Virus record (IMG/VR): IMGVR_UViG_3300032219_002227
Location: 1 to 64,000 of that record
Strand: one strand, 5' to 3'
Length of the DNA stretch: 64,000 nt
DNA from: a virus
Lineage: Duplodnaviria; Caudoviricetes
In this document: piece by piece, positions 1-64,000 of the stretch
How the letters are laid out: the number at the start of each line of letters is the position of its first letter
Numbering within the stretch: the first letter of the stretch is position 1
The notes under the pieces: generated by a model
Databases searched by the model: none
What the model was told of the DNA's origin: nothing
Seen by the model: only the letters and a program-made list of their open reading frames with translations
Program-made: the position numbers and the translations under genes

Positions 1-2
1 TA

Positions 3-950
3 GACGGCCTCAATACATTTTTGAGGTCGTTTACTATGATTAACCATATGAATCCTGATGGACATCATATTGGTGGTCTAACAGGATTTCTTAAATCTAT
101 AGGATATGCTATACGCATGTCTGATCCTACTAAAGTGGTTATTGTATTTGATGGTGTTGGAGGTTCAAGTGCTAGAAAGAATTTATTTCCTGCCTATAAG
201 GCAAATCGTAATACTAGTCGTATGACTAATTACTCTATATTTTCATCTAAAGATGAAGAACAAGAGAGTATAAACAATCAGATATCAAGACTAATACAAT
301 ATCTACAATGCTTACCTGTTACTGTTATTAGTATTGATGGATTAGAGGCGGATGATATTATCGGCTATTTAGTTAGTAAATTTCAAAAACATGAGGAAAC
401 AGCTAGAGTAACTATTATGTCTGCTGATAAAGATTTCCTTCAATTAGTATCTCCTAAAGTGCATTGTTATTCTCCTACTAAAAAGAAAATATACACACCT
501 AAAGATGTGTTAGAAGAATTTGGTGTTAGTAGCAGTAATTTTCTTAACTACAAAATACTAATGGGAGACCAATCGGATAATATTCCTGGTATTAATGGTT
601 TAGGTCCTAAAAAACTAATTAAATTATTTCCTGAATTAGTAAGTGATACTAAAATAGAATTAGATGAAATAATTAGCTCATCAGCCGATAAAGTAGATGA
701 AAATAAATTATATCTAGCTGTTGTAGAAAGAAGACATCAACTATTAATTAATCAACAACTGATGTCTTTAAATGGAGATTTCTTATCACCAGAGAATAAA
801 CAACTAGTTAAAGAATTATTTATTAATTCTTATGAGTTAAATATACCTATATTTTTACAATTATATTCAAATGATAAGTTAGGAGAAAGTATTCCTAATA
901 CATCATCATGGCTCTTACAACTGTTTGGCTATCCAAATTCTTTCAAATAA
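3..950 (+). CDS. 5'-3' exonuclease / flap endonuclease (T4 RNase H, PolI N-terminal type); starts upstream of the window
   Basis: Frame is open from base 3 (DGLNTFLRS); motifs VFDG, YKANR, EADDIIG, SADKDFLQL, GDQSDNIPGINGLGPK. Confidence 0.92.
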   Translation, partial: DGLNTFLRSFTMINHMNPDGHHIGGLTGFLKSIGYAIRMSDPTKVVIVFDGVGGSSARKNLFPAYKANRNTSRMTNYSIFSSKDEEQESINNQISRLIQYLQCLPVTVISIDGLEADDIIGYLVSKFQKHEETARVTIMSADKDFLQLVSPKVHCYSPTKKKIYTPKDVLEEFGVSSSNFLNYKILMGDQSDNIPGINGLGPKKLIKLFPELVSDTKIELDEIISSSADKVDENKLYLAVVERRHQLLINQQLMSLNGDFLSPENKQLVKELFINSYELNIPIFLQLYSNDKLGESIPNTSSWLLQLFGYPNSFK

Positions 951-959
951 ATTTAAGTT

Positions 960-2336
960 ATGACAACATTAGGAAAATTAAATCAGTACGGGCCTGTATT
1001 TCAAGTAAAAGTACTAGGTGCTCTACTAACACAAAGACAATTTCTACTTAATATTGTTGATTCACTCGATTCAGAATACTTTGAATCATCAGCTAATAAA
1101 TGGGTTGTAGAATACATTCAAAAATACTTCTCAGAATACCATACAACACCAACAGTAGAAACAATGTCTATTGAGGTGAAGAAAATCGAAAACGAAGTAT
1201 TAAGAATATCAATCGTTGAAGCATTAAAAGAAGCATACAAATTATCTGATCAGAGTGATATTGAATGGGTTGAAGCCGAGTTTAGTTCATTTTGTCGTAA
1301 TCAACAAGTTAAAAAAGCAATTTTAAGTTCAGTTCAGTTACTTGAAATGAATGACTTTGATAGTATCCTCCAGCTAATCAGCAAAGCAGTAACTGCAGGT
1401 GAAGAAAAAACGGTAGGATTAGATTATAATATAGATATTGAAGCTAGATATCGTGAAGATGATCGTAGATGTATTCCGTTTCCGTGGCCTGTATTTAACG
1501 AAATGACACAAGGTGGTTATGGTAAAGGCGATCTAGTATTAATGTTTGGTAATCCTGGTGGTGGTAAATCATGGGCTATTACAGCAATGGGCGCTTATGC
1601 CGCAGCATTAGGATACAACGTAGTACATTATTCACTTGAATTAGGTGAAGGATATGTAGGTAAACGTTACGATGCTGTATTTTCTGGTATTGATGTTGAT
1701 AAATTACATTTACACCGTGCTGAGGTAGATGAAGTAGTGGGTAAAGTTAAGGGCAAAGTAATTATTAAAGAATATCCACCTAAGAGGGCATCATTTGACA
1801 CGATAGAGGCCCATTTGCAACAGTTAGAGCATCAAAATGACTTTAAACCTGATTTAATTATTATAGATTATCTAGACTATATGCGTACTCGCTCTAGAAA
1901 AGATCGTAAGGAAGAAATCGATGATGTTTATGTTGCTGCTAAAGCATTTGCTAAAGAAAGAAGTGTTCCTTTAGTATCACCATCACAAGCAAATAGAGGC
2001 GCTGCTAAGAACGATATTATCGAAGGTGATAATGCAGCTGGATCATATGAAAAAATAATGATTGGTGATATTATATTATCTTTAGCTCGTAAACGTAAAG
2101 ATAAAATAGAAGGAACTGGAAACTGGCATATAATGAAGAACAGATATGGAGCTGATGGAATGACTTTTAGATCTAGAATAAACACATCAAATGGATATAT
2201 TGATATAGATCAAAATCCAATAGACGATGAAGATATAGAAGTAAATAATAACAGTAAGCCAACAAATAATTTTTCAGATGTCGATGTTGAAGAAAGACAA
2301 ATGCTTCAAAAGAAATTCTTTAGGCTTGAAAATTAA
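960..2336 (+). CDS. DnaB-like replicative helicase (T4 gp41 type)
   Basis: Walker A GNPGGGKS, YSLEL, IIIDYLD, SQANR, KNRYG. Confidence 0.92.
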   Translation: MTTLGKLNQYGPVFQVKVLGALLTQRQFLLNIVDSLDSEYFESSANKWVVEYIQKYFSEYHTTPTVETMSIEVKKIENEVLRISIVEALKEAYKLSDQSDIEWVEAEFSSFCRNQQVKKAILSSVQLLEMNDFDSILQLISKAVTAGEEKTVGLDYNIDIEARYREDDRRCIPFPWPVFNEMTQGGYGKGDLVLMFGNPGGGKSWAITAMGAYAAALGYNVVHYSLELGEGYVGKRYDAVFSGIDVDKLHLHRAEVDEVVGKVKGKVIIKEYPPKRASFDTIEAHLQQLEHQNDFKPDLIIIDYLDYMRTRSRKDRKEEIDDVYVAAKAFAKERSVPLVSPSQANRGAAKNDIIEGDNAAGSYEKIMIGDIILSLARKRKDKIEGTGNWHIMKNRYGADGMTFRSRINTSNGYIDIDQNPIDDEDIEVNNNSKPTNNFSDVDVEERQMLQKKFFRLEN

Positions 2337-2350
2337 TCATAGTATATACT

Positions 2351-2358
2351 ATATTTAT
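2351..2358 (+). promoter_or_regulatory. Putative phage (late-type) promoter motif ATATTTAT, representative copy
   Basis: Same 8-mer in intergenic gaps at 12265, 20440, 26190, 52136, 52700, 56204, 57532, 59031, 60390, 63504, and on the - strand at 55149-55156 before the only - strand gene. Confidence 0.7.
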
Positions 2359-2377
2359 AACTACAACAATAAAAATT

Positions 2378-2638
2378 ATGGTAACGGTTAAACGATTTAC
2401 GGCTGCGTGGTGTGGTCCGTGTAGGCAACTTATTCCTATTTTCGAACAGATCCAAACATCATTTCCTAGTGTTGAATTTCAAATTATAGATGTAGATACA
2501 TCTCCTGAAGAAGTACAAGAACATTTTGTAACTAGTGTACCAACAATTATATTTTTTAAAGACGGAATGGCAAAACAACGTTTTACTGGATTACAATCAA
2601 AGTCTATGTATGTAGATACTATTAACTCACTTATTTAA
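2378..2638 (+). CDS. trxA: Thioredoxin
   Basis: WCGPC active site, SVPT cis-Pro loop; adjacent to RNR. Confidence 0.95.
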   Translation: MVTVKRFTAAWCGPCRQLIPIFEQIQTSFPSVEFQIIDVDTSPEEVQEHFVTSVPTIIFFKDGMAKQRFTGLQSKSMYVDTINSLI

Positions 2639-2651
2639 AAAAAAACAAAAA

Positions 2652-4502
2652 ATGGATGTAACGCAAAGTATTCTTAGCGAGATTACTACTTATATGAAGT
2701 ACGCTAAGTTTAGACCTGAATTGAGTAGAAGAGAAACATGGGAAGAACTAGTTACTCGAAATAAAGAAATGCATCAAGCTAAATTTCCACAATTAAAAGA
2801 TGAAATCGAAGAAACATATAAACTGGTATACGATAAAAAAGTATTGCCGTCAATGCGTAGCCTGCAATTCGCTGGTAAGCCCATTGAGCTTAATAATGCT
2901 CGTATATTTAATTGCTCTTTTCTTCCTCTTGATGACTGGCGTGCGTTCAGTGAAATAATGTTCTTACTACTTTCAGGTTGTGGAGTAGGATATAGTGTGC
3001 AAAAACATCATATTGAAAGTCTTCCTGAAATTAAAATACCAACTAAACACAAAAGATATTTAGTAGGTGATAGTATTGAAGGTTGGGCAGATGCTGTTAG
3101 AATGCTTTGTAAAGCATATTTTACAGGGGCTGCATTGCCTTTATTTGATTTTAGAGATATTAGAGCTAAAGGGGCTCAGTTAATTACTGTAGGTGGTAAA
3201 GCACCTGGTCCTGAACCACTAAAAGAATGTTTGTTTAATCTCCAAAAGGTATTTGAACGTAAGAAAAATGGAGATAAATTAACATCAGTAGAAGCTCATG
3301 ATATGGCCTGTCATATAGCAGATGCTGTATTATCAGGTGGTATTAGAAGAGCAGCACTTATTTCATTATTCAATCTTGATGATGAAGATATGTTAACGTG
3401 TAAGTTTGGTAATTGGTGGGAAGAAAACCCACAACGTGGTCGTGCTAATAATTCTGCCGTTGTATTACGTCATAAGATCACTGAAGAAGAATTCTTCAAA
3501 TTATGGAAAAAAATTGAATTAAGCGGCAGTGGTGAACCCGGTATTTACTTTAGCAATGACAAAGATTGGGGAACAAACCCATGTTGTGAGATTGCTTTAC
3601 GTTCTTTCCAATTCTGTAACTTATGTGAGGTAAACGTTTCAAATGTTGAGTCACAAGAAGACCTAAACGAACGTGTTAAAGCAGGAGCATTTATCGGTAC
3701 GCTACAAGCAGCATACACTAATTTCCATTATCTAAGAGATGTATGGCAGAAAACAACTGAAAAAGACGCTCTATTAGGTGTTGGAATGACAGGTATTGGA
3801 TCAGGAGCTATTTTAAAATATGATTTGAAAAAAGCAGCTGATTTAGCTAAAGAAGAAAACGCTCGTGTTGCCGAAGTAATTGGAGTTAATAAAGCAGCTC
3901 GCGTAACAACAGTTAAACCATCAGGTACTAGCTCATTAGTATTAGGTACATCATCTGGTATTCACGCTTGGCATAATGATTATTACATTCGCAGAATTAG
4001 AGTAGGTAAAAACGAAGCAATCTATAATTATCTTGCAGTTAATCATCCTGAATTAGTTGAAGATGATTTCTTCAAACCAACAATTCAAGCTGTAATTTCA
4101 GTACCACAAGTAGCACCAGAAGGTTCTATTTTAAGAACTGAAAACGTAATTGATATGCTTGAGCGTACTAAATTATTCAATCTTGAATGGGTAAGAAAAG
4201 GTCATCGTAAAGGAGCTAACACAAATAACGTATCAGCTACAGTGTCAATTCAAGAAAATGAATGGGAACAAGTAGGCAATTGGATGTGGGAAAATAGAGA
4301 AACATTTAACGGATTATCAGTATTGCCTTATTTTGGAGGTAGCTATACTCAAGCACCATTTGAAGATATTACTAAAGAACAATTTGAAGAAATGGCTCAA
4401 CACCTTCACTCGATTGATCTATCTAAGATAGTAGAATTTAGTGATGATACTGCTTTAATGGATCAAGCAGCGTGTGCTGGTGGTGCCTGTGAAATAGTAT
4501 AA
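2652..4502 (+). CDS. nrdJ: Class II (adenosylcobalamin-dependent) ribonucleotide reductase
   Basis: FNCSF, GTNPCCEI, TTVKPSGT, C-terminal CAGGAC redox pair; no beta-subunit gene nearby. Confidence 0.9.
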   Translation: MDVTQSILSEITTYMKYAKFRPELSRRETWEELVTRNKEMHQAKFPQLKDEIEETYKLVYDKKVLPSMRSLQFAGKPIELNNARIFNCSFLPLDDWRAFSEIMFLLLSGCGVGYSVQKHHIESLPEIKIPTKHKRYLVGDSIEGWADAVRMLCKAYFTGAALPLFDFRDIRAKGAQLITVGGKAPGPEPLKECLFNLQKVFERKKNGDKLTSVEAHDMACHIADAVLSGGIRRAALISLFNLDDEDMLTCKFGNWWEENPQRGRANNSAVVLRHKITEEEFFKLWKKIELSGSGEPGIYFSNDKDWGTNPCCEIALRSFQFCNLCEVNVSNVESQEDLNERVKAGAFIGTLQAAYTNFHYLRDVWQKTTEKDALLGVGMTGIGSGAILKYDLKKAADLAKEENARVAEVIGVNKAARVTTVKPSGTSSLVLGTSSGIHAWHNDYYIRRIRVGKNEAIYNYLAVNHPELVEDDFFKPTIQAVISVPQVAPEGSILRTENVIDMLERTKLFNLEWVRKGHRKGANTNNVSATVSIQENEWEQVGNWMWENRETFNGLSVLPYFGGSYTQAPFEDITKEQFEEMAQHLHSIDLSKIVEFSDDTALMDQAACAGGACEIV

Positions 4503-4513
4503 TACTTACATCT

Positions 4514-4900
4514 ATGATAAAGCTAATAGACTTATTAAAAGAAAATAATGATTTATCTCAAACAAAAATATTAGATGATAATGGTAATCCTTTAATTGTC
4601 TATCGCTCTCAAGAAGATGAAAGAAATCAAGGAATAGAAAGACAATCAGGGCATAGAGGAATTTACTTCTCAGCTAATAAAGAATCAACAAAGATATATG
4701 GTCCAATAACAAAAGAATATCATTTGAATATTAAAAATCCACTAATTCTAAAGGATACTGAATGGAATTTATCAGTATTACCTTCAAATTATTATGATTA
4801 TTTAATTAAACAAGGATACGATGGTGCTGTTTGGATTAGAAAAGGAGAAATGTATGAAATAATTGCTTTTTATCCTGAACAAGTAATTTCTGTGAAATAA
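4514..4900 (+). CDS. ADP-ribosyltransferase-fold protein (ART-PolyVal-like)
   Basis: DDNGNPLIVYR, GIYFS, LNIKNPL, GYDG, YEIIAFYPEQ pattern. Confidence 0.6.
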   Translation: MIKLIDLLKENNDLSQTKILDDNGNPLIVYRSQEDERNQGIERQSGHRGIYFSANKESTKIYGPITKEYHLNIKNPLILKDTEWNLSVLPSNYYDYLIKQGYDGAVWIRKGEMYEIIAFYPEQVISVK

Positions 4901-4906
4901 TATAAT

Positions 4907-5107
4907 ATGGCTGAATTTATAAAAGATGTCCATTATTATCTAGATGGAGATAGGGTAGTGTTTACAGAAAAATGGCTTCTTCGTAGAGGAGAATGCTGTG
5001 GAAATAAGTGTAGACACTGCCCTTATTTTCCTAAATACCAAAAAGGAAATGAGGAAGTGGCAAAAGAATTTAGTAATTTAATAAATAATTTAGAAGATGG
5101 AAACTGA
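4907..5107 (+). CDS. Small Cys-rich protein (DUF5522-like)
   Basis: VFTE..LLRRGECCGNKCRHCPY. Confidence 0.7.
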   Translation: MAEFIKDVHYYLDGDRVVFTEKWLLRRGECCGNKCRHCPYFPKYQKGNEEVAKEFSNLINNLEDGN

Positions 5108-5270
5108 TAAAATACATGAACGTGTTTTAGAGCTACAAAAAAATGTTGAAAAATCTTCACCTCAAGAACAAGTTAATATGTTAGGTGAATTATTTGATAT
5201 GGTATCTCAAATAGAACAAACTTTATCTGAAGTTAAATTAGATATAAATAAAATAAAAAATGAAGAATAG
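5097..5270 (+). CDS. Hypothetical 57-aa protein (not in ORF track)
   Basis: METDKIHERVLELQKNVEKSSPQEQVNMLGELFDMVSQIEQTLSEVKLDINKIKNEE fills the gap and overlaps both neighbours. Confidence 0.7.
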   Translation: METDKIHERVLELQKNVEKSSPQEQVNMLGELFDMVSQIEQTLSEVKLDINKIKNEE

Positions 5271-5466
5271 TTTTGAAGCATTAGGATTATTTATAGGTAC
5301 CATAGCAATTATTCTCGTCATTCTAGGCTACCCAGTTATGTTGTTATGGAATTGGTTAATGCCTGAGTTATTTGGATTACGCGAAATTACATTTTGGCAA
5401 GCAATTGGACTAAATATGTTATCTACTATATTATTTAGACCTTCAGTTAATATAAAAAAAGATTAA
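5260..5466 (+). CDS. Small membrane protein
   Basis: Two hydrophobic segments, LWNWLMP.LFGL..ITFWQA motif. Confidence 0.75.
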   Translation: MKNSFEALGLFIGTIAIILVILGYPVMLLWNWLMPELFGLREITFWQAIGLNMLSTILFRPSVNIKKD

Positions 5467-5467
5467 T

Positions 5468-5932
5468 ATGTTTCAATCAACTAAGTTATTTGATGGTTAT
5501 AGTTGTGTATTTCGTCAATGGAAAGCAGAAGGAACTCATTGTAGATTTCTTCATGGATATGGAGTATCATTTAGAGTATGGTTCAAAGGTGAACTTGATG
5601 AACGTAATTGGGTTTGGGATTTTGGAGGTATGAAACGTGCTAATGGCACTATCGACGGAATGAATCCTAAAGCATGGATGGATCATATGTTTGACCATAC
5701 TACAATTATTGCAGAAGATGATCCATTTATTAATGCTTTTAAACAAATGGAAGTAGCAGGCGTAGCACAAATTAGAATAATCCCAGCTGTGGGAGCAGAG
5801 CAATTTGCTAAGTATATCTTTGAAAAACTTAATACATTTATTCAAGAAGAAACAAGCAATAGAGTTAAGGTTGTGAGAGTAGAATTTATGGAACATTCTA
5901 AAAACACAGCTATCTATGAAGAAAAAAACTAA
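5468..5932 (+). CDS. queD: 6-carboxytetrahydropterin synthase (QueD/PTPS family)
   Basis: HCRFLHGY, WVWDFGGMK, FDHT, GAEQFAKYIF; clustered with queC/queE/folE. Confidence 0.85.
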   Translation: MFQSTKLFDGYSCVFRQWKAEGTHCRFLHGYGVSFRVWFKGELDERNWVWDFGGMKRANGTIDGMNPKAWMDHMFDHTTIIAEDDPFINAFKQMEVAGVAQIRIIPAVGAEQFAKYIFEKLNTFIQEETSNRVKVVRVEFMEHSKNTAIYEEKN

Positions 5933-6104
5933 AGAAACTGAAATAGAACTATCACCTCCTTACTATACGGAAGGACATTGGGATGATATTTTAGATGAAA
6001 TAGAGACTTTAGAAAAATTTCAACCATCAAGTAATATGGGAAGTTGGTGGAGGCAAATAAAATTAGATAAATTAAAAGCAAAATTAAAATATCGAAAAAA
6101 ATGA
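5916..6104 (+). CDS. Hypothetical protein
   Basis: ORF overlapping both neighbours. Confidence 0.6.
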   Translation: MKKKTKETEIELSPPYYTEGHWDDILDEIETLEKFQPSSNMGSWWRQIKLDKLKAKLKYRKK

Positions 6105-6913
6105 AAGTTTCACATGAACTTCCTCTTAGTTTAATGCAATATGCTTATGAGTGGAATGATTATGATTATTGTCTTCCTCATCTATTAGATAAGTCACAAC
6201 AATATAAATTGTTTTTTTCTAAAGCTAAAAAAGATGGACGATTCATTATTATGGATAATGGGTTATTTGAAGGAGTAGAACATACAATTGATGATTTGTT
6301 TTTAAAAATTGAACTATTACATCCTAATATATTCATTGTTCCTGATGCTTGGAATGACAGTATTACAACTATAAGAAGTGCTAAGCATTGGATGATTAAC
6401 TATGGTAAAAAATTAAAAGAATTGGATGTTAACTTAATGGCAGTATGTCAAGGTAATGATATAGGAGAATTAATTAGTACATATCAAACATTAGTTGACT
6501 TAGGTTATACTCATATTGCTTTCAACCATTCTAGTATTGCTTATCAAGATATGTTTAAAGATAAAGAATCATCTCTACCAGAAGATAAGCGAATATTAAA
6601 TTATCAAATGTTTGGTAGAATGGAGTTTATTAGGCAATTAGTTGAAAAAGAAACTATACATAAAAACTACTATCACCACTTATTAGGCTGCTCACTACCT
6701 CAGGAATTTATGGCTTATGGCGATTGGAAATTTATTAAATCAGTAGATACATCTAATCCAATTTTAGTTGGAGCTGAAGGAAATAGATATCAAGAAAATG
6801 GTTTAACTTATAAACCTAAAGATAAACTTGAGCATTATTTTGAAAAAGATTTGAGTGGTCAAAAAGAAGATATTATCTTCAATGTAAATAAATTTAAATC
6901 GTTTATTAAATAG
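6101..6913 (+). CDS. Divergent TGT/DpdA-like transglycosylase (candidate 7-deazaguanine DNA insertase)
   Basis: TGT-fold order of motifs: IMDNGLFE, VPD, VCQG, HHLLG, SVDTS; lies between queD and queC. Confidence 0.6.
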   Translation: MKVSHELPLSLMQYAYEWNDYDYCLPHLLDKSQQYKLFFSKAKKDGRFIIMDNGLFEGVEHTIDDLFLKIELLHPNIFIVPDAWNDSITTIRSAKHWMINYGKKLKELDVNLMAVCQGNDIGELISTYQTLVDLGYTHIAFNHSSIAYQDMFKDKESSLPEDKRILNYQMFGRMEFIRQLVEKETIHKNYYHHLLGCSLPQEFMAYGDWKFIKSVDTSNPILVGAEGNRYQENGLTYKPKDKLEHYFEKDLSGQKEDIIFNVNKFKSFIK

Positions 6914-6956
6914 GCTAAACGTTAAAATACCGTCTAAATTCTAATAATTATTTTAA

Positions 6957-7835
6957 ATGAAAAAACAAGCAGTATTATCACTGTCAGGTGGAATGGATTC
7001 ATCAACACTACTCCTCCACCTCCTAGCAAACGATTATGATGTAACAGCATTATCGTTTAACTACGGCCAAAAACACAAAGTAGAATTAGAGCAAGCACAA
7101 TCACTTGTTGCTTATGTAAATGAAAAGAATTGTGGTTGTGGTGGAAAAGCAATTTATGGTAACGTAAAGCATCAAATTATTAAATTAGATGGATTATCTC
7201 AATTACTCAATTCATCACTTGTTGAAGGTGGTGATGATGTTCCTGAAGGACATTATGAACAAAACAACATGAAAGAAACTGTTGTTCCTAATCGTAATAA
7301 AATCTTTAGTTCAATTATTCAAGCAGTAGCATTGTCTTTAGCAACTAAAGATTTAGGTGATGGACAATTAGAAAAAAGAGACGTCGCTATTGCAATGGGA
7401 ATTCACGCTGGTGATCATGCTATTTATCCTGATTGTAGACAAGAATTTAGAGATGCTGATTTTGAAGCATTTAAAGTAGGTAACTGGGATTCAGATTTAG
7501 TATCTTATTATACTCCATATCTTGAAATGAATAAATTTGATATTCTTAAAGACGGAGAATTGGCTTGTCAAAAACTTGGTCTTAACTTTGATGATATATA
7601 TAAACGTACTAATACAAGTTATAAACCAATTTTTATTAAATATAAATGGGCTGATATAGTAGTAGCAGGTACTTGGTACTCAGATTATAAATCAGCAGCA
7701 TCAGTAGAACGTATTGAAGCATTTATTAAATTAGGTCGTCCTGATCCTGTAGATTATGCTGATGAAACAGGTCCTGTATCTTGGGAAGTAGCTAAAGCCC
7801 ATGTAGAAAAAGTATTAGCAGAACATAATTCGTAA
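6957..7835 (+). CDS. queC: 7-cyano-7-deazaguanine synthase
   Basis: SLSGGMDS PP-loop, FNYGQKH, TVVPNRN, HAGDHAIYPDCR. Confidence 0.95.
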   Translation: MKKQAVLSLSGGMDSSTLLLHLLANDYDVTALSFNYGQKHKVELEQAQSLVAYVNEKNCGCGGKAIYGNVKHQIIKLDGLSQLLNSSLVEGGDDVPEGHYEQNNMKETVVPNRNKIFSSIIQAVALSLATKDLGDGQLEKRDVAIAMGIHAGDHAIYPDCRQEFRDADFEAFKVGNWDSDLVSYYTPYLEMNKFDILKDGELACQKLGLNFDDIYKRTNTSYKPIFIKYKWADIVVAGTWYSDYKSAASVERIEAFIKLGRPDPVDYADETGPVSWEVAKAHVEKVLAEHNS

Positions 7836-7852
7836 TCAATAATCAGTTATAT

Positions 7853-8089
7853 ATGAGTAATCAAACAAACGTTCGTGCAAATAACATGAACAAAACAGCA
7901 AAACTAGCCTTTTACAATGCTCGCAGACGTGATGGTGATACCACTCGCCTTGCAGAAGAAACCGGTTACACTACCCGTTTCATTAACTATGTAAAAGCTG
8001 GTGAGCGTAGTGTTAATGATACAATTGCTAATGCAATGTATAATTTATCACGTCGTCGTACTAAAACTAGTGAATTAGCTACTGCTTAA
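7853..8089 (+). CDS. Small basic protein, possibly HTH DNA-binding
   Basis: Arg-rich; RLAEETGYTTRFINYV resembles an HTH; followed by a terminator. Confidence 0.6.
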   Translation: MSNQTNVRANNMNKTAKLAFYNARRRDGDTTRLAEETGYTTRFINYVKAGERSVNDTIANAMYNLSRRRTKTSELATA

Positions 8090-8100
8090 TTCCCGAACCA

Positions 8101-8130
8101 AGACCTCTGCTTAATGCAGGGGTCTTTTTA
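8101..8130 (+). terminator. Intrinsic terminator
   Basis: AGACCTCTGC-TTAAT-GCAGGGGTCT followed by TTTT. Confidence 0.85.
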
Positions 8131-8140
8131 AATTTAATTT

Positions 8141-8392
8141 ATGAGTTATCCAATACAATTTATTTTAGTAATGTTAGCTATGATTATAGCTGATATATGC
8201 TGGACTTACTACTTTATCAAAGTAAATGAAAATAAAGCCATATCGGCTGGCATTTGGTCAGCTGCAATTATTGTAGTAAGTGCTTTTATTACTACTTCGT
8301 ATGTTGAAAATAAATCATTAGTACCAGCTGCTGTTATAGGTGCTTTTATAGGAACCGCAGGTACAGTATGGTATAAAAATAGAAAAAAATGA
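8141..8392 (+). CDS. Small 3-TM membrane protein
   Basis: Three hydrophobic helices, basic C-terminus. Confidence 0.75.
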   Translation: MSYPIQFILVMLAMIIADICWTYYFIKVNENKAISAGIWSAAIIVVSAFITTSYVENKSLVPAAVIGAFIGTAGTVWYKNRKK

Positions 8393-8514
8393 TTCATGAA
8401 ATACAACACATACTAGGACTGTGTGGTGAAAAGCATTTCAATATATTATCAGTAATGATAGATTGGCAAAATATTAGTCCTATATTTAACTATATAAAAA
8501 CATTATTTAAATGA
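8389..8514 (+). CDS. Hypothetical 41-aa protein (not in ORF track)
   Basis: MIHEIQHILGLCGEKHFNILSVMIDWQNISPIFNYIKTLFK with ATGA overlaps at both ends. Confidence 0.6.
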   Translation: MIHEIQHILGLCGEKHFNILSVMIDWQNISPIFNYIKTLFK

Positions 8515-9344
8515 GTAAAATAGATTCAAACAAATTATTAATAAGTTCTGACTTCTACTCTGTCCAAGGTGAGGGCATTTCATCTGGAGTGCCTTCTTAC
8601 TTTGTTCGTCTTGGTATTTGTAATTTGACTTGTGGTATGAGCCGTCAATTTGCAAATCAATTAATAAAAGATCAAAATCTAGAGGACGGAGAAATATTTG
8701 AAGGTGATTTAGTTAAAGAAGGTAAAGCAACTTGGACTTGTGATTCTACAAGCCAATGGTTGTGGAGAGGTGAAGATAAAGAATTCCAATATCTAATTGA
8801 TAGATGGAAAGAAGAAGGTATCTATGATGATATTTTAAATGGTAATATTCATATCATTTGGACTGGTGGTGAACCAACAATTAAAGGGCATCAAGAGGCA
8901 ATTGTTAATTTCTTTAAATATTGGTCAACAAAAGAGTCAAGTTTATCTGATGTTTATAATGAAATTGAAACTAATGGTACAATTGTAATTGATCCTGACT
9001 TATTTTGGACTTTACATCAAATCAATTGCTCACCTAAACTATCTAATTCAGGTTTGGATGCTAAACAGCGTATTAATGAAGCAGCTATTAAGCGTGTAAT
9101 GCAACATAAAAATTATCAATTTAAATTCGTAATCAGCAATGAAGAAGATATATTGGAACTTTTTAGGGACTTTGTCGTACCATTTAGCATACCTCTTAAG
9201 AATGTAGTTTGTATGCCTGGGTTAGATGATGTAGCTAACTTTGAAGAACGTACTCAATTCGTTCTTGAAATGGCTAAGAAATATAAATTTAGAGGATTGA
9301 CTCGTTTGCATATTGCAGCTTGGAATAAAACACTTAATGTGTAA
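8511..9344 (+). CDS. queE: 7-carboxy-7-deazaguanine synthase (radical SAM)
   Basis: FYSVQGEG, FVRLGICNLTC...CDS, TGGEP, IETNG, CSPK. Confidence 0.92.
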   Translation: MSKIDSNKLLISSDFYSVQGEGISSGVPSYFVRLGICNLTCGMSRQFANQLIKDQNLEDGEIFEGDLVKEGKATWTCDSTSQWLWRGEDKEFQYLIDRWKEEGIYDDILNGNIHIIWTGGEPTIKGHQEAIVNFFKYWSTKESSLSDVYNEIETNGTIVIDPDLFWTLHQINCSPKLSNSGLDAKQRINEAAIKRVMQHKNYQFKFVISNEEDILELFRDFVVPFSIPLKNVVCMPGLDDVANFEERTQFVLEMAKKYKFRGLTRLHIAAWNKTLNV

Positions 9345-9574
9345 TGAAAGAGTTAGATTTACACGGTTTATATCATCATCAAGTTAGAGATGAAGTTGAA
9401 AACTTTGTATTATTAAACGCTAAAGAATTACCTATTAGAATTATAATAGGTGGTTCAAATAAAATGAAAAATCTTACAGAAAACATTCTACATAAACACA
9501 AATTTGACTACTATATCCCAGCACATAATCCTGGAGAAATAATTGTCACATTTGATAAAGAATATAAAATATGA
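9344..9574 (+). CDS. Stand-alone Smr-domain protein
   Basis: ELDLHG, IRIIIG, NPG motifs. Confidence 0.7.
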   Translation: MKELDLHGLYHHQVRDEVENFVLLNAKELPIRIIIGGSNKMKNLTENILHKHKFDYYIPAHNPGEIIVTFDKEYKI

Positions 9575-9804
9575 CTAAAGATCTATGTATATCATGTGGT
9601 GTAGAAACACCTTACGATTTTGAAACTCACATTGATATGAGAATTGGTTATGTTGAGGGTATTGGTCAATTATGTTCCAAATGTTATAATCAAGGCAATA
9701 ATCACAATTATATTGCAGTACCTGAATCATTAATTGAAAATACTCCTAATGACCAAGAGTTGGGAGGCGAAGTAAGATCAATATATTGGGAATCGAAAAA
9801 ATAA
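9571..9804 (+). CDS. Hypothetical Zn-finger protein
   Basis: CISC...GYVEGIGQLCSKC. Confidence 0.7.
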   Translation: MTKDLCISCGVETPYDFETHIDMRIGYVEGIGQLCSKCYNQGNNHNYIAVPESLIENTPNDQELGGEVRSIYWESKK

Positions 9805-9808
9805 AAAT

Positions 9809-10441
9809 ATGGAATTATTAAAAAAATCAAACGGCAATTTGCCTCGTACAGAAGAGGAAATAGAATACATGATATTAAAAGCATCTGAAGCGTATGCTGA
9901 TTTCCTCAACGCAGTAGGCTTTGATTATAAAGCAGATAGACAAACAGTAGATACACCACGTCGTGTAGCTAAAGCATGGCTTAAAGACCTAATTGTAGGG
10001 TCAATTACAGATGAACCAAATATCACCGTATTTCCTAATGATGAAGGATACGATGGATTAGTAATCCAATCAGGCATTCCTATTGTTAGTATGTGTGCAC
10101 ATCATAATTTAGCATTTACTGGGTTTGCAACTGTAGCATATGTTCCTGCTGAAAACGTTATTGGTTTATCTAAACTAAATCGTATTGTTGAATGGTTCTC
10201 TCGTAGACCACAAATGCAAGAATCATTAACAACACAAATTCACGATTATGTTGCTGATAAAATGCAATGTAATTCAGTAGCAGTTAGTATTGCTTGTAAG
10301 CATACCTGTTGCTCACATAGAGGTATTAAGCACGGTTCTGTAATGACTACAAATAAATTTAGTGGTGTATTTATGGAAAAGGATAATCTAATTCGTGAAG
10401 AATTCCTTCACGCAATTGAAGTAAACGGTACTAAATTCTAA
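9809..10441 (+). CDS. folE: GTP cyclohydrolase I
   Basis: DTPRRVAK, SMCAHH, GLSKLNRIV, RRPQMQE, HTCCSHRG. Confidence 0.95.
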   Translation: MELLKKSNGNLPRTEEEIEYMILKASEAYADFLNAVGFDYKADRQTVDTPRRVAKAWLKDLIVGSITDEPNITVFPNDEGYDGLVIQSGIPIVSMCAHHNLAFTGFATVAYVPAENVIGLSKLNRIVEWFSRRPQMQESLTTQIHDYVADKMQCNSVAVSIACKHTCCSHRGIKHGSVMTTNKFSGVFMEKDNLIREEFLHAIEVNGTKF

Positions 10442-10443
10442 TA

Positions 10444-10857
10444 ATGGAAAAAATATACTTAAGCTGGGATGAGATTGAAAATGCTGTTGAAAATTTAGCT
10501 TGCCAAATTAAAAACAGTGATAAGAAGATAGGTTCAATAAATGGTCTTGCACGCGGTGGTCTTATCCCAGCAGTAATCTTATCCCATAAATTGGGAATAC
10601 CATTTATGAATGAAGATAATGATAGTGAAGGATATGTTTTAGTTGTAGATGATATATGTGATACTGGAGAAACATTAAAATTTTATAGTAACTATGAATA
10701 TATCTTAACAGCAACTATTCATCATAAACAAACAGCAATGATTGAACCTGATTTTTATTATGACTTAGTACCTGAAGATGAATGGATAGTATACCCCTGG
10801 GAACAAAAAGATTCAAAAACAATTCAAGATTATAAAGATGCAACTAAAGGAGAGTAA
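10444..10857 (+). CDS. Purine phosphoribosyltransferase (Gpt-like, type I)
   Basis: ARGGLIPA, VLVVDDICDTGETL, WIVYPWE. Confidence 0.9.
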   Translation: MEKIYLSWDEIENAVENLACQIKNSDKKIGSINGLARGGLIPAVILSHKLGIPFMNEDNDSEGYVLVVDDICDTGETLKFYSNYEYILTATIHHKQTAMIEPDFYYDLVPEDEWIVYPWEQKDSKTIQDYKDATKGE

Positions 10858-10999
10858 AACAAATTGGCATTTTAGAATTAGTCTACTTAAATCCGGTCTT
10901 AGAATATTAGCTGGTTTAGCTCTAATACTATCAGATATAACATTATCTGGTATTTTATTTGTAGGAGCCGAATTATTTGGAATTGTAGAAGAACTTTAA
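10838..10999 (+). CDS. 53-aa membrane protein (not in ORF track)
   Basis: MQLKESKTNWHFRISLLKSGLRILAGLALILSDITLSGILFVGAELFGIVEEL fills the gap. Confidence 0.7.
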   Translation: MQLKESKTNWHFRISLLKSGLRILAGLALILSDITLSGILFVGAELFGIVEEL

Positions 11000-11000
11000 T

Positions 11001-11699
11001 ATGAAAGTATTTATTCCTCTTATATGTTATAACCATACCTGTAATACAGAATGGATGATGTCTATTCTTAAATTTACTATTTCAGCTAGAGAAACAGGAC
11101 TAAATTGTACATTTTATCCTATATTCTTTGAAAGCTTAGTATCACGAGCTAGAAATGCAGCTGTTGCTCATTTTCTTGCTGATAAAGAAAGTACCCATCT
11201 ATTGTTTATTGATTCAGATATCATATTTGAACCAGAAGATGTATATAGACTACTTCAAGCAGATAAAGACGTTATAGCAGGAATGTATCCTAAAAAATAT
11301 ATTGTATGGGATAGATTAAAGAAAAATTCTAACGCTGAACGAGTTGATTTTCCTATTGGAAATAAAACCAGAGTAACAGATGATAATTATATTGAATCTA
11401 ATTACTTACCAACAGGTTTCTTAATGACTAAACGTGAAGCTATCCAAAAACTAATAAATACCCATCCAGAATTAAAATATAAAAACGATATAGATGGATA
11501 TATGAGTGCTGGAGATAATTTCTATAATTTATTTCAAGTAGGTATTAGAAACGGAATATATGAAAGTGAAGATTGGGGTTTCTGTTCATTATGGAAAGAA
11601 ACAGGTGGTCAAGTATTAATTCATCCTGATATTAATTTAAAGCATGTGGGGTGGCACAATTATGAAGGTAATTTAATAAATTATTTATTTAAAAAATAA
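11001..11699 (+). CDS. GT-A fold glycosyltransferase
   Basis: SLVSRARN, LFIDSDI (DxD), TGFLM, SEDWGFC, HVG. Confidence 0.8.
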   Translation: MKVFIPLICYNHTCNTEWMMSILKFTISARETGLNCTFYPIFFESLVSRARNAAVAHFLADKESTHLLFIDSDIIFEPEDVYRLLQADKDVIAGMYPKKYIVWDRLKKNSNAERVDFPIGNKTRVTDDNYIESNYLPTGFLMTKREAIQKLINTHPELKYKNDIDGYMSAGDNFYNLFQVGIRNGIYESEDWGFCSLWKETGGQVLIHPDINLKHVGWHNYEGNLINYLFKK

Positions 11700-11702
11700 A
11701 AT

Positions 11703-12239
11703 ATGTTAAACGCACAACAAATTATAGACGAAGGATTACTCAAATTAGAGTACACTAAAGGTAAACCAGCACAGGTTGGTTATGATTTATCACTCAAAGC
11801 AGTACAGAAAGTAGGTACTAGTATGTCTAATAATCCTTACAATGTATCTAAAGATGGTAAAATAGGTAAAATACTTAAAGATAAAACTGAATTAACTATT
11901 TATATTCCTATTGAAACTATCAATTTAGATGGTGTAGAAGGATGGTTATTATATAAAGGTGTATATGATATTACATTTAATGAAGGATGTAAACTCCCAG
12001 ATAATAGAGTAGCATTTATTAAACAGCGCTCATCTCTTTATAGAAACGGAGCTATAATTAATAGTCCTGTATTCGATCCTGGATTTGAAACAGATAATAT
12101 GGGTACTTTACTTTATGTTCATGAAACAATATTCATTGAAAAAGATGCTCGTGTAGCACAAATTTATTTTCATGAATGTAATGGAGCTGAATTATATAAT
12201 GGACAGTGGCAAAACGATAAACAAAGAAATTCACTATAA
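11703..12239 (+). CDS. dCTP deaminase / dUTPase-family protein
   Basis: GYDLSL, QRSSLYRNG, FDPGF, ARVAQIYF. Confidence 0.85.
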   Translation: MLNAQQIIDEGLLKLEYTKGKPAQVGYDLSLKAVQKVGTSMSNNPYNVSKDGKIGKILKDKTELTIYIPIETINLDGVEGWLLYKGVYDITFNEGCKLPDNRVAFIKQRSSLYRNGAIINSPVFDPGFETDNMGTLLYVHETIFIEKDARVAQIYFHECNGAELYNGQWQNDKQRNSL

Positions 12240-12293
12240 TAACTAAACCAATCCCAGAACATGTATATTTATATGTAGTAAACATATATTTCA

Positions 12294-14498
12294 ATGGGAT
12301 TAATACTGCGTACTACTGCCACTCCTAATGCAGGGACTACAACTTCTGTTAAAGGTTCACCACTTACATTCGCTGAAGGAGATGGTAACTTTGCCTATCT
12401 ACTGACTAATATGTCAGGTAGTAATATATCCATTTCTGGTTCTACTACAATAGCAGGATCATTAACTTTTGCTAATATATCATCTGGTGTTACTGAGAAT
12501 AGAGTTGTAGTTGTTGATACTAATGGTCTCTTTAAATATAGAACTGATGTAAGTTTACAAGGTGCAACAGGAGCTCAAGGTGCTACTGGAGCAGGAACTC
12601 AAGGAGCAACAGGCGCTCAAGGTACAACAGGTGCAGGTACGCAAGGTGCAACTGGAGCCCAAGGTGCTGCTGGAACTGGTACTCAAGGTGCTACTGGTGC
12701 TCAAGGAGCAGCAGGAGCTGGTACTCAAGGCGCTACTGGTGCAAACGGAGCTCAAGGAGCAACAGGAGCTCAAGGCACAACAGGTGCCGGAACTCAAGGA
12801 GCAACAGGTGCTCAAGGCGCTACTGGCACGGGAACCCAAGGCGCAACTGGGGCACAAGGCACAACAGGTGCCGGAACTCAAGGAGCAACAGGTGCAAACG
12901 GCGCTCAAGGAGCCACTGGTACTCAAGGCGCTACTGGCGCCGGTACTCAAGGTACTACTGGTGCACAAGGAGCAGCAGGTACAAACGGAGCTCAAGGTAC
13001 TACTGGTGCTCAAGGCGCTACTGGCGCCGGTACTCAAGGTACTACTGGTGCACAAGGAGCAGCAGGTACAAACGGAGCTCAAGGTACTACTGGTGCTCAA
13101 GGTGCAACAGGTGCTGGAACTCAAGGCGCAACCGGCGCTCAAGGTGCTACTGGTACGCAAGGTGCAACTGGTGCAACAGGTACAGGAACTCAAGGCGCAA
13201 CAGGCGCTCAAGGTGCAACTGGTGCACAAGGTGCAACTGGTGCACAAGGTGCAACAGGAACTCAAGGTGCTACTGGTGCTCAAGGTACTGCTGGAACAAA
13301 CGGAGCTCAAGGTGCTACTGGCGCTCAAGGCACTGCTGGAACAACGGGCGCTCAAGGCGCAACAGGCACAACAGGTGCCCAAGGTACAACTGGTACAACA
13401 GGTACTCAAGGCACAACTGGTACTACCGGAGCTCAAGGCACAACAGGCACAACCGGAGCTCAAGGCACAACTGGTGCTACCGGAGCTCAAGGTACAACTG
13501 GTACAACAGGTACTCAAGGCACAACTGGTACTACCGGAGCTCAAGGTACAACTGGAACAACTGGAACTCAAGGTGCTCAAGGCGCTAATGGTGCTCAAGG
13601 CACTGCTGGAACAAATGGAACTCAAGGTGCTCAAGGCGCTCAAGGTACAACAGGTGCAACAGGTACAGGTACTCAAGGCGCTCAAGGAGCTCAAGGTACA
13701 ACAGGTGCAACAGGTACAGGTACTCAAGGCGCTCAAGGCGCTCAAGGTACAACAGGTGCAACAGGTACAGGTACTCAAGGCGCTCAAGGCGCTCAAGGCG
13801 CTCAAGGTGCAACAGGTGCTGGTGGATCTGCTGGTACATCTTTTACCTGGTTAGGAGCTTGGTCATCAGGACCTACTTATACTCCTAATCAAGTTGTTGA
13901 ATATCAAGGTAGCTCTTGGATTTCTATCTTAGCTAATTCTTCTACACCACCTCCTGGTCAACCTACATATTGGTCATTAATGGCAAGTCAAGGAACTCAA
14001 GGCGCAACAGGTACAGGTACTCAAGGTGCTCAAGGAACTACTGGTACAACTGGAGCAAATGCTGGTATAACATCATATACTAATCCTGGTAATAATAGAG
14101 TTCTAACTTCAGTAGATGCAAATACTATCAATGCTGAAGCTAATCTTACATTTGATAGTGGTACTAATATATTAAATGTAAATGGAAGTATTACAGCTAC
14201 CGGAGATATAACAGCATATTTTACTTCAGATATAAGACATAAAAATAATATCCAACCTATTGAAAATGCATTAGATAAAGTTAAAAAAATAAGTGGTGTT
14301 ATATGGGAATGGAATCAAGAAACAACTGATGAAGTAACAAAAACACTTCCTAATACAGGTCTTATAGCACAAGAAGTACAAGAAATATTACCAGAAGTAG
14401 TTATTGAAAGACAAGATGGGTATCTAGCTATAGATTATTCTAAAATGTTAGGTTTAATAGTTGAAGCTATAAAAGAATTAGATAAAAAGATTTCCTAA
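12294..14498 (+). CDS. Collagen-like fibre protein with C-terminal intramolecular chaperone (peptidase S74-like)
   Basis: Long G-X-Y tract ([12 protein letters not shown]); [10 protein letters not shown]...GLIAQEVQ...AIDYSKM...VEAIKEL. Confidence 0.88.
12556..13820 (+). repeat. Collagen-coding tandem repeats
   Basis: Exact 87-bp duplication (units start at 12922 and 13009); about three 51-bp units near 13637-13790. Confidence 0.9.
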
Positions 14499-14500
14499 AT

Positions 14501-14523
14501 CAAAATAAAGGTATTATATTTAA
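14501..14523 (+). promoter_or_regulatory. Putative host-sigma-type promoter (CAAAA...TATATTTA)
   Basis: Same CAAAA-to-TATATTTA spacing as the copies near 16757 and 59661. Confidence 0.55.
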
Positions 14524-14526
14524 AAA

Positions 14527-16188
14527 ATGGTTATAAATAATTTAACAAAACATATTATAAATAGTGGGGGAAGTATTATTCCCCTACTTATTCCTTCTAA
14601 CAATACTAATGGTACCGGATTAATGAACCCCTCTATATATGTAGATGATAATAAATTAATCTTAAATCTTCGTCATGTAAATTATACTTTATACCATTGT
14701 GAAGGAGAACAATTATTTAATAATAGATTTGGCCCTTTAGTCTATTTAAACCCAGAAAATGATGTTAAACTAAGAACAACAAACTGGTATTGTATATTAG
14801 ACAGTAATTTAAATATTAATTCCTATTTTAAAATTAATACTTCTAAACTAGATATAGAACCAGTTTGGGAATTTATAGGATTAGAAGATGGAAGATTAGT
14901 AAGATGGGATGGGAAATTATATCTATGTGGAGTAAGAAGAGATGTAAAAACTAATGGAGAAGGAAGAATGGAATTATCTGAATTAGAAATACATAAAAAT
15001 ACAGTTAAAGAAGCAAAAAGACATAGAATAGAACCACCAAACAATCCTAATTCATATTGTGAAAAAAACTGGATGCCTGTTATAGACATGCCTTTTCATT
15101 TTATAAAATGGTCAAATCCAACAGAATTAGTAAAAGTAAATATAGAAGATAACACATCCGAAACAATAATATTAAAAGATGGAGTAGGTCCTCATTTAAA
15201 TTTAAGAGGCGGATCTCAGATCATCCCTTATGGTGATTATAGAATTTGTATTATTCATGAAGTAGATTTATGGAAAAATAAACTACAACAAAAAGACGCT
15301 AAATACACTCATCGATTAATAATGTGGGATAAAGAATGGAATATAAAACATATTTCAGACTCTTTTAGTTTTATGGATGGTGAAATTGAATTCTGTTGTG
15401 GCTTAGCTGAATATCAAGGTGATTTGCTTATTACTTTTGGATTTCAAGACAATGCTGCTTACATATTAAAAATTCAAAAAGAAAAATTTATTAATATGTT
15501 AAGTTTTAATTGGGGTAATTTAGATAGTAATAACATTAGTATAATTAATGATGAAATATTTAATAAAAACATATATGAAAAACATGTGAAAGTTAAAGAA
15601 GGAGATGTAGTATTAGATGTTGGTAGTAATGTTGGTGCTTTTACCGTTTCTATTCTAAATAAAAATCCATTAAAAGTATACTGTGTAGAACCTTCAAACA
15701 CACTAATGGATGTTATAAAACAAAACACACAAAATAAATGTGTCTATATTAATAAAGCTATTAGTGATAAAACATCAATAGAAACTATACAAGAAGGAAT
15801 ACATATCTATTGTAATGAAGGTGATAAATATGAAACAATTACTTTTAAACAATTAATAGAAGAAAATCAAATAGATAAGATTGATTTTCTAAAAATAGAT
15901 TGTGAAGGAGGTGAATATGATATTTTTACTGAGGAAAATAAAGAATGGATATTAAATAATGTAAAACATATTGCTGGAGAATTACATTTATGGGGTACTA
16001 TTGATAGTGTTAATAGATTTAAAATATTTAGAGACACTTACTTAACAAACCATAAAAACTACTATATTTTAAATGCGCATACTGAAGAAAATATAACAGA
16101 TAAAATATTCAACAATGAATTTATCCAAAATTATTCAGATACAAACACACACAGCGCTCAATTTTTATTTTATATGACAAATAATTAA
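14527..16188 (+). CDS. Fusion of a beta-propeller glycosidase/phosphorylase-like domain and an FkbM methyltransferase
   Basis: N-terminal MNPSI, GLEDGRL, CEKNWMP, LRGGS, IEFCCGL; C-terminal VLDVGSNVG, VEP, FLKIDCEGGEY. Confidence 0.75.
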   Translation: MVINNLTKHIINSGGSIIPLLIPSNNTNGTGLMNPSIYVDDNKLILNLRHVNYTLYHCEGEQLFNNRFGPLVYLNPENDVKLRTTNWYCILDSNLNINSYFKINTSKLDIEPVWEFIGLEDGRLVRWDGKLYLCGVRRDVKTNGEGRMELSELEIHKNTVKEAKRHRIEPPNNPNSYCEKNWMPVIDMPFHFIKWSNPTELVKVNIEDNTSETIILKDGVGPHLNLRGGSQIIPYGDYRICIIHEVDLWKNKLQQKDAKYTHRLIMWDKEWNIKHISDSFSFMDGEIEFCCGLAEYQGDLLITFGFQDNAAYILKIQKEKFINMLSFNWGNLDSNNISIINDEIFNKNIYEKHVKVKEGDVVLDVGSNVGAFTVSILNKNPLKVYCVEPSNTLMDVIKQNTQNKCVYINKAISDKTSIETIQEGIHIYCNEGDKYETITFKQLIEENQIDKIDFLKIDCEGGEYDIFTEENKEWILNNVKHIAGELHLWGTIDSVNRFKIFRDTYLTNHKNYYILNAHTEENITDKIFNNEFIQNYSDTNTHSAQFLFYMTNN

Positions 16189-16189
16189 A

Positions 16190-16744
16190 ATGGAAATAAT
16201 AGATTTATTAAAAATATACATTCAAGATCCAAAAGACAGTAATATTAATTTTGAACTTGGTCGTAAATATGAAGATATAGGACAAACAGCTGCTGCTGCT
16301 GGTTATTATCTTAGAAGTGTTGAATTTGGATATGATAATAATAAGATTTATGAAGCATTATTAAGAATAGCTTTATGTTTTGAAAAACAAGGTAATAGAG
16401 TATTTACATTAAAAGGTATATTATTACGAGCTATCTCATTACTTCCAAAACGTCCAGAAGCATATTTTCTACTCAGTAGAGTGTATGAGCGAAATAAAGA
16501 CTGGCAGGAAAGTTATACAATATCTGTTATAGGACATACACTAGCAACAGATGAACCTAATACTATTACAGATGTAGAGTATCCAAACAAATGGGTATTT
16601 TTATTTGAACAAGCAGTAGCAGGATGGTGGATTGGTTTACATGATGAATCAATACGCTTATTTAAAACACTATTTATGGATTATAAACTCACACCGTTAT
16701 ATAGAACAGCAGTAATGAATAATCTTAATAATCTAGATAATTAA
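16190..16744 (+). CDS. TPR-repeat protein
   Basis: FELGRKYE...AAGYY, AISLLPKRPEAYFLLSR. Confidence 0.75.
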   Translation: MEIIDLLKIYIQDPKDSNINFELGRKYEDIGQTAAAAGYYLRSVEFGYDNNKIYEALLRIALCFEKQGNRVFTLKGILLRAISLLPKRPEAYFLLSRVYERNKDWQESYTISVIGHTLATDEPNTITDVEYPNKWVFLFEQAVAGWWIGLHDESIRLFKTLFMDYKLTPLYRTAVMNNLNNLDN

Positions 16745-16746
16745 CA

Positions 16747-16778
16747 TTTGGTCGGTCAAAATTTAAAGGTTATATTTA
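16747..16778 (+). promoter_or_regulatory. Bacteroidota sigma-type promoter TTTG-N20-TATATTTA
   Basis: TTTGG at 16747 and TATATTTA at 16771, matching the -33/-7 architecture; similar copies at 21089, 43113, 59652, 61213. Confidence 0.7.
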
Positions 16779-16784
16779 ATAGTT

Positions 16785-19361
16785 ATGTATCAAGCAATCT
16801 ACTACGACGGGAAACCGAACTACAAATTTCATTTACGCGACGATAAAAAAGGATGGAGTGAATTTACTTACACTATTCCTCGTTATCAAATAGACAGCAA
16901 TGGTACTGTTCCTACTCTAGATGGTAAACTAGCAAAAACAGTTACTAAATACGAGTGGAATGATAACCATTTGTACGAATCAGATATTGATCGTCTAACA
17001 GCAGTATTAATTGATAAATACAAAGATAGTGATGATACTCCTGAATGGCAAAATATAATCTACTTTGATATTGAGTGTGAAATTGGTGGGGCATTAACAG
17101 CCGAATATATTAAATCAGCACCAATGAAAATTACTTCAATTTCATTGTATGATGCTACATCTAAAGTATATTATTGTCTTATTCTAGATGAGAAAAAACA
17201 ACTACAAACTATAAAGGAAGAAAATAGACAAGTAGTACCTTGTAGTAGTGAAGAGGAATTACTATCACTATTTCTTGAATTATGGGAATCTGTTGATCCA
17301 ACTATTATCACAGGATGGAATAGTGGTTTCTTTGATGTGCCTTATCTTTATTATAGATTATGTAATGTATTAGGTAAAGACGAGGCTGCTCGTTTATCTC
17401 CACTTCGTAAATTTAAGTTTACTGAATGGGATACAGCTCAACCGATTGAAATAGGAGGTATTAATCATCTTGATTATTTACTATTATATAAAAAATATAA
17501 TCCTAAAAATGAACCATCTTATAAACTAAATGATATAGGAACTAAGTATGTTAATTTAGGTAAGGTAGAATATGAAGGTAATTTGGATAGACTATTTAGA
17601 GAAGATCCAAATAAATTTATTGAATATAATCTTCGCGACGTTGAAATTATTATTGAATTAGAAAAGAAATTCAAATTCATTGAATTAACAGTTGCTATTT
17701 GTCATCTATGTCATGTGCCTTATGAACAAATATATTTAGCAACTATGTTAAACGATGGTGCTATTTTAACTTATCTAAAACGAAAAGGAATAGTATCATC
17801 AAATAAACCAACCACTACTAATCCAGTACTTAAAGAAGTACATGAAGAATATGCTGGTGGTTATCTTAAAGATCCGGTTCCTGGATTATATGAGTGGGTT
17901 ATTGATTTGGATTTTACTTCACTATATCCCTCAATTATTAGATCACTTAATATTGGTATTGAAACATTTGTAGGTCGTATTGTAAATAGAGATAAATACG
18001 ATAATAATTGGTCTCTATATGATCTAAAACAAATGAATCCTAATGAAGTAATTACAATTGAAAAATTAACTGAAAAACGTACTACTCAACAGGCGCAAGT
18101 AAAAGTAGGAACATTAATTGCTATAATTGAAGAAAATAATTGGACTATATCTGCTTCTGGAGCTATGTTTAGAACAGACAAAGCATCTGTAGTATGTGAA
18201 GTATTAACTGATTGGTTTAATAAACGGGTTGAGTATAAAAATCTGATGAAAAAAGCATATAAATCAGGTGATGCTGCTAAAGGTGAGTTTTATAATCGTA
18301 GACAACACGCTTATAAGATTAAATTAAATGACGTTTATGGTTGTTATGCTGTAAATGGTTGGCGTTATACTGACGGCCATAAAATGATATCTAAGGCAAT
18401 TACATTAACTGGTCAACGTGTAACTCAAGAATCAATTAAATTTGTTAATGAATGGATGAATAAACAACTAGATACTAAAGATAAAGATTACGTTGTAACA
18501 TCAGATACTGATTCATTATTTATCCAATGTAAAGATCTAGTATTACAACGCTACCCAGAAACTAAAACTAAAGATGAATACATTAAAGCAGTATTAGAAA
18601 TTGCTACTGAGATACAAAAAGCAGCAAACGATAATATTGACAGTGCGGTTAGAGAATATCTTAATGTAGGTAAACATGATCACTACTTTGAATTAAAACA
18701 AGAGGTAATTATTGAAAGAGGATACTTTGCAGGTAAACGTCGTTATGCAATGTACATTGTAAATAAAGAAGGTGTTACTGTTGATGAATTAGATATGAAA
18801 GGATTAGATTTGATGAAATCAAATATGACTCCAATGTACTCTAAATTTGGAGAGAAATTAATCCAAGACATCATGTTTGGTAAACCCAAACCCGAAATTG
18901 ACCAGCAAATAATTGACTTCAAAAAGTATGTTAAAACAATGCCTATTGAAGAGGTAGCTAAACCAACAGGAGTAAAAAACGTAGAATCATATATTGAACG
19001 TACTCCTAAAGCAGGTGAAATATTTAGCTCATTAAAATTAAAATGTCCTATTAATGCTAAAGCAGCAATCTATTATAATGACTTACTTAAATTTAAAAAA
19101 GCCCATAAACAATTTCCATTATTTACTGCGGGTGATAAAATGAAATACATTCAACTTAAAACAAATCCATATAACATTGATGTAATAGGATTTACAGGTA
19201 ATGATCCTGACTTTATTGTTAAGTTAATTGATGAATTTGCTGATAGAGAAGAGGGATTCGAATCAGCATTGTTAAATAAACTAAAAGGTATTTATGAGGA
19301 TTTAGGATGGAATTTCCCCTCATTAAATGATAAGGTAAATAAATTTTTTAAATTCATATAA
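16785..19361 (+). CDS. Family B DNA polymerase
   Basis: FDIECE exo I, GWNSGFFDVPY, DFTSLYPS, KIKLNDVYG, SDTDS, KRRY. Confidence 0.97.
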   Translation: MYQAIYYDGKPNYKFHLRDDKKGWSEFTYTIPRYQIDSNGTVPTLDGKLAKTVTKYEWNDNHLYESDIDRLTAVLIDKYKDSDDTPEWQNIIYFDIECEIGGALTAEYIKSAPMKITSISLYDATSKVYYCLILDEKKQLQTIKEENRQVVPCSSEEELLSLFLELWESVDPTIITGWNSGFFDVPYLYYRLCNVLGKDEAARLSPLRKFKFTEWDTAQPIEIGGINHLDYLLLYKKYNPKNEPSYKLNDIGTKYVNLGKVEYEGNLDRLFREDPNKFIEYNLRDVEIIIELEKKFKFIELTVAICHLCHVPYEQIYLATMLNDGAILTYLKRKGIVSSNKPTTTNPVLKEVHEEYAGGYLKDPVPGLYEWVIDLDFTSLYPSIIRSLNIGIETFVGRIVNRDKYDNNWSLYDLKQMNPNEVITIEKLTEKRTTQQAQVKVGTLIAIIEENNWTISASGAMFRTDKASVVCEVLTDWFNKRVEYKNLMKKAYKSGDAAKGEFYNRRQHAYKIKLNDVYGCYAVNGWRYTDGHKMISKAITLTGQRVTQESIKFVNEWMNKQLDTKDKDYVVTSDTDSLFIQCKDLVLQRYPETKTKDEYIKAVLEIATEIQKAANDNIDSAVREYLNVGKHDHYFELKQEVIIERGYFAGKRRYAMYIVNKEGVTVDELDMKGLDLMKSNMTPMYSKFGEKLIQDIMFGKPKPEIDQQIIDFKKYVKTMPIEEVAKPTGVKNVESYIERTPKAGEIFSSLKLKCPINAKAAIYYNDLLKFKKAHKQFPLFTAGDKMKYIQLKTNPYNIDVIGFTGNDPDFIVKLIDEFADREEGFESALLNKLKGIYEDLGWNFPSLNDKVNKFFKFI

Positions 19362-19699
19362 TGAATATATTTAAAGGTTTTATATTTGGTTTAATAGCTC
19401 AAATACTTACATTTATTCAATTACAAGGACAAATGAAGTATGATTTTTTAAAAAATAATTTGTGGTTTACAGCATTCCTAGGAGTACCAATCTCACTACT
19501 ATTTATGTTTTCAGTTCGTAGCCTAGTAACAGCATATAATGGTGAAATGTGGCCATCACGTTTAATAGGATTTGGAATTGGAGTAATAGTATTTGCTCTC
19601 ATGTCTCATTATATGTTTAAAGAACCTATAACTCCTAAAACACTTACTTGTTTAGGCTTAGCTTCTATCATACTTTTAATACAACTTATTTGGAAATAA
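19361..19699 (+). CDS. 4-TM membrane protein (DMT/SMR-like)
   Basis: Four hydrophobic helices, FKEPIT loop. Confidence 0.6.
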   Translation: MNIFKGFIFGLIAQILTFIQLQGQMKYDFLKNNLWFTAFLGVPISLLFMFSVRSLVTAYNGEMWPSRLIGFGIGVIVFALMSHYMFKEPITPKTLTCLGLASIILLIQLIWK

Positions 19700-19700
19700 T

Positions 19701-20432
19701 ATGGAAAAACAACTATTAACATCAGTGATCGAAAAGTATTACTTAGGTGGAATACACGAGAAGGTAAAATGGACAATTAAAGACAAGAAAATAACAATCC
19801 TATTTACATCTACAACTAAAGATCTAGCAGGATCGATCGAAGCAGATGGATTTGATTTGGATGATTGCGTTATAGGAGTATACGATACAAATAAATTACT
19901 CAAATTAATTAATATTACTAATCAATTTGTTCAATTAGGTGTTGAAACTAAAAATGGAACAGCAACTAAACTATCAATTGCTGATAATGAGTATGATTTA
20001 GTTTATCATCTTGCTGATTTAAGAATGATGTCTACCGAAACAATGGTACTAGATGAATCACAAATTGATTTTAATTATTCATTCACTATCGATTCTGACT
20101 TTATAGAACGATACAATAAGGCTAAAAAAGCATTAGGTAGTGATGAGGTAAGAATACAAGCATTATTTAATGAAGAAGGTGATAAAGGCATCTACTTCAC
20201 ATTAGGTGGTAAAACATCACATGATGATAAAATTAGCTTTCAATCTACCGATTCTGTATTTAGTGTTCCATCTAGTGAATATCAATTCAATGCTAATTAT
20301 TTACTAGAAATATTTACAGAAAATAAAGGAGCAGATGGAACAGGTAAATTTGATGAGAATGGAATATTAAAGTTAGAGTTTATAGATGAGAGAAATATTA
20401 AAAGCTTATATTATCTCCCACCTAAGAACTAA
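19701..20432 (+). CDS. Putative DNA sliding clamp
   Basis: 243 aa, acidic, beta-rich; near PolB and clamp loader. Confidence 0.6.
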   Translation: MEKQLLTSVIEKYYLGGIHEKVKWTIKDKKITILFTSTTKDLAGSIEADGFDLDDCVIGVYDTNKLLKLINITNQFVQLGVETKNGTATKLSIADNEYDLVYHLADLRMMSTETMVLDESQIDFNYSFTIDSDFIERYNKAKKALGSDEVRIQALFNEEGDKGIYFTLGGKTSHDDKISFQSTDSVFSVPSSEYQFNANYLLEIFTENKGADGTGKFDENGILKLEFIDERNIKSLYYLPPKN

Positions 20433-20451
20433 TCCGTATATATTTATTACC

Positions 20452-21118
20452 GAAGATACATGACAGGTCTTCACCTATTAATTAACCGCATACCTTAGGG
20501 ATGCACAAATAAAAATAAAATGAGTAAAACTACAGACGTGTTCGTAGTAACGAATGCAAACAGCACATTAACAGGCGGACTTACCTTAACAGGAGGCGCT
20601 TATAGTACAAACACTTATAACACAGGAGGTTATATTACTAATAGCCTCGTTAATTACCCCACTTATAATGACTTTTGGAAATTTGATGAAGAATTTGATC
20701 TTCTTTGGAAATCATTCTTCTCAAATGAAGGCTACAGACCAATCAAAGAAAAAGTAGCAGGCGTACCTTGCGACATCCAAGAAACAGATAATGGTCTACG
20801 TATTGAACTCGCAGCAGTAGGCCTTGAAAAATCAGATATTGATATTATTGTTGATTCAGAAACACTTCGTGTTGCTTATCGTAAGAATGATAAGGAAGAG
20901 GAAGCAGATAAGAATGAGTACAGATATCTATTACGCTCAATTAAAAAATCAAGTTTTGATCTTGCTTGGAAAATTTCAAGCAAATATGAATTAGCTAAAT
21001 TAGAAGCTAAATTAGAAAAAGGATTATTAACTTTGGATATTCCATTTGCAAAGGAAAATAAACCAACAAAGGTTACGATTAAATAAGTTTTGAAAACCGA
21101 AGACCTGTCATTATCTTC
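20452..21118. repeat. Inverted repeat pair enclosing hsp20
   Basis: GAAGATACATGACAGGTCTTC (20452-20472) and GAAGACCTGTCATTATCTTC (21099-21118): 20 bp plus one bulged C. Confidence 0.9.
20520..21086 (+). CDS. Small heat-shock protein (Hsp20)
   Basis: DIQET, ELAAVGLEKSDIDI, AKLEKGLLTLDIP, C-terminal VTI. Confidence 0.9.
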   Translation: MSKTTDVFVVTNANSTLTGGLTLTGGAYSTNTYNTGGYITNSLVNYPTYNDFWKFDEEFDLLWKSFFSNEGYRPIKEKVAGVPCDIQETDNGLRIELAAVGLEKSDIDIIVDSETLRVAYRKNDKEEEADKNEYRYLLRSIKKSSFDLAWKISSKYELAKLEAKLEKGLLTLDIPFAKENKPTKVTIK

Positions 21119-21123
21119 ATTTT

Positions 21124-21315
21124 ATGGAAACATTAGTTATACAAAAAGAAGCAAACTGGGATAGGATTGCTTATTTGAAACTAGTAAATGATAAAGTAGT
21201 ATTTGATGATTCATGGGAAGAATATGGTCCTGTTGAATTTGATTTATCAATATTAGAAGAAGCAATTTTAAAACATAAACAAAAAATAGAAAATGAAAAT
21301 AAAACCACTGCATAA
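21124..21315 (+). CDS. Hypothetical protein
   Basis: ORF directly after a promoter-like element. Confidence 0.65.
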   Translation: METLVIQKEANWDRIAYLKLVNDKVVFDDSWEEYGPVEFDLSILEEAILKHKQKIENENKTTA

Positions 21316-21583
21316 TCACATTGTGATTAAACAACAAGACGAGACAGAAACAATGTATGGAAACATTGTAGTACCTGATATGGGTAAAGAAAAACCACTT
21401 ATGGGTGAAGTAGTAGCTGTAGGACCTGGAATGTATACAATTACAGGAACTTGGATTGATACTAATGTTCGAAAGGGTGAAATTGTAGTATTCCCAGCTT
21501 TTGGAGGAACTAAAATGACTGTTGAAGGTGAAGAATACATTGTAATGAAAGAACAAGATTTGTTAGCAATTTTAGAAAAATAA
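21293..21583 (+). CDS. groES: Co-chaperonin GroES
   Basis: MKIKPL, GEVVAVGPG, EQDLLAIL. Confidence 0.95.
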   Translation: MKIKPLHNHIVIKQQDETETMYGNIVVPDMGKEKPLMGEVVAVGPGMYTITGTWIDTNVRKGEIVVFPAFGGTKMTVEGEEYIVMKEQDLLAILEK

Positions 21584-21586
21584 TAT

Positions 21587-23197
21587 ATGAGTAAAATAAT
21601 TAAATTTGATCGCGACGCAAAAGAAAAACTACAGACCGGTATTAAAAAAGTACACGATGCTGTAACGGTTACAATGGGTCCTTTTGGACGTAATGTATTA
21701 ATTGAAAAAGAACATGGACAAGTAGCCTCAACTAAAGATGGTGTTACTGTTGCTAAAACCATTACATTGGAAGATCCAATCGAAAATATGGGTGCAACTG
21801 TAATTAAACAAGCAGCATCTAAAACAGTTGACCAAGCAGGTGATGGTACAACTACATCTACATTGTTGGCTTATAGTATTGCTAATCAAGCACTTGAATT
21901 GACTTCAAAACCATCAGTTAATGTTACTCAAGTAAAATATGGTATTGAAGCTGCTGTTAGGAATATTGTTAGTGAACTTAAATCAATGTCTGTAGACATT
22001 ACTGATGAAAAGCAAATCAAACAAATTGCTACACTCTCAGCTAATGGTGACGGAGAAATTGGAGAATTAGTAGCTACAGCTATCGATAAAGTAGGCAGAG
22101 ATGGTATTGTAACAGTAGAAGAATCACGTTCAGGTGAAACATCACTTGAAGTAGTAGAAGGTCTTCAATTTGACCGCGGTTACAAATCACCTTATATGGT
22201 GACCGATAACAATACAATGCAAGCAGTACTTACAGATGCTTCTATTTTGTTATATGATGGTAGAATTAGCACTATAAAAGATCTATTACCTATACTTGAA
22301 CGTATCTCCTCAGACAATAAATCATTATTGATTGTAGCTGAAGATATTGATGGAGAAGCACTTTCAACACTCATTGTAAATAAAATGAGAGGTATCTTAA
22401 AAGTAGTAGCTGTTAAAGCACCTGATTTTGGAGATCGTAGAACACTTATTCTTGAAGATATTGCTATTGTAACAGGCGGTACTGTAATTTCACCACAAAA
22501 AGGAATGAAATTAGATAAGTTTAATATGTCTTGGTTAGGTACTGCTAGAACTGTTACGGTAGGCAAAGATACAACTACGATCGTTGATGGTAAAGGCGAA
22601 ACTGAAAAAATTGATGCTCGTATTAATGAATTAAAAGCTCAAATTGATACTAATAATTCACCATATGAAGTAGAACGTTTACAAGATCGTTTAGCTAAGA
22701 TTGTAGGTGGTGTAGCTATTATTAATGTTGGTGGTGGTACTGAAGTTGAAATGAAAGAAAGAAAAGATCGTATTGATGATGCACTCCAAGCAACTAAAGC
22801 TGCACTTGAAGAAGGTATTGTACCTGGTGCTGGTATGGCTTTATTTAATGCTAGAAATGCTATTAATAATAGAGATAATAGTGATTCTGGATTAGGTGGT
22901 CAAATTGTATTTAAAGCATGTTCAACTCCACTTAATAAAATTTTAACTAATGCTGGTGAAGATTATTACGAATGGGTTTCAATTCTAAAAGATAGAAATG
23001 CTGTTCCTGATATTGTAGGAGACAGAACAGTAGATGCTTTCAAATCAGGTATTATCGATCCAACTAAAGTAGTACGTTGTGCACTTGAAAATGCAGCTGC
23101 AGCCGCCACTACATTATTGATGACAGAATGTGTTATTTATAATAAACAAGAAGATAAGAAAAAAGAAGAGATTGATATGGCAGGATTTGGAATGTAA
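21587..23197 (+). CDS. groEL: Chaperonin GroEL
   Basis: TMGPFGRNV, TKDGVTVAK, AGDGTTT, FDRGY, KAPDFGDRR, GIIDPTKVVR. Confidence 0.97.
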   Translation: MSKIIKFDRDAKEKLQTGIKKVHDAVTVTMGPFGRNVLIEKEHGQVASTKDGVTVAKTITLEDPIENMGATVIKQAASKTVDQAGDGTTTSTLLAYSIANQALELTSKPSVNVTQVKYGIEAAVRNIVSELKSMSVDITDEKQIKQIATLSANGDGEIGELVATAIDKVGRDGIVTVEESRSGETSLEVVEGLQFDRGYKSPYMVTDNNTMQAVLTDASILLYDGRISTIKDLLPILERISSDNKSLLIVAEDIDGEALSTLIVNKMRGILKVVAVKAPDFGDRRTLILEDIAIVTGGTVISPQKGMKLDKFNMSWLGTARTVTVGKDTTTIVDGKGETEKIDARINELKAQIDTNNSPYEVERLQDRLAKIVGGVAIINVGGGTEVEMKERKDRIDDALQATKAALEEGIVPGAGMALFNARNAINNRDNSDSGLGGQIVFKACSTPLNKILTNAGEDYYEWVSILKDRNAVPDIVGDRTVDAFKSGIIDPTKVVRCALENAAAAATTLLMTECVIYNKQEDKKKEEIDMAGFGM

Positions 23198-23217
23198 ATT
23201 TAAGAAAATAATAAGTT

Positions 23218-24138
23218 ATGAAGCAACATTCGCTTTGGATTGAAAAATATAGATCTCAAACATTAGAACAATACGTCGGAAATGATGCGGTTAAAAACCG
23301 CATCTCCGACTGTATTAGTAAAAATGATATACCACATTTTATCTTTACAGGTACTGCAGGTACAGGTAAAACAACTATTGCAAAGCTATTAGTTAAAAAT
23401 CTTAGTTGCGATTATCTTTATATTAATGCTAGTGATGAAAATGGTATTGATATTATTAGGGATAAAGTAAAAACATTTGCTTCTACATCATCATTTAAAC
23501 CACTTAAAGTAATTATATTAGATGAAGCAGATTTCTTAACACACGCCGCTCAAGCTGCACTTCGAAATATAATTGAGGAATATTCAATTAGTACTCGTTT
23601 TATTTTGACTTGTAACTATATTGAACGTTTAATTGAACCACTCCAATCACGTTGTGAAATTCATATTCTAAAACCACCAACTAAAGGTGATGTTGCAAGA
23701 CATATTTGCACTAATATTCTTGATGTTGAAGAAATCAAATACAATATTCAAGATGTTGCTTTACTTATTAAAGAATACTATCCTGATATTCGCTCAGTTA
23801 TTAAGTATTTGCAAGCCGGAATAGTAGAAGGTGAATATAAATGGATAGCTCTTAATACTACTTGGACTAAACAATTAGTAGAAATACTTAAAAAACGAGA
23901 TAAAGATGCTTGGTATCAAGTACGCCAATTAGTAGCTGATAGTCAAGTAGATGATTTTCAAATAGCTTATAGTTATATGTTTGAAGTATTATCTGAATTT
24001 AGCCATGGAAATGACGCCCAAATATCAGTTATATTAGATGAATATAGTTGGAGAGCAAATGTAATACCAGATAAAGAAATTAATTTTGCCGCTGCAATAT
24101 CTAGAATATTAGAAACAAATAAAAAACAAGTAATATGA
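23218..24138 (+). CDS. Clamp loader AAA+ subunit (RFC / T4 gp44-like)
   Basis: WIEKYR, GTAGTGKTT, INASDE, ILDEAD, LQSRC. Confidence 0.93.
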   Translation: MKQHSLWIEKYRSQTLEQYVGNDAVKNRISDCISKNDIPHFIFTGTAGTGKTTIAKLLVKNLSCDYLYINASDENGIDIIRDKVKTFASTSSFKPLKVIILDEADFLTHAAQAALRNIIEEYSISTRFILTCNYIERLIEPLQSRCEIHILKPPTKGDVARHICTNILDVEEIKYNIQDVALLIKEYYPDIRSVIKYLQAGIVEGEYKWIALNTTWTKQLVEILKKRDKDAWYQVRQLVADSQVDDFQIAYSYMFEVLSEFSHGNDAQISVILDEYSWRANVIPDKEINFAAAISRILETNKKQVI

Positions 24139-24368
24139 GTCAAGAACAAATGAATTTAAATATCACATTAGACAAAACTACAGCAGCTGAATGTGACCAA
24201 TGTAAAAATGAAGTATTCATTGAAGGAGTAATGCTCCGTAAAGCATCTCGTTTTATCACCGGTACTGCTCAAGATGCAGTAATTCCAATTCCTGTATTTA
24301 CCTGTAGTAAATGCGGTTATGTAAATGAAGAATTTCTTCCGTCACAATTAAGAAAACAAGCTGAGTAA
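24135..24368 (+). CDS. Zn-ribbon protein
   Basis: CDQC...CSKCG. Confidence 0.7.
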   Translation: MSQEQMNLNITLDKTTAAECDQCKNEVFIEGVMLRKASRFITGTAQDAVIPIPVFTCSKCGYVNEEFLPSQLRKQAE

Positions 24369-24607
24369 TGTTTTTTAAAAAATATAAAATGACTATAGAA
24401 CATTTAAAGCAAGAAAATGATGCTCTTAAAGCTCAAATGGTAGGATTATCTAATAATCTTAGAATAACAGAAGAAAAGTTAAAAATGTATGAGATGCAAG
24501 TAGACCAACTACATAAACAAAATTTAAATTTAGTAGGTGAAGTAAAGCATCTTAATATGAAAATGTCTACTAACAGTAATAATCAAAACGATTCAAGATA
24601 TTATTAA
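24368..24607 (+). CDS. Coiled-coil hypothetical protein
   Basis: Heptad pattern, coupled stop/start. Confidence 0.65.
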   Translation: MFFKKYKMTIEHLKQENDALKAQMVGLSNNLRITEEKLKMYEMQVDQLHKQNLNLVGEVKHLNMKMSTNSNNQNDSRYY

Positions 24608-24978
24608 TGAATATATTTGATCATTTAAAAAATATTACTACAACAAAAGGTCCATACTTAGGTGATGAAGGTTGGAGCAACTGGATGATTAATCGTTATC
24701 TAAGTATGGATCCTGATTATTGTGACGTAGTTAATATAGTGCAAAAGAATACATTTATAATGAAGGGAGAGTATTTATATAATCTATATAAAGATCTTAT
24801 TCCTAAACAATATAAATTTCTTAAATACATTAAAGCTAAGAATAAAAAAGAATATAAAACTGATCAAGTAGAAGCAGTAGCTATTTATTTTGAAATTAGC
24901 AAATATGAAGCTAAAGAATACATTGATATGCTTCCTAAAGAAGAATTAGAAAATATATTAAATCAAATCAATGGGTAA
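24607..24978 (+). CDS. Clamp loader small subunit (T4 gp62-like)
   Basis: WMINRYLS...YFEIS..EAKEY pattern; near gp44-like gene. Confidence 0.65.
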   Translation: MNIFDHLKNITTTKGPYLGDEGWSNWMINRYLSMDPDYCDVVNIVQKNTFIMKGEYLYNLYKDLIPKQYKFLKYIKAKNKKEYKTDQVEAVAIYFEISKYEAKEYIDMLPKEELENILNQING

Positions 24979-25261
24979 GTATATAGACAGCTCAAAAGCA
25001 TATAGAGAATATTTAGTTGAAATGGAAAGACAACAAGAAGATACTCCTAAATTAGATTCAATTGTTACTTCAATTATAGGACAATTTAGAAGTCGTGCTG
25101 TTAAAGGTAAAGAAAAATATGGTGTTGATTTAGATCGTAATGATTTATCTTTATTAGAATGGATTGAGCATGCAAAACAAGAACATATGGATGCTATTTT
25201 ATACTTAGAAAAAATTAAACAAGAATTAATAATAAGTGGCAGCCAAGAAAAAATTATTTGA
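24971..25261 (+). CDS. All-alpha protein, possible MazG-like nucleotide hydrolase
   Basis: KGKEKYG..LDRNDL...WIEHAKQEHMDAILY. Confidence 0.45.
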   Translation: MGKYIDSSKAYREYLVEMERQQEDTPKLDSIVTSIIGQFRSRAVKGKEKYGVDLDRNDLSLLEWIEHAKQEHMDAILYLEKIKQELIISGSQEKII

Positions 25262-26183
25262 GATTGAATTAAAAATCAAAAATACTCAGTTACCAGAAAT
25301 AAATTATCAATTTTCTCGTAGTGTATCTTATTCTCAATATTCACTTTGGGCTTCATGTCCTCATAAGTGGTATCTTACTTATGTTGAGAATAAACAACCA
25401 TACCAAGCTAGTATTCATACTGTGTTTGGAACAGCATTCCATGAAACACTTCAATCATACATTACAACAATGTATAAGGAAAGTGGAGCGGCTGCTGATA
25501 AAATGGATCTTGAATCATTATTTCAAGAGCGATTTAGAGAAGTATATGCTAACGAATATAAAGCAGCAGGCGCTCACTTTACTGATGCTGAGCAAATGAG
25601 TGAATTTTTTGATGATGGTATTGATATATTAAGGTGGATTAAAGCAAGGAGAAATAAAATATTCACTATTCGTAGAATGAAGTTGTTGGGTATTGAATTA
25701 CCTTTACTCCTAAAAGTAGCAAATAACATCTATTACAAAGCATTTATCGATTTTGCTTTATATGATGAAGATCTAAATAAAGTTTACATATATGATATCA
25801 AAACATCAACACGCGGATGGGGCGACAGTGAGAAAAGAGACGATCAAAAAACTGCTCAAGTCTTACTATACAAAGAGTATTTCGCAAAGCAATTTGGATG
25901 GGATGTTGAACAAATCGAAGTCGAATTCTTCATTGTTAAGCGCAAGATCTATAAAGAAGCTGAATATCCAATTCCCAGGGTTCAATCCTTTAAGCCCGCT
26001 AGTGGAAAAACCAAACGAAGACAAACAATAGATAATTTTCAAGATTTTATTAAAGATTGTTTTGATGAGTTTGGTAAGCCGCATATAAAATCATATCTTA
26101 AAAATGTAGGTGAAAAATCATGTAAATGGTGTCCTTACAATAATAGTCAAGATCTTTGTGATAAAGTTACATTTTCTATATAG
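25236..26183 (+). CDS. PD-(D/E)XK nuclease (RecB/Cas4-like)
   Basis: SYSQ..CP, GTAFH, FIDF...YDIKT, C-terminal CKWCPY...C. Confidence 0.85.
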   Translation: MAAKKKLFEIELKIKNTQLPEINYQFSRSVSYSQYSLWASCPHKWYLTYVENKQPYQASIHTVFGTAFHETLQSYITTMYKESGAAADKMDLESLFQERFREVYANEYKAAGAHFTDAEQMSEFFDDGIDILRWIKARRNKIFTIRRMKLLGIELPLLLKVANNIYYKAFIDFALYDEDLNKVYIYDIKTSTRGWGDSEKRDDQKTAQVLLYKEYFAKQFGWDVEQIEVEFFIVKRKIYKEAEYPIPRVQSFKPASGKTKRRQTIDNFQDFIKDCFDEFGKPHIKSYLKNVGEKSCKWCPYNNSQDLCDKVTFSI

Positions 26184-26212
26184 ACGTATATATTTATATC
26201 AAATATATTATT

Positions 26213-26407
26213 ATGGGAAACAAAATGCAATTAACAAGTGTAAAAATCCCTGAAGATTTATTTGAGCAATTTAAAATTGCTTGTGTTAAATATAAATTTA
26301 GTGTTCAAAAATTAACAGAACGTTCAATGTATCTTTATTTAACAGATGATGAATTCAGAAAACAATTACACAATCAATTAGACACACAATTTACAGGAAG
26401 TATTTAA
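26213..26407 (+). CDS. Ribbon-helix-helix DNA-binding protein
   Basis: LTSVKIPEDLFEQFK; first gene of the glycan locus. Confidence 0.6.
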   Translation: MGNKMQLTSVKIPEDLFEQFKIACVKYKFSVQKLTERSMYLYLTDDEFRKQLHNQLDTQFTGSI

Positions 26408-26417
26408 AATTAGTTAC

Positions 26418-27878
26418 ATGAAAGAAGGTTATATTCCTCAAGCACAACGTAAAAAAATATTGTTACTATGCGATGATATTAGAATGACAAGTGGTATTTC
26501 TACTATGGCTCGTGAGATTGTAATAGGAACATCTCATCATCTTAATTGGGTAAATTTAGGAGGAGCTATTCAGCATCCGGACAAGGGTAAACGTTTTGAT
26601 CTTAATGCTGATACTAATAAATTAAACGGTATTGAAGATGCATTTGTTTATCTTTACCCTACTGACGGATACGGAACTCCAGAATTAGTCAAACAGATAA
26701 TAGACATTGAAAAACCAGATGCTATTATGTTCTTTACTGATCCTAGATATTGGACTTGGTTATTTCAAATTGAACATGAATTAAGAAAAAAATTACCTTT
26801 TATTTATCTTAATATTTGGGATGATTTGCCTTATCCAATGTATAATAAATCATTTTATGAATCATGTGATGCTTTATTTGCTATTTCTAAACAAACTGAA
26901 AACATTAATAAATGTGTATTAGGTTTAGATTTAGCAAAAGAAAAAATTATCAAATATGTTCCTCATGGTATAAATGAAGATGTATTTTTTCCTATTGATT
27001 CATTCCATACTGAATATTTAGCTTTACAAGATTTCAAAAATAAAATGTATAATGGAAAAGAATATAAATTCAATCTATTATACAATGCTAGAAATATTCG
27101 TCGCAAATCAGTTCCTGATTTGATGTTAGCATGGAAAATATTCATTGATGGATTAACAGAAGAACAAGCTAAAGAATGTGTATTTACTCTTCACACTCAA
27201 CCTATTGATGAAAATGGAACTGATCTTTATGCTGTGCAGCAGATGCTATTTGGTAATAATAAAAAGTATAATATAACATTCTCCACAGGTAGATATCCTG
27301 CCAACGTGATGAATTTACTTTATAATACAGCAGATATTACTGCTTTAATTAGTAGTAATGAAGGTTGGGGATTATCACTTACAGAAGCAATGATGTGTGG
27401 TAAGCCAATTATAGGTACAGTAACGGGTGGTATGCAAGATCAGATGAGATTTGAAGATGAAAATGGCAAATGGATTGAATTCACTGAAGAATTTGGCTCT
27501 AACCATAGAGGTAAATATAAAAAATCCGGCAAATGGGCCTATCCAGTATTTCCAAGCAATATTAGCTTGATTGGTTCTGTTCCTACTCCTTACATTTACG
27601 ATGATAGAGTTGATCCACATGATATAGCTAAACAAATTAGAGCTGCTTATGATACAAAAGTAAATGATTTTGATTTATATCAAGAACAATGTAAAGCAGC
27701 TCGCGAATGGGTTGTATCAGACGAATCAATGATGTCTGCAAAACAGATGTGTAAGAATGTTATTGACGGTATTAATGAAACCTTTGAAAAATGGGAACCA
27801 AGATATAACTTTGAATTCATACACGTAGAACCACTTGAACAACCTAAACATTTTGTAAAATTTCCTATAGCACAATAA
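26418..27878 (+). CDS. GT-B (GT4-like) glycosyltransferase
   Basis: VPHGI, RNIRRK, EGWGLSLTEAMMCGKP. Confidence 0.9.
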   Translation: MKEGYIPQAQRKKILLLCDDIRMTSGISTMAREIVIGTSHHLNWVNLGGAIQHPDKGKRFDLNADTNKLNGIEDAFVYLYPTDGYGTPELVKQIIDIEKPDAIMFFTDPRYWTWLFQIEHELRKKLPFIYLNIWDDLPYPMYNKSFYESCDALFAISKQTENINKCVLGLDLAKEKIIKYVPHGINEDVFFPIDSFHTEYLALQDFKNKMYNGKEYKFNLLYNARNIRRKSVPDLMLAWKIFIDGLTEEQAKECVFTLHTQPIDENGTDLYAVQQMLFGNNKKYNITFSTGRYPANVMNLLYNTADITALISSNEGWGLSLTEAMMCGKPIIGTVTGGMQDQMRFEDENGKWIEFTEEFGSNHRGKYKKSGKWAYPVFPSNISLIGSVPTPYIYDDRVDPHDIAKQIRAAYDTKVNDFDLYQEQCKAAREWVVSDESMMSAKQMCKNVIDGINETFEKWEPRYNFEFIHVEPLEQPKHFVKFPIAQ

Positions 27879-27879
27879 T

Positions 27880-29178
27880 ATGAAACCACTAGTTTTTATA
27901 AGCTGCCCAATCGATACATTTTCCGGTTATGGAGCTAGATCAAGAGATATTGCCTTATCTATTATAAAATCAAATAAATATAATGTTAAAATACTTCCTC
28001 AACGTTGGGGTAATACACCATTTGGTTTTTTAGATTCAAATAATCCCGATCATAAATTATTAATAGATTCAATTTGGCCTCAACCTCAACTTCCTAAACA
28101 ACCAGATTGTTGGATCCAAATTACTGTACCAAATGAATTCCAACCAGTAGGTAAATTCAACATCGGTATTACAGCTGGTATTGAAACTACATTATGTGCT
28201 CCACAATGGATTGATGGTGTTAATAAAATGGATTTGACATTAACATCATCTGAACATGCTAAAAAAGTATTTGAAGCTAGCACGTTCGAGGAAAAAAACA
28301 ATCAGACTGGACAAATAATGCGTAATATCAAATTAGAAAAACTAGTTGAAGTATTATTTGAAGGTGTTAATACAAACATTTATCAAAAATTAGATGCAGT
28401 AAACGACAGTGAAGTTTGGGATATTGTAAATGATATAAAAGAAGAATTTAATTATTTGTTTGTAGGTCATTGGTTACAAGGTGAAGTAGGACAAGATAGA
28501 AAAGATGTTGGTATGTTAGTTAAAACATTCCTTGAAACATTCAAAGATAAAAAACAACAACCTGGATTAATTCTTAAAGCATCTTCAGGTACTTACTCTA
28601 TTATGGATAGGGATAGTGTATTAGATAAAATCAGAAATATTCAACAATCAATAGAAGGAAAATTACCAAACATTTATTTAATACATGGTGAATTAAGTGA
28701 TGAAGAAATAAATGAATTATATAATCATCCAAAAGTAAAAGCACACGTTTCGTTTACTAAAGGTGAAGGATATGGAAGACCACTTATTGAAGCCTCAATC
28801 AGCCAAAAACCAGTAATTGCTCCAAACTATAGTGGACATTTAGATTTTTTACACCCAGAAATGTCAGTTCTTATTCCGGGTGAAATTAAACAAATTCATC
28901 CATCTTCTGTAGTACAAGATATGTTACTACCAGAAAGTGGTTGGTTTACAGTTGATTATGAAAAAGCATCTAATATACTTGAAGATGTTTATAAAAATTA
29001 TAAAAAGTATACTGACGGAGCTAAAAAACAAGCTTATCGTTCACGTACTGAATTTAATTTAGATAAAATGGCTGAAAAAATTGTTTCAATTTTGGATAAT
29101 AAAATACCAAAACCAATTGAACTTAAACTTCCTCAACTAAAGAAAATTGAATTACCTAAACTTAAAAAGGTAGACTAA
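27880..29178 (+). CDS. GT-B (GT4-like) glycosyltransferase
   Basis: SGYG, DRK, KGEGYGRPLIEA. Confidence 0.88.
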   Translation: MKPLVFISCPIDTFSGYGARSRDIALSIIKSNKYNVKILPQRWGNTPFGFLDSNNPDHKLLIDSIWPQPQLPKQPDCWIQITVPNEFQPVGKFNIGITAGIETTLCAPQWIDGVNKMDLTLTSSEHAKKVFEASTFEEKNNQTGQIMRNIKLEKLVEVLFEGVNTNIYQKLDAVNDSEVWDIVNDIKEEFNYLFVGHWLQGEVGQDRKDVGMLVKTFLETFKDKKQQPGLILKASSGTYSIMDRDSVLDKIRNIQQSIEGKLPNIYLIHGELSDEEINELYNHPKVKAHVSFTKGEGYGRPLIEASISQKPVIAPNYSGHLDFLHPEMSVLIPGEIKQIHPSSVVQDMLLPESGWFTVDYEKASNILEDVYKNYKKYTDGAKKQAYRSRTEFNLDKMAEKIVSILDNKIPKPIELKLPQLKKIELPKLKKVD

Positions 29179-29573
29179 TGAAAGAATCACTTGGAACTTG
29201 TCCTAAATGTAATGGTAACGCTTGCCACGAAGCATCAAATGAAAAATTCACTGTATGGAGTTGTTTTGGGTGTGGATTTACAGCCAATACTACTACAGTA
29301 GATGAAAATCTAGAGAATATTGAAGGAGTAATGCCTCAACTTTATATTGATTTAAAATTTAAAGATGATAAAGGATATAATTGGTATCCATCAACAGTAA
29401 TTTTAGATGATAAAGCAATGGTATTTGCTGATGGTAAATCAACTGAAGATTGGAAATGGGCCGGTATTCAATCTAAAGATGGAAAAGCAGATATGTCAAC
29501 TATAAAACATTTTGAAGAAAAAGAATTTATAGAAGCTTTAGATTACATAGATTTCTTTACTAAACAAAAATAA
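29178..29573 (+). CDS. Zn-ribbon hypothetical protein
   Basis: CPKC...CFGCG. Confidence 0.7.
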   Translation: MKESLGTCPKCNGNACHEASNEKFTVWSCFGCGFTANTTTVDENLENIEGVMPQLYIDLKFKDDKGYNWYPSTVILDDKAMVFADGKSTEDWKWAGIQSKDGKADMSTIKHFEEKEFIEALDYIDFFTKQK

Positions 29574-29577
29574 TGTT

Positions 29578-30189
29578 ATGCCTTCAATTAGTTATGCAAT
29601 CACAGCTTGTAATGAACATGTTGAATTAGAACGTTTATTGGATCATTTAAACGATTGGGTTAGAGAAGGAATTGATGAAATTGTAGTCCAATTAGATACT
29701 ACTGCTACTGAAGAAGTAAAACAAGTAATATTTAAATATCCTGATCTAATTGTTACTGCATTTCCACTTGCAGGTGACTTTGCTCAGTTTAAAAACAATC
29801 TAAAAAACTACTGTACTAAAGATTATATCTTTCAGATAGATGCTGATGAGAATCTCTCCCAAAACCTAATACTTCATCTTCCAGAAATACTAGAACTTAA
29901 TCCTGAAATTGAATTATTTGCTGTTCCTAGAATTAATACAGTAAAAGGGTTAACTTCAGAACATATTAATAAATGGGGGTGGTATATTAATGAAAAAGGT
30001 TGGATTAATTATCCTGATTATCAAACACGTATACTTAAAAATATACCTGAAATAAAATGGATAAATAAAGTTCATGAGCGTTTAGTTGGTGCTAAAAATG
30101 GATCTCATTTACCTGAAGGATATGATTTGATTCATCCTAAAACAATAGAAAGACAAGAAAAACAAAACCAATTTTATAATACGTTATGA
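29578..30189 (+). CDS. GT2 glycosyltransferase
   Basis: ITACNE, QIDADE, PDYQTR, VHE. Confidence 0.88.
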   Translation: MPSISYAITACNEHVELERLLDHLNDWVREGIDEIVVQLDTTATEEVKQVIFKYPDLIVTAFPLAGDFAQFKNNLKNYCTKDYIFQIDADENLSQNLILHLPEILELNPEIELFAVPRINTVKGLTSEHINKWGWYINEKGWINYPDYQTRILKNIPEIKWINKVHERLVGAKNGSHLPEGYDLIHPKTIERQEKQNQFYNTL

Positions 30190-30590
30190 GCGACAGAAAG
30201 TATCTCCCAACATTAAGTGAACTAATCGACAGATTAAGTATTACACAATTGAAAGAAGTGTTTATTGTAGAACACAAAGCAGAATACGCAGCTGAAATAG
30301 CAGATATAGTGCATGATATTCAGCTACATCTAAATGAGAGTAAAGAACCTATTACTGCTGAAACAATTAGAGCAATTGTAGTATTATCCCAAATGAACTT
30401 ACATATTTGGCATAATGAATCAAACGTTAGATCAGGTAAATCAGGTCCAAATGCATTAGCATTAACTCATGGATTAAATGGTATTCGCAATACTGCTAAA
30501 AACCAAATTCAAGAGGTAATGGGTGGGCGTAAAGACTATAAAATTGACTGCTTAGCAGCTGACTTTAAAGATTGGGAAATATCATGGTAA
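30186..30590 (+). CDS. Helical hypothetical protein (DUF4254-like)
   Basis: ELIDRLSI..LK, N..IWH.E, N..RN. Confidence 0.55.
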   Translation: MSDRKYLPTLSELIDRLSITQLKEVFIVEHKAEYAAEIADIVHDIQLHLNESKEPITAETIRAIVVLSQMNLHIWHNESNVRSGKSGPNALALTHGLNGIRNTAKNQIQEVMGGRKDYKIDCLAADFKDWEISW

Positions 30591-30988
30591 AGAAAGTATG
30601 GGTAAATGGTTCATTTGACATTCTTCATTTAGGTCATGTTCGACTACTTGAATATGCTGCTTTATTTGGTAGTATTCGAGTTGGAATTGATACTGATGAA
30701 AGAATTAAAGAAAAAAAAGGAAAAGATAGACCATATAATACTTTGAAAGATAGAGTAGAATTCTTATATTCAATAAAGTATGTTGATTCTGTTGTTACAT
30801 TTAGTAGTAATGAAGAATTAGTTAATAGTATTAGAGAATATAACCCAGACCTAATGGTTATAGGAGATGATTACAGTTATCATTCTATAATTGGAATTGA
30901 ACATATTCCTGAAGTTAAATTCTTTGAAAAAATACCTGGTAAATCAACAACTAAAATTTTAAGTTATGGAAAAACCAATAGTTTGTGA
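30572..30988 (+). CDS. Nucleotidyltransferase (HldE/RfaE domain II, TagD-like)
   Basis: GSFDILHLGH, KGKDRP, GDDY, STT. Confidence 0.88.
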   Translation: MGNIMVKKVWVNGSFDILHLGHVRLLEYAALFGSIRVGIDTDERIKEKKGKDRPYNTLKDRVEFLYSIKYVDSVVTFSSNEELVNSIREYNPDLMVIGDDYSYHSIIGIEHIPEVKFFEKIPGKSTTKILSYGKTNSL

Positions 30989-31337
30989 GGGGTGTAAAGT
31001 ACCTAAAGGTTGGGGTGAAGAACTAATTATTGAAAATAATGAATTATATTGTGGTAAACTCCTCATATTCAAAGCAGGATGCAAATTTAGTATGCATTAC
31101 CATATGATTAAAGATGAAACATGGTATGTTGATAAAGGCGAATTTACATACAGATGGATTGATACTAAAACTGCAGATACAATAGAACAACATCTTAAAC
31201 CAGGCGATATAGTAAGACAAAGACCCGGACAACCACATCAATTAATTGCTTTAACTGATGGTGTTATATTTGAAGTATCAACTACTCACTTTGATTCTGA
31301 CTCATATCGTGTTTGGAAGGGAGATTCACAAAAATAA
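30966..31337 (+). CDS. Cupin (sugar isomerase-like)
   Basis: KGWG, SMHYH..KDETW, PH, EVST. Confidence 0.8.
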   Translation: MEKPIVCEGCKVPKGWGEELIIENNELYCGKLLIFKAGCKFSMHYHMIKDETWYVDKGEFTYRWIDTKTADTIEQHLKPGDIVRQRPGQPHQLIALTDGVIFEVSTTHFDSDSYRVWKGDSQK

Positions 31338-32272
31338 AATATATGAAAAAAATATTAATTATAGGAGGAAACGGTTATGTAGGTAGTCGTCTATATAAAG
31401 ACCACTCAGCAGAATACGATATAATTTCTGTCGATAATTGTTGGTTTGATAATCCTATCATTCCTACAATTCAAGAAGATTTTAATGATTTAACAGAAGA
31501 CTTCTTAAATAAATTTGATGTTGTTATTTTATTAGCAGGCCATTCAAGTGTTAAAATGTGTGAAGGACCTCTATTAGGAGCTTATGATAACAATATTAGA
31601 AATTTTGTTAAATTAGCATCTAAACTTAAACCTCATCAAAAATTCATATATGCTAGCTCATCTAGTGTTTATGGTAATGCCGGAGAGTTAGTAGTAGATG
31701 AAACATATAATGGTTTTGTTCCTCATAATCACTATGATATTACAAAACACGTTATTGATCTTTATGCTCCTAAATTCGATACTCAGTATTATGGTTTAAG
31801 ATTTGGTACAGTTAATGGTTATTCTCCTATTGTTAGAAACGATGTTATGATTAATTCAATGACATATAATGCTATTAGAGATGGAGAAATAAAACTATAT
31901 ATTAAAGATATTCTTAGACCAATTCTTGGTATAGGTGATTTAAGTAGAGCCATTAAATGTATTATCGATATAGAAAACGATTATAGAGGAATATATAATT
32001 TAGCTTCATTTAATAGCACAGCTGGAGAAATTGCTTACGGCGTTAGTAAAATTGCAAATAAACCGGTTATTGAGTATGAAACTGATCCAACAAATATAGT
32101 TAATTCTAAATTACAAACTAAAAGTTATAATTTTTCTATTGATTGTTCTAAATTTAAAAATACTTTTAATTTTGAATTTAAAGAAACAATAGAAAGTATT
32201 ACAAAAGGATTAGTAGATAATTTTAATAATATAATTTTTACATCAAGAAATCAATTTAAAGATTATGAATAG
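31313..32272 (+). CDS. NAD-dependent epimerase/dehydratase
   Basis: GGNGYVG, ASSSSVYG, YxxxK. Confidence 0.9.
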   Translation: MEGRFTKIKYMKKILIIGGNGYVGSRLYKDHSAEYDIISVDNCWFDNPIIPTIQEDFNDLTEDFLNKFDVVILLAGHSSVKMCEGPLLGAYDNNIRNFVKLASKLKPHQKFIYASSSSVYGNAGELVVDETYNGFVPHNHYDITKHVIDLYAPKFDTQYYGLRFGTVNGYSPIVRNDVMINSMTYNAIRDGEIKLYIKDILRPILGIGDLSRAIKCIIDIENDYRGIYNLASFNSTAGEIAYGVSKIANKPVIEYETDPTNIVNSKLQTKSYNFSIDCSKFKNTFNFEFKETIESITKGLVDNFNNIIFTSRNQFKDYE

Positions 32273-33503
32273 TGAATTTCAAGTATCATACATTGAAAAC
32301 AAAAAATGTTTTTGTTGTGGTAATAATAATTTAAAAACAATATTAGATTTAGGAAATCAACCATTAGCAAATGATTATCATAGTAATTTAACATTACAGG
32401 AAGAATATCCATTAAGATTAAATTTATGTGATAAATGTTTTCATTTACAGTTAAGTCATACAGTTAACCCAGATTTAATGTTTAAACATTATCTGTATGT
32501 AAGTGGTACAACACAAACATTGAGAGATTATTTTGATATGTTTGCTAAAAAAACATTAGAATATAATCCTAAAGCTAAAAATATATTAGATATTGCTTCT
32601 AATGATGGAACTCAACTCGATTCTTATAAAAAACTAGGATTAACTACCTACGGTATCGATCCGGCTGAGAATTTATATGATGATGCTGTAGCTAAAGGTC
32701 ATAATGTTATATGTGATTACTTTAATATGGGTAATATTGATAGATTTAATGATACTAAATTTGATATTATTACTGCTCAAAATGTATTTGCTCATAATAA
32801 GTACACAGTTGATTTTCTTAGATCATGTAATGCTGTAATGAATGATGAATCAGTATTGTTTATACAAACATCACAAGCAAATATGGTGTTAAATAATGAA
32901 TTCGATACTATATATCATGAGCATTTATCTTTCTTTAATACTAAATCAATGAAAACATTAGTTGAAAGATGTGGTTTAGTATTGAGTGATGTATTTAAAA
33001 CAGATATACATGGTACTAGTTATGTATTTGTAATTACTAAAAAAGATTTAGGTAGAACTGGAGTACAAGAAATGTTAGAATTTGAACAAAAGAATGGTTT
33101 ATATGATGTTTTAACATATCCTCAATATGCTTTAAAATGTTACAAAGCAACTCATGATTTAAAGAATAAATTACAGGAGCTTAAAAACGAAGGATATATT
33201 TTAGTTGGATATGGAGCTGCTGCTAAAGGTAATACATTACTTAATTTTGGAAAAATTGAATTGGATGTCATTATAGATGATAACCCATTAAAACAAAATC
33301 TATACACCCCAGGAATAAATATTCCTATTCAAAGCTCTGAATACTTGGTAAATTCACTTTCATTAGTTGAAGGCAAAGTAGCTTTTATACCTTTAGCTTG
33401 GAACTTTTATACTGAGATTAAATCACGTATTAAAGCAAAAAGAGATAATCCAAACGATCTATTTATTAAATATTTTCCAACACTAGAAGTAAATGAAGGT
33501 TAA
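32265..33503 (+). CDS. NDP-sugar C-methyltransferase (TylCIII-like)
   Basis: N-terminal Zn CxxC, DIASNDG, FDTIYHEH, GYGAAAKGNTLL, LAWNF. Confidence 0.88.
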   Translation: MNSEFQVSYIENKKCFCCGNNNLKTILDLGNQPLANDYHSNLTLQEEYPLRLNLCDKCFHLQLSHTVNPDLMFKHYLYVSGTTQTLRDYFDMFAKKTLEYNPKAKNILDIASNDGTQLDSYKKLGLTTYGIDPAENLYDDAVAKGHNVICDYFNMGNIDRFNDTKFDIITAQNVFAHNKYTVDFLRSCNAVMNDESVLFIQTSQANMVLNNEFDTIYHEHLSFFNTKSMKTLVERCGLVLSDVFKTDIHGTSYVFVITKKDLGRTGVQEMLEFEQKNGLYDVLTYPQYALKCYKATHDLKNKLQELKNEGYILVGYGAAAKGNTLLNFGKIELDVIIDDNPLKQNLYTPGINIPIQSSEYLVNSLSLVEGKVAFIPLAWNFYTEIKSRIKAKRDNPNDLFIKYFPTLEVNEG

Positions 33504-34407
33504 AATATCATATCATATAATGCCGTATGAAATAGACTATGCTCTACTATCATACATGCAATTAAAAAAATCAAGATACCATATCCCAGATAATATAGAT
33601 ATTGAGATAGATACTATAATGAATTGTTCTAATTATCTAATTGACTGGGATAAAACAATATTGCCTAAACAATTCTTTATTCAAAAATTTAATGATTTAA
33701 ATGTATTGCTTAAAGACTATACTGTTAATCCTAAAATATATGAAGGAGATGAGTGTTATGGTCTTTTAGATATACAACGTGAATCATATTGTGGAGCAGA
33801 TTATTATATTAATATCACTCCTGATATGTACTTTAGTGAACATCTACTAGCTCTAATGCTAGAGTCTACCAAACTAATCAAAAACAAATACTATGTAGTT
33901 ACTCCAGAAATTCATAAAATGTGGGATAATACCTGGGATGAAATTACTAATCAGAGGTATATGGATGTACCTTATGCAGAATGGAATAATACAGATGTAT
34001 TTGAGATTAGGCATAATATGAAAATGGATAACGATGATATTAGATTGGAACCAACACAACGTAGTAAATGGGCTTGGTGGTTAGATTTATATAACAGAGC
34101 ATTTTATGAAGATTTTGCTCCTGTTCAAGATGATTGGTATGGATATGGTCCTTGGGATTGGTGGTCGCTTATGTTAACAGAATATGCTAAAGCAAGAGGT
34201 GCTGATTTCCAAGAATATGTTTTAAGAGGTCAAACTATATTTGAATATCCAATTGGTTCTTTAAAAGGAAAAGGATTCGTTTCTTATCATAAAGATTTTA
34301 TGCACATGAGAGGAAACGCCCCACAACAAAGGCAGCGATTTGAATCTAATATGCAATTATATTTAGAAAGAGGAATTAAACATTTACAACAAAAAGGAAT
34401 AATATGA
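33493..34407 (+). CDS. Hypothetical protein, possibly GT-A-like
   Basis: ITPDMYF, GYGPWD; glycan-locus context. Confidence 0.5.
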   Translation: MKVKISYHIMPYEIDYALLSYMQLKKSRYHIPDNIDIEIDTIMNCSNYLIDWDKTILPKQFFIQKFNDLNVLLKDYTVNPKIYEGDECYGLLDIQRESYCGADYYINITPDMYFSEHLLALMLESTKLIKNKYYVVTPEIHKMWDNTWDEITNQRYMDVPYAEWNNTDVFEIRHNMKMDNDDIRLEPTQRSKWAWWLDLYNRAFYEDFAPVQDDWYGYGPWDWWSLMLTEYAKARGADFQEYVLRGQTIFEYPIGSLKGKGFVSYHKDFMHMRGNAPQQRQRFESNMQLYLERGIKHLQQKGII

Positions 34408-34748
34408 ATTATAAAGAACAACGTCCCTGGGGGGAATTTGAAAATTTACTAGATAGTGATCTCTGCAAAGTAAAACAAATCATTATTAAACCAGGACAAG
34501 CTCCTAGCTATCAATATCATTTTAAAAGAAGTGAAATATGGGTTGTAGTTCAAGGAATTGGAGAATTAAAACTAAATGATAATATGATTCCTGTAGAAAA
34601 GGGATACGTATTTTACATTGAAAAAGAAGCAAAACATCAAGTAAAAAATACAGGTACTGAAGATCTTATTTTTATTGAAATTCAACTTGGTGAATATTTT
34701 GGCGAAGATGATATCGTACGTTTAGAAGATAATTATGGGAGACTATAA
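34404..34748 (+). CDS. Cupin (type II phosphomannose isomerase C-terminal-like)
   Basis: RPWG, SYQYH..RSE.W, IEIQLGEYFGEDDIVRLED.YGR. Confidence 0.88.
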   Translation: MNYKEQRPWGEFENLLDSDLCKVKQIIIKPGQAPSYQYHFKRSEIWVVVQGIGELKLNDNMIPVEKGYVFYIEKEAKHQVKNTGTEDLIFIEIQLGEYFGEDDIVRLEDNYGRL

Positions 34749-36294
34749 AGTATTAATAACAACAAGCGGATTAGGAAGTAGATTAGGTAACTTAACTGAC
34801 TATACTAATAAGGCTTTAATAAGAGTAGCAGATAAACCTGCTATTTCTTATATTATAGAATCATATCCATCTGATATTGAATTTGTAATAACATTAGGTC
34901 ATTTTGGATCTCATGTAAAGCAATTTTTAGAATTAGCATATCCAAATCATAAATTCACCTTTGTAGAAATAGATAAATATAAAGGTGAAGGTAGTAGTCT
35001 AGGTTATTCTATACTACAATGTAAACACAAAATCAATTGTCCTTTTATATTCCATGCCTCAGATACAATTGTAAAAGATTTTAAAACACCAAATTTAAAC
35101 ACTAACTGGGTAGCAGGTAATTATAAAGAAGATTCATCTCAATATAGAACTCTTAATCTTAGTGATGGTAAACTAATTAAAATAAATGAAAAAGGAGAAT
35201 TGGGACATTATTTTTCATACATTGGACTAGCAGGTATAAAAGATTTTGAATTATTCTTTTACAATTTAGAAAAATTAGTATATGGTGATTATAAAGATAT
35301 TTCTGATGTACATGCTATAAATAATATGTTATCTGAAGTGGATTTTTATTATAAAGAAGTTAATTATGGTAAATGGTTTGATATAGGAAATACTTCTGAA
35401 TTAGTTAAAACTAGAAAGAAATTTAGTTCAAGTATAGATGTTTTAGATAAGAAAGATGAATCAATATTTTTCTTTGATGATTTTGTAATTAAATTTTTCT
35501 ATGACAAAAATATTAGTAAAAATAGAGTTATACGAGCTAATAATTTAAAAGGATTAGTTCCTGAGATTATAGGTTCAACTGAAAATTTTTACAAATATAA
35601 AAAAGCAGAAGGTAAATTATTTTCTAAATCTGTAAATAGAAATAAGTTTATAAATTTTCTAGATTGGGCTCAAAATAATCTTTGGATTAATAAAGAAGAT
35701 ACTGATTTTAAATCTAAATGTTACGACTTCTATATTACTAAAACTAAAAAACGCATCCAACAATATCTAAATAACACCCCAGATAAAGCAGAGTATATAA
35801 ATGGAGAAAAAATTCCATCATTAGATGAAATGTTAAACCAAATAGATATTGACTGGTTATGCAATGGTCTTCCATCTCAGTTTCATGGTGATTTTATTTT
35901 GGACAATATAATAGAAACAAAAGACGGATTTAAATTAATAGATTGGAGACAAGATTTTGCAGGTGATTTAGAAGTAGGAGATGTTTATTATGATTTAGCT
36001 AAATTAAATCATAATCTAGCTATTAATCATGATATAGTAAATAAGAATTTATTTAATCATTCAAAGAAGGATTGTTATATTTTAATAAACAGTAAATTAA
36101 ATGAATGTAAAGGAGTATTATATAATTTTATACAAGAAAATGGATATGATCTTGTAAAAGTAAAAATTCTTACATCTATTATCTGGATTAATATGGCTCC
36201 CTTACATGAATACCCATTTAATGACTTTTTATTCAGCTTTGGAAAATACAATTTACATAAAAATTTAAAATTATGGAACCAAAATACTTTATAG
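34735..36294 (+). CDS. Nucleotidyltransferase fused to an APH/choline-kinase-like domain
   Basis: SGLGSRL...NKAL; WFDIG; HGDFILDNI, LIDWR, YYDLAKL. Confidence 0.85.
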   Translation: MGDYKVLITTSGLGSRLGNLTDYTNKALIRVADKPAISYIIESYPSDIEFVITLGHFGSHVKQFLELAYPNHKFTFVEIDKYKGEGSSLGYSILQCKHKINCPFIFHASDTIVKDFKTPNLNTNWVAGNYKEDSSQYRTLNLSDGKLIKINEKGELGHYFSYIGLAGIKDFELFFYNLEKLVYGDYKDISDVHAINNMLSEVDFYYKEVNYGKWFDIGNTSELVKTRKKFSSSIDVLDKKDESIFFFDDFVIKFFYDKNISKNRVIRANNLKGLVPEIIGSTENFYKYKKAEGKLFSKSVNRNKFINFLDWAQNNLWINKEDTDFKSKCYDFYITKTKKRIQQYLNNTPDKAEYINGEKIPSLDEMLNQIDIDWLCNGLPSQFHGDFILDNIIETKDGFKLIDWRQDFAGDLEVGDVYYDLAKLNHNLAINHDIVNKNLFNHSKKDCYILINSKLNECKGVLYNFIQENGYDLVKVKILTSIIWINMAPLHEYPFNDFLFSFGKYNLHKNLKLWNQNTL

Positions 36295-37232
36295 GTCCGA
36301 TGTCTAAAAACATTGTTGATGCTATAGTTGATTTTTGTGAAGAAACCAATCACAAAATAGGATTAATCCCCTCTCGCCGCCAAGTAGAATGGAATGGAGG
36401 GTATGTAAACAACTGGACTACAGAAGAATTCAGCAAATATAGTAATCTTATTAAACAAAGAGATCATTCAGGTCCAGGACAAGGTACTTATGATGATAAT
36501 GGTTATGAATCACTTAAATATGATTGCCAATATCTAGATCTCATTCATATAGATCCTTGGAAAAAATATCCATTATTTATTTCTGGATTACAAGAAACAA
36601 TTAAAATGATTAAGTTTTGTTATGAATTAAATCCAAACATTCAATATGAAGTAGGAACTGAAGAAGCTATTAGAAGGTTTGAACCATATGAATTAGCAGA
36701 TTTAATGCATCAATTACAATATCAATTATTACCTGAAGTATATAAACAAATAAAATATCTAGTAATACAATCCGGTACATCTTTAAAAGGAATTAATCAA
36801 ACTGGAACATATGATTCAAATAGATTGAATGATATGATAGGTGTTTGTAAACAATTTAATGTTTTATCTAAAGAACATAATGGTGATTATATACCTGTAT
36901 CAACTATAAAAGAAAAATTTAATTTAGGTTTAGATGCAATTAATATAGCACCTGAGTTTGGAGTTATAGAAACTCAAACTTATCTTAATAATACAGTAGA
37001 CGATAAATTATTTGATCGTTTTTGGCAAATATGTTATGATTCTAGAAAATGGGAAAAATGGGTTAATCCCGGATTTGATCCTTACTTAAATAAAAAAGAA
37101 TTAATTAAAATATGTGGTCATTATGTTTTATCTTATCCTGAATTTATAAATGATATTAAATCTCATTTCTTGGATATAGATGAACAAGTAAAAACTAATG
37201 TAAAAAATAAATTAAATCAACTATATGAATAA
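36273..37232 (+). CDS. TIM-barrel protein, GatZ/KbaZ / class II aldolase-like
   Basis: RDHSGP, IHIDP, YEVGTEE, KEHNGDY, INIAPEFG. Confidence 0.6.
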   Translation: MEPKYFIGPMSKNIVDAIVDFCEETNHKIGLIPSRRQVEWNGGYVNNWTTEEFSKYSNLIKQRDHSGPGQGTYDDNGYESLKYDCQYLDLIHIDPWKKYPLFISGLQETIKMIKFCYELNPNIQYEVGTEEAIRRFEPYELADLMHQLQYQLLPEVYKQIKYLVIQSGTSLKGINQTGTYDSNRLNDMIGVCKQFNVLSKEHNGDYIPVSTIKEKFNLGLDAINIAPEFGVIETQTYLNNTVDDKLFDRFWQICYDSRKWEKWVNPGFDPYLNKKELIKICGHYVLSYPEFINDIKSHFLDIDEQVKTNVKNKLNQLYE

Positions 37233-38373
37233 GCTTCCCTGTATAAATAGAGATAAAAGTGTTATCACTCAACTAGATAACCTTGAACATCTCTATACAT
37301 TCCCTAATTTTCCAGTGTTTTTTGGATGTACAAACGAACCAGAAGAAAAAGATATGCATGCTGACATGATTTGGAAAATAGATCCTGTTACAGGAATTAT
37401 TCAGCTTTCTGAATTAGTTCCACTTGATATTTTATATATGGAACAGCATGTTGATGCTACAGGTCCTACTTGGGATAGATTTAATAATGCTTTTGCTGAT
37501 TATGTAGTAAAAAATAGAAAAGGAAATATACTTGAAATAGGTGGCGGTAGTGGAAAATTAGCTAAAATAGTATTAAGTAAAGAAAATAATATTACTTATA
37601 CTGTAATTGAACCAAATCCGTTATTTGAAGAAACAGATAATTTAAAAGTATTAAAAGGTTTCTTTTCAAAAGAATTTAAAAATCAATTTGATGAAAACAA
37701 TACAGTAATGTTTTCTCAAGTTTTTGAACACGCGTACGAACCAGAAGAATTCCTAAATGAAATTAGTGAATTTCTTCCAATTGGAGGAACATTAGTATTT
37801 GCTTATCCTAATTTAGAACATTGGTTTAAAAGTAAATTTACTAATACTATTAATTTTGAACATACTATGCTTTTAACTGATTATTATGTAGATTATTTTC
37901 TTGCAAAAACTGGATTTGAAATTATTGAAAAAATAGACTATGAAAAACATAGTCATTTCTATACAGTTAGAAAAGTACAAGATAAATCAAATACAAAAAA
38001 TCCAATTTTATATAGTAGATATCATCATTATAAACAGTTATTTAAAGAATATATAGAATATTATCAAAATTTAGTTCAACAAATTAATGAACAAATACAA
38101 AATACTGATTCTGATGTATTCTTATTTGGTGGACATATTTTCTCACAATATTTAATTGGTTTTGGTTTAGATACATCTCGTATTACTTGTATACTAGATA
38201 ATAGTCCTCTTAAACAAGGAAAAAGACTTTATGGCTCTAATTTAAAAGTTGAAAGTTCTAAAATCTTATCTAATTATGATAAACCATTAGTTATTCTTAA
38301 AGCAGGATTATATAATGAAGAAATTATTAACGACATTCATAGTAATATAAATCCTAATACTTTATTTGTATGA
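37225..38373 (+). CDS. SAM-dependent methyltransferase (C-methyltransferase-like)
   Basis: LEIGGGSG, VFEH, NFEH, ILDNSPLKQGKRLYG. Confidence 0.82.
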   Translation: MNKLPCINRDKSVITQLDNLEHLYTFPNFPVFFGCTNEPEEKDMHADMIWKIDPVTGIIQLSELVPLDILYMEQHVDATGPTWDRFNNAFADYVVKNRKGNILEIGGGSGKLAKIVLSKENNITYTVIEPNPLFEETDNLKVLKGFFSKEFKNQFDENNTVMFSQVFEHAYEPEEFLNEISEFLPIGGTLVFAYPNLEHWFKSKFTNTINFEHTMLLTDYYVDYFLAKTGFEIIEKIDYEKHSHFYTVRKVQDKSNTKNPILYSRYHHYKQLFKEYIEYYQNLVQQINEQIQNTDSDVFLFGGHIFSQYLIGFGLDTSRITCILDNSPLKQGKRLYGSNLKVESSKILSNYDKPLVILKAGLYNEEIINDIHSNINPNTLFV

Positions 38374-38732
38374 TAGAAATTAGACCAAAAACAATTTTTT
38401 GTGACATTGATGGAACTTTAGTTAAACATGATCCTCCATCTTTAACTTCTAAACCTGACTATAAAATGGAGGTATTAGAAGGGACTATTGAAAAACTACT
38501 TGAATGGGATAAAAAAGGGTATAATATTATCTTAACTACAGGCCGAAAAGAAAGTTTAAGAACAGTTACTGAAAAACAATTATCTGAAGCTGGTATATTT
38601 TACAATTGTCTCCTAATGGGAATTGGAGGTGGAGCTCGTTATCTAATTAATGATAAAAAACCAGAAGGAACAGAAGCAGCATTTGTTTATAATATTGTTA
38701 GAAATAAAGGAATAAAAGATTTAGATATATAA
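38370..38732 (+). CDS. HAD-family phosphatase
   Basis: CDIDGTL, TTGR, INDK. Confidence 0.85.
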   Translation: MIEIRPKTIFCDIDGTLVKHDPPSLTSKPDYKMEVLEGTIEKLLEWDKKGYNIILTTGRKESLRTVTEKQLSEAGIFYNCLLMGIGGGARYLINDKKPEGTEAAFVYNIVRNKGIKDLDI

Positions 38733-38734
38733 CC

Positions 38735-39946
38735 ATGGTTTTAGTATTTAATATATACATAACAGATCAATCATCAAATGGAGGAACGTGGGCTCAATCT
38801 GGGACTAGACAAGATAGAGGAAATCTTCCTAATTATAATAAATTAGATATCTTAAAATATTGCCTATCTAGTTTAGCTGTAGCTTATCCTTGGAAAAGAG
38901 CTATTATTAATGCTGAACTAGATGGTCCTTATAAGACAGAACAAAATTTAAAAGAATTAGAAGAGTATGTTAAAAATGAATTTAAAAATACAGATTTAAT
39001 ATATTCTCCAAAAAGAAATATCCATCAAGGAGATTGGGTTAATACATATGAATTAATAAATGATGATTTAATTTTATTTCAATGTAACCATGATCATATA
39101 TTCATAGATAGCTCTACAGATTATATCCAGCAATTAGCCTCATTATACAATAAGTATCCTAATAATTTCTATATTGCTCTTTCACATCTTCCAGAACATT
39201 TAAGAATGTCAAAATGTGGATACATTGATATATCTCGTGGAGAAACAACTCCAAATTCTCCTTGGATAGATGTAAAAGTAGAAGATAACCATATTTGTAT
39301 AACTAGAGAAAGTTTTGATAGTATGGCTATAATGTCAAAACAAGTATATGAAAATTGGTTTTTAGATGGATATTGGGATAATCTTAAATTTCCACCTAAT
39401 ACTTTTAAAACAGGAAAAGTTGAATTAGGTAGAGCTGAAGGAGCAGGAGTTATTGGATTAGGAGAAATAAAAAGGTATCTTCATCTTCCTATTTTAAATT
39501 TAAATCATATAGTTCCTTTCCGAGAATTATTTAGACATTTTGATGGATATTTTCACCAATTTATTTCCACTAATCAATGTCCTGCTTTGGATATACCAGT
39601 TGGATTTTTTGAAAATGATATTAAAATAAGATATGGATATGATGATTATAAAGAAGGATGGATAAATATTAATCCAAAAAATTCAAATTATTATGCTCAT
39701 GATATCACAGGGGCTGATTACAAATTTACATTACATGATCTGCCTTTAGTTTGGAAATCCAAAATATCTACTATAGATTCAAACTCACAAATAGATGAAG
39801 AAGAAATGATTCAATATAGACTAAAATCAGTTCTAGAAATGATCTATAATAGTCAATATTATAATCCATATATTGATGAAGAACTTCAAAATAAAGTATT
39901 AGAACATTATTTATTTTCTTATCCAAATTATAAATTATCAAAATGA
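38735..39946 (+). CDS. Hypothetical protein, possibly GT-A-like
   Basis: CNHDHIF, RHFDGY; glycan-locus context. Confidence 0.5.
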   Translation: MVLVFNIYITDQSSNGGTWAQSGTRQDRGNLPNYNKLDILKYCLSSLAVAYPWKRAIINAELDGPYKTEQNLKELEEYVKNEFKNTDLIYSPKRNIHQGDWVNTYELINDDLILFQCNHDHIFIDSSTDYIQQLASLYNKYPNNFYIALSHLPEHLRMSKCGYIDISRGETTPNSPWIDVKVEDNHICITRESFDSMAIMSKQVYENWFLDGYWDNLKFPPNTFKTGKVELGRAEGAGVIGLGEIKRYLHLPILNLNHIVPFRELFRHFDGYFHQFISTNQCPALDIPVGFFENDIKIRYGYDDYKEGWININPKNSNYYAHDITGADYKFTLHDLPLVWKSKISTIDSNSQIDEEEMIQYRLKSVLEMIYNSQYYNPYIDEELQNKVLEHYLFSYPNYKLSK

Positions 39947-40860
39947 AAAAAATAACAATCAAAGACATAGAAGATGTTGTTGGTTTTAGTATTAGTAATG
40001 ATTGTAAAAAATTAATTGAATCTTTTGATTTAACTTACAGAGAATTAACTAAAGAAGAACGTGATAGTGTTATTTTAAATATAATCAATGTAGTAAATGA
40101 TGATATCGAATATGCTGGAAAACATAGGTTAGAAAAATGGGAGAAGGGATGGTATGAAAATTTTGAATTACTTAAACAAACTAAAGATGTTAACAGTTTA
40201 ATTCCTAAATATTTTAATAAACATAATATTGCTCGTTGGAAAGGAGATTTTATTAAATGTGAAACAGAATATTTTGATTATAAATTACATATTATCTTAG
40301 TTGATGCTATTCTACATCATTATGTAGGGACCAATTATAATAATCTATATGAATTTGGTTGTGGTCCTGCTTATCATCTATTACGTTTTGGAAATTTTAA
40401 TTCTGATATTAACTTAGTAGGATTAGATTGGGCTGTTGCTTCACAAAATATTATAAAAGAAATTAATGAATTAGGAATTAATAATAAAATTACCGGATAT
40501 AATTTTGACTATTTTAAACCTGATCATAACATTGAAATTGCTCCTAACTCAGCAATATTTACTTGTGCCTCATTAGAACAAATAGGAGACAATTATAAAG
40601 ATTTTGTAGATTATCTTATAGCTAAAAAACCAGAAGTATGTATTCACTTTGAACCCTCTTCTGAATTGTTAGATAAAGATAGTTTAGTAGATAAGCTTTC
40701 AATATTATATTTTAATAAGAGAAAATATCTTAATGGATATCTTACTTATTTAAAAAGTTTAGAAGAACAAGGAATCATTGAAGTATTTAGTCAAAGACTA
40801 TATGGTGGTTCTTATTTTATTGAAGGATATCCTTTAATCATTTGGAAAATAAAAAAATAA
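39943..40860 (+). CDS. Class I SAM methyltransferase
   Basis: YEFGCG, GLDW, SLEQ, HFEP. Confidence 0.78.
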   Translation: MKKITIKDIEDVVGFSISNDCKKLIESFDLTYRELTKEERDSVILNIINVVNDDIEYAGKHRLEKWEKGWYENFELLKQTKDVNSLIPKYFNKHNIARWKGDFIKCETEYFDYKLHIILVDAILHHYVGTNYNNLYEFGCGPAYHLLRFGNFNSDINLVGLDWAVASQNIIKEINELGINNKITGYNFDYFKPDHNIEIAPNSAIFTCASLEQIGDNYKDFVDYLIAKKPEVCIHFEPSSELLDKDSLVDKLSILYFNKRKYLNGYLTYLKSLEEQGIIEVFSQRLYGGSYFIEGYPLIIWKIKK

Positions 40861-40864
40861 TAAT

Positions 40865-41746
40865 ATGAATAATTTAATTGAAACAAGAAAAAAAGTATAT
40901 GAAAGTTTTCCTAAAGAAAATTTAAGCGCAGATTCCTCTGGTATTGTGTTGTTTTATGACATTAACGATAATGATTATAAAGCATTAACTAAGGCAACTC
41001 AAAACTTTCTATGTAAATCTTTATCATTAGTACATGGAAGAGAATTTGTATGGACTGATACTTTTTTAGAAGATCATGATGATTTAATTCAAGAGTTACC
41101 TAATAAAACTCCTAATGGTGTTGTTAATCCTAAAAAAGAAACAATAAATGAATTTATTGAAATTCAAAAAGCAGTAAATAATATTTTTAAAAATTTAGGT
41201 GTATATAAACATATTAAAAAATTAGCTATTCCTAATATTAGGTATAAAAGCACTAAAGAACCAGAAGGAGCTAAAAATCGTCCTTATTACACAAGTAAAA
41301 TACATTCTGATGCTTGGGTAGGTCATAAAGGTGATTCAATTTTTCTAATTGGTGTTTTAGGTGATATTGATAATAATACAGTAGAATTTAATGAACCTAT
41401 TGGAGCTCATGATAATTATCTTCATAAAGCTGAAAGTTTTGATGAGGGAAACACTAGATATGAATCACTTAAATATTTAGGTTTACTAACAAAACAAAAA
41501 TTAGGTGTTATGGATCATGCATGTGCTCATAGAACTCTAGTAAAAGAAAATAGTAAACCTCGCGTATCTTTAGATATTGCTGTATTAGTTGATAGTGAAT
41601 ATTCTCATGCTAATGATGAAGGATTTGATGAAAAAGCATATGCATATTACAATACAGATGTTATTAAATCTATTGGTATTACTATGAATTATCAAGTTGA
41701 TGAATCAATCTTTAATTCAACAACTACTAAAATTACAGTTTCCTAA
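40865..41746 (+). CDS. Putative 2OG-Fe(II) oxygenase-fold protein
   Basis: HSD...HRT...RVSLD facial-triad pattern. Confidence 0.6.
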   Translation: MNNLIETRKKVYESFPKENLSADSSGIVLFYDINDNDYKALTKATQNFLCKSLSLVHGREFVWTDTFLEDHDDLIQELPNKTPNGVVNPKKETINEFIEIQKAVNNIFKNLGVYKHIKKLAIPNIRYKSTKEPEGAKNRPYYTSKIHSDAWVGHKGDSIFLIGVLGDIDNNTVEFNEPIGAHDNYLHKAESFDEGNTRYESLKYLGLLTKQKLGVMDHACAHRTLVKENSKPRVSLDIAVLVDSEYSHANDEGFDEKAYAYYNTDVIKSIGITMNYQVDESIFNSTTTKITVS

Positions 41747-42639
41747 TGCTAAAAATATTCTCTAATTTTAGAAATCCAGATACTGATCCTTTATTTGAAT
41801 ATATTAGAGGAAAATATAATGATAAACCTATCACTATATTTTATGAAAAATTTCCTAATTCAAAAGAAGAATTAGAAATAAACCCTTATAATTTTCTTAT
41901 TCTATTAGAACCAAATGAATTTTTTGGACTACATAGCGCAGCTATATCAAATCAACATTTATTTACTGGGATTATTGCTTGGAGTGATCTAATCCATCAG
42001 AATTGTTTTAATGCTATTAAATTTAATTTTAATGGTAGAGTATTAGATAAGGATTTTTGTAATGAAATAGAAAATATAGAAAAAATATTTGAAGTATCTT
42101 TTCTATGTGGAGATAAAAATTTAGTAGAAGGACATAAATTAAGACATAAGGTACATGAATTAGAATCTCAAATATTAATACCTAAAAAATGGTATTATGT
42201 TTTGGATGATTATGATTTAACTACTAATACACGTCCTGGTTATTCTGATTATACTAAGGATTTATCCCATATTCCTAAAGGGGTAGATATAATTGGATAT
42301 GGAAAACGAGTATTATTTAAAGAATCTATGTTCAATATTGTTATAGAAAATGTTAAACATACTAATTGGTATAATAAAATTGGAGATAACTTTTTATCTA
42401 AGACAGTTCCTATCTATTGGGGTTGCCCTAATATTGAAGATTTTGGATATGATAAAAGAGGTATTATAATGTTTGAAAATGAAAAAGAACTATTATCAAT
42501 CATAAACTCACTTACTCCAGAAAAATATAAGGAAATGAAACCTTATATAGATTATAATTATGAGGTAGCTAAGTTAGATGATTTAGAAGATAGAATAAGT
42601 GAAATCTTTGATAGCTTCACCCAACTAAATAACCTATGA
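41746..42639 (+). CDS. GT10 (alpha-1,3-fucosyltransferase-like) glycosyltransferase
   Basis: FNIVIEN...KIGDNF..KTVPIYWGCPN. Confidence 0.78.
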   Translation: MLKIFSNFRNPDTDPLFEYIRGKYNDKPITIFYEKFPNSKEELEINPYNFLILLEPNEFFGLHSAAISNQHLFTGIIAWSDLIHQNCFNAIKFNFNGRVLDKDFCNEIENIEKIFEVSFLCGDKNLVEGHKLRHKVHELESQILIPKKWYYVLDDYDLTTNTRPGYSDYTKDLSHIPKGVDIIGYGKRVLFKESMFNIVIENVKHTNWYNKIGDNFLSKTVPIYWGCPNIEDFGYDKRGIIMFENEKELLSIINSLTPEKYKEMKPYIDYNYEVAKLDDLEDRISEIFDSFTQLNNL

Positions 42640-43112
42640 TACTCCCAGAAGTAAAAATATACCAACCTGATTCATTTGAAGATTATAGAGGAGAATTATA
42701 TACTTTATTTAAACAGGAAGAGCATGAATTAGTTTTTAACCATGATAAAGTATCTGTTTCAAGACAAAATGTGTTAAGAGGAATGCATGGTGATTCTAAA
42801 TCATGGAAATTAATTACCTGTTTAAGTGGTGTTGTATATTTAGTTGTTATAGATAATAGACCTGAATCTTTAAATTATTTAAAATGGGATAGTATAGTAT
42901 TAAGTGAAACTAATAGAAAGCAAGTATTAGTACCTCCTATGTTTGCTAATGGTCATTTAGTATTAAGTTCCCAAGCTACATTCTTTTATAAATGGTCCTA
43001 TCTAGGAGATTATCCAGATGTTAAAGATCAATTTACATTAAAATGGAATGATCCTAAAATTAATATACATTGGCCTATAGACAATCCTATATTATCAAAT
43101 CGAGATAAATGA
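42636..43112 (+). CDS. RmlC-family NDP-4-keto-sugar 3,5-epimerase
   Basis: FEDYRG, VLRGMHG, VPPMFANGH, WNDP...WP. Confidence 0.9.
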   Translation: MILPEVKIYQPDSFEDYRGELYTLFKQEEHELVFNHDKVSVSRQNVLRGMHGDSKSWKLITCLSGVVYLVVIDNRPESLNYLKWDSIVLSETNRKQVLVPPMFANGHLVLSSQATFFYKWSYLGDYPDVKDQFTLKWNDPKINIHWPIDNPILSNRDK

Positions 43113-43158
43113 TTTGGATATTTAAAATAATTTAATTATATTCATAAAAATAAAACAA

Positions 43159-43701
43159 ATGGCAAAAGCACTTATCATTACATGGGAAAAATTTCAAGAT
43201 CATGAATTGATCTACCCATATTATAGTTTAAAAGAAGCAGGTTACGAAGTAACACTAATGGCTAATAAACAAGGTAAAATTTGGGGTTCGTTAGGTACTC
43301 ATATGCTTTGTGATGTTGAAACTTCAATATTTGAAGATGAAATAATAAGACAACAATATTTAAATGAGTATGAAATTCTACTCGTACCGGGAGGTGTAAA
43401 AGCGCTTGAGAAAGTAAGACAAGAAAAAGGTGTACTTAAATTTATTCAAGAATGGAATACAGCAGATAAAACTATATTTTCTGTTTGTAATGGAGCCCAA
43501 TTGCTTATTTCAGCTAAAATTTTGAAAGGCAGAACACTTTCAGGATATTATTCAATTGACGTTGATATTGAAAACGCAGGCGCTACTTACGACAGAGGAC
43601 CAGTAGTAGTAGATAGAAATATTATTTCTTGTCCACATTATGATTTTATGGGTGATTGGATGAGAACAGCATATCAAGTACATAATGAGAGAAAAAAATG
43701 A
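43159..43701 (+). CDS. DJ-1/PfpI family protein
   Basis: FQDHE, VPGG, SVCNG nucleophile elbow. Confidence 0.88.
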   Translation: MAKALIITWEKFQDHELIYPYYSLKEAGYEVTLMANKQGKIWGSLGTHMLCDVETSIFEDEIIRQQYLNEYEILLVPGGVKALEKVRQEKGVLKFIQEWNTADKTIFSVCNGAQLLISAKILKGRTLSGYYSIDVDIENAGATYDRGPVVVDRNIISCPHYDFMGDWMRTAYQVHNERKK

Positions 43702-44378
43702 GTAACTACAGTAATAATATAGTTAAAAAACCATGGGGTTATGAATACCTAGCATATCAAAATAAAGATGTTGCTTTATGGTTATTATATATTAAACATG
43801 GTCATCGTACTTCTTTACACTGCCATCCTAATAAAACAACAGGGTTAGTATTATTAAAAGGAAAAGCAGAAGTATCTTTTTTAAATAGTAGTACTATACT
43901 TAATTCTACTGATAAAATAATGATTCGAAAAGGATTATTCCATTCTACAGAAGCATTAAGTGAAGATGGAATATTTTTGTTTGAAATAGAAACCCCAGTA
44001 GATAAACAAGACTTAGTTAGATTTAAAGATAGCTACGGTAGAGAAGGTAAACCATATGAAGATGAAACTTTTGAAATACCTAAAGCAGAAGATTGTTTAT
44101 GGATTTACGAACCTAAAAATGGTGAAACTAAAGATTATATATTTGTTGATTGCTTACTTGATGTAAAAAATATTACTAATATAGAGGACTTTGATAAAAT
44201 TGAAGACTCATTAAATATAATGTTTTTAAAAGGAGGTATATTGGCCGAATATGGTCAAAAAGTAGCTGGACCTGGGGATGTAGTTATATCAAGTACTATT
44301 AAACAACTTACTAAAGTATTCTCTAAATTAGACCCAGATACTATAATAATGATTTTTAAAAAGGAAAATAATGTCTAA
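43698..44378 (+). CDS. Cupin-domain protein
   Basis: KPWG, SLHCH, FHST, DLVRFKDSYGR. Confidence 0.78.
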   Translation: MSNYSNNIVKKPWGYEYLAYQNKDVALWLLYIKHGHRTSLHCHPNKTTGLVLLKGKAEVSFLNSSTILNSTDKIMIRKGLFHSTEALSEDGIFLFEIETPVDKQDLVRFKDSYGREGKPYEDETFEIPKAEDCLWIYEPKNGETKDYIFVDCLLDVKNITNIEDFDKIEDSLNIMFLKGGILAEYGQKVAGPGDVVISSTIKQLTKVFSKLDPDTIIMIFKKENNV

Positions 44379-44757
44379 TTTTTACCCACCTGGATTTAAA
44401 ACTGAAAAAAAAGTAGTAGCAATTGATTTTGATGGTGTAATACATGATGCTTATAAAGGATGGGGTGATGGTACTTGTTATGGAGATCCACTACCTGGAG
44501 CTTTAGAAGCAATAAAGAAATTAGCCGAGAATTATGATATTGTTATCTTTACTGCTAAAGCAAAGCCAGATCGCCCATTAGTAAATAATAAAACTGGTTC
44601 TATGTTAGTTAGAGAATGGTTTATTAAATATGGTGTAGTAGATTATATAAAGGGTATTACTAGTGAAAAACCAAGAGCTGAACTATATATTGACGATAAT
44701 GGTTATCGTTTTGAAAATTGGAATGATACTTTAAAATTTATAGAAAATGAATTATAG
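44371..44757 (+). CDS. HAD-family hydrolase
   Basis: IDFDGVI, FTA, KP, YIDD. Confidence 0.85.
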   Translation: MSNFYPPGFKTEKKVVAIDFDGVIHDAYKGWGDGTCYGDPLPGALEAIKKLAENYDIVIFTAKAKPDRPLVNNKTGSMLVREWFIKYGVVDYIKGITSEKPRAELYIDDNGYRFENWNDTLKFIENEL

Positions 44758-45574
44758 ATTAAATGCATTTAAAAAAGCATCATTTTGTAGACACTTTGAA
44801 AATGCTGTATATAAAAATGCTCAAAATAAAAATATAAAACTTCCAATCTACCTATCAGCAGGACAAGAATATATCCCCGCTAGTATAGCTACTGTTTTAG
44901 AAGAACAAGGAATTGAACCTAATATCTTTATTCAACATAGAGGTCACTCAACATATCTTTCATTTGGAGCAGATCCCGTTGCATTAGTAAATGAGTTACT
45001 AGGTAGAAAAACAGGATGTGCAGGTGGAATGGGAGGATCTGCTTCTATTCATTCATATGAAAAAAATATATTTGGTCATGATGGGTTAATGGGTAGTCAA
45101 GTTCCTATAGCAGTAGGACATTGTTATGCTACTCGTAAACCAACTATTGTAGTAATGGGAGATGCATCAGCAGAAGAAGATTATGTATTAGGTGCTATGG
45201 GTTGGGCATCAACTAAAAACTTACCTATATTATTTGTAGTTGAAGATAATAATTTATCTATCTTAACTGAAAAGAAAGTTAGACGTAATTGGGAAATGGA
45301 TGATGTAGCTAAAGCATTTAAAATGAGAGGTTTTAATATTGAAGATAATCCTGAAATAATTAAAGAACACCTTAAAGATGTATTTAATGGCCCTATGCTT
45401 TTAAATATCAATACAAATAGAAAATATTGGCACTCAGGCGCAGGACAAGATGGAAATAATTTTGATCGTTATGAAAAAGAATTAAATCTACTTGGTGAAG
45501 AAGCAATTCAAATTGATTTAGAAAATAAACAATCTATAGAAAAGTTATGGCAATTACAGTTAGAGAAACAATAA
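44747..45574 (+). CDS. TPP-dependent enzyme, E1-alpha-like
   Basis: SAGQE, HRGH, GMGGS, GDASAEE...EDNN. Confidence 0.88.
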   Translation: MNYRLNAFKKASFCRHFENAVYKNAQNKNIKLPIYLSAGQEYIPASIATVLEEQGIEPNIFIQHRGHSTYLSFGADPVALVNELLGRKTGCAGGMGGSASIHSYEKNIFGHDGLMGSQVPIAVGHCYATRKPTIVVMGDASAEEDYVLGAMGWASTKNLPILFVVEDNNLSILTEKKVRRNWEMDDVAKAFKMRGFNIEDNPEIIKEHLKDVFNGPMLLNINTNRKYWHSGAGQDGNNFDRYEKELNLLGEEAIQIDLENKQSIEKLWQLQLEKQ

Positions 45575-46461
45575 AAAATATTACTTATAAACATCTTACT
45601 GAAGGTAGAGGTAAATGTTATGGACAATGTCTTACTGCTGTAGGTTGGGTAGGTGGAACTTTACCTGAACTATATGAAGAAGATGGTATGGTTGAATTAT
45701 CTATGGCTGATGTAGCTGGAGGTTCAATAGTAACAGGTGTAGCCTTATCTGGTGAAAGAGCAATTTATGTTGTTCGATATCAAGGATTTCAATGGTACAA
45801 TGCAGTATCAGTTGTTAACTATGCTGCAAAATCAAAAGAATTATGGAATCGTCCATGTCCTATATTTGTAAGGAGTATAGCAATGGAAGGTGGAATTGGC
45901 CCTGTAGCTGGATCTTCTCATCATTCATTAGTACATCGTATGCCTGGAATTAAAGTATTAGCCCCTATGACTCCAGAAGAATATCAACTATCATATGATC
46001 TATATATGGCCGATAATGATCCATATTATATTTCAGAGCATAGAAAATCATATGATAATACAGAAGAATTGTGTGATGTAGTTGATAAAGAGGAAGTTGA
46101 TTTTACTATATTTCCTATTTCAATTACACGTTTTGAAATGAAAAAACTAATTGAATTGGCTAATCAAGAAGGAATTAAATTAAATATACTTCATCAATTA
46201 TGGCTTAAACCATTCCATGTATTAGATTATTGGACATCAGCTTTAAAAAATTCTAAGTATGGTGGATTAGTAACAGATGATGATTACGTTGAAGGTGTAG
46301 CTAGTAGTATAGCTAATCAATTAACTGTATCTACTGGTAAAGTAGTTCATACATTAGGTTTAGAACCAAGGACAGCAGGATTCCACCCATCAGTAGATAA
46401 TTTACCTCCAACAGCTGAAAAAATATTAGAAAAATTAAAACAAATAAAAAATGAGCTTTAA
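45547..46461 (+). CDS. TPP-dependent enzyme, E1-beta/transketolase-like
   Basis: Adjacent to the alpha subunit; VNYAAK, MPGIKVLAP, EHR. Confidence 0.82.
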   Translation: MAITVRETIKNITYKHLTEGRGKCYGQCLTAVGWVGGTLPELYEEDGMVELSMADVAGGSIVTGVALSGERAIYVVRYQGFQWYNAVSVVNYAAKSKELWNRPCPIFVRSIAMEGGIGPVAGSSHHSLVHRMPGIKVLAPMTPEEYQLSYDLYMADNDPYYISEHRKSYDNTEELCDVVDKEEVDFTIFPISITRFEMKKLIELANQEGIKLNILHQLWLKPFHVLDYWTSALKNSKYGGLVTDDDYVEGVASSIANQLTVSTGKVVHTLGLEPRTAGFHPSVDNLPPTAEKILEKLKQIKNEL

Positions 46462-47614
46462 TTGGCCTTTAATTAATGACAATATTACTCAACAAGATAG
46501 AGAAGTATTGGCCGATTTCTGTTTAAACGGAAAACGTTTTACTAACGGAGAGAAAGTAAAAGAATTTGAAAAAGTATGGTCTGAATGGCTTGGAGTTAAA
46601 CATTCAGTAATGGTTAATTCAGGTGCCTCTGCTAATTTCATTTCAATTGCAATGGTAAAAGAACTAAAAGGTATAGGTGAAGTAATTGTACCCCCAATCG
46701 GATGGGTTTCAGATATATCTTCAGTAGTACAATTAGGAATGAAACCAGTATTTGTAGACATTGATATAAATAATTTCAATATCACAGCCGAAAATATTAA
46801 AGCAGCTATTACTAAAGATACTAAAGCAATTGTATTAGTCCATACTTTAGGATTTAATGGTATGACTGATGAAATTGTTAAGATAGCAAAAGAAAATAAC
46901 CTTATATTAATTGAAGACTGTTGTGAAGCACACGGTGCTACATTTGGAGATAAAAAAGTAGGATCAATTGGTGATATTAGTTTATTTTCATTTTATTTTG
47001 GACATCATATTACTACAATCGAAGGTGGTACAGTATGTGTTAACGATAATAAATTATATGACTTAGCTAAGCTATTCCGTTCACATGGTATGACTAGAGA
47101 AGCCTCATCTGAATTACAAGAACAATATAAACTATCAAATCCAGAATTAAATCCATTATTTACATTTGCTGTAGCTGGATTTAATATGAGATCAACTGAA
47201 TTAAATGCTGTGTTAGGATTAGAACAAATGAAACGTTTAGATTATAATATTGAATGCCGTAGAAATAATCTTAATACTTGGTTACAACATCTCGATTCAT
47301 CTAAATTTATTACTTCATTCAATACAGAAGGTAATAGTAACTTTGCTTTACCACTTGTAATGCAAAATGTTATTAAAAATAAACTAAAAGATGTTTGTAA
47401 TATATTAACTGAAAATGGAGTTGAATATAGAGTAGGAACAGCAGGTGGAGGAAATCAAGCTCGTCAACCATATTTAGAAAAATTTTCATATAAAATATTT
47501 GGAATCCTAAATAAAGCTAATTATATTCATGAAAACGCTCTCTATATAGGCAATCATCCAGAATTAACAGAAGAGCAAATTACTGATCTTTGTAAAAAAT
47601 TAAATAATGTTTAA
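46451..47614 (+). CDS. PLP-dependent NDP-4-keto-6-deoxysugar 3-dehydratase (ColD/RfbH type)
   Basis: VNSGASAN, EDCCEAHG, SFYFGHHITTIEGG (His at the usual Schiff-base Lys position). Confidence 0.82.
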   Translation: MSFNWPLINDNITQQDREVLADFCLNGKRFTNGEKVKEFEKVWSEWLGVKHSVMVNSGASANFISIAMVKELKGIGEVIVPPIGWVSDISSVVQLGMKPVFVDIDINNFNITAENIKAAITKDTKAIVLVHTLGFNGMTDEIVKIAKENNLILIEDCCEAHGATFGDKKVGSIGDISLFSFYFGHHITTIEGGTVCVNDNKLYDLAKLFRSHGMTREASSELQEQYKLSNPELNPLFTFAVAGFNMRSTELNAVLGLEQMKRLDYNIECRRNNLNTWLQHLDSSKFITSFNTEGNSNFALPLVMQNVIKNKLKDVCNILTENGVEYRVGTAGGGNQARQPYLEKFSYKIFGILNKANYIHENALYIGNHPELTEEQITDLCKKLNNV

Positions 47615-48572
47615 AGACCAAAAAGTATTAGTTACTGGTGGAAGTGGAATGATTGGGCGTCAATTAGTAAATTTATTAATTGATAGAGGAGCTACAGTAT
47701 ATGTAGCTGATCTTAATGAACCTCTTAATATGCCTTCTGAAATCATATTTAAAAAAGTTGATTTAAGAGACTTTAGTGATTGTAAAAGAATATGTGAAGG
47801 AATGGATTATGTGTTTAATCTAGTTGGTATTAAAGCTTCACCTAAAGTAACATTAGAACAACCATTTGATATTATGGGTCCAATGCTTCAATTTAATACT
47901 AATATGATTGAAGCAGCACTAACAACACCAAGCATAAAATGGTTTCTATATACAAGTACAGTTGGTGTTTATACTCCAGCTGAAGTATTTTATGAAGATG
48001 ATGTTTGGAATGGTTTTCCATCTCGAAATGACTGGTATGGAGGTTGGGCTAAAAGAATGGGTGAATTGCAGTGTGAAGCTTATGAAAAACAATATGGTGA
48101 AGGAAAATGTTCCATTATCAGACCAGCTAACGTTTATGGACCATATGATAATTTCGATCCTAAAAATTCAATGGTAGTACCTTCATTAATTAGAAAAGCA
48201 GCTGAAAACGATATTATTGAAGTTTGGGGTGATGGTTCATCAATTAGAGATTTTGTTCACGCTAAAGATGTAGCAAATGGAATGTTGTTTGCTGTTGAAA
48301 ATAAAATAACTAAACCACTTAATATTGGTAGTGGAAATGGAGTAACAATTAAAGAATTAGCAGAAATAGTAGCTGAATACTTTAATAAACCAATTAAATG
48401 GTTAACTGACAAACCTTCAGGAGATGCTAAACGTATCTTCAGTATGGAAAGAGCATATTCATATGGATTTAAAAATGAAGTATCACTTAAAGACGGAGTA
48501 ATAGATGCTATTGAATGGTTTTTAAAAAATAAAAATATAGTAGATAAAAGATTTAATATTTTAAATAAATAA
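47607..48572 (+). CDS. NDP-sugar epimerase/reductase (GDP-fucose synthase-like)
   Basis: TGGSGMIG, YGGWAK, RPANVYGP, VWGDGS..RDF. Confidence 0.85.
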   Translation: MFKDQKVLVTGGSGMIGRQLVNLLIDRGATVYVADLNEPLNMPSEIIFKKVDLRDFSDCKRICEGMDYVFNLVGIKASPKVTLEQPFDIMGPMLQFNTNMIEAALTTPSIKWFLYTSTVGVYTPAEVFYEDDVWNGFPSRNDWYGGWAKRMGELQCEAYEKQYGEGKCSIIRPANVYGPYDNFDPKNSMVVPSLIRKAAENDIIEVWGDGSSIRDFVHAKDVANGMLFAVENKITKPLNIGSGNGVTIKELAEIVAEYFNKPIKWLTDKPSGDAKRIFSMERAYSYGFKNEVSLKDGVIDAIEWFLKNKNIVDKRFNILNK

Positions 48573-48574
48573 AA

Positions 48575-49534
48575 ATGGGATTTTATACTGGTAAAAATGT
48601 ATTAGTAACAGGAGCTGCAGGTATTACAGGACACGCAGCTGTTAAAAGACTATTAGCTGAAGGAGCTAATGTTAGAGCAACTGTTTATAATAATAGAGAG
48701 TTAGGTATAGAACCTAATTCAAATCTTGAAGTAGTTAAATGCGATCTTATGAAACATGAAGATTGTATGAGTGTATTACAAGGTATTGATGTTGTATTTA
48801 ACTTTGTAGCTTTTATTAGAGGAGCTAAAGGACAAACAGAATACGGAAACGCTTTAGATTTAGTAAGAAACAATCTATTTACTTCAATTAATATGATTGA
48901 TGCTGCTGTTAGAAGTAAAACTCCACTATTTGGATTTATTGGCAGCTCTACTATGTACCCAGATGTTTCTCATCCAGTAAATGAAGATGAAGCATATGAT
49001 TCTGAACCTCATAAATTATACAGAGGTGTAGGTTGGATGAAACGTTATGTTGAACAAGTAATTCGTTATTATCAAGATATCTCAGAAACTAAATTTGGAG
49101 TTGTTCGTACAACAGCAATTTACGGTCCACACGATGCATTCAACGAAAACGGACATGCTATTCCTCAATTGATTCTAAAAGCAGATGCTGGTATGAATCC
49201 ATTTGAAGTATGGGGTGATGGAACTCAAACACGTGATTTTATTTATGTAGATGATGTAGTTGATGCTGTTATGACTGTAGTTGAAAAAGCACCTACAGGA
49301 AGACCATATAATGCTTCTACAGGTAAAGGAACAACTGTAACTGAATTAGTAGAAACAATTACTGATGTTTATGGCTATAAACCAGAATTTAATTATGATA
49401 TAACTAAACCAACAATGATTCCAGTACGTTTAGTAGATGTATCAAGAATTAAAAATGAAGTAGGTTGGGAAGCAAAAACATCGTTAAAAGAAGGATTAGA
49501 GAAAACAATTGAATGGTATAAAAATAATAAATAA
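48575..49534 (+). CDS. NDP-sugar epimerase/reductase
   Basis: TGAAGITG, GSSTMYP, YGPHD, VWGDGTQTRDFIY. Confidence 0.85.
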   Translation: MGFYTGKNVLVTGAAGITGHAAVKRLLAEGANVRATVYNNRELGIEPNSNLEVVKCDLMKHEDCMSVLQGIDVVFNFVAFIRGAKGQTEYGNALDLVRNNLFTSINMIDAAVRSKTPLFGFIGSSTMYPDVSHPVNEDEAYDSEPHKLYRGVGWMKRYVEQVIRYYQDISETKFGVVRTTAIYGPHDAFNENGHAIPQLILKADAGMNPFEVWGDGTQTRDFIYVDDVVDAVMTVVEKAPTGRPYNASTGKGTTVTELVETITDVYGYKPEFNYDITKPTMIPVRLVDVSRIKNEVGWEAKTSLKEGLEKTIEWYKNNK

Positions 49535-50544
49535 TGGTTAATGCTTTTATTACCGGTATTACAGGAATGGTAGGATCACATTTAGCTGATTACTTATTAG
49601 CTAATACTGATTGGAAAATATATGGTTTAACTCGATGGAATGACTCATTAGAAAATATTGAGCATCTATCATCTGAAATCAATAATAAAGAACGTATTGA
49701 ATTAGTATATGGTGATTTAAATGATTTAGCTTCATTATTAGCAGCTGTAAATAAATCAAAACCAAACTACGTATTTCACTTAGCAGCACAATCATATCCA
49801 CAAACATCATTTGACTCACCTGTTGAAACACTTCAAACTAATATTTTAGGAACTACTAACCTACTAGAAGCATTAAGACATTCAGAATATAAAAATGCTG
49901 TAATTCACGTTTGCGCTTCAAGTGAAGTATTTGGACGTGTACCTAAAGAAAAATTACCAATTAATGAAGAATGTTCATTCCACCCAGCATCACCCTATGC
50001 AATATCTAAGGTTGGAACTGATCTAGTAGGTCGTTACTATGCTGAAGCATATGATATGACTATTATGACTACACGTATGTTTACGCATACTGGTCCTAGA
50101 CGTGGTGATGTATTTTCAGAATCAACATTTGCTAAACAAATAGCAATGATTGAAGTTGGATTACAAGAACCAAAAATATATGTTGGTAATTTAAAGTCAT
50201 TAAGAACATATGCTGATGTTAGAGATGCTGTTAAAGCATATTATATGCTTGTAACTGTTAATCCTAAAGCAGGTGAGTATTATAATATTGGAGGTACTTA
50301 TACTTGCGAAATTGGAGATATGCTTAATTTTTTAATTAGCCAATCAACAGTACCTAATATTGAAATTGTAACTGATCTAGAGCGTTTAAGACCAATTGAT
50401 GCTGATTTACAAATACCCGATACAACTAAATTTCAAGAACATACAGGGTGGAAACCAGAAATTTCATTTGATAAAACAATGAAAGATCTTTTAGAGTATT
50501 GGAGAAGTAAAGTAAAATCAGGTCGTAAATTTCTAAGACGATGA
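49534..50544 (+). CDS. GDP-sugar 4,6-dehydratase (GMD family; resembles the DmhA/WcbK heptose subfamily)
   Basis: TGITGMVG, HLAAQSYP, SSEVFG, SPYAISK, THTGPRR, RLRPIDAD. Confidence 0.88.
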   Translation: MVNAFITGITGMVGSHLADYLLANTDWKIYGLTRWNDSLENIEHLSSEINNKERIELVYGDLNDLASLLAAVNKSKPNYVFHLAAQSYPQTSFDSPVETLQTNILGTTNLLEALRHSEYKNAVIHVCASSEVFGRVPKEKLPINEECSFHPASPYAISKVGTDLVGRYYAEAYDMTIMTTRMFTHTGPRRGDVFSESTFAKQIAMIEVGLQEPKIYVGNLKSLRTYADVRDAVKAYYMLVTVNPKAGEYYNIGGTYTCEIGDMLNFLISQSTVPNIEIVTDLERLRPIDADLQIPDTTKFQEHTGWKPEISFDKTMKDLLEYWRSKVKSGRKFLRR

Positions 50545-51278
50545 AAATATTAGTTATAGGTGATAGCTGTACTGATATATTCAGATACGGTAAAGTAGAA
50601 AGACTCGCTCCGGAAGCACCAGTACCTGTTATTATTCCCGAAAGAGAAGAATCAACACCGGGTATGGCAGGAAATGTAGTTAGAAATTTAGAAGTATTAG
50701 GTGCGGATGTTACTTTTATTACTAATACAACTAGTATTAGAAAAGTTAGATATGTTTGTTCTAAATATAATCATATACTATTAAGGGTAGATGAAAATGA
50801 TAAATGTGAAAATATAAATGATCAGGTATCAGGAAATATATATTGGAGTGATTTTGATGCAGTTGTAATTAGTGATTATAATAAAGGATTTCTAGATGAA
50901 TTAGATATAAAATATATTTCAGAACAACATCCATTAATATTTTTAGATACTAAAAAAATACTAGGAAAATGGGCTCATGAAATTAATTGTATTAAAATTA
51001 ATTATCAAGAATATCTAAATAATCGTTCAATATTAGAATATGATTCTAATTTAAAAGATAAGACAATAGTAACAAGAGGTAAATATGGATGTGATTTTAG
51101 AGGAGTAAATTATCCAACTAAAGAAGTTCCTGTAAAAGATGTTTCTGGAGCAGGAGATACATTTTTAGCTGGTTTAGTAGTAGAGTACCTCAAAACAAAG
51201 GATTATGAAAAAGCAATTGCATTTGCTCAAGAATGCACAACAATAGTAGTTCAAAAATCAGGAGTATCAACAATATAA
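50541..51278 (+). CDS. PfkB sugar kinase (HldE/RfaE domain I-like)
   Basis: RLAPEAPVPV, GMAGNV, SDYNKG, DVSGAGDTF. Confidence 0.9.
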   Translation: MKILVIGDSCTDIFRYGKVERLAPEAPVPVIIPEREESTPGMAGNVVRNLEVLGADVTFITNTTSIRKVRYVCSKYNHILLRVDENDKCENINDQVSGNIYWSDFDAVVISDYNKGFLDELDIKYISEQHPLIFLDTKKILGKWAHEINCIKINYQEYLNNRSILEYDSNLKDKTIVTRGKYGCDFRGVNYPTKEVPVKDVSGAGDTFLAGLVVEYLKTKDYEKAIAFAQECTTIVVQKSGVSTI

Positions 51279-51279
51279 T

Positions 51280-52134
51280 ATGGAAACAAAAGCAGTAGTA
51301 TTAGGTTGCCGAAATGATGGCTATAAAGAAGATGAAAGAGTAGTAGCGTGTCTTAATTCAATGGTAGATACGTTTGATGAGGTATGGTTCTGTGATTGGA
51401 ACTCACCTGCCAAAAATGGTCCACTATTATGGAAATTAAAAGATCAAATTTTTAAAACAGGTAAGATTAAACATTTTGTTATTGATGAAAATGCAGCTAA
51501 AATACTTACAAATCACAATGATAAAGTAAGTCCATACGCTTTTATATTAGCTCAAAATCTAATGATTAGAAGATGTAATACAGATTGGATTACAAGTACA
51601 GCAATGGATATTGTAGCTCCAAGTAAAGAAAATTTAGATGTTTTTATTTCTAAAGCTAACAAAAATACATTCTATTCAGTTTCAAGACGTGATGTAGAAT
51701 ATTCAGAATTAGAAAATAGAAATTTCGATTGGAAATTATTTAGGAGCGAAATGGACGCTATAAGTGAACCTAGAATATTCCCAGCTAGAGTATGTCCTAA
51801 TGATGATTATAGTTTAATTAATTGCTGTGGTGATTTTCAAACAGCACATAGAGATGTATGGCATAAAATTAAAGGATTTGAAGAAAAAATGCTGTACGCT
51901 TGTTTTGGAGATACAAATGTTCAAAAGAAAGCAGTATTAAATGGGTTTAATTTAGAAGCATATTTTGATCTTCCATTATATCATTTGTCTCATAAAGGAA
52001 TGGGGAACGATGGTTCATCACCTTCAAAACAATATTATAATGATGTATGGGATTGGGTAGAATGGTTTAATGAATCACAAAATAATGAAAATTGGGGTTT
52101 TTCTAATATAGAAATAGAACATGAAATTTGGTAA
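51280..52134 (+). CDS. GT-A-like protein
   Basis: RNDGY, DWNS, GDFQ, GFEE. Confidence 0.6.
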   Translation: METKAVVLGCRNDGYKEDERVVACLNSMVDTFDEVWFCDWNSPAKNGPLLWKLKDQIFKTGKIKHFVIDENAAKILTNHNDKVSPYAFILAQNLMIRRCNTDWITSTAMDIVAPSKENLDVFISKANKNTFYSVSRRDVEYSELENRNFDWKLFRSEMDAISEPRIFPARVCPNDDYSLINCCGDFQTAHRDVWHKIKGFEEKMLYACFGDTNVQKKAVLNGFNLEAYFDLPLYHLSHKGMGNDGSSPSKQYYNDVWDWVEWFNESQNNENWGFSNIEIEHEIW

Positions 52135-52160
52135 TATATTTATAGAAGAATATATAATGT

Positions 52161-52700
52161 ATGCCAAAATTACGTCGACTTAAAGCAGATCCACTTAATA
52201 GAATCATCACAGTAGGATATATCGATGCAGATTCAATCAACGATATCATCCAACTTATATATGAAATTAACGAAGAAGACGTTAAAAAAACGCAAGTAGA
52301 ACCGATAAAATTAATAATTAATTCACCTGGCGGAGAAGTATATAGCGGTTTAGCTTTAATTGATGTAATTGATAATTCATTAACCCCTATATATACAGTA
52401 TGTCATGGTGCTGCAATGTCGATGGGATTAATAGTATACGCTGCTGGACATAGTAGAATAGCAAGTAAATACGCTACATTTATGTATCATGAATCGCATT
52501 ATGAAATAAATGGAAAAGTAACTACTCATAAACAAGAAATAAAAGAAACAAATCGTACTGAAAAAATATGTGATGACTATTTACTTTCTAAAACAAAACT
52601 TACTCTAGCTGTATTAAAAAAAGTTAAAAGTAAACAGGAAGAATGGTATTTTGATGTAAATACTGCTAAAAAATATGGACTAGTAGACGAAATTATTTAA
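52161..52700 (+). CDS. clpP: ClpP-family protease
   Basis: INSPGG, AMSMG (Ser), FMYH (His), AKKYGLVDEI. Confidence 0.88.
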   Translation: MPKLRRLKADPLNRIITVGYIDADSINDIIQLIYEINEEDVKKTQVEPIKLIINSPGGEVYSGLALIDVIDNSLTPIYTVCHGAAMSMGLIVYAAGHSRIASKYATFMYHESHYEINGKVTTHKQEIKETNRTEKICDDYLLSKTKLTLAVLKKVKSKQEEWYFDVNTAKKYGLVDEII

Positions 52701-52722
52701 TATTTATATACAAATACACACA

Positions 52723-53028
52723 ATGGCTGAAGAAATAAAATCAAAACTTAAAGTAGACGTTAATCATAACCCAACTAAAAAGGGTATTAAAGTACAATTT
52801 AAACTACCTCAAGCACTTGAAGGTGAAGCTAAAGCAGACGCTACTCGAAAATTACAGTCTAAATTAACACAGGGATTATCACAATATGGGTTAACAGTGA
52901 ATCAAGATACAGATGTACCTTATCCAGATGTAATTGGATTTTTAATTCCAATTGCCGATCTTAGATCACTTATATTAAATTCTATTACACCTAAGTCAGC
53001 AGACAGTGAAAATAATGCCCCAGTATAA
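52723..53028 (+). CDS. Hypothetical protein
   Basis: ORF after an ATATTTAT motif. Confidence 0.7.
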   Translation: MAEEIKSKLKVDVNHNPTKKGIKVQFKLPQALEGEAKADATRKLQSKLTQGLSQYGLTVNQDTDVPYPDVIGFLIPIADLRSLILNSITPKSADSENNAPV

Positions 53029-53030
53029 AC

Positions 53031-53330
53031 ATGAGACGAAAAATACCTACATTTAGAGTAAATTTAGGCCCTGAAACTTCATATGATATGTTAACTGAAG
53101 TACCAGAAGTAGTTCAGATAGTATTAGATGAAACTGTGTTTGCAATCAAAGAAGGTATAGCTAAAAAGAAAAAATCAATTCCTCTATTTGCAGTAGCTAA
53201 TTCAGAGTATTTCATTGAACTGAAAAAAGATCAATGGAAAACATCATTAGAAAAAGCACTTGAATATTATGTTGAAAAGGAAGAATATGATAGATGTATT
53301 GAATGTAGAGACTTAATTAATAAACTTTAA
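53031..53330 (+). CDS. Protein with C-terminal UVR (UvrB/C)-like motif
   Basis: YVEKEEYDRCIECRDLI. Confidence 0.65.
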   Translation: MRRKIPTFRVNLGPETSYDMLTEVPEVVQIVLDETVFAIKEGIAKKKKSIPLFAVANSEYFIELKKDQWKTSLEKALEYYVEKEEYDRCIECRDLINKL

Positions 53331-53333
53331 GTT

Positions 53334-53753
53334 ATGGAAGAGCATACTCAAGGAATAAAGACATCAATTGAAAATATAATTGGGTCTGATACAATACTTA
53401 AGCGTAAGAAGAAAACTGAAGACGATATTAATAAGGAATCATTTGAAAAAATAATTCTAACAATGGAAGAAGTACAAGTTAGATCAACTTTACTTCATTC
53501 TGATTTTAAATTAGATTTATTTAATTATGAAGAAAAATTCTATGAAGTTATAGATAGATTATTTACTATGCATTTTGGAAGAGAAGCATCTGAAATAATT
53601 TTCTTTTATATCTATGAAAGAATTAATCCAGACGGAACAATAAATCAATTAGCAGATCAGGATGGACATCCAATTCCTCTTGAATCCCCTTCTGATTTAT
53701 GGATTTTAGCTAACCATTTAAAAGAAAAAAACAATAAAGGTAAGAAAAAATAG
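53334..53753 (+). CDS. Hypothetical protein
   Basis: ORF within the operon. Confidence 0.7.
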   Translation: MEEHTQGIKTSIENIIGSDTILKRKKKTEDDINKESFEKIILTMEEVQVRSTLLHSDFKLDLFNYEEKFYEVIDRLFTMHFGREASEIIFFYIYERINPDGTINQLADQDGHPIPLESPSDLWILANHLKEKNNKGKKK

Positions 53754-53755
53754 TT

Positions 53756-54358
53756 ATGCCTGCTTCTAAAACATACAGTCGAGAAGATATTCTTCGAGCG
53801 ATGCGCTTTACTAAATCAAACCGTGCTGCAGCTCGTTATTTAGGCTGTTCATATCAACATTATAGAGTATTTGCTAAATTATTTAGAGTAGATGAGAGTG
53901 ATTATAATTCACCTACTCTACTTGAAGCTCATAAAAATCAAAGTGGTAAAGGAATACCTAAATTTCTACCTAATAAACGTAAAGAACCAAATGTCAAACT
54001 AATATTTGAAACTGGTACTGGATGGGAATCCTTTACACCTGAGAAGATAAAAGCAAGAGGTGTAGCTGAAGGTTATTTAAAAGAACAATGTTATCATTGT
54101 GGTTTTACCGAACGTAGAGTAACTGATTATAAAATACCCTTACTACTAAACTTTAAAGATGGTAACCGTAATAATTATCTTGTTGATAATCTTGAGTTAC
54201 TGTGTTACAACGATTATTTTCTACTTGTTGCTGACCCACTCACACCAGATCAAGTCCGTCATATCGAAGATAATACAACAGTTAAAGCAGTATCTCACGA
54301 TTGGGACTTAGATGAAGCTCATCTTGAAAATATGAAAGCATTAGGCTTGTTGGATTAG
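53756..54358 (+). CDS. HTH plus degenerate HNH-fold protein
   Basis: AAARYLGCSY; CYHCG...LNFKDGNRNN...NLELLCYND. Confidence 0.65.
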   Translation: MPASKTYSREDILRAMRFTKSNRAAARYLGCSYQHYRVFAKLFRVDESDYNSPTLLEAHKNQSGKGIPKFLPNKRKEPNVKLIFETGTGWESFTPEKIKARGVAEGYLKEQCYHCGFTERRVTDYKIPLLLNFKDGNRNNYLVDNLELLCYNDYFLLVADPLTPDQVRHIEDNTTVKAVSHDWDLDEAHLENMKALGLLD

Positions 54359-54396
54359 GCAAAATAAGATTGTATATTCAATTATAAATTTAAAAT

Positions 54397-54684
54397 ATGC
54401 GTTACGAATTAGCTAAACAATTTTCTGAGTTTAAAATTCCGGATGAAATAAAACAAGCTGCTAAAGCAGGAGTTCAATTGATTGGTTCTCTTAACTTCAC
54501 TAAGATGATGATGTTTGCAAATGAAGTTCAACTAACCAATGATGATATTGATTATTTTATGAATATGAGACCACAACGTCAAGAAGATGAATCATATGAA
54601 GATATGAAAGTAAGAGGTAAACTCTCAAAAGCACTTCTCAAATACAGACCACACCTATACGATTATTCAGTTTATACAAAATAA
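54397..54684 (+). CDS. Hypothetical protein
   Basis: ORF after a promoter-like element at 54355-54380. Confidence 0.7.
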   Translation: MRYELAKQFSEFKIPDEIKQAAKAGVQLIGSLNFTKMMMFANEVQLTNDDIDYFMNMRPQRQEDESYEDMKVRGKLSKALLKYRPHLYDYSVYTK

Positions 54685-54689
54685 AAAAC

Positions 54690-54896
54690 ATGGCACAATT
54701 TTTTCAAGTTAAAGTTCAATTTACCTTTGAAGACGATAAAGGTAAAGTAAAAAAATCAAATGTATTGTATCTTGTAGATGCACAATCAGTTACTGAAGCA
54801 GAAGCAAGAATGGTACAGCATTTAAATGATGTTGGAGAACAAGCATTTGAAGTAAAAGCAGCAGCTGAATCACCAATTATTGAAGTGATTAGATAA
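54690..54896 (+). CDS. DUF4494-like protein
   Basis: G.VKK...YLVDAQSVTEAEAR. Confidence 0.72.
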   Translation: MAQFFQVKVQFTFEDDKGKVKKSNVLYLVDAQSVTEAEARMVQHLNDVGEQAFEVKAAAESPIIEVIR

Positions 54897-54928
54897 AAGA
54901 AGGGATTGGTAGAAACCAATCCCTGTTT
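54895..54928. terminator. Terminator hairpin between convergent genes
   Basis: AGGGATTGGT-AGAA-ACCAATCCCT (54901-54924), A-rich left flank and GTTT right flank. Confidence 0.85.
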
Positions 54929-54946
54929 AAAATAAAAAAAACTAAA

Positions 54947-55111
54947 TTAAGCTTTCTTCTTGGAAAAGATAGACCATGCAGCACCAACTAAAGTCATTAC
55001 ACCACCAATAACCTCTGCAGAGAGATTTTCATCAATTAAACCTTTAGTTACGATAATACCACCAATAAAGGTTAAAGCATGTCTAACAAGTCCTAATACT
55101 TGATCTTTCAT
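54947..55111 (-). CDS. 54-aa 2-TM holin-like protein (not in ORF track)
   Basis: MKDQVLGLVRHALTFIGGIIVTKGLIDENLSAEVIGGVMTLVGAAWSIFSKKKA; own promoter motif and terminator. Confidence 0.8.
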   Translation of the reverse strand: MKDQVLGLVRHALTFIGGIIVTKGLIDENLSAEVIGGVMTLVGAAWSIFSKKKA

Positions 55112-55201
55112 AATAAATTGTTTTTAGTTAAAAATAATTAGATCACATATAAATATTAAGAAAAATTAGGAGAATGCAAAAAAATATAATATATTTAAAA
55201 T

Positions 55202-55399
55202 ATGATATTAACAATATATATTATTTCGGTTATTTACTGTGTATACAAGATGTATACTTTATATAGAAAAAACAATAACCCCTTATATTCATCTCCAGGG
55301 TTAGACACTTTAGCTATTATAGTTATGGCTCCGGTACTAATGGCTGTAGATGTATCTATGACTTGGATTAGATTGTATAAAGAAAGAAAACAACAGTAA
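55202..55399 (+). CDS. Small membrane protein
   Basis: Two hydrophobic stretches; promoter-like element at 55166-55197. Confidence 0.7.
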   Translation: MILTIYIISVIYCVYKMYTLYRKNNNPLYSSPGLDTLAIIVMAPVLMAVDVSMTWIRLYKERKQQ

Positions 55400-55400
55400 T

Positions 55401-55559
55401 TGTCAGGTGGTGAAAAGTGTGCACACACTGGTATACACACCCACTCGTCTCGTGGGCGCTGAAAACGAAACAGGTATTTAGGTATGGGTTGACCACAAAG
55501 CCGGCTTAATTTGCCAAATACTAAATCGCAGCGTGAAGGTTCGACTCCTTCCCTGACAG
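55401..55559 (+). ncRNA. tRNA-like RNA with expanded D-loop, non-canonical anticodon loop and 78-nt variable arm
   Basis: Acceptor TGTCAGG/CCTGACA; T-arm GAAGG-TTCGACT-CCTTC; stem CCCAC-TCGTCTC-GTGGG. Confidence 0.8.
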
Positions 55560-55561
55560 CC

Positions 55562-55800
55562 TGAACACAGTGAAGTCTAAAAAATTAGTCCGCAGGCCAC
55601 GGGATCGAAAACTCAGGAATGCCTCTTAACAATGCACAAATCTCCTCTAAATCGTTAGTTAGCGGTGTAAAGTAACTCCACTGGAGAATAGAGTTACAAA
55701 TAAGGTTGATTGGGATAGGGTTGCAGGGTAATGCCTGACCTGATAGGATAGTAACGCCAATCATAAAAGCAGATGTCCACGCACCCATCTTCTGCTTTCC
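55562..55800 (+). ncRNA. Putative structured ncRNA of unknown class
   Basis: GC-rich, no convincing ORF; stems GTAACTC/GAGTTAC, TGATTGG/CCAATCA, AAAGCAG/CTGCTTT. Confidence 0.5.
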
Positions 55801-55805
55801 TAAAT

Positions 55806-55892
55806 GCCCTTGTGGTGGAATAGGTAGACACGCAGGACTTAAAATCCTGTTCGCTGAAAAAGCGAGTGCGGGTTCGATTCCCGCTGGGGGCA
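55806..55892 (+). tRNA. tRNA-Leu (anticodon TAA), CCA not encoded
   Basis: CAGGA-CTTAAAA-TCCTG anticodon arm, long variable arm, GCGGG-TTCGATT-CCCGC. Confidence 0.95.
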
Positions 55893-55893
55893 C

Positions 55894-56205
55894 ATTAGTT
55901 ACTGTTCTTTGACATATAAGGAGAAACAAATTATGGAAACACTATCATTCATTTTAGGGATAGCGTTTGTGGTGGTTATTGCTATTGCAGTAGTTGCTGT
56001 TTACGCTTTCGTTAGGGTAAATAAAGTAAAAGAATATTTAGAAAGTACAGAAAGGCACTTTAGTCATGAAATAAGTAATGTTTATCAAGAAATGGCAAGT
56101 CGTACTGATGATATTACTCGTTCAATGGACTCACGTTTTGATAAATTAGAAAATAAATTAACAAATAACAAATAAAAAATAAATAAGTCAAAGACAGTAA
56201 CTAAT
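55894..56205. repeat. Inverted repeat pair enclosing a small membrane-protein gene
   Basis: ATTAGTTACTGTTCTTTGAC (55894-55913) and GTCAAAGACAGTAACTAAT (56187-56205): 19 bp plus one bulged T. Confidence 0.9.
55933..56175 (+). CDS. Single-TM plus coiled-coil protein (ATG at 55933 preferred over TTG at 55909)
   Basis: METLSFILGIAFVVVIAIAVVAVYAF...; AAGGAG at 55918-55923. Confidence 0.78.
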   Translation: METLSFILGIAFVVVIAIAVVAVYAFVRVNKVKEYLESTERHFSHEISNVYQEMASRTDDITRSMDSRFDKLENKLTNNK

Positions 56206-56215
56206 ATTTATATAT

Positions 56216-56539
56216 ATGGCATGTCATTATTTAAATTTAAAAAATGCAGACGAATTCTACATGAAAATGAGGAATAGAGACGCTGACATTATTTTAAAAA
56301 TGGCTAAATGTGTATTAAGTGCATTTAAAAGAGGTAAAGATCAAATTGATATATTTGATATTACCTTCAAAAATATGGATCAACTTACATTTACTATTGA
56401 TAAATCTCAATATAAAGAGTTACTTAGTAATTGTATGAAGGATTTAATTGAAATGGAGGAATATGAATTGTGTGCTGAAATAAAGAAGATTTTGGAGGGT
56501 AAGAAAAGAAGTCGTAAATTAAAAGATAAAGTTCTTTAA
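56216..56539 (+). CDS. Protein with C-terminal UVR-like motif (paralogue of 53031..53330)
   Basis: LIEMEEYELCAEIKKIL. Confidence 0.65.
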   Translation: MACHYLNLKNADEFYMKMRNRDADIILKMAKCVLSAFKRGKDQIDIFDITFKNMDQLTFTIDKSQYKELLSNCMKDLIEMEEYELCAEIKKILEGKKRSRKLKDKVL

Positions 56540-56544
56540 CATAT

Positions 56545-56929
56545 GGGGATAACCGGTATCGATCCGGATGTAGAGGTAATACTACATGCAGGCATTTGAG
56601 TATACTGCCTTAGAAGATACTAAACAATAAACGCTGAAGAATTATCTTCATTCACTTTCGAAGATGCAATGTCTTTCGTTGGTGCTGATTACGCAGTAGC
56701 TGCCTAATCAAACACGGGTAAGTAACCTAGGAACAGAACTACTTTGAGTATTCACGATCGACTCATTAAATAAGGACTGTGGATTAGTTTCTTGATGTCA
56801 TAAATCAAGTGGTGGAAACGACCATAACGGTCAGCCCTACTGATCAGATTCGTTCAGATCTAAGCATGTGAGACGTTAGTATTATTGTCTCTTTCGGAGA
56901 CGTGGGTTCGAATCCCACTATCTCCACCA
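56545..56929 (+). ncRNA. ssrA: tmRNA
   Basis: GGGGATA/TATCTCC-ACCA acceptor with G3.U70; GTGGG-TTCGAAT-CCCAC T-arm; tag frame 56633-56707 AEELSSFTFEDAMSFVGADYAVAA*. Confidence 0.95.
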
Positions 56930-56946
56930 AAACAAAATGTGGCCGA

Positions 56947-57223
56947 ATAAATTCTTGAGAGGGATTAAGGCACTGGCTAGATAGCTGAAAAGCTATTGAG
57001 TTGGGTTTCACAGACAGATGAGTTAAAACCACCAACATTAAGGGTAGAATGCGCAACCCGAAAGTGCTCTGGATACGCCGAAGATAAATCATGACGATCT
57101 CCGCAGGCGTTGTTAGTAATCAATCTAACTAGTCTTAACACTTAGACTGATCATCTTTGTGGACTATGGGTGAAAAGGGGTCTGTCCAAGGATTATGGGT
57201 AATCGTTACTCCCATCAATTTAT
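56947..57223 (+). ncRNA. Putative ~277-nt structured ncRNA of unknown class
   Basis: GC-rich multi-hairpin region closed by ATAAATT/AATTTAT, between tmRNA and a terminator. Confidence 0.6.
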
Positions 57224-57253
57224 AGGCAACCAGAAATGGTTGCCTTTTTTTTT
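57224..57253 (+). terminator. Intrinsic terminator
   Basis: AGGCAACCA-GAAA-TGGTTGCCT plus T-run. Confidence 0.92.
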
Positions 57254-57303
57254 ATTTTGGGCAAAATATTTTATTATATTTAAATAAATAAATTAATTAA
57301 ATT

Positions 57304-57519
57304 ATGAAAAAGATTATGGTAATTGCTGCTAGTATGTTTTTGGCCTCTTGCGGCGGGTCATCTGAAAGTCCAGTATCTACTGATTCAACTGTAGTAGATT
57401 CTATTACAGTTTTAATTGATTCAGTAGCAGTAGCTGATTCATCTGTTGGAGCTGCTCAAGGTAACGGTGACATTACAGGAGGAAGTGGTCAATCTCCTCA
57501 TGGAGTGCCTGTAAAATAA
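57304..57519 (+). CDS. Small lipoprotein
   Basis: MKK, hydrophobic core, LASC lipobox; S/T/D-rich body. Confidence 0.8.
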   Translation: MKKIMVIAASMFLASCGGSSESPVSTDSTVVDSITVLIDSVAVADSSVGAAQGNGDITGGSGQSPHGVPVK

Positions 57520-57553
57520 GTATGTTTTAACATATTTATAGCCGTAAAAATTC

Positions 57554-57586
57554 AAGGTTGTATATAGAAATATATGCAACCTTTTT
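57554..57586 (+). terminator. Terminator-like hairpin
   Basis: AAGGTTGTATATA-GAAA-TATATGCAACCTT-TTT. Confidence 0.75.
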
Positions 57587-57615
57587 CTATTTTTACTTCA
57601 TTAAAAATTAAAAGT

Positions 57616-57867
57616 ATGAAAAAATTCTTCAAATCACTATTCAGTGATGACAACAACATAAATGAAAAATCATTTATAGGCTTTTTAGCATTTATAATGA
57701 TGGTTGGATTTGCTATAGCCGACATAATTACAGGTACTTTAGGTAAAGAACTTATGGTTCAGGAATTTATATTTAATTCATTCTTATGGTTAACATTAGG
57801 ATGTTTTGGTATTGCTTCTGTTGACAAATACATTAATAAAAAAGATCAAGAATCTGAGGAGGTATAA
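57616..57867 (+). CDS. 2-TM holin-like membrane protein (start at 57616 preferred)
   Basis: MKKFFKSLFSDDNNINEKSFIGFLAF..., two TM helices; the upstream ATG lies inside the hairpin. Confidence 0.7.
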   Translation: MKKFFKSLFSDDNNINEKSFIGFLAFIMMVGFAIADIITGTLGKELMVQEFIFNSFLWLTLGCFGIASVDKYINKKDQESEEV

Positions 57868-57868
57868 C

Positions 57869-57979
57869 ATGGCACGAAAGCAATCAAAACCGAAACCAAT
57901 GAGATCAAGAAAAAGTGGTCTTAAAAAGAAAAAGTTAATTGAACAAAATATAAAAGTAATTAAAAATCTAGAAAATTAA
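57869..57979 (+). CDS. 36-aa highly basic peptide (not in ORF track)
   Basis: MARKQSKPKPMRSRKSGLKKKKLIEQNIKVIKNLEN fills the gap. Confidence 0.65.
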   Translation: MARKQSKPKPMRSRKSGLKKKKLIEQNIKVIKNLEN

Positions 57980-57983
57980 AAGT

Positions 57984-58256
57984 ATGAAAAATTTAGTAAG
58001 TAAATTATTGCCGTTAGTTGACAAGTTTAAAGGTAAAAAGCCAATCGTTTTAATTTTATCTGCTGTAGCAATTGCTGCTTGTATCTTTGCTGTTCAAAAA
58101 GGATACATTGCTGAAGGTTCTATTGATTTTGGAAGTATTATAGATCAAATTAATAATGCTTTCGCTGATAATACTATTATTGTACCTGCAGATAGCATTA
58201 TTTCTCCTGTAGATACTTTAGCTATTGAAATTGTTGATAGCGTAATAACTCAATAA
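57984..58256 (+). CDS. Single-TM protein with acidic tail
   Basis: IVLILSAVAIAACIFAV. Confidence 0.7.
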   Translation: MKNLVSKLLPLVDKFKGKKPIVLILSAVAIAACIFAVQKGYIAEGSIDFGSIIDQINNAFADNTIIVPADSIISPVDTLAIEIVDSVITQ

Positions 58257-59000
58257 ATGAAGAATCTATCTAAGGAAGAATTACTTAGTAGACTCGAAGC
58301 AATTAATAGAAGCAATGCTATTATCTATTTTGACCTTGATGGGTACATCTTAGGAGTAAATGCTATCTTTTTAAAAGCAATGGGATACGGAGATGAAGAA
58401 CACAAGCAACTCATCGGAAAACACCATAGTATATTTGTTACTTATGAATATTCAAAGTCTACTGAATACCAGGAATTTTGGAAAACATTAAGAAGTGGTA
58501 GATTCTTTGAAGGCGAGTTTGAAAGAAAGAAAGTAGATGGTAGCCCTATCTATTTACAAGCAACATATAATCCTATCTTTGATGAAAGCGGTACCATCAC
58601 TAAGGTAATGAAGATTGCTACTGACATCACAGAAACAGTAGTCAGTAAAAATAAGATAGATGCTCTTTCTAAAGACCTACAGGCTGAATTAGATAAATCA
58701 CAGCAATTAAAAAATGCAATTGAAGTAGAAAAAAACGCTGCTTTAAATGATTTGGATGTGTTGATGAAGAAAAGTCAATCTGAGTTAATTAAGACAATTG
58801 TAGTGGTTGCTTTGATAGTAATTGTAGGAGTAGGTGTTGTAACAACTATGTTATATTGGATGGCTATGATCACGGGTAAAGACACACAGATTATTGGCTC
58901 GACTTGGAGTAATATGTTTAGTGTATTATTGACAAATGCATTCTCAATAGTTGGAACAATTATGGGTATAAAATATGCCACTCAAGATAAACAAAAATAA
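58257..59000 (+). CDS. PAS/PAC domain, coiled coil and two C-terminal TM helices
   Basis: AINRSNAIIYFDLDG..L..N..FL..MGY...GKHHS...FWKTL..G...LQATYNPI...KIATDIT; TMs at about aa 180-203 and 220-237. Confidence 0.88.
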   Translation: MKNLSKEELLSRLEAINRSNAIIYFDLDGYILGVNAIFLKAMGYGDEEHKQLIGKHHSIFVTYEYSKSTEYQEFWKTLRSGRFFEGEFERKKVDGSPIYLQATYNPIFDESGTITKVMKIATDITETVVSKNKIDALSKDLQAELDKSQQLKNAIEVEKNAALNDLDVLMKKSQSELIKTIVVVALIVIVGVGVVTTMLYWMAMITGKDTQIIGSTWSNMFSVLLTNAFSIVGTIMGIKYATQDKQK

Positions 59001-59051
59001 AAATAAAAAAATAAATATTACTAAAAATTAATATTTATAACAAAATAAATT

Positions 59052-59651
59052 ATGGACATTAATAAATTAAAAGGACATATCCCAGACAGCGTTATAACAC
59101 AACTTCCAGACACAATTGCTAAATTTGAATTGAACACTCCGTTACGTTTAGCTCACTTCTTAGCTCAAGCAGGTCATGAATCTGGTGGATTTAAAGCAGT
59201 AAATGAAAACTTAAATTATGGTGCTAAAGGTTTGTTAGGTATATTTAAAAAATATTTTCCAACTCCTGAAAAAGCAGCTTTATATGAGCGCAAACCAGAA
59301 AAAATTGCTAATCTAGTTTATGGTGGTAGAATGGGTAATGGTCCTGAAGCATCAGGTGAAGGATATAAATTTCGCGGACGTGGATATATCCAGTTAACAG
59401 GTAAAGATAACTATAAAGCATTTGACGCTGTAGTATCTGAAGCTATTGTTGATAATCCAGATTTAGTTGCTACTAAATATCCATTGTTATCTGCTGCTTG
59501 GTTCTTCCATAAAAATGGATTACATAAAATTGCAGATAAAGGTGCTACTGATGCTATAGTAACAGAAGTTACAAAGCGTGTAAATGGTGGTACTATTGGT
59601 TTAGCTGACAGAATTAAACATTTTAAAGAATATTTTGCTTTGTTAAAATAA
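59052..59651 (+). CDS. GH19 endolysin
   Basis: RLAHFLAQAGHESGGF, ENLNY, FRGRGYIQLTGKDNY, VNGG. Confidence 0.93.
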   Translation: MDINKLKGHIPDSVITQLPDTIAKFELNTPLRLAHFLAQAGHESGGFKAVNENLNYGAKGLLGIFKKYFPTPEKAALYERKPEKIANLVYGGRMGNGPEASGEGYKFRGRGYIQLTGKDNYKAFDAVVSEAIVDNPDLVATKYPLLSAAWFFHKNGLHKIADKGATDAIVTEVTKRVNGGTIGLADRIKHFKEYFALLK

Positions 59652-59689
59652 TTTGAAAGTCAAAATAAAAGTTATATATTTAAAGAGTT

Positions 59690-60184
59690 ATGTGGAGAAT
59701 AAAACAATTTTTTAAAAGTATTAATAATCTAATAAGGTGGTTTCCCATTATCTGGAAAGACAGAGACTGGGATGACCACTTTATTTTTGAAATACTCAAA
59801 TTCAAACTTAAGAATCAAGCTAAGTATATTGGAAATAAAGATAGACATGTATCTGCTAAACGTGATGCTGAAAAAATGATGTTGTGTGTTCGTTTAATTG
59901 AAAAGGTACAGGATGAATATTATGGAACAGAATATTTTGATTATCATGAATCAAAATTAAATTTTATAGACAGCAAATCACATCCAGGAATGTATGAAAT
60001 GGAAGTAGATTATATTTCAGAACATTTTAATGATTATTTTAAAAAATACCCTCGTATTTATAACCAGGTTAAAACTGAAGATAGACATAAAACTGCATTT
60101 AATATAGCTAGAATAAATGAAGAACGAGCACATAAATTATTATTTAAAATATTAGAACAAAACATTAGAAGATGGTGGGATTAA
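59690..60184 (+). CDS. Hypothetical phage protein
   Basis: IWKDRDWD...WWD; preceded by a host-type promoter. Confidence 0.75.
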   Translation: MWRIKQFFKSINNLIRWFPIIWKDRDWDDHFIFEILKFKLKNQAKYIGNKDRHVSAKRDAEKMMLCVRLIEKVQDEYYGTEYFDYHESKLNFIDSKSHPGMYEMEVDYISEHFNDYFKKYPRIYNQVKTEDRHKTAFNIARINEERAHKLLFKILEQNIRRWWD

Positions 60185-60327
60185 TTATTTTAATTACTTT
60201 AACAGTACTATTATTAGGTTCATTAATTTGGTTATGGGTTGGTAGTATTGAGTATATGGCTAAAAACCACCCTGATTATAAGGGAGAAGATTTCTTTAAT
60301 GAAGAAGATAAAAATGAAATATTATGA
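60172..60327 (+). CDS. 51-aa single-TM protein (not in ORF track)
   Basis: MVGLIILITLTVLLLGSLIWLWVGSIEYMAKNHPDYKGEDFFNEEDKNEIL. Confidence 0.7.
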   Translation: MVGLIILITLTVLLLGSLIWLWVGSIEYMAKNHPDYKGEDFFNEEDKNEIL

Positions 60328-60413
60328 TAGTAAAAGTTCTAAGCACAGGGGTAAATTAGAACATGAAAGATATAAAGATAATTAATCTAATATTTATCTA
60401 AAAATACAAGTCT

Positions 60414-61220
60414 ATGTACTTACAAGCAGTCACTGTCTGTGTTAATTATTCCGATTTCCTAGCTCAAACCATCGCTCACAACAAACAGTTATTTGATCAT
60501 TGGATTATTGTTACAACACCTGAGGATGTAAAAACACAACGTTTGTGTCAACACCACAATGTTGAATGTTTAAAAACTAATCAGTTTACAGAACATGGAG
60601 ATCCTTTTAACAAAGCTAGAGGTATAAATGTAGCGTTGGATTATATGTCTAAACACGATTGGGTGTTGCACATTGATGCCGATATGTATTTACCTCCGCT
60701 TACTAGAGGTATATTAGAACGTATTTCACTTGATAAGAAAAATATCTACGGTATTGATAGAATGATGTGTCCTGATTTTGAATCATGGTTAAAGTATTTA
60801 ACTGATCCTGAACCAACTCATACAGGTTGGGTTTATATTCATGGTACTGCGTTTCCATTTGGTGTTCGTATTGGTGAGTATATGAGTGAAGGTTATGAAC
60901 CAATAGGATATTTTCAACTTTGGAATCCAAACGGCTCAGGAGTAAAACGTTATCCTGAAACACACGGTGCTGCTGATCGTACTGATGTACAGTTTGCTAA
61001 AAAATGGCCTCGTGTTAATCGTGTTTTGATACCTGAGATAATTGGTATTCATCTTGATAGTGAAAATGCTACTGTAGATGAAATGGGTAAAAATTGGAAT
61101 GGTAGAAAAACTAAAATGTTTGGTAGAGGTTATTCATTAGAAGAACCTAAGAAAAAACGATGTTGTTTTAATTTTAATAAATCAAAATCTCCAGATAAAC
61201 CTTGGTGGAAGGTTTGGTAA
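60414..61220 (+). CDS. GT2-like glycosyltransferase
   Basis: FNKARGIN, LHIDAD, GYFQLW. Confidence 0.78.
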   Translation: MYLQAVTVCVNYSDFLAQTIAHNKQLFDHWIIVTTPEDVKTQRLCQHHNVECLKTNQFTEHGDPFNKARGINVALDYMSKHDWVLHIDADMYLPPLTRGILERISLDKKNIYGIDRMMCPDFESWLKYLTDPEPTHTGWVYIHGTAFPFGVRIGEYMSEGYEPIGYFQLWNPNGSGVKRYPETHGAADRTDVQFAKKWPRVNRVLIPEIIGIHLDSENATVDEMGKNWNGRKTKMFGRGYSLEEPKKKRCCFNFNKSKSPDKPWWKVW

Positions 61221-61248
61221 TCCAAAACAATTAATTTAATTTTAGGTT

Positions 61249-61986
61249 ATGAAGACAATTGTATTGGGTGATACCCACGGACGTTCTAACTGGAAATTAG
61301 CAGTACATCAAGATAAACCTGATAGAGTTATCTTTATAGGTGACTACTTTGACTCATTTGAAATATCAGGTGTTGAGCAAATTGCTAACTTCAAAGAAAT
61401 TATCAAATATAAGGAAGATAACCCACAAGTTGAGGTTGTATTATTAATTGGTAATCATGATCACCATTACTTTCCCGAAATTGGTTATACTGGTACTAGT
61501 GGTTATCAATCCGGAATTGCACCTTCAATTAATCAAGTTATAGATGAAAATAGATATCATTTACAAATGGCTTATGGATTTGGAGAGTATTTATTCACTC
61601 ATGCTGGAGTAAGTCCTGTATTTATGGATCAGATATTTGGTGAAAATGATTGGAGTGTAGAAAATATAGTAGTAGATCTAAATGAAATGTTTAGATACAA
61701 ACCTAAAGCATTCGAGTTTAATGGTTTTGATGGTCACGGAGATAATACAACACAAACACCAATTTGGATTAGACCCAGGTCACTAATGAGTGCAAATAAG
61801 AAGCATTCTAAAGGAATAAAGAAACACTACATACAAATTGTAGGACATACACAGATGAGAAGACTAAGTGTAGAACTGTCTAAACAACTCACTGGTGGTA
61901 AATACTATTTTATTGATACAATGGAAACTACAGGAGAATACTTAATTATAGAAGACAATAAATTAAGAACGAATTCAGTAAAATAA
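61249..61986 (+). CDS. Calcineurin-like metallophosphoesterase
   Basis: GDTHG, GDYFD, GNHD, THAG, VGHT. Confidence 0.92.
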   Translation: MKTIVLGDTHGRSNWKLAVHQDKPDRVIFIGDYFDSFEISGVEQIANFKEIIKYKEDNPQVEVVLLIGNHDHHYFPEIGYTGTSGYQSGIAPSINQVIDENRYHLQMAYGFGEYLFTHAGVSPVFMDQIFGENDWSVENIVVDLNEMFRYKPKAFEFNGFDGHGDNTTQTPIWIRPRSLMSANKKHSKGIKKHYIQIVGHTQMRRLSVELSKQLTGGKYYFIDTMETTGEYLIIEDNKLRTNSVK

Positions 61987-61991
61987 ATGTT

Positions 61992-62597
61992 ATGAGTAAA
62001 TTAAAATATATACTACAAGATCTAAAATGGTTAAAGGTATTAAATAGCCCATTCAAACCATTTCGTGTTAGGTTTTATGCTGGTAAAACTAGAATAGGTA
62101 TTCCTTATTTTTATCCTAGAAAATGGGTTAAAGCTACTCCTGAATTAGCTAAAAAAGCAGCATTAAATACAATGCAATCTGAAAAGAGTTGGAATGAACG
62201 AAATCCTAATTATACTAGAAAAATAAAATCATACGAAGAGATATATCAAGAAAAACTAAAATATACATTCCCTGTTCCTCTTAAAGTTGGATTCAGTTAC
62301 TGTGGCTTAGGATGGAAAACAAAATGGACTGATACTGATTTTAGATATGAATGGGGTCCTGTACTATCATTTGTATTCTTTGGTTATCAAATAGCGTTGA
62401 TGGTAGGTCATAAACACAGCTCACATTATTGGGAAGCGTGGTTGTATTACGAATATGCCACAGATAAAACTAAATCTAAACGTGAACGAATAGAACAATG
62501 TAGAAAGGAATTTCCACAAACATGGACAGTATCTTCTATGGGCAAAGAAGAAATCGTAGATTACTATCAACTTATACTTAAAACTAAATATCTATGA
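61992..62597 (+). CDS. Hypothetical protein
   Basis: ORF within the operon. Confidence 0.72.
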   Translation: MSKLKYILQDLKWLKVLNSPFKPFRVRFYAGKTRIGIPYFYPRKWVKATPELAKKAALNTMQSEKSWNERNPNYTRKIKSYEEIYQEKLKYTFPVPLKVGFSYCGLGWKTKWTDTDFRYEWGPVLSFVFFGYQIALMVGHKHSSHYWEAWLYYEYATDKTKSKRERIEQCRKEFPQTWTVSSMGKEEIVDYYQLILKTKYL

Positions 62598-62905
62598 GAC
62601 ACGCAGAACGAAAAGCAAATAAAGAAAGACAATTTTTAAAGGAATTGATTGACAAAATGTTTGAATTTGCTGGCCATAATCTCAAATTTGAAGATGTTGA
62701 AGGTAGAAAAGATAACTGGTTCCAGCAATACACAATGACTGAAGCTCAAAATCAAGAGTGGAAAGAGTGGGGTGTGAAACATATTAAGAAGAAAAAACGC
62801 TATTATTCAAAAATAGCTGAGCGTGAAATGGCATTTCTTGACTTATATTGTGGATTAAAAATATCAGATTCTAAATATGGCAAAGAAGAAACAACCGAAG
62901 CGTGA
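62594..62905 (+). CDS. Hypothetical protein
   Basis: ATGA overlap. Confidence 0.72.
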   Translation: MRHAERKANKERQFLKELIDKMFEFAGHNLKFEDVEGRKDNWFQQYTMTEAQNQEWKEWGVKHIKKKKRYYSKIAEREMAFLDLYCGLKISDSKYGKEETTEA

Positions 62906-63080
62906 ATGGTTTATAGTAATGAACTCACAATTGGAATATTTTAGTGGAATGATGTATGGTGGTGAATTAGTATGGTGTAATGATTATAATGAAGCTAAAC
63001 CATTAGATAACGAACGTAAATTCCAAACATTGAAAAGTCTTTGTTATGGCGAAGAACTTATTTTAGATTATATTTCATGA
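62877..63080 (+). CDS. Hypothetical protein
   Basis: Overlapping ORF. Confidence 0.68.
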   Translation: MAKKKQPKREWFIVMNSQLEYFSGMMYGGELVWCNDYNEAKPLDNERKFQTLKSLCYGEELILDYIS

Positions 63081-63283
63081 GAACAGAACAAGAACGTTTA
63101 ATAAGTTATAGAGCAGCGTTTTTAGAGAAAGTTAAAAAATGGAAGTGGGAAGAGCCTGAAGAAAAAATTTGTAAAAAACGTGGTCGTAAAGTTAAAGTAA
63201 TAGATAAACGAATTGAATCTAAACCTCGATCAGAAGGTGAACGTAAAGTAGCACTTAAACAATCTAAATATAATTGGATATGA
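63077..63283 (+). CDS. Basic hypothetical protein (ATG at 63077 preferred)
   Basis: ATGA overlap, MRTEQERL... Confidence 0.62.
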   Translation: MRTEQERLISYRAAFLEKVKKWKWEEPEEKICKKRGRKVKVIDKRIESKPRSEGERKVALKQSKYNWI

Positions 63284-63501
63284 ATTCAGTACATGCTCTG
63301 CATTTTGACAAGTACAAAACAATTGATGGTACTTATTTTGGATTTGAAATTTTTGAAGAAATTTTTAAAGTAATCAATGAACGTGGTTATCAAAATAATG
63401 ATAATATGTTTAAAGCAGGAGTAGCTAGCTCAGAAGCAGCTGTTAGACGTTTGAGAGAAGAATACTATGAAGCTATATCTAAATCAATGATAGATATGTA
63501 G
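63274..63501 (+). CDS. Hypothetical protein
   Basis: ORF within the operon. Confidence 0.68.
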   Translation: MDMNSVHALHFDKYKTIDGTYFGFEIFEEIFKVINERGYQNNDNMFKAGVASSEAAVRRLREEYYEAISKSMIDM

Positions 63502-63515
63502 TGATATTTATAAGT

Positions 63516-64000
63516 ATGAAATACCTACTTACACTACTTATGCTTATTAGCATAGCGTTTGCTCAAGACACAATTACAATTGTACATAAAGCGTACAAGA
63601 CAACTTATAGTAAATCCAAAAACTACCCTGTTAAGGTAGAATGGTGGTTAACTAAAGCAATGGTAAGTTGTCCTACTAAAATAAAGCGAACAGATAATTT
63701 TGGACCTGATCCAAAACAAATAGCAAGTACCAACTTGCAGCAATATTATAATAACTCCGGTTACGATCGTGGTCATAATTTTCCTGCTGCAGATGGTGCT
63801 TGTGATGTTATTAGTATGACTGAGTCGTTTTATTTTTCAAATATGACTCCTCAAACACCTCAATTGAATAGGGGTGATTGGAAAATGGTTGAGGAATTAA
63901 CTCGTATAGAAGCACTACAAGATGATTCAGTACACGTTTGGGCTGGATCTGTAGGTGAAATAAAAAAAATAGGTAAAATGGCCATACCTAAACAATGCTG
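63516..64000 (+). CDS. Secreted DNA/RNA non-specific endonuclease (NucA/EndoG type), runs off the window
   Basis: Signal peptide MKYLLTLLMLISIAFA|Q; GYDRGH; SNMTPQTPQLNRGDW. Confidence 0.9.
   Translation, partial: MKYLLTLLMLISIAFAQDTITIVHKAYKTTYSKSKNYPVKVEWWLTKAMVSCPTKIKRTDNFGPDPKQIASTNLQQYYNNSGYDRGHNFPAADGACDVISMTESFYFSNMTPQTPQLNRGDWKMVEELTRIEALQDDSVHVWAGSVGEIKKIGKMAIPKQC

Follow-up and report, generated by a model that had tools for sequence, protein, structure and literature searches.

An end-to-end mRNA helix, in which the 5′ UTR of a message pairs with its own 3′ UTR, has been described for few bacterial mRNAs, and we found no report of one from a DNA phage. In the B. subtilis hbs mRNA, a 14-bp helix joining the 5′ UTR to the 3′ UTR modulates how readily nucleases reach the leader (Braun, Durand & Condon 2017, PMC5737220). 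The hok mRNA of plasmid R1 pairs its 5′ and 3′ ends through the tac/fbi interaction, which shows phylogenetic covariation and yields a compact, stable RNA (PMC9841398). In S. aureus, the icaR 3′ UTR pairs with the Shine-Dalgarno (SD) region of the same message, blocks translation, and makes an RNase III site (Ruiz de los Mozos et al. 2013, PMC3868564). Here we describe a predicted helix that closes the whole hsp20 open reading frame of an uncultivated phage. Our literature search found no described phage mRNA panhandle, although such a search is not proof of absence.

How does the phage helix compare with these systems? By its UTR complementarity and covariation, the predicted hsp20 helix belongs with the long-range 5′UTR-3′UTR helices of mRNAs. 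Its likeness to hbs lies in a long-range helix between the two UTRs of one small, highly expressed mRNA. However, the hbs helix lies over an RNase Y site in a structured leader rather than at the very 5′ end, has no reported overlap with a promoter, and concerns a single bacterial gene rather than a phage lineage with two unrelated genes. With hok, the phage message shares the pairing of the ends of a full-length mRNA and the support from covariation. In hok, however, the fold-back blocks translation until the 3′ end is trimmed, within a toxin-antitoxin circuit that includes an antisense RNA, whereas the start region of phage hsp20 is open, with no sign of a toxin or an antisense partner. The icaR mRNA likewise pairs its 3′ UTR with its 5′ UTR, but phage hsp20 has no SD and its helix lies 46-63 nt upstream of the AUG. 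We rejected a helix that sequesters the ribosome binding site, as in the icaR and hok subtypes, because the phage helix ends well before the AUG, SD motifs are not used, and the leader is unpaired in the predicted fold. Set against all three systems, the phage helix is clear of the ribosome binding region, begins at the predicted transcript end, overlies the putative promoter of the next gene, occurs in a DNA phage, and recurs on two unrelated genes.

Two further classes of RNA offer partial parallels. In rRNA precursors, flanking sequences pair over hundreds to thousands of nucleotides to form a helix of about 20 bp around a functional RNA, and in phage T7, intergenic RNase III helices define and stabilise mRNA ends. 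The rRNA stems differ in enclosing non-coding RNA and the T7 sites in being local hairpins. The comparative support for the phage helix is strong, with about 60 loci and repeated independent compensatory changes, and the layout occurs twice, with unrelated sequences, in one phage lineage whose genes lack SD motifs. The hsp20 frame, which consists of the 5′ arm, a hairpin, and the 3′ arm, qualifies as a candidate for a new RNA family, one absent from Rfam.

The hsp20 locus and its long-range helix

The window, which is the whole stretch of DNA analysed here, comprises the first 64 kb of a phage genome record of 173,246 bp, which has direct terminal repeats and a G+C content of 31%. Among 50,697 phage records, no cultured relative matched it in DNA or in the hsp20 protein, and the nearest DNA polymerase is that of Microcystis phage Mel-JY01, at 35% identity. 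The lineage is one of uncultivated freshwater T4-like phages. The genes of the region all lie on one strand. Upstream of hsp20 is a 243-aa ORF without a Pfam match, which we label the clamp-like gene, and hsp20 is the sole gene within the loop, as nothing else is credibly encoded between the arms. The features of the locus are as follows.

20440-20447, + strand: phage promoter-like box ATATTTAT, recognised by its intergenic enrichment and its spacing to the helix in relatives
20452-20472, + strand: 5′ arm of the long-range helix, 21 nt, GAAGATACATGACAGGTCTTC, with a bulged C at 20459
20488-20504, + strand: conserved 5′UTR hairpin: stem of 4 bp, A.G mismatch, two C-G pairs and UUA loop, with ACCUUAGGG invariant
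20505-20519, + strand: A-rich leader without a Shine-Dalgarno motif, unpaired in the full-mRNA fold
20520-21086, + strand: hsp20, small heat-shock protein (sHSP) of 188 aa (Pfam HSP20 at 1.4e-9)
21087-21097, + strand: conserved GTTTTGAAAAC element, with TTTG at 21089-21092 and TTGAAA at 21090-21095
21099-21118, + strand: 3′ arm of the long-range helix, 20 nt
21112-21119, + strand: TATCTTCA box within the 3′ arm, a possible promoter box of the next gene that resembles the TATATTCA and TATATTTA boxes
21124-21315, + strand: gene of 63 aa following hsp20, called as an ORF and without a match in the family search
21293-21583, + strand: groES, downstream of the 63-aa gene
21587-23197, + strand: groEL, directly after groES

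The reverse complement of 21099-21118 equals 20452-20472 apart from the partnerless C at 20459. The original prediction of an inverted repeat with one bulged C and with arms in the 5′ and 3′ UTRs is thus confirmed. The arms are separated by 626 nt; the 5′ arm is 48 nt upstream of the ATG of hsp20, and the 3′ arm 12 nt past the stop codon. The perfect core of the repeat is 13 nt long, and the gapped helix of 20 bp has an energy of -31.5 kcal/mol. In folds of the complete 673-nt mRNA, the helix closes the minimum-energy structure as well as the centroid (z = -9.1).

Could such a repeat arise by chance? Bare inverted repeats of 13 nt are common in this A+T-rich genome, with 35 of that length within 3 kb. 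The 13-mer core, however, occurs at only two sites in the 173,246-bp genome, namely the two arms, and the 20-mer has no further copy in the window even with up to three mismatches allowed (0 expected from 100 shuffles). We also scanned 259 pairs of neighbouring intergenic regions within 3 kb for gapped helices, using windows of 28 nt since duplex folding of whole intergenic regions favoured long regions. The scan placed the hsp20 helix first among helices between separate intergenic regions. The only better scores came from repeated local hairpins, which pair trivially with each other; copies of such hairpins apart, the hsp20 pair was the strongest of the 259. Among 1500 distant intergenic pairs that served as a control, none fell below -24.5 kcal/mol. 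Uniqueness in the genome and the intergenic-pair controls together rule out a chance origin of the hsp20 helix.

Conservation and strand of the helix

Relatives were collected by protein searches followed by protein-alignment searches of IMG/VR and metagenome contigs, which gave 48 loci with both flanks, corresponding to 31 distinct arm pairs at protein identities of 55-90%. The helix is kept in all 48, with energies of -24 to -36 kcal/mol. It measures 16-22 bp, several loci having only 16 bp, and contains 0-2 bulged or mismatched positions. From helix to ATG the distance is 41-63 nt, and from stop codon to helix it is 4-21 nt.

The arms have changed together. Taking the pairing of the window as reference, we scored a MAFFT alignment of the complete region, which is imperfect for clades L011, L013, L043, and L075, and found 93% of helix cells paired, compared with 37-47% when the 3′ partner was slid by 1-3 columns. 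The alignment of hsp20 flanks from relatives, suggested at the outset as a search for compensatory changes, revealed both-sided changes in ten pairs (69 cells), and none of 500 shuffles reached the observed covariation. On a tree built from coding columns only, where possible recombination blurs the counts and makes them approximate, columns 66/900 changed from C-G to U-A four times, each time on both sides, columns 65/901 changed from A-U to G-C three times, and columns 73/892 account for 6-7 changes. Indels in one arm are also matched in the opposite arm. For example, 5′ GAUAC-AU-GACAGG faces 3′ CCUGUC-AU-UAUC with a bulged C in one form, and 5′ GAUAC-GACAGG faces 3′ CCUGUC-G-UAUC as a perfect helix in the other. 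Five central pairs of the helix are invariant, which points to an extra, sequence-specific constraint.

The kinds of imperfect pair that are tolerated reveal the strand on which the constraint acts. Helix columns contain 54 cells with G.U or U.G and 11 with A.C or C.A. Within the helix interior the difference is 51 to 4, and those 4 cells fall in rows that MAFFT misaligned; the outermost 5′ base is A or G depending on the locus and faces a constant U. A G.U pair in the + strand would be a mismatch on the opposite strand or in DNA, and the excess of G.U over A.C therefore indicates that the constraint acts on RNA of the + strand. Comparison among these loci shows that the two arms are selected to pair as a 16-22-bp RNA helix in the hsp20 sense transcript, with the whole ORF predicted to be looped out between the first nucleotides of the message and a site 11-16 nt beyond its stop codon, and that this putative structure has been kept by selection across a freshwater T4-like phage lineage. 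The central claim of the original prediction, that the 5′ end of the hsp20 mRNA pairs with its 3′ UTR, is thus strongly supported at the level of sequence by 48 loci and a further 12 described below, by compensatory changes, and by the G.U excess. That one RNA would carry both arms is suggested indirectly by the promoter box ahead of the 5′ arm and by the lack of a terminator ahead of the 3′ arm.

Boxes, hairpins, and a second panhandle

The 5′ arm starts 5 nt after the end of the ATATTTAT box. This octamer is not enriched across the window overall (18 copies compared with 24.8 expected), where copies lie for instance at 2351, 12265, 26190, 52136, 56204, and 63504. In the whole genome, 44 of its 58 + strand copies touch intergenic DNA, which makes up 5% of the sequence and would be expected to account for 2.9, and its reverse complement has no such preference. 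In five genes the A of the start codon falls at +5 relative to the end of a ATATTTAT box, which implies leaderless transcripts starting there. Two of these genes are at 56204 and 63504, and the other three lie outside the window. The idea that the hsp20 helix begins at the predicted start of the transcript fares less evenly. It fits the +5 rule in 22 of about 35 relatives with the box, 19 of them having the first paired base at +5 and the other 3 at +4, but in about one third of relatives the box lies 10-16 nt from the first paired base. Some clades with a distant box lengthen the helix outward, by ATAAC/GTTAT in L009 and by AATA/TATT in L064 and L066, but others do not.

Between the 5′ arm and the start codon lies a second conserved structure, the hairpin at 20488-20504. 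Its cells are paired in 94% of cases, three of its pairs have changed on both sides, and 9-14 changes are counted on the gene tree. The motif is unique in the genome, and the hairpin ends 15 nt before the AUG and masks no start codon. It may be a candidate binding site for some factor. No Rfam family, thermometers included, matched positions 20300-21300 at E up to 10. We rejected an sHSP RNA thermometer of the ROSE, fourU, or similar type, as there is no Rfam match and the conserved hairpin leaves the SD/AUG region unmasked. The 5′ arm alone can form only a weak local hairpin, GAAGAU/GUCUUC, at -5.1 kcal/mol. Hairpin starts as a general rule for late mRNAs were also rejected: crude prefix folding after ATATTTAT boxes, with a cut-off of -5 kcal/mol or below, found them in 21% of 24 leaders and at 15% of random positions. 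In the absence of an excess of 5′-terminal hairpins after ATATTTAT, paired 5′ ends are not a rule in this phage. Translation signals follow a pattern of their own. An SD-like 4-mer precedes 15 of the 244 genes in the whole genome, compared with a background of 10.5%, so SD motifs are avoided, and the genes have an A-rich peak at -14 to -10 before their start codons. The scarcity of SD motifs and the A-rich peak point to a host with SD-independent initiation.

On the 3′ side, the GTTTTGAAAAC element after the stop codon, of which the genome has no other intergenic copy, is kept in nearly all relatives. In one clade (L011:2900-3000 and L013:1315-1410), GTTTTGA(AAAC) stands just after the 5′ arm instead of before the 3′ arm; it still adjoins the inner end of the helix there and lengthens the helix in L013. 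The 3′ arm lies inside a TTTG-N19-TATCTTCA unit. Indels occur in the arm, yet exactly 19 nt separate TTTG from TA(T)NTT in 36 of 38 distinct loci, which indicates a spacing constraint of the kind expected of DNA. The next ATG follows the TATCTTCA box by 3-4 nt in six distinct loci, the window included, and by 10-29 nt in most others. The Bacteroidota-type promoter consensus has TTTG at -33, a spacer of about 19 nt, and TAnnTTTG at -7; the box in the 3′ arm matches only the TAnnTT part of TAnnTTTG. The same region also fits a sigma-70-like match, TTGAAA-16-TATCTT. No intergenic match to the full TTTG-N19-TAnnTTTG consensus exists in the genome, and GTTTTGAAA, which follows the hsp20 stop codon, was rejected as a recurrent promoter element, with only one intergenic copy in the genome.

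The proposal that the right arm overlaps the next promoter gains from the invariant 19-nt spacing in 36 of 38 loci, but the unit does not recur in the genome's intergenic regions. A companion proposal, that the 5′ arm acts on the downstream groES/EL promoter region, found nothing in its support. We hypothesise that the 3′ arm doubles as a promoter in DNA and as a helix strand in RNA. If so, the locus would offer a natural test case of one DNA segment serving as both promoter and structural RNA arm.

Other gene joints of the phage show what local structures look like in this genome. Between 65838 and 75755, beyond the window, eight strong local stem-loops run straight into TATATT(T/C)A boxes, and several of them are near-copies of one hairpin (AGGTGGTCA...TGATCACCT). 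At these joints (65.8-75.8 kb), the TATATTCA and TATATTTA boxes directly follow the local stem-loops. This geometry of a stem running into a box is that of both panhandles, the hsp20 helix and the following one.

55893-55914 and 56186-56206: arms of a second whole-ORF panhandle, the genome's next best helix (-25.3 kcal/mol)
55933-56175: membrane/coiled-coil ORF of 80 aa enclosed by the second panhandle

The second panhandle has the same layout as that of hsp20 and an unrelated sequence. The 3′ end of tRNA-Leu is where its 5′ arm begins, and the next ATATTTAT box directly adjoins its 3′ arm. About 30 related loci retain this helix, many of them with tRNA genes on both sides, and the arm sequences are clade-specific and unrelated in the most distant members. 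Near this tRNA-Leu gene (55806-55893), ARAGORN calls a tmRNA gene at 56545-56929 with the tag peptide AEELSSFTFEDAMSFVGADYAVAA.

Possible roles of the helix

Why would a phage pair the two ends of a message? We favour the reading that the helix protects both mRNA ends and defines the 3′ end, which may well be correct. The 5′ end of hsp20 mRNA would be buried in the duplex, so that 5′-end-dependent enzymes of the RppH, RNase E/G, and RNase J types could not engage. The duplex would also stop 3′ exonucleases, and the hsp20 3′ end would thus be fixed just before the groES promoter. Translation would not be blocked, as the start codon lies 46-63 nt inside the loop, in the A-rich unpaired leader. 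The long-range helix would in this way take the role that local stem-loops have at the phage's other gene joints. The DNA of the 3′ arm would provide the promoter of the next gene with its spacer and its box, and this double use could be why the outer half of the 3′ arm is near-fixed and is tracked by the 5′ arm. Such a message would be a natural test case for the protection and processing of both mRNA ends in hosts that do not use Shine-Dalgarno sequences.

Four observations lead us to favour end protection. First, most loci have the start of the helix at the first nucleotide predicted for the transcript. Second, the helix stands where other joints have local stems. Third, it leaves the start codon free. 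Fourth, the second panhandle sits where tRNA processing would make both ends. After such processing the second message would have a 5′ monophosphate, which is vulnerable, and an exposed 3′ end, and a helix joining the two would be a simple shield. Against this role, the 5′ end would be single-stranded in the third of relatives with a distant box, if the +5 rule holds. Moreover, end protection alone does not account for the use of one long-range helix instead of two local hairpins.

A second reading takes the helix to be a processing stem, which a host RNase III would cut in a read-through RNA that spans the clamp-like gene, hsp20, groES, and groEL. The hsp20 message would be freed much as 16S and 23S rRNA are excised, and its stability would be uncoupled from that of groESL. 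We consider this unlikely, although it is compatible with end protection and does not exclude it. A helix of 16-22 bp, or roughly two helical turns, on the flanks of the RNA to be processed is of suitable size for the enzyme, but several relatives have 16 bp only. The internal loops of T7 RNase III sites resemble the conserved bulge of the hsp20 helix. Polycistronic RNA is likely here, given that the genes are on one strand and that no terminator-like site lies between the clamp-like gene and groES; if the helix starts at the first nucleotide of the transcript, however, there would be nothing to remove on the 5′ side. Our searches of the phage genome found no RNase III domain and no dsRNA-binding domain. 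For cleavage of a 5′/3′ UTR duplex by RNase III, icaR provides a precedent (PMC3868564).

Could the helix instead be one state of a regulatory switch? The arms would then alternate between local hairpins and the long-range helix, through temperature, translation, or the timing of co-transcriptional folding, and the state would control groES/groEL read-through, hsp20 translation, or ribosome recycling. The genes concerned are heat-shock genes, but physiological heat-shock temperatures will not be enough to melt a helix of -31 kcal/mol, which is also well clear of the start codon, 46-63 nt away. Each arm is partly palindromic (GAAGA...UCUUC), covariation expected of a local hairpin is seen at columns 53/73 and 54/72 in the 5′ arm, and the L061 clade keeps the local pair and sacrifices the long-range one; this local hairpin, however, is represented by only 5 independent contrasts (p = 0.125). 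There is a precedent in the hok mRNA, which goes from metastable 5′ hairpins to the 5′/3′ fold-back (PMC9841398), but neither an Rfam thermometer or other RNA family match nor a consistent U-tract after the helix was found in the phage. On this evidence, a switch seems improbable.

We regard with similar doubt the possibility that whole-ORF panhandles are a distinct build of mRNA in this phage lineage. Their helix would form only on a complete message, and it might then act as a long-range terminator or insulator for groES/groEL read-through, or keep both ends close, either so that ligation could make the mRNA circular or, in a host that does without Shine-Dalgarno sequences, so that ribosomes could be recycled. 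In such a panhandle, the 5′ strand of the 3′ stem would have been moved to the start of the message, and the 3′ strand would be an RNA copy of the next promoter. An intrinsic terminator was rejected, since 19600-21700 contains no terminator-like site on the + strand and relatives show no consistent U-richness downstream of the helix. Phage RNA ligases of the Rnl2 type or RtcB, which would be relevant to circularisation, were not found in the genome.

A DNA-level element, whether sites of recombination or inversion, the termini of a mobile cassette with hsp20, or a promoter whose inverted copy is kept similar by gene conversion, is very improbable: the 3′ arm does contain a promoter-like unit with DNA-type conservation of spacing, neighbouring genes differ among relatives, and the UTR frame is 93% identical around sHSPs that are 51% identical, as if alleles had been swapped between flanks, but the differences between arms are biased to G.U on the + strand where DNA symmetry predicts no bias, gene conversion needs more than 20 bp to be efficient, the repeat-bounded segment contains no recombinase or transposase, and the inversion or mobility named beforehand as one possible refutation finds no support, with hsp20 never inverted relative to the promoter box or flanks in about 60 loci and no empty site among the 17 that share the clamp-like gene.

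The frame has also been kept around a different protein. In 12 relatives (among L088-L102; for example L094:3230-3800), the clamp-like gene is followed, at the position of hsp20, by a shorter sHSP of 136-151 aa. Over the alpha-crystallin part its identity is 51%, and it is without the N-terminal 47 residues, which are Thr/Gly-rich. It is as though one allele had been exchanged for another within a conserved RNA frame, and the locus may thus be a natural test case of gene swapping within such a frame. The 5′UTR at these loci is about 93% identical to that of the window, and all 12 keep the helix, the box, the arms, the hairpin, and GTTTTGAAA.

Follow-up and report, generated by a model that had tools for sequence, protein, structure and literature searches.

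What is a 159-nt gene that is drawn like a tRNA, carries a 78-nt branched arm where a tRNA would have a short one, and has an anticodon-type loop that looks unsuited to decoding? The question is raised by a locus in a 64,000-nt stretch of Caudoviricetes DNA (the window), the first 64 kb of IMG/VR record IMGVR_UViG_3300032219_002227, which is a complete phage genome of 173,246 bp with terminal repeats and about 30% G+C. The RNA discussed here, tRNA-Leu(UAA), and tmRNA are the only tRNA-type genes of this genome. A first-pass annotation, made from the letters of the window, had described the locus as a tRNA mimic and had proposed that it either displays a functional domain on a tRNA scaffold or acts as a decoy for anticodon nucleases or synthetases.

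Architecture of the tRNA-like RNA

The features of the locus are collected in Table 1. Direct reading of the sequence bore out the 7-bp acceptor stem, the T-arm, and the G discriminator that had been annotated, as well as the absence of U33 and of a purine at position 37 from the anticodon-type loop TCGTCTC, which has C at position 33 and U at position 37. The D-arm had been drawn with an inserted hairpin; a class II D-arm and a 14-nt insert are indeed present, but the hairpin itself, AGTGTG-CA-CACACT, was discarded because its 2-nt loop is sterically impossible. The RNA also has U8 and the sequence UUCGA in its T-loop. C74 follows at position 55560, and CCA is not encoded. Folding of the single sequence gives the proposed arms with an energy just modestly better than that of shuffled sequences (z = -2.1), and the case for the tRNA-like RNA therefore rests on comparative data.

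Table 1. Features of the tRNA-like RNA locus, in window coordinates.
Feature	Position	Strand	Details
Small membrane protein gene	55202..55399	+	65 aa, two predicted helices; conserved; stop codon 1 nt before the tRNA-like RNA
tRNA-like RNA, whole gene	55401..55559	+	159 nt; tRNA numbering 1-73; 165 bits with covariance model R1
Acceptor 5' strand, TGTCAGG	55401-55407	+	Partner CCTGACA, 55552-55558; G73 = 55559
Class II (Leu-type) D-arm	55410..55438	+	3-bp stem GUG/CAC (55410-12 / 55436-38); G18 and G19 retained; stem pairs covary (helix 2)
D-loop insert, 14 nt, phage-specific	55416..55429	+	Core GUGUGCACAC, a 10-nt palindrome
Anticodon-type arm	55440..55456	+	5-bp stem CCCAC/GTGGG; 7-nt loop U32 C33 G34 U35 C36 U37 C38 (55445-55451); all 5 stem pairs covary
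Variable arm, 78 nt, branched	55457..55534	+	Stems CGCUG/CAGCG, CGA/UCG, AGGUAUUU/AAAUACU, then three-way junction; helices 4-7, 11 of 21 pairs with compensatory changes
Core motif AUGGGUUGACCAC in variable arm	55484..55496	+	Predicted small hairpin UGG-GUUGA-CCA; common to phage and bacterial copies
Apical self-complementary stretch AAGCCGGCUU	55498..55507	+	Palindrome at the variable-arm tip
T-arm and acceptor 3' strand	55535..55558	+	T-arm GAAGG-UUCGACU-CCUUC, 55535-55551; helices 8 and 1 of the 54-sequence alignment

The RNA directly follows a gene for a small membrane protein, which falls into no Pfam or PHROG family and carries the motifs YIISxIYC and APVLxAVDxSxTWIR. At least 24 of 52 distinct relatives have the same ORF, ending 1 to 5 nt ahead of the RNA, and because of this close spacing co-transcription of the two, with release of the RNA by RNase P, is plausible.

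Homologues and covariation

Full-length homologues of the tRNA-like RNA were found in 11 of 22 related phage contigs, at loci around relatives of the nearby ClpP-like gene. In a first alignment of 10 sequences, made with MAFFT and RNAalifold, 18 of the 41 predicted pairs showed compensatory changes. The set was then enlarged by an IMG/VR motif scan and a search with covariance model R1, a kind of search that the first-pass annotation had recommended; it established that conserved homologues exist, as 54 distinct relatives scoring 90 to 178 bits. Standard pairs fill 98.1% of the pair cells in the 54-sequence alignment, and 26 of 41 pairs have changed on both sides. Shuffled alignments never reached the observed values, and sliding the partners by 1 to 3 columns reduced pairing to 40 to 52%. 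This alignment was fitted to R1, which favours structure; the independent MAFFT/RNAalifold result for 10 sequences agrees with it.

The supported stems are the acceptor, D, anticodon-type, and T stems, together with three stacked stems of the variable arm. The cloverleaf arms (helices 1, 2, 3, and 8) are 97 to 100% paired, with compensatory changes present, and in the acceptor stem U1-A72 and G2-C71 each occur in 54 of 54 sequences while pairs 3 to 7 covary. The variable-arm stems CGCTG/CAGCG, CGA/TCG, and GTATTT/AAATAC, which had been proposed from the single sequence, are maintained by compensatory changes in the relatives.

Standard annotation tools do not report the family. ARAGORN in default mode called 0 of 53 members, and near the element it reported just tRNA-Leu(UAA), at 55806-55893, and tmRNA, at 56545-56929. 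Against Rfam 15 the element had no match at the gathering score or at E values up to 10, RF00005 included. These checks, too, had been put forward at the outset, and they left the element with neither a known Rfam family nor a default tRNA call. Among the isolated phages of INPHARED, T-arm fragments were the only matches to the tRNA-like RNA; an exact 25-mer scan of IMG/VR gave zero matches; and in the literature we found no description of a giant-armed, Asp-type family of tRNA-like RNAs. From the comparative sequence evidence, we conclude that the tRNA-like RNA is almost certainly a real, selected, tRNA-derived RNA gene.

An anticodon-type loop with aspartate determinants

The sequence GUCU occupies loop positions 34 to 37 in 51 of 51 members, so that both the GUC triplet and U37 are invariant (51/51 each). 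A pyrimidine stands at position 33 throughout (41 C and 10 U among the 51); position 38 is C in 37/51 and A in 14/51. G73 is found in 49 of 51 members and is usually followed by C, CCA again being absent from the DNA. The window copy bears the complete family signature: U1-A72, G2-C71, the loop Y-Y-G-U-C-U-M, G73, and the GGGUUGACCAC core.

A review of tRNA identity names G73, G34, U35, C36, and C38 as strong, conserved aspartate determinants (PMC9976931), and the window copy has all five. The same review describes two further elements as important in bacteria, G2-C71 and G1-C72, the latter called crucial for bacterial AspRS (PMC9976931). This G1-C72 pair is absent from the family, its place being taken by U1-A72, the first pair associated with GatCAB, in 54 of 54 sequences. 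For bacterial GatCAB, Bailly et al. reported that U1-A72 promotes amidation of tRNA-bound Asp and that C36 is tolerated, that G1-C72 and a supernumerary nucleotide in the D-loop each block amidation, and that tRNA-Asp with U1-A72 and without U20A comes close to tRNA-Asn as a substrate for amidation (PMC1635274).

One relative, L029, encodes 25 normal tRNAs, including a tRNA-Asp(GUC) with the loop UUGUCAC, in addition to a tRNA-like RNA with the loop UCGUCUC. Since L029 carries both, the tRNA-like RNA is not the phage's ordinary tRNA-Asp. In all likelihood it does not decode in the normal way.

A conserved core in the variable arm

The core motif AUGGGUUGACCAC was present in all 10 copies that had been found without use of the motif, exactly so in 9 of them; L013 has A for G at the position equivalent to 55488. 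The later homologue set was picked partly by this motif, and its constancy there is consequently not independent. The sequence of the putative hairpin UGG-GUUGA-CCA is invariant. Among 16 bacterial copies, described below, 11 have GGGUUGACCAC or something very similar. These observations, together with the compensatory changes in the arm stems, support the initial view of the variable arm as a conserved domain on a tRNA scaffold.

The arm core is missing from the second copy in L069, from bacterial copies L146/L143, and from a pair of copies with a UUC-type loop, and in all of these the loop, U1-A72, and G73 persist. Because they are retained where the arm core is not, the tRNA end and the loop appear to be read by something specific.

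Copies in Bacteroidota chromosomes

Although R1 was built from phage copies, it identified 17 chromosomal copies, spread over 14 of the 151 Bacteroidota genomes sampled (110 to 213 nt, 58 to 107 bits, model positions 1 to 157), several of them deep within megabase contigs. This result overturned the reading of the element as a phage-specific RNA. Three of the genomes hold two closely spaced copies, which are in tandem in two cases. In the bacterial copies U1-A72 and G73 are kept, the D-loop is of the normal Leu type, and the anticodon-type loop reads Y-U-G-U-C-U-C, with U33; these copies likewise match no Rfam family. From 185,579 species genomes a strict motif pattern retrieved only two contigs, both from Cytophagales MAGs. 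One of these copies (L132/L134) is taken to be chromosomal because an AsnC-type regulator adjoins it; the other (L133/L135) has an ORF of the same size at the equivalent position.

A divergent Lrp/AsnC regulator of 153 to 167 aa lies just upstream of the RNA in 8 of the 10 bacterial loci tested. In E. coli, asnA adjoins asnC, a position that we take to match that of the bacterial tRNA-like RNA beside its Lrp/AsnC regulator. On the downstream side no conserved partner gene was found in bacteria, the genes seen there being DUF3078, AMP-binding, MerR, thioredoxin-like, TrmB-type methyltransferase, and lysS genes. The phage locus has no Lrp/AsnC neighbour, and the RNA is accompanied there by the small membrane protein gene, tRNA-Leu, and tmRNA. 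A rough tree, built from a short alignment, separates phage from bacterial copies and places phage copies without the D-loop insert nearest the bacterial group. Judged by these sequences, the phage gene is a copy of an uncatalogued family of tRNA-derived RNAs of Bacteroidota and their phages.

One bacterial genome (G137) contains two tandem copies of 110 nt (L147, 1279-1389 and 1501-1610) with the loop CUUUCUC, a UUC or Glu-type triplet with U37 kept. They have U1-A72 and a short arm, and the core motif is absent.

Self-complementary loops in the phage copies

The core of the D-loop insert, GTGTGCACAC, is a perfect 10-nt palindrome, and a second one, AAGCCGGCTT, occupies the variable-arm tip (55498-55507). 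The insert is found in most phage copies and is absent from a few of them and from the bacterial copies; among its 36 distinct versions, 26 contain a palindrome of at least 8 nt, versus 12% of shuffles. The arm-tip site is occupied by about 12 different sequences, nearly all palindromic to the centre, which include AAGCCGGCUU, UAGCGCGCUA, GCUAGCUAGC, GCUUGCAAGC, AAGCAUGCUU, GUGCGCAC, and AAAUUAAUUU. Bacterial copies are mostly without both features.

The presence of two self-complementary loops in the phage copies suggests self-association. Cofolding of the arm tip gave a 10-bp intermolecular duplex, at -12.7 kcal/mol relative to two monomers, a prediction that would be obtained for any palindrome and proves nothing. 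Pairing between copies is indicated instead by the pattern of replacement, because a hairpin does not need its central four bases to be self-complementary and yet the replacements keep them so. We reasoned that the phage copies probably pair with one another as dimers or larger assemblies. An extension of this model, which we regard as quite unlikely, would make the phage version a self-assembling tRNA mimic: arrays joined by palindromes would gather dimeric host AspRS and GatCAB into a virus-made particle resembling a transamidosome, or would hold these enzymes captive, the RNA acting as an RNA-only organiser of aminoacylation enzymes.

A possible role as an amino acid carrier

The best explanation that we can offer, and a tentative one, is that the RNA is a non-decoding carrier that is charged by AspRS, possibly amidated by GatCAB, and borrowed by an Asn-rich phage. 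According to this carrier model, host RNase P and 3' trimming would excise the RNA from the upstream membrane-protein transcript, and the host would add CCA. Charging with aspartate by the host AspRS would be expected because G34, U35, C36, C38, and G73 are kept, and the invariant U1-A72 pair would then permit GatCAB to convert the bound Asp to Asn. C33 and U37, together with the giant arm, would exclude the RNA from the ribosome. The product would be an off-ribosome carrier of aspartate or asparagine, brought along with tRNA-Leu(UAA) and tmRNA by an AT-rich, Asn-rich phage, whose large ORFs have 7.2% Asn, and the benefit to the phage would be a supply of Asn. No AspRS-class, GatB, or AsnB gene was found in the phage genome. 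By analogy, the tandem bacterial copies with a UUC loop would parallel amidation of Glu to Gln.

The distribution of the enzymes bears on this model to a limited degree. GatB was present in 14 of 14 RNA-bearing genomes versus 126 of 151 (83%) overall, a weak association with a one-sided chance of about 0.07. When 40 GatB-positive genomes were rechecked with laxer filters, none of the 40 had a copy of the tRNA-like RNA; at the level of the phylum, GatCAB is thus independent of the RNA. Genes with an Asn_synthase domain, some of which may be paralogues with other roles, occurred in 12 of the 14 RNA-bearing genomes, so the RNA does not serve as a replacement for AsnB in this sample. There was no avoidance of AsnB by RNA-bearing genomes among the 151, and AsnA was rare everywhere. 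A pattern search of four RNA-bearing genomes showed that the host tRNA-Asn also has U1-A72 and G73, which gives GatCAB an alternative possible substrate.

Other observations weigh directly against the carrier model. The G1-C72 pair important to bacterial AspRS is replaced by U1-A72. The phage copy has its 14-nt insert before G18-G19, where the loop of the bacterial copies is of the normal Leu kind, and since GatCAB is sensitive to D-loop size the insert may interfere with GatB. An off-ribosome carrier also needs an enzyme to release or use the amino acid; none was found, and the downstream genes vary. Finally, the model leaves the invariant GGGUUGACCAC motif, U37, and the phage palindromes unexplained.

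Alternative explanations

Two alternatives give the RNA a binding function. In one, which is possible although we would not favour it, the variable-arm module (the three-way junction, GGGUUGACCAC, and the phage palindromes) is the active part and binds a protein, a ligand, or other copies, while the tRNA body serves for RNase P processing, for stability, and as a handle of L shape. On this view the Asp-like loop would provide a further binding site; otherwise, instead of being a carrier, the RNA would sense or regulate Asp/Asn metabolism. The core motif shared by phage and most bacterial copies fits such a role, as do the palindromes, which indicate assembly, the long tRNA-shaped genes of related phages that have acceptor, D-arm, and T-arm in common around unrelated middles (see below), and T4 rnaC, a stable tRNA-cluster RNA with a T-arm and an acceptor-like stem. 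It sits poorly with the finding that the loop, U1-A72, and G73 are conserved at least as strongly as the arm, even where the arm core is missing. In the other alternative the RNA is a decoy or sponge for an enzyme that reads the anticodon loop of tRNA-Asp, such as an anticodon nuclease of the colicin E5 type, AspRS, or Tgt, and it shields phage translation or upsets that of the host. Nucleases of the colicin E5 type need Y-G-U, and the family never varies in Y33-G34-U35-C36, although two positions that matter for decoding, 33 and 37, are spoiled; the phage, moreover, retains this RNA as one of just three tRNA-type genes, and self-association would increase its local concentration. Tgt requires U33, however, which C33 in most phage copies would not suit, and no linked nuclease or defence gene is present. 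A counter-defence role also leaves unexplained a chromosomal bacterial gene that sits beside an AsnC-type regulator, often in tandem, and for this reason the anticodon-nuclease decoy of the first-pass annotation is not supported as it was stated. We consider a decoy function unlikely.

The remaining alternatives concern processing and translation. The tRNA-like mascRNA directs processing of MALAT1, and here RNase P cleavage at the 5' end of the RNA could similarly create the 3' end of the upstream membrane-protein mRNA, in keeping with the upstream stop codon, which precedes it by 1 to 5 nt in at least 24 of 52 relatives. A processing signal would have no need of the invariant GUCU loop, of U1-A72, or of a conserved 78-nt arm, and the bacterial copies stand alone behind their own regulator; we judge this explanation very unlikely. 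It is scarcely more credible, and in our estimate slightly less so, that the RNA is a working elongator tRNA for GAC/GAU that inserts either Asp or a different amino acid, Ser for example, specified by the long arm. It has the complete L-shape scaffold, a GUC anticodon in a 7-nt loop, and U33 in the bacterial copies and about one-fifth of the phage copies. Elongator tRNAs carry a purine at position 37, whereas U37 is invariant here, most phage copies have C33, the branched arm far exceeds the known class II arms, and the L029 phage has this RNA as well as a normal tRNA-Asp. An intron-bearing tRNA or a decaying pseudogene can be set aside with near certainty. In its intron mode (-i), ARAGORN does call the window copy, as tRNA-Trp(CCA) with a 78-nt intron, but it makes a call in just 16 of 53 relatives, assigning 10 different anticodons and placing the intron in 14 different ways, and covariation falls on the stems that the variable-arm reading predicts, not on those of the intron reading. 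The first-pass annotation had asked whether excision of the insert would give a normal tRNA; it would not, since removal of the arm still leaves C33, U37, and the D-loop insert, and the intron calls differ among relatives. A length of 78 nt is also too short for a group I intron. As for decay, the annotation had argued that intact pairing spoke against it, and rightly so: the 26 compensated pairs exclude a decayed tRNA.

Neighbouring elements and implications

A second conserved non-coding element lies just before tRNA-Leu, at 55703-55800 (+), and has no Rfam match. It consists of a helix, GGUUGAUUGG...GCCAAUCAU, around a variable hairpin, followed by a nearly invariant hairpin, GCAGAUG-UCCACGCACC-CAUCUUCUGC. 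The element occurs in at least 16 related phage contigs and is sometimes upstream, not downstream, of the tRNA-like RNA. Between the two RNAs, at 55615-55646 (+), a weak match to the Rfam abiF RNA (30.5 bits, where the gathering score is 37; E = 0.006 for a search of 2.2 kb) may be due to chance; it sits within a spacer that is conserved in a few relatives. The phage tmRNA (56545-56929, +) scored 69 bits and has the tag AEELSSFTFEDAMSFVGADYAVAA; 14 of 22 related contigs have a tmRNA with a similar long tag in the corresponding position. Elsewhere in the window, a 48% G+C island in the 30% G+C genome (12294-14498, +) corresponds to a 734-aa protein that has collagen repeats and, at its C terminus, a Peptidase_S74 chaperone domain; it is probably a tail fibre.

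Related phages have other over-long tRNA-shaped genes, of 87 to 182 nt, with a common acceptor (AGUCAGG... or UGACCCU...), D-arm, and T-arm and with unrelated middles. They were found in L029 (4212-4393, 4534-4679, 4977-5100, and 11993-12117), L019 (13554-13722 and 13918-14046), L016 (13611-13718), and L010-L013 (about 13100-13800), and one of them has a UAA "anticodon" between C33 and C37. These genes may form a wider class of expanded tRNA-like genes.

If the carrier model is true, bacteria and phages would own a dedicated, non-decoding tRNA-like cofactor for amino acid chemistry, and the phage would have an auxiliary metabolic gene made of RNA, invisible to gene-centred surveys of phage metabolism. 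Whatever its function, the family is a widespread and highly structured one that is absent from Rfam and from the output of tRNA finders, and it belongs to the RNA island that is best conserved among a large group of uncultured phages. The self-complementary loops of the phage copies would offer a clear and testable case of RNA self-association.

Comparison with known systems

Self-pairing RNAs include the HIV-1 dimerisation loop and the multimeric, phage-associated RNAs ROOL and GOLLD. Palindromes that are displayed in loops, variable in sequence and yet self-complementary, are a likeness to the phage tRNA-like RNA, as is association with phage tRNA regions; the latter is far smaller than ROOL and GOLLD and unrelated to them in sequence, and its self-association is a prediction.

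Species 1 RNA of phage T4 (rnaC) is also a stable RNA of unknown function that ends the tRNA cluster of a large phage. Unlike the tRNA-like RNA, it has no anticodon-type arm with GUCU, and R1 gave it 17 bits, below the scores of real T4 tRNAs. We found no homology to T4 rnaC or rnaD, and the AUGGUUGA octamer that they share with the tRNA-like RNA sits in a different structural context and is taken as chance. In the fold of T4 rnaC (L131, 1909-2047, -) the T-arm, CCGGG-UUCGAAU-CCCGG, is canonical, and the acceptor-like stem spans 7 positions, two of them U-U mismatches; rnaC is thus tRNA-like too, without being related to the family.

The bacterial Y RNA YrlA has a closed acceptor and uses its ends for the Ro-binding stem, whereas in the tRNA-like RNA the ends form the acceptor. 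Bacterial Y RNAs resemble it in being non-coding, in occurring also in phages, and in mimicking the tRNA elbow (PMC4201824). A link to Y RNA and Ro60 was rejected, there being no TROVE gene in the phage and no Rfam match.

In architecture the RNA has its counterparts in the class II elongator tRNAs of bacteria (Leu, Ser, and Tyr; RF00005). They have in common with it acceptor and T stems of 7 and 5 bp, U8, a D-stem of 3 bp whose Leu-type loop contains GG, a 7-nt loop closed by a 5-bp anticodon stem, the T-loop sequence UUCGA, and an extra arm that follows the anticodon arm and precedes the T-arm. The extra arm of the neighbouring tRNA-Leu even starts with the same CGCUGAAAA as that of the tRNA-like RNA. 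Extra arms of class II tRNAs have about 13 to 21 nt, in contrast to the 78-nt branched arm seen here, and the D-loop insert, C33, and U37 are further differences. The RNA is thus built like a class II tRNA and yet fails the operational tests for one (RF00005, ARAGORN, and U33 with a purine at 37).

For use outside translation, the Staphylococcus non-proteinogenic tRNA-Gly of cell wall synthesis provides a precedent, being tRNA-derived, employed off the ribosome, and kept from translation, as is proposed here (PMC7826273). That tRNA-Gly has normal size and anticodon loops, escapes through weak EF-Tu binding, and serves the acceptor enzyme FemXAB (PMC7826273), a known user, whereas no counterpart was found for the tRNA-like RNA. 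The tRNA-Asn of the indirect pathway and the engineered tRNA-Asp(U1-A72) share with it an AspRS-readable anticodon, G73, and U1-A72 (PMC1635274). Those tRNAs decode on the ribosome, for which the tRNA-like RNA, with its giant arm, looks unfit, and its charging and amidation are predictions. By analogy, the RNA resembles an engineered tRNA-Asp(U1-A72) in which positions 33 and 37 have been spoiled and to which a giant arm has been added, a likeness that, taken with the AsnC-type neighbour, supports the carrier model.

Follow-up and report, generated by a model that had tools for sequence, protein, structure and literature searches.

A conserved leader-trailer helix around a membrane-protein gene of phage tRNA arrays, and its possible role in pairing the ends of an mRNA

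Bacterial and phage mRNAs whose 5′ and 3′ ends naturally pair with each other are limited, to our knowledge, to a handful of single cases, and the arrangement is otherwise an engineering trick. In mitochondrial tRNA punctuation, and with the t-elements of plant mitochondria, tRNAs or tRNA-like structures that abut an mRNA define its ends via RNase P and RNase Z. These systems are organellar and have no end-pairing helix. In the rrn transcripts of E. coli, a long RNA body is enclosed by complementary flanks that pair in a leader-trailer helix (>17 bp), with a boxA-type motif in the leader that is modelled as a tether, tRNAs within the transcript, and flank sequences that vary while their pairing is kept (PMC10250234). 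The antitermination complex bridges the 5′ and 3′ ends of rRNA and boosts RNase III processing (bioRxiv 10.64898/2026.03.17.712431). In the hbs mRNA of B. subtilis, which is small and strongly translated, a long-range duplex between the 5′UTR and the 3′UTR modulates the access of RNases (PMC5737220). Engineered RNAs with paired termini, in which flanking inverted repeats of 21–57 bp enclose a large loop, have a longer half-life in E. coli, and their abundance is unchanged by RNase III (PMC1635301). Lastly, suhB and lambda nutL/N carry a boxA-type motif a few nucleotides 5′ of the Shine-Dalgarno sequence of a protein gene; in suhB the distance is 6 nt, and the Nus complex represses translation (PMC5725501).

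Leader-trailer helices, boxA, tRNA punctuation and paired termini are thus known parts. Here we describe a phage element in which they appear to be combined around a single gene; in the literature we found only the analogues cited above, and no description of a natural phage mRNA combining those parts. In contrast to the rrn transcripts, the element encloses a translated ORF of 243 nt and not a stable RNA. Its boxA-like motif is located within the pairing strand, whereas that of rrn lies ~20 nt upstream of the strand. Moreover, the phage helix is far shorter than the 30–44 bp proposed for 16S rRNA, and RNase III cleavage is hypothetical in the phage. The hbs duplex differs from the phage helix in that it is 14 bp long, partly overlaps an RNase Y site, is not at the termini, and has neither tRNA punctuation nor boxA. 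The engineered RNAs are synthetic, GC-rich and non-coding, whereas the phage element is natural, conserved and ORF-enclosing, with a ribosome-binding site that is open in predicted folds. suhB and lambda nutL/N, finally, have no complementary 3′ arm, and their outcome is translational repression together with Rho-dependent termination.

The window that we analysed consists of the first 64 kb of a complete viral record of 173,246 bp with direct terminal repeats. The genome has ~30% G+C, and nearly all of its genes are on the plus strand. (One of the very few minus-strand genes in the window, at 54947–55111, encodes a 54-aa holin of the Pam3 gp28 family (PF23987, E 8e-19) and has its own terminator at 54924–54901.) The family B DNA polymerase shares 35% identity with its counterpart in Microcystis phage Mel-JY01, which makes the phage a distant member of the T4 superfamily.

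The element occupies positions 55894–56205 of the plus strand. A first-pass annotation had claimed arms of 19 bp, with one bulge on the 5′ arm, around an ORF with transmembrane (TM) and coiled-coil segments, and direct reading of the sequence confirmed this. The left (5′) arm at 55894–55913 reads ATTAGTTACTGT(T)CTTTGAC, where the T in brackets is bulged, and the right (3′) arm at 56187–56205, which begins 11 nt past the stop codon, reads GTCAAAGACAGTAACTAAT. The arms form 19 Watson-Crick pairs around a loop of 273 nt, the 5′ arm having a single bulged T (55905 or 55906), and they are located in both untranslated flanks of one predicted transcript. Minimum free energy and centroid folds of the mRNA, computed with or without the tRNA, retain the helix (z ~ −3.6) and leave the Shine-Dalgarno sequence and the AUG unpaired. 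When the 64-kb window was scanned for inverted repeats that have no more than one defect and enclose 30–1500 nt, a pair around the hsp20 gene (20 bp) and the 55894–56205 pair (19 bp) ranked first and second. Repeats of at least 19 bp are expected by chance at 0.10 per window, as determined with 100 dinucleotide-preserving shuffles, 10 of which had any such repeat. All arms of the two pairs are situated in scarce intergenic DNA, and each pair exactly brackets one ORF. As the annotation had also stated, the sequences of this pair and of the hsp20 pair have nothing in common.

The ORF has homologues at 47 loci in IMG/VR, on contigs from freshwater samples. When the 60 nt upstream of the ORF were compared with the 60 nt downstream, 44 of these loci had a near-perfect stem, and a helix of 16–22 bp occurs at the same place in ~30 distinct related viral contigs (25 bp at one locus), in keeping with the length of an rRNA stalk (~17 bp or more). 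The stem of the relatives ends 13–24 nt 5′ of the ATG and resumes 0–25 nt 3′ of the stop codon. Divergent subfamilies (L023–L034, L035, L036/L040 and L047) have wholly different arm sequences, with the pairing kept. We performed a covariation analysis on an alignment of 18 loci (A1), in which 88% of cells are paired, as against 29–58% with the 3′ partner shifted along. Nine pairs have changed on both sides (36 cells, with changes such as GC to AU or UA to CG), and the observed covariation values were reached by none of 500 shuffles. RNAalifold recovers the long-range helix from this alignment unaided. The outer 10 nt of the left arm are variable among relatives, and its inner part is invariant; the partners of the invariant CTTTGAC are only GTCAAAG, GTTAAAG, GTTGAAG, GTTGGAG or GTTAGAG. 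Scored without credit for G-T, the transition mismatches comprise 12 cases of G-T or T-G and none of A-C or C-A, an asymmetry that is predicted by a helix in the sense transcript, but not by a protein-bound DNA repeat. Additionally, the orientation of the ORF is that of the flanking tRNAs in all 47 loci. The compensatory changes, the G-U-only mismatches and the constant gene orientation bear out the earlier proposal of selection on RNA structure as opposed to a recombinase site, and the comparative data indicate that selection maintains the helix as an RNA structure of the sense strand. On the other hand, the bulge that had been likened to the one at hsp20 is incidental in the membrane-protein family, since most relatives have perfect helices.

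The enclosed ORF (55933–56175 including the stop codon, plus strand) encodes a protein of 80 aa with an N-terminal TM helix and a coiled coil (phrog_7885). Its start is most likely the ATG at 55933, behind the Shine-Dalgarno sequence AAGGAG (55918–55923, plus strand). The variability of its codon positions follows the order 3>1>2, and the protein family has a METLSFILG-transmembrane segment at the N-terminus and an invariant DSRxDKLENKL at the C-terminus, with a hypervariable coiled coil between the two. Judged by its sequence, the ORF is genuinely coding. The helix therefore encloses a conserved protein-coding ORF, where an rRNA-type stalk would enclose a stable non-coding RNA. In an alignment of the ORF family (A2; window positions 55933–56172), the TM segment is near-invariant and is conserved also at the nucleotide level, and the central coiled coil has a length polymorphism of 15 residues. 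Protein family searches with the ORF returned only topology-level look-alikes (DUF948, YtxH and the N-terminal region of RNase Y), and no homologue of the ORF was found among GenBank phages, nor in one genome per species of 185,579 bacterial and archaeal species.

The left arm is abutted by the 3′ end of a tRNA-Leu(UAA) gene with no encoded CCA, which ARAGORN predicts at 55806–55893 (plus strand) and Rfam at 55806–55892 (RF00005, 56.5 bits). As the tRNA ends at 55892 or 55893, depending on the prediction, the left arm begins 1–2 nt past the discriminator. A tRNA thus directly adjoins the predicted mRNA boundary, as in tRNA punctuation. In the relatives, the gene is likewise located within tRNA arrays: the offset between the 3′ end of the upstream tRNA (Leu(UAA), Leu(UAG), Ser, Gln or Thr) and the left arm is −1 to +2 nt, and that between the end of the right arm and a downstream tRNA (Met or Glu), where there is one, is −1 to +4 nt. 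The positions of the arms relative to the flanking tRNA ends thus imply that the helix exactly fills the space between neighbouring tRNA processing sites. It had been proposed that the left arm is located where tRNA 3′ processing makes a new 5′ end, and this proposal gains strength from the same geometry at four different tRNAs and several tRNA-like elements. The latter are T-arm and acceptor sequences that ARAGORN did not call and that in several loci lie directly 5′ of the left arm (L004:2864–2963 and L007:2864–2963; also just 5′ of the arm in L003, L005, L011, L015 and L043). These uncalled elements have T-arm sequences of the GGTTCGAATCC type and acceptor 3′ strands, one being ~100 nt long with a long extra arm, and they abut the left arm at the same spot as ordinary tRNAs do elsewhere. 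Upstream of tRNA-Leu in the window, a stretch of ~400 nt (55400–55805) is relatively GC-rich and has no plus-strand ORF; its sole Rfam match is a sub-threshold one to abiF at 55615–55646 (30.5 bits, gathering score 37). This stretch probably consists of one or more unclassified structured RNAs.

The gene order of this stable-RNA transcription unit is tRNA-Leu, membrane-protein ORF, second ORF, tmRNA, terminator. The tmRNA gene is at 56545–56929 (plus strand), and the first canonical terminator after it is at 57224–57245; a scan for consensus terminators found none on the plus strand between 55894 and 57223. A boxA-like motif, GTTCTTTGACA (55904–55914, plus strand), makes up the inner half of the left arm and ends 3 nt 5′ of the Shine-Dalgarno sequence. 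It matches 10 of the 11 positions of GYTCTTTAANA, the consensus of the NusB/NusE site boxA, which is gamma-proteobacterial and may not be that of the host (PMC5725501). Across the 18 aligned relatives, GTTCTTTGACA is invariant save at position 2, which is T or C and corresponds to the degenerate Y of the consensus. A second boxA-like motif, GTTCTTTAACA (56531–56541, plus strand), matches the consensus at 11/11 positions and is located 3 nt 5′ of the tmRNA; it overlaps the end of the ORF at 56216–56539. The same perfect copy is found 5′ of the tmRNA in three relatives (L002, L013 and L014), and further boxA-like copies are located 14–38 nt 5′ of tRNA-Phe, tRNA-Leu and tRNA-Met (L018–L020 and L034). 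The putative NusB/NusE site in the left arm could explain why this arm is frozen while the right arm adapts via G-U pairs. Such a site would make sense in this unit, because an untranslated tRNA-tmRNA unit must resist Rho, and the boxA-like motif appears to tie the element to rRNA-style transcription and processing. However, equally strong helices without boxA are present at hsp20, L035, L036/L040 and L047, which implies that the helix has a function independent of boxA. The left arm contains TTGACA, which we considered as a −35 box for sigma-70. We rejected this candidate: there is no −10 element at 16–18 nt downstream, and the start site would land inside the ORF, tRNA or tmRNA. A full-text literature search for the motif as a sequence string found unrelated primers only.

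The right arm had been said to adjoin the next promoter motif, and in fact overlaps it by 2 nt: the promoter-like motif of the next gene, ATATTTAT, is at 56204–56211 (plus strand), and the next ATG, at 56216, lies 4 nt past it. Intergenic DNA is 4.2% of the genome, and 42 of the 58 plus-strand copies of ATATTTAT are intergenic, always 5′ of genes; the reverse complement has only 13 copies genome-wide. Copies in the window include those at 2351, 12265, 20440, 26190, 52136, 52700, 56204, 57532, 59031 and 60390. In five genes (56216, 77210, 82075, 114976 and 117370), the ATG is 4–5 nt past the motif, which suggests leaderless mRNA starts. The motif is thus promoter-like in its behaviour.

The hsp20 helix (left arm 20452–20472, right arm 21099–21118, plus strand) encloses the hsp20 ORF at 20520–21086 (PF00011), and its left arm begins 5 nt past a copy of ATATTTAT at 20440–20447. 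The arm is thereby located at a predicted transcription start, its offset of 5 nt from the motif being the ATG offset of the five genes above. The arm positions in both families thus suggest that the 5′ arm begins at the predicted RNA 5′ end, which would be created by tRNA processing in the membrane-protein family and by initiation at hsp20. The hsp20 helix is kept in 16 relatives with compensatory changes (GACAGG to GATAGG or GGTAGG, with matching partners). In most relatives it is imperfect at one conserved site, 7–8 bp from the outer end, the imperfection being a bulge, a 2x1 internal loop or a mismatch; this site is that of the bulged C at 20459 in the window and the equivalent position in L050–L063. 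The helix of the membrane-protein gene has no conserved defect of this type. The hsp20 gene is followed by two small ORFs and then by a GroEL-type chaperonin (PF00118, E 3e-67; the region spans 20520–23197), so the phage appears to carry a small chaperone cluster.

The two cases had been taken as signs of a general mRNA end-pairing mechanism. This idea did not hold up: such a helix is found at just these two genes of the 173-kb genome, and the gaps with other ORFs in tRNA arrays are without pairing. An intergenic-pair scan of the whole genome found only hsp20 and matches between AT-only motifs, with no other GC-containing helix; the 55894–56205 pair escaped it only because its left arm was hidden by a spurious antisense ORF. 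A genome-wide RNAduplex scan and a scan that allowed G-U pairs had too much noise for further families to stand out. We also scored 45 distinct inter-tRNA gaps of 150–1800 nt in the relatives. Gaps with this ORF scored 17.5–19.5 and all others at most 12, the 95th percentile of the controls being 11.5. End pairing thus appears to be restricted to two gene families, hsp20 and the membrane-protein gene. A 21/22 inverted repeat with a loop of 359 nt was noted in the late or structural region outside the window (G000:C1:143516–143537 and 143897–143918).

We interpret the unit at 55894–56205 as a tRNA-punctuated mRNA whose ends are paired by a conserved leader-trailer helix of 16–22 bp, in the manner of the rRNA stalk, an interpretation to which we assign an even chance of being right; the helix would probably both define and protect the mRNA ends. 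A tRNA 3′ endonuclease of the RNase Z or RNase E type would cut the upstream tRNA and thereby produce an mRNA 5′ end 0–2 nt before the first pair. In relatives with a downstream tRNA, RNase P would produce a 3′ end 0–4 nt past the last paired base, and in other contexts initiation and termination would place the RNA ends at the helix base. The paired ends would mask the 5′ monophosphate from 5′-end-dependent RNases and present no 3′ tail to exonucleases, and the Shine-Dalgarno sequence and AUG would remain open just inside the helix. A duplex with unpaired ends of 0–2 nt (5′) and 0–4 nt (3′) should block 5′-end-dependent decay, as by RNase E or RNase J, and decay by 3′ exonucleases. The boxA-like site in the 5′ arm could, via NusB/NusE, tether this arm to the polymerase while the 273-nt body is transcribed, and the helix of the tethered arm would then close once the 3′ arm emerges, as proposed for rRNA. 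Several considerations complicate this interpretation. In the window, a canonical terminator is found only past the tmRNA and no tRNA follows the right arm, so the mRNA 3′ end is undefined here. We also count against the paired-end interpretation that other ORFs of the same tRNA arrays do without such a helix, and that a perfect duplex of 16–22 bp is plausibly an RNase III substrate as well. Furthermore, a requirement of NusB/NusE for single-stranded boxA would put the helix in competition with the Nus complex, and the element might then act as a switch, not simply as protection. A circular mRNA is without support, as Pfam searches of the phage genome found no RNase III and no RNA ligase; a search for the T4 Rnl1 family found no match in the phage genome, but as it found none in any control genome either, it does not bear on the question.

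Plausible RNase III cleavage leads to a tentative alternative, which we consider rather unlikely: the helix could be an rRNA-style stalk that host RNase III cuts, freeing the mRNA from the tRNA-tmRNA precursor and leaving a shorter paired stub. With the same reservation, the stalk would close and be cut during transcription with the help of boxA and the Nus complex. Because a paired stub would be left, this alternative is compatible with paired ends. The helices of 16–22 bp are within the range for the rRNA leader-trailer helix (>17 bp, PMC10250234), a boxA-like motif is present in the leader strand with a perfect copy 5′ of the tmRNA, and the antitermination complex of rRNA boosts RNase III processing (bioRxiv 10.64898/2026.03.17.712431). 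A double-stranded tRNA trailer would also be a poor RNase E site, such that the separation of tRNA and mRNA may need another enzyme, and the hsp20 helix retains a bulge or internal loop at a conserved position. The RNase III sites of phage T7 likewise keep a bulge or internal loop. However, a cut inside the helix would not need the exact abutment of the helix ends on tRNA ends, several helices are merely 16 bp long, no phage-encoded RNase III was found in the Pfam search of the genome, and paired termini of 21–57 bp are unaffected by RNase III in E. coli (PMC1635301). It is quite unlikely, in our estimate, that the helix instead serves to mask boxA, whereby NusB/NusE on boxA would repress translation during transcription and keep the polymerase termination-resistant until the 3′ arm sequesters boxA, frees the Nus factors and licenses the finished mRNA. 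Such a switch would fit the gap between boxA and the Shine-Dalgarno sequence (3–4 nt here, compared with 6 nt in suhB), the right arm, which is an exact anti-boxA whose variation keeps the pairing by G-U, and the fresh boxA 5′ of the next stable RNA, the tmRNA. It would not account for the equally strong helices without boxA (hsp20, L035, L036/L040 and L047), and the outer, non-boxA half of the helix also covaries, which argues that the whole helix is under selection. Additionally, Nus binding is only predicted here, from a gamma-proteobacterial consensus that may not be the host's.

The T-rich sequence past some right arms raises the question of a long-range intrinsic terminator or insulator, in which the 3′ arm, on emerging from the polymerase, would bind the unpaired 5′ arm and, with the T-rich tail, halt transcription downstream of the gene; we regard this as highly improbable. 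There are ~4–6 T in the 8 nt past the right arm where no tRNA follows, and hsp20 is followed by the tail ATTTTAT; in loci with a downstream tRNA, the spacer reads AAAA, AAAT or ATT. Paired termini also gave apparent termination in E. coli (PMC1635301). However, in a genome of ~70% A+T, T-rich tails are weak evidence, transcription has to continue past the element at loci flanked by tRNAs and ahead of the tmRNA here, a polymerase modified at boxA would resist, and a 273-nt loop is at odds with the short-loop GC-rich hairpin and U tract of an intrinsic terminator. A role of the arms in DNA, as terminal inverted repeats of a mobile cassette or as crossover sites of an invertible segment, is barely conceivable. 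Inverted repeats around one gene are typical of such elements, and the location of the cassette beside different tRNAs in different phages means that either the cassette or the tRNA arrays have been rearranged. Against this, the mismatches are G-T only (12 to 0), as for a sense RNA, none of the 47 loci has the opposite orientation, the flanks (GCAC and ATTT) hold no target-site duplication, and the encoded product is an 80-aa membrane protein. The arm sequences moreover differ among subfamilies and from those of hsp20, which excludes a single recombinase site.

It is also conceivable, although we consider it unlikely, that the mRNA is handled altogether like a stable RNA: NusB/NusE on boxA would tether the 5′ arm and block the ribosome-binding site, and the 3′ arm would then capture boxA, free the Nus factors and license translation only of a complete, end-protected mRNA, perhaps trimmed by RNase III. 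If this is true, genes in tRNA/tmRNA operons would have an expression logic of their own.

The structure of the element is computationally solid, and it is from this structure and its context that we infer the function, including the cleavage sites, stabilization and Nus binding. Its design has been kept, with covariation, across dozens of uncultured T4-superfamily phages, where the element is aligned to the nucleotide with predicted tRNA processing sites and joined with a boxA-like motif. It may therefore offer a tractable system for studying how an mRNA persists within an operon of stable RNAs, whether looping by Nus factors aids long-range RNA helices outside rRNA, and how end pairing, RNase III and translation initiation interplay. 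The arrangement of tRNA, paired-end ORF and tRNA could also provide a compact natural part for stable mRNA expression.

What the first reader, a model, noticed from the sequence alone, without database searches (positions are those of the whole stretch)
56947..57223. Unassigned ~277-nt structured RNA between tmRNA and its terminator
Seen: GC-rich non-coding DNA in an otherwise densely coding AT-rich genome. The ends pair (ATAAATT/AATTTAT). Hairpins include TAGCT-GAAA-AGCTA, GTTGG...CCAAC, ACGCC...GGCGT with inner AGAT/ATCT, TGGAC...GTCCA and ATGGG...CCCAT, and crossing pairs (GGGT/ACCC with GCGC/GTGC) are possible. It lacks RNase P signature sequences. Inference: a co-transcribed ncRNA released by tmRNA 3' processing.
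Basis: partly seen in the sequence, partly recalled or inferred. Interest (0 to 1): 0.7.

Follow-up and report, generated by a model that had tools for sequence, protein, structure and literature searches.

The report
Enlarged manA-like phage RNA after tmRNA
The GC-rich gap behind this phage's tmRNA gene encodes a real, intricately folded RNA of about 285 bases that is found only in phages. It is an enlarged, distant cousin of the "manA" RNA, which was recently shown to build RNA-only cages, and it sits in tRNA-type operons rather than in front of protein genes.

Summary

- **Gene and family.** Window 56935-57221 (+) is a single-copy gene for a structured RNA of about 285 nt. I collected 92 distinct relatives from viral and metagenome contigs. 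Two pattern scans found none in 185,579 bacterial and archaeal species genomes.
- **Fold.** There are ten helices plus loop-loop pairings. 93% of cells are paired (78% when shuffled), and 56 of 78 pairs show compensatory changes.
- **Context.** The RNA always lies on the same strand as tRNA or tmRNA genes. Here it starts 5 nt after the tmRNA; in other clades it is flanked directly by tRNAs.
- **Expression.** Metatranscriptome contigs from four studies cover it at high depth.
- **Family assignment.** It is not fully unassigned. Every member gives a sub-threshold match to Rfam manA (RF01745; 20-33 bits, cut-off 55.2). My own model in turn finds the canonical manA of phage P-SSM2. The 5' module, the GNRA hairpin and the 3' hairpin are shared; the roughly 210-nt centre is new.
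- **Likely behaviour.** A 2026 preprint shows that manA RNAs form cages through intermolecular kissing loops. This RNA has the equivalent covarying loops and a self-complementary loop (UGAUCA or UAGCUA). Self-assembly is therefore my leading, untested reading.
- **Not RNase P.** It is not RNase P RNA, although one invariant motif equals RNase P's J12/13 consensus.
- **Earlier notes.** The scan had noted this same stretch once more, but no look-alike on other DNA.

The parts
56545..56929 (+). Phage tmRNA gene, encoding a 24-residue tag that ends in YAVAA. It is the upstream neighbour in the same transcription unit.
   Evidence: ARAGORN; Rfam RF00023 at 69.1 bits.
56935..57221 (+). The structured RNA itself, about 285 nt from P1 to P1'. 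It is an enlarged relative of manA.
   Evidence: Model R1 scores 320 bits over 56935-57226. There are 92 distinct relatives. It is single copy in 5 phage genomes.
56935..56938 (+). P1 5' strand (AAAT), pairing with 57218-57221 (ATTT). It is weak here but forms an 8-13 bp covarying helix in the tRNA-array clades.
   Evidence: Duplex analysis of the flanks of 92 members.
56942..56971 (+). P2 (56942-44/56969-71) with the invariant internal loop GAAUAA / UAA. Inside it is the P2a hairpin (56950-54/56962-66) with loop TTGAGAG at 56955-61. This is the 5' module shared with manA.
   Evidence: P2 is 100% paired and P2a 99.6% paired, and all 8 pairs of the two helices show double changes (helices 2-3). 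Aligned to the manA consensus.
56974..57003 (+). P3, a long hairpin capped by a GAAA tetraloop at 56987-90.
   Evidence: 9 of 11 pairs have compensatory changes (helix 5).
57013..57019 (+). P4 5' strand, pairing with 57180-57186. P4 closes the large central domain.
   Evidence: 96.9% paired; 6 of 7 pairs have double changes (helix 7).
57020..57030 (+). The 5' strand of an invariant internal loop (GAGTTAAA), followed by P5 (ACC), which pairs with 57169-71.
   Evidence: Invariant columns in the 92-sequence alignment. Contains an AG..A or UU.AA T-loop-like pentamer; this is my reading, not a test result.
57032..57072 (+). P6, a three-part hairpin. Its tip varies between clades.
   Evidence: helices 9-11.
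57075..57110 (+). P7 (57075-79/57106-10) with a 26-nt loop. Positions 57094-97 of the loop pair with the P10 loop, and 57098-57101 pair with the P2a loop.
   Evidence: P7 is 98.9% paired. The loop-loop pairings are 100% and 91% paired and carry compensatory changes (helices 12, 4 and 13, ranks 16 and 22).
57112..57129 (+). P8 hairpin with a conserved 8-nt loop (TA..CAA.).
   Evidence: 100% paired (helix 14).
57130..57166 (+). P9 hairpin. Its 7-nt loop (57147-53) holds the self-complementary hexamer TGATCA at 57148-53; the other clades carry TAGCTA.
   Evidence: 85 of 92 members have a perfect 6-nt palindrome. The two forms differ by two compensatory swaps.
57168..57186 (+). GGGTGAAAAGGGG, which comprises the P5 3' strand and the 3' strand of the invariant internal loop, followed by the P4 3' strand.
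   Evidence: Invariant in all 92 members. GGGUGAAAAGG is identical to the RF00010 consensus across J12/13 (exact match).
57195..57215 (+). P10 hairpin with an 11-nt loop (57200-10). This is the 3' module shared with manA.
   Evidence: 100% paired (helix 18). Aligned to the last hairpin of manA.
57224..57254 (+). Intrinsic terminator: a 9-bp stem followed by a T run. It ends the tRNA-Leu / tmRNA / RNA transcription unit.
   Evidence: Equivalent hairpins are present in the closest relatives.

Best explanation
Window 56935-57221 (+) is the gene of a stable, trans-acting, highly structured RNA of a phage-only family. That family is a distant, enlarged branch of the manA RNA superfamily (Rfam RF01745) known from T4-like cyanophages.

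**How it is made.** It is transcribed as part of a tRNA-type operon: here tRNA-Leu, two small ORFs, tmRNA, this RNA, then a terminator. In other clades it sits inside tRNA arrays. The nucleases that trim the neighbouring tmRNA or tRNA 3' end, and RNase P acting on a downstream tRNA, would cut it out. This step is inferred.

**How it folds.** Ten helices form two multi-helix junctions.

**How it probably works.** Three hairpin loops pair with each other (P2a loop with P7 loop, and P7 loop with P10 loop). A fourth loop, on P9, is self-complementary. These loops correspond to loops that cryo-EM shows to be intermolecular kissing contacts in manA cages. I therefore think the RNA most likely self-assembles into a homo-oligomer:
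- head-to-tail contacts through the P2a, P7 and P10 loops;
- two-fold contacts through the P9 loop.

The invariant internal loop between P4 and P5 would form the folded core.

**What it does in the infected cell** is unknown. My best guess is an RNA scaffold or compartment.

**Shown:** the gene, the family, the fold, the genomic context and presence in RNA libraries. **Inferred:** the processing route, oligomerisation and the biological role.
For: **Family and restriction to phages**
- 38 viral and 88 metagenome loci match one pattern, giving 92 distinct sequences at 61-96% identity to the window.
- Two pattern scans of 185,579 species genomes found nothing.
- Each of five phage genomes carries one copy.
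- Model R1 gave no false positives in 0.9 Mb of other phage DNA.

**Fold**
- 93.1% of cells are paired, against 78.1% when shuffled (0 of 500 shuffles reach it).
- 56 of 78 pairs have changes on both sides.
- Slid controls give only 33-46% paired.
- G-U pairs, such as UG in 92 of 92 members at the end of P4, fix the + strand.

**Context**
- 309 tRNA or tmRNA genes lie on the same strand near the element, and 1 on the opposite strand.
- 34 loci have a tRNA within 30 nt upstream and 46 within 30 nt downstream.
- 29 loci have a tmRNA within 300 nt upstream.

**Expression**
- RNA-library contigs from 4 studies reach a summed depth of about 2000 over 56997-57201.
- No contig was laid on the flanking coding sequence.
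- No laid piece reaches beyond 57215, the end of P10.

**Relation to manA**
- RF01745 matches the window at 20.1 bits (E = 0.003) and six relatives at 23.5-33.4 bits, always on the element.
- R1 finds the canonical manA of P-SSM2, which scores 181.6 bits to RF01745, at 14.4 bits; this was its only sub-0.01 hit outside the family.

**Oligomerisation**
- The preprint 10.64898/2026.07.01.735769 reports manA 8-, 10- and 60-mers held by intermolecular L5-L7', L8-L9' and L3-L8' kissing loops.
- In the RF01745 consensus, L8 reads aCUg and L9 contains cAg. The P7 loop CUGA and the P10 loop UCAG here are the same pairing.
- The P9 loop is a perfect palindrome in 85 of 92 members. It switches from UGAUCA to UAGCUA by two compensatory swaps across four deep clades. 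A 6-nt palindrome in a 7-nt loop cannot pair with itself within one molecule.
Against: - All manA scores lie far below the curated cut-off (55.2 bits), and the central roughly 210 nt do not align to manA (146 nt are treated as an insertion). The relation could therefore be a shared module rather than common descent of the whole RNA.
- Covariation cannot tell intramolecular pseudoknots from intermolecular kissing loops.
- My mapping of the preprint's loop numbers onto the Rfam consensus is inferred. Only the fact that L6 is the GNRA loop checks it.
- The palindrome switch may be a single evolutionary event.
- 7 of 92 members lack a 6-nt palindrome.
- The cage structures come from RNA refolded in vitro and are reported in a preprint. 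No biological role is known even for manA.
- The RNA evidence is from assembled contigs, which cannot show the ends, strand or level of an RNA. Most contigs come from relatives, whose flanks would not map in any case.
- The single-sequence fold is no more stable than shuffled sequence (z = -0.45).
Confidence: 0.58

Rival explanations
1. A tRNA- or tmRNA-binding RNA. [quoted passage not shown] The RNA would act on phage or host tRNA as a chaperone, sponge or decoy. This could coexist with oligomerisation.
For: - The 3' strand GGGUGAAAAGG is identical to the RF00010 consensus across the end of P12, J12/13 and the start of P13, and it sits next to a CC/GG helix end exactly as in RNase P.
- Both strands are invariant in 92 sequences.
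- UGAAA fits the UG..A core of T-loop 2, and AGUUA fits the AG..A of T-loop 1, as defined in PMC3664808.
- All three known double T-loop modules bind the tRNA elbow, and more were predicted to exist (PMC4810234).
- The gene always sits among tRNA or tmRNA genes.
Against: - No RNase P model matches the element, even at E = 10.
- The fifth letter of the putative T-loop 1 (57025) is not A in about 15% of members. The alternative register, UU.AA, lacks the conserved G2.
- The resemblance was noticed after the fact.
- Genomic context among tRNAs is equally explained by borrowing the tRNA-processing machinery.
- No 3D test was possible with these tools.
Confidence: 0.15
2. A monomeric RNA with true intramolecular pseudoknots that works as a protein-binding RNA, for example a decoy or sponge for a host RNA-binding enzyme or defence nuclease.
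For: - The P2a, P7 and P10 loop pairings are sterically plausible within one molecule, because P2a and P10 both flank P1.
- Strong sequence invariance in single-stranded regions is typical of RNA-protein or catalytic sites.
- Phage tRNA regions are thought to counter tRNA-targeting defences (general knowledge, not tested here).
Against: - The self-complementary P9 loop, kept through compensatory change, has no explanation in a monomer.
- The homologous loops in manA are intermolecular.
- No conserved protein gene accompanies the RNA: its neighbours are tRNAs in some clades and tmRNA in others.
Confidence: 0.15
3. A cis-acting riboswitch, as manA was first proposed to be. Here it would control the terminator at 57224-57245 and the small lipoprotein-like gene at 57304-57519.
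For: - Weinberg et al. 2010 rated manA a riboswitch candidate because most copies lie in 5' UTRs (PMC2864571).
- In this window a terminator and then a gene follow the element.
Against: - In 46 of 127 loci the next feature within 30 nt is a tRNA, and in 46 the feature within 30 nt upstream is a tRNA or tmRNA.
- The terminator stem does not overlap the conserved fold, so there is no alternative pairing.
- Downstream genes are not conserved.
- The RNA is found as an abundant short species in RNA libraries.
Confidence: 0.05
4. A reduced or divergent RNase P RNA that processes the phage's own tRNAs.
For: - It lies in tRNA arrays and is of similar size to minimal RNase P RNAs.
- It carries a J12/13-like motif.
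- Its P1-P2-P3-P4 junction resembles the P7-P10 cruciform of RNase P (my reading).
Against: - There is no match to RF00010 in the whole phage genome.
- No RNase P family appears at E up to 10 on the element.
- CR-I and CR-V, the strands of helix P4, are absent even allowing 3-4 mismatches.
Confidence: 0.02

Closest known systems
manA RNA motif (Rfam RF01745; Weinberg et al. 2010, PMC2864571), found in T4-like cyanophages, marine metagenomes and Photobacterium
   Same: - Both close with a P1 helix and have GUG followed by P2, with the GAAUAA / UAA internal loop and an inner hairpin.
- Both have a GNRA-capped hairpin.
- Both end in a hairpin with an 11-nt UA.U... loop.
- The loop pairing CUG(A)/(U)CAG occurs between an internal hairpin loop and the last loop in both.
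- Both occur in T4-like aquatic phages; this phage's PolB is nearest to those of Microcystis and Synechococcus myoviruses.
- The weak model hits are reciprocal.
   Different: - Scores of 20-33 bits lie below the 55.2-bit cut-off.
- The RNA is about 285 nt, against about 190 nt for manA.
- The centre is replaced by a five-helix domain (P5-P9) closed by P4, with an invariant GAGUUAAA / GUGAAAAGGG internal loop and a palindromic loop.
- It lies in tRNA or tmRNA operons, not in 5' UTRs. The canonical P-SSM2 copy lies between regA and purL.
Self-assembling natural RNAs: manA cages (preprint 10.64898/2026.07.01.735769); ROOL, GOLLD and OLE (PMC12286853)
   Same: - These are ornate RNAs of unknown function.
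- This RNA has covarying loop-loop pairs and a self-complementary loop of the kind that makes symmetric contacts.
   Different: - No assembly has been observed for this RNA.
- ROOL and GOLLD (RF03087, RF01998) give no match here, and they are two to three times longer.
Phage T4 stable RNAs species 1 and 2 (rnaC, rnaD) in the T4 tRNA cluster
   Same: They are non-tRNA stable RNAs encoded inside a T4-type phage tRNA cluster, released with the tRNAs, and of unknown function (my own knowledge, and cited by earlier notes of this scan).
   Different: They are much smaller (about 120-140 nt). I did not compare the sequences here, so this is an analogy of context only.
RNase P RNA specificity domain: the J11/12-J12/13 double T-loop module
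   Same: - GGGUGAAAAGG is identical to the RF00010 consensus at that site.
- The motif lies on the 3' strand of an internal loop next to a CC/GG helix end.
- An AG..A pentamer lies on the opposite strand.
   Different: - There is no catalytic domain and no P4, CR-I or CR-V.
- No covariance-model match is found.
- The putative T-loop 1 departs from the invariant core in about 15% of members.

Membership tests
manA RNA (RF01745) | Covariance-model score at or above Rfam's gathering score of 55.2 bits | tested here: not met
   The window scores 20.1 bits and six relatives score 23.5-33.4 bits. No match is found at whole-genome scale. As a positive control, P-SSM2 manA scores 181.6 bits.
manA RNA (RF01745) | 5' module: GUG, then P2 with the GAAUAA / UAA internal loop enclosing a hairpin | tested here: met
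   It aligns at high posterior probability, and the same module is seen in the P-SSM2 sequence. P2 and P2a covary.
manA RNA (RF01745) | GNRA-capped hairpin, and a terminal hairpin with an 11-nt loop closed by P1 | tested here: met
   The GAAA loop is at 56987-90. P10 is at 57195-57215 with its loop at 57200-10. P1 is covered.
manA RNA (RF01745) | Central core of manA: the P4 helix enclosing the GUGGUG-loop hairpin, the GNRA hairpin and a third hairpin, followed by P8 | tested here: not met
   The model skips 146 nt of the element as an insertion. R1 aligns the manA centre in a different register from the Rfam structure.
manA RNA (RF01745) | Position in the 5' UTR of a protein-coding gene | tested here: not met
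   The element follows tmRNA or lies between tRNAs.
manA RNA (RF01745) | Homo-oligomeric assembly through kissing loops (preprint) | not testable with these tools
   The evidence is only indirect: covarying loop pairs and a palindromic loop.
Bacterial RNase P RNA (RF00010 and its clan) | Covariance-model match, and P4 formed by CR-I (GAGGAAAGUCC) and CR-V (ACAGAA..CGGCUUA) | tested here: not met
   No match is found in the genome or on the element at E up to 10. No CR-I site appears with up to 3 mismatches, and no meaningful CR-V site.
[quoted passage not shown] | Two pentamers with the invariant cores AG..A and UG..A (PMC3664808) | tested here: inconclusive
   UGAAA (57171-75) is invariant. 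AGUUA (57021-25) has invariant A1 and G2, but its fifth letter is A in only about 85% of members. The 3D fold cannot be tested here.

The most novel reading that the evidence does not exclude
The RNA would be the subunit of a phage-made, RNA-only oligomer or cage. Each subunit would display an RNase P-like double T-loop platform, so that the assembly captures or organises tRNAs, or the tmRNA tRNA-like domain, by their elbows during infection. It would be an RNA compartment for tRNA handling, encoded where the tRNAs are encoded.
Probability: 0.07. Interest if true: 0.95.

Novelty: new variant of a known kind. Interest (0 to 1): 0.62.

Why it matters
- **It broadens a family whose function is still open.** manA RNA has stood as a 'riboswitch candidate' since 2010, and its only experimental result is that it builds cages in vitro. 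This branch is larger, abundant in the laid freshwater and river RNA libraries, and never in a 5' UTR. It sits inside tRNA and tmRNA operons, where it would be excised like a tRNA. That favours the view that the superfamily makes free-standing, processed RNAs, and it weakens the riboswitch reading.
- **It offers a new subject for structural work.** The RNA is about 285 nt, with a clear set of covarying loop contacts and a palindromic loop.
- **It poses a concrete question.** It is not known whether its invariant RNase P-like motif touches tRNA.
- **It is an easily scored marker.** One copy per genome would mark a group of uncultured T4-like phages.

Tried and rejected
- **Rfam at gathering score.** Only tmRNA and tRNA were found in the window.
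- **Single-sequence folding.** Neither strand folds significantly better than shuffled sequence (z = -0.45 and -1.05).
- **Cultured phages.** blastn of 56500-57300 against 50,697 phage records found no match. The nearest cultured relative by PolB, Microcystis phage Mel-JY01, lacks the motif and any manA match. Synechococcus phage Syn9 has no manA match either.
- **RNase P RNA.** Rejected.
The terminal helix ATAAATT/AATTTAT, GTTGG/CCAAC, TGGAC/GTCCA and the inner AGAT/ATCT are all displaced by covarying alternatives.
- **My first P1 register.** It is only 62% paired in the alignment (helix 1). P1 had to be scored sequence by sequence.
- **PK3 (57008-09/57191-92).** It is 82% paired and remains weak.
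- **A canonical 11-nt GAAA receptor.** UAUGG is present, but its strands are not partners and it is not conserved.
- **P8 loop UCAAU with AUUGA at 56995-99.** They are complementary in the window but do not covary.
- **P9 loop pairing with the P7 loop inside one molecule.** This fails in the UAGCUA clades.
- **Obligatory link to a phage tmRNA.** Rejected.
- **Protein coding.** The largest + strand ORF is 32 aa, and substitutions are compensatory.
- **Intermediate forms between manA and this family.** Among 100 fetched phage loci, none scored between the family (217 bits or more for members not cut short) and noise.
- **RNA-library parts without cover.** The flanks at 56300-56504 and 57243-57500 had no contigs laid. 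This is no proof of silence, because relatives' flanks would not map.
Full report
**1. What is there**

The window comes from an IMG/VR phage record of 173,246 bp with direct terminal repeats. The phage is a divergent T4-like virus. It encodes a family-B polymerase, a DnaB-type helicase, a ribonucleotide reductase and a chaperonin. Its polymerase is closest to that of Microcystis phage Mel-JY01 (35% identity) and to those of T4-like cyanophages (about 30%).

- The tmRNA gene is confirmed at 56545-56929 (+).
- An intrinsic terminator lies at 57224-57245 plus a T run.
- The roughly 290 nt between them have 0.42-0.44 G+C, against 0.24-0.33 around them.
- They hold no + strand ORF above 32 aa.
- The only promoter-like sites upstream sit near 55194-55224.
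- The unit therefore probably runs from there through a GC-rich non-coding stretch, tRNA-Leu (55806-55893), two small ORFs, the tmRNA and the element. This is inferred.

**2. Is it more than chance?**

Folding energy alone says no: z is -0.45 on the + strand and -1.05 on the - strand. Comparative evidence says yes.

- An exact scan with the tmRNA 3' end found relatives at 75-92% identity that carry the same downstream element.
- Two invariant blocks were then used as a joint pattern. They gave 38 loci in viral contigs and 88 in metagenome contigs.
- Two different patterns found none in one genome each of 185,579 bacterial and archaeal species.
- After removing duplicates there are 92 distinct sequences, 61-96% identical to the window, in four deep clades.
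- RNAalifold on 26 sequences, and my own G-test with APC correction on 92 sequences, gave the same helices.
- On the 92-sequence alignment A4 the full structure has 93.1% of cells paired, against 78.1 ± 0.3% after shuffling (0 of 500 shuffles reach it).
- 56 of 78 pairs have changes on both sides, and 1,088 cells are compensatory against 343 when shuffled. Slid controls give only 33-46% paired.
- Invariant or common G-U pairs fix the strand as +.
- A covariance model of the family (R1) scores members that are not cut short at 217-320 bits. It finds nothing else in 0.9 Mb of unrelated phage DNA, and exactly one copy in each of five phage genomes of 120-173 kb.

**3. Anatomy (window coordinates)**

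- **P1:** 56935-38 with 57218-21. It is only AAAU/AUUU here, but 8-13 covarying base pairs in the tRNA-array clades.
- **P2:** an unpaired GUG, then 56942-44 with 56969-71, with the invariant internal loop GAAUAA / UAA.
- **P2a:** 56950-54 with 56962-66, loop UUGAGAG.
- **P3:** 56974-57003, with a GAAA tetraloop.
- **P4:** 57013-19 with 57180-86. It closes a large domain that opens with an internal loop invariant in all 92 sequences (GAGUUAAA on one strand, GAAAAGGG on the other).
- **P5:** 57028-30 with 57169-71.
- **Four hairpins:** P6 (57032-72), P7 (57075-57110), P8 (57112-29) and P9 (57130-66).
- **P10:** a short tail, then 57195-57215 with an 11-nt loop.

Loop-loop pairings:
- The P2a loop (56957-60) pairs with 57098-57101 in the P7 loop. 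It is 100% paired (G-C 71, A-U 20), and one clade has changed three pairs at once (AAUCA/UGAUU).
- The directly adjoining 57094-97 pairs with 57203-06 in the P10 loop. It is 91% paired (U-A 74, C-G 17).
- A weaker contact joins 57008-09 with 57191-92.
- A single covarying pair joins 56948 with 57202.

The 7-nt P9 loop contains a perfect six-letter palindrome in 85 of 92 members: UGAUCA in two deep clades and UAGCUA in the other two. The two forms differ by swapping both inner pairs.

**4.

- Four are right: the tip of P3, P7, P10 and the tip of P6.
- The terminal pairing, GTTGG/CCAAC, TGGAC/GTCCA and the inner AGAT/ATCT are displaced by covarying alternatives.

**5. Context**

- Among 127 loci, 309 tRNA or tmRNA genes within 1.5 kb lie on the element's strand and 1 on the other.
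- A tRNA ends within 30 nt upstream in 34 loci, and a tRNA begins within 30 nt downstream in 46.
- A tmRNA lies within 300 nt upstream in 29 loci and further away in 9.
- In the clades where the element sits between tRNAs (for example L092, L051, L036, L021), whole phage genomes lack any tmRNA. The link is therefore to tRNA-type operons, not to tmRNA as such.
- This placement means that the enzymes which trim tRNA and tmRNA ends would release the element as a discrete RNA.

**6. Expression**

- Twenty-four public runs share words with the stretch. I laid four metatranscriptomes from four studies, covering freshwater and river samples.
- Short contigs cover the tmRNA and, at a several-fold higher summed depth (up to about 2000, 1200 and 680), the element from about 56956 to 57201.
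- No laid piece reaches beyond 57215.
- No contig was laid on the flanking coding sequence.
- One near-identical contig bridges the tmRNA 3' end and the element (56860-56997).
- Caveats: these are assembled contigs, mostly from relatives. They show presence in RNA libraries, not the ends, the strand or the expression level.

**7. What it is related to**

At gathering score nothing matches. When the element alone is searched, one family appears: manA RNA, RF01745.
- It covers 56938-57217 at 20.1 bits, E = 0.003.
- All six diverse relatives tested give the same sub-threshold hit on the element, at 23.5-33.4 bits against a cut-off of 55.2.
- The alignment shows what is shared: GUG, P2 with GAAUAA / UAA and its inner hairpin, the GNRA hairpin, the last hairpin with its 11-nt loop, and P1. 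It skips 146 nt of the centre.
- The test is reciprocal. The canonical manA of Prochlorococcus phage P-SSM2 scores 181.6 bits to RF01745 and lies between regA and purL. It is the only non-member that R1 finds below E = 0.01, at 14.4 bits.

I therefore file the element as a new, enlarged variant related to manA, not as a member. The score criterion, the central core and the 5'-UTR position are all tested and not met.

**8. How it most likely works**

manA was proposed as a riboswitch because of its 5'-UTR position (PMC2864571). Nothing further was known (PMC9964418) until a July 2026 preprint (10.64898/2026.07.01.735769).
- That preprint reports cryo-EM structures of manA RNAs as octamers, decamers and a 60-subunit shell.
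- These are built from pentamers held by intermolecular kissing loops (L5-L7', L8-L9', L3-L8') and a GNRA-receptor contact.
- I counted helices along the Rfam consensus. The count is checked only by L6 being the GNRA loop. On this count, manA L3 is the loop of the first hairpin (P2a here) and L9 is the 11-nt loop of the last hairpin (P10 here).
- L8 reads aCUg, opposite cAg in L9. This is the same pairing as CUGA in the P7 loop with UCAG in the P10 loop.
- So the loops that covary here are the counterparts of loops that hold manA subunits together.
- Covariation cannot tell pairing within a molecule from pairing between identical molecules. The P9 loop can: six self-complementary letters in a seven-letter loop cannot pair within one hairpin, no other segment covaries with them, and self-complementarity survived a double swap.

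I therefore put about 55-60% on a homo-oligomer, with head-to-tail contacts through P2a, P7 and P10 and two-fold contacts through P9. My estimates for the other steps are:
- about 97% on a real structured RNA;
- about 80% on a true evolutionary link to manA;
- about 80% on release by tRNA-type processing.

The biological role remains open.

**9. The RNase P resemblance**

The invariant GGGUGAAAAGG equals the consensus of bacterial RNase P class A across the end of P12, J12/13 and the start of P13. As there, it adjoins a CC/GG helix end.
[quoted passage not shown] Its core is AG..A plus UG..A (PMC3664808; PMC4810234).
- Here UGAAA is invariant, and the opposite strand offers AGUUA.
- However, the last letter of AGUUA varies in about 15% of members.
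- No RNase P model matches, and the catalytic-domain signatures are absent.
- The element is therefore not an RNase P RNA. Whether it uses an RNase P-like tRNA-docking module is an open and attractive rival (about 15%), compatible with assembly.

**10. Other rivals**

- **Riboswitch (about 5%).** The neighbours are tRNAs, there is no overlapping expression platform, and no conserved downstream gene.
- **Monomeric protein-binding RNA or decoy (about 15%).** This does not explain the palindromic loop.
- **Mere spacer.** Excluded by the conservation and covariation.

**11. Novelty and verdict**

This is a new variant of a known kind. The family is uncatalogued, larger than manA and differently placed. 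Its context argues that manA-type RNAs are processed, free-standing RNAs. The function is unknown, and the assembly claim is untested. Interest is 0.62.

The scan's earlier notes hold this same stretch a second time (e1-5689210), but no look-alike on other DNA. Notes on other phage tRNA-array RNAs concern different sequences and were used only as leads.

Noticed in passing
window 55615-55646 (+), inside the GC-rich non-coding stretch 55300-55806 upstream of tRNA-Leu: There is a sub-threshold match to the abiF RNA motif (RF03085; 30.5 bits, cut-off 37, E = 0.0017). In cyanophage S-CREM1, wcaG, manA and abiF RNAs lie within about 800 bp of each other (PMC9964418), so a similar cluster of small RNAs may exist here. 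The rest of 55300-55806 (0.40-0.48 G+C, with no + strand ORF above 30 aa) is unexplained.
   Followed up: partly
L209:1728-1868 (+): In the same tRNA array as the large element (L209:1336-1645) there is a second, smaller manA-like RNA of about 140 nt, with the same GUG / GAAUAA / UAA 5' module. It fills the gap between tRNA-Met and tRNA-Leu (RF01745 at 23.5 bits; sequence). Small and large manA-type RNAs can therefore share one tRNA array.
   Followed up: partly
L310:367-656 and L310:4343-4632 (+): There are two nearly identical copies of the element about 4 kb apart on one 6.8-kb metagenome contig. At least the second copy has a tmRNA within 100 nt upstream. This may be a real duplication, or an assembly repeat across a circular or terminally redundant end.
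   Followed up: no
L007:4455-4645 (+): In this relative about 190 nt lie between the tmRNA 3' end (4454) and the element (4646), where the window has 5 nt. Several other loci show spacings of 360-375 nt, so another insert, possibly another RNA, can sit there.
   Followed up: no
window 56545-56929 (+): The phage tmRNA encodes an unusually long tag of 24 residues, AEELSSFTFEDAMSFVGADYAVAA. A relative, L209, encodes only ANEYAVAA.
   Followed up: no
window 57304-57519 (+): The first gene after the terminator encodes a 71-aa protein that starts MKKIMVIAASMFLASCGG. By eye this looks like a lipoprotein signal peptide with a lipobox cysteine (sequence).
   Followed up: no
window 56948 with 57202: A single long-range covarying pair (U-A, C-G and A-U; 96% standard pairs) links the GAAUAA internal loop of P2 to the first variable letter of the P10 loop, next to the P7/P10 loop pairing. 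It could be a tertiary pair within one molecule, or part of a contact between molecules.
   Followed up: partly
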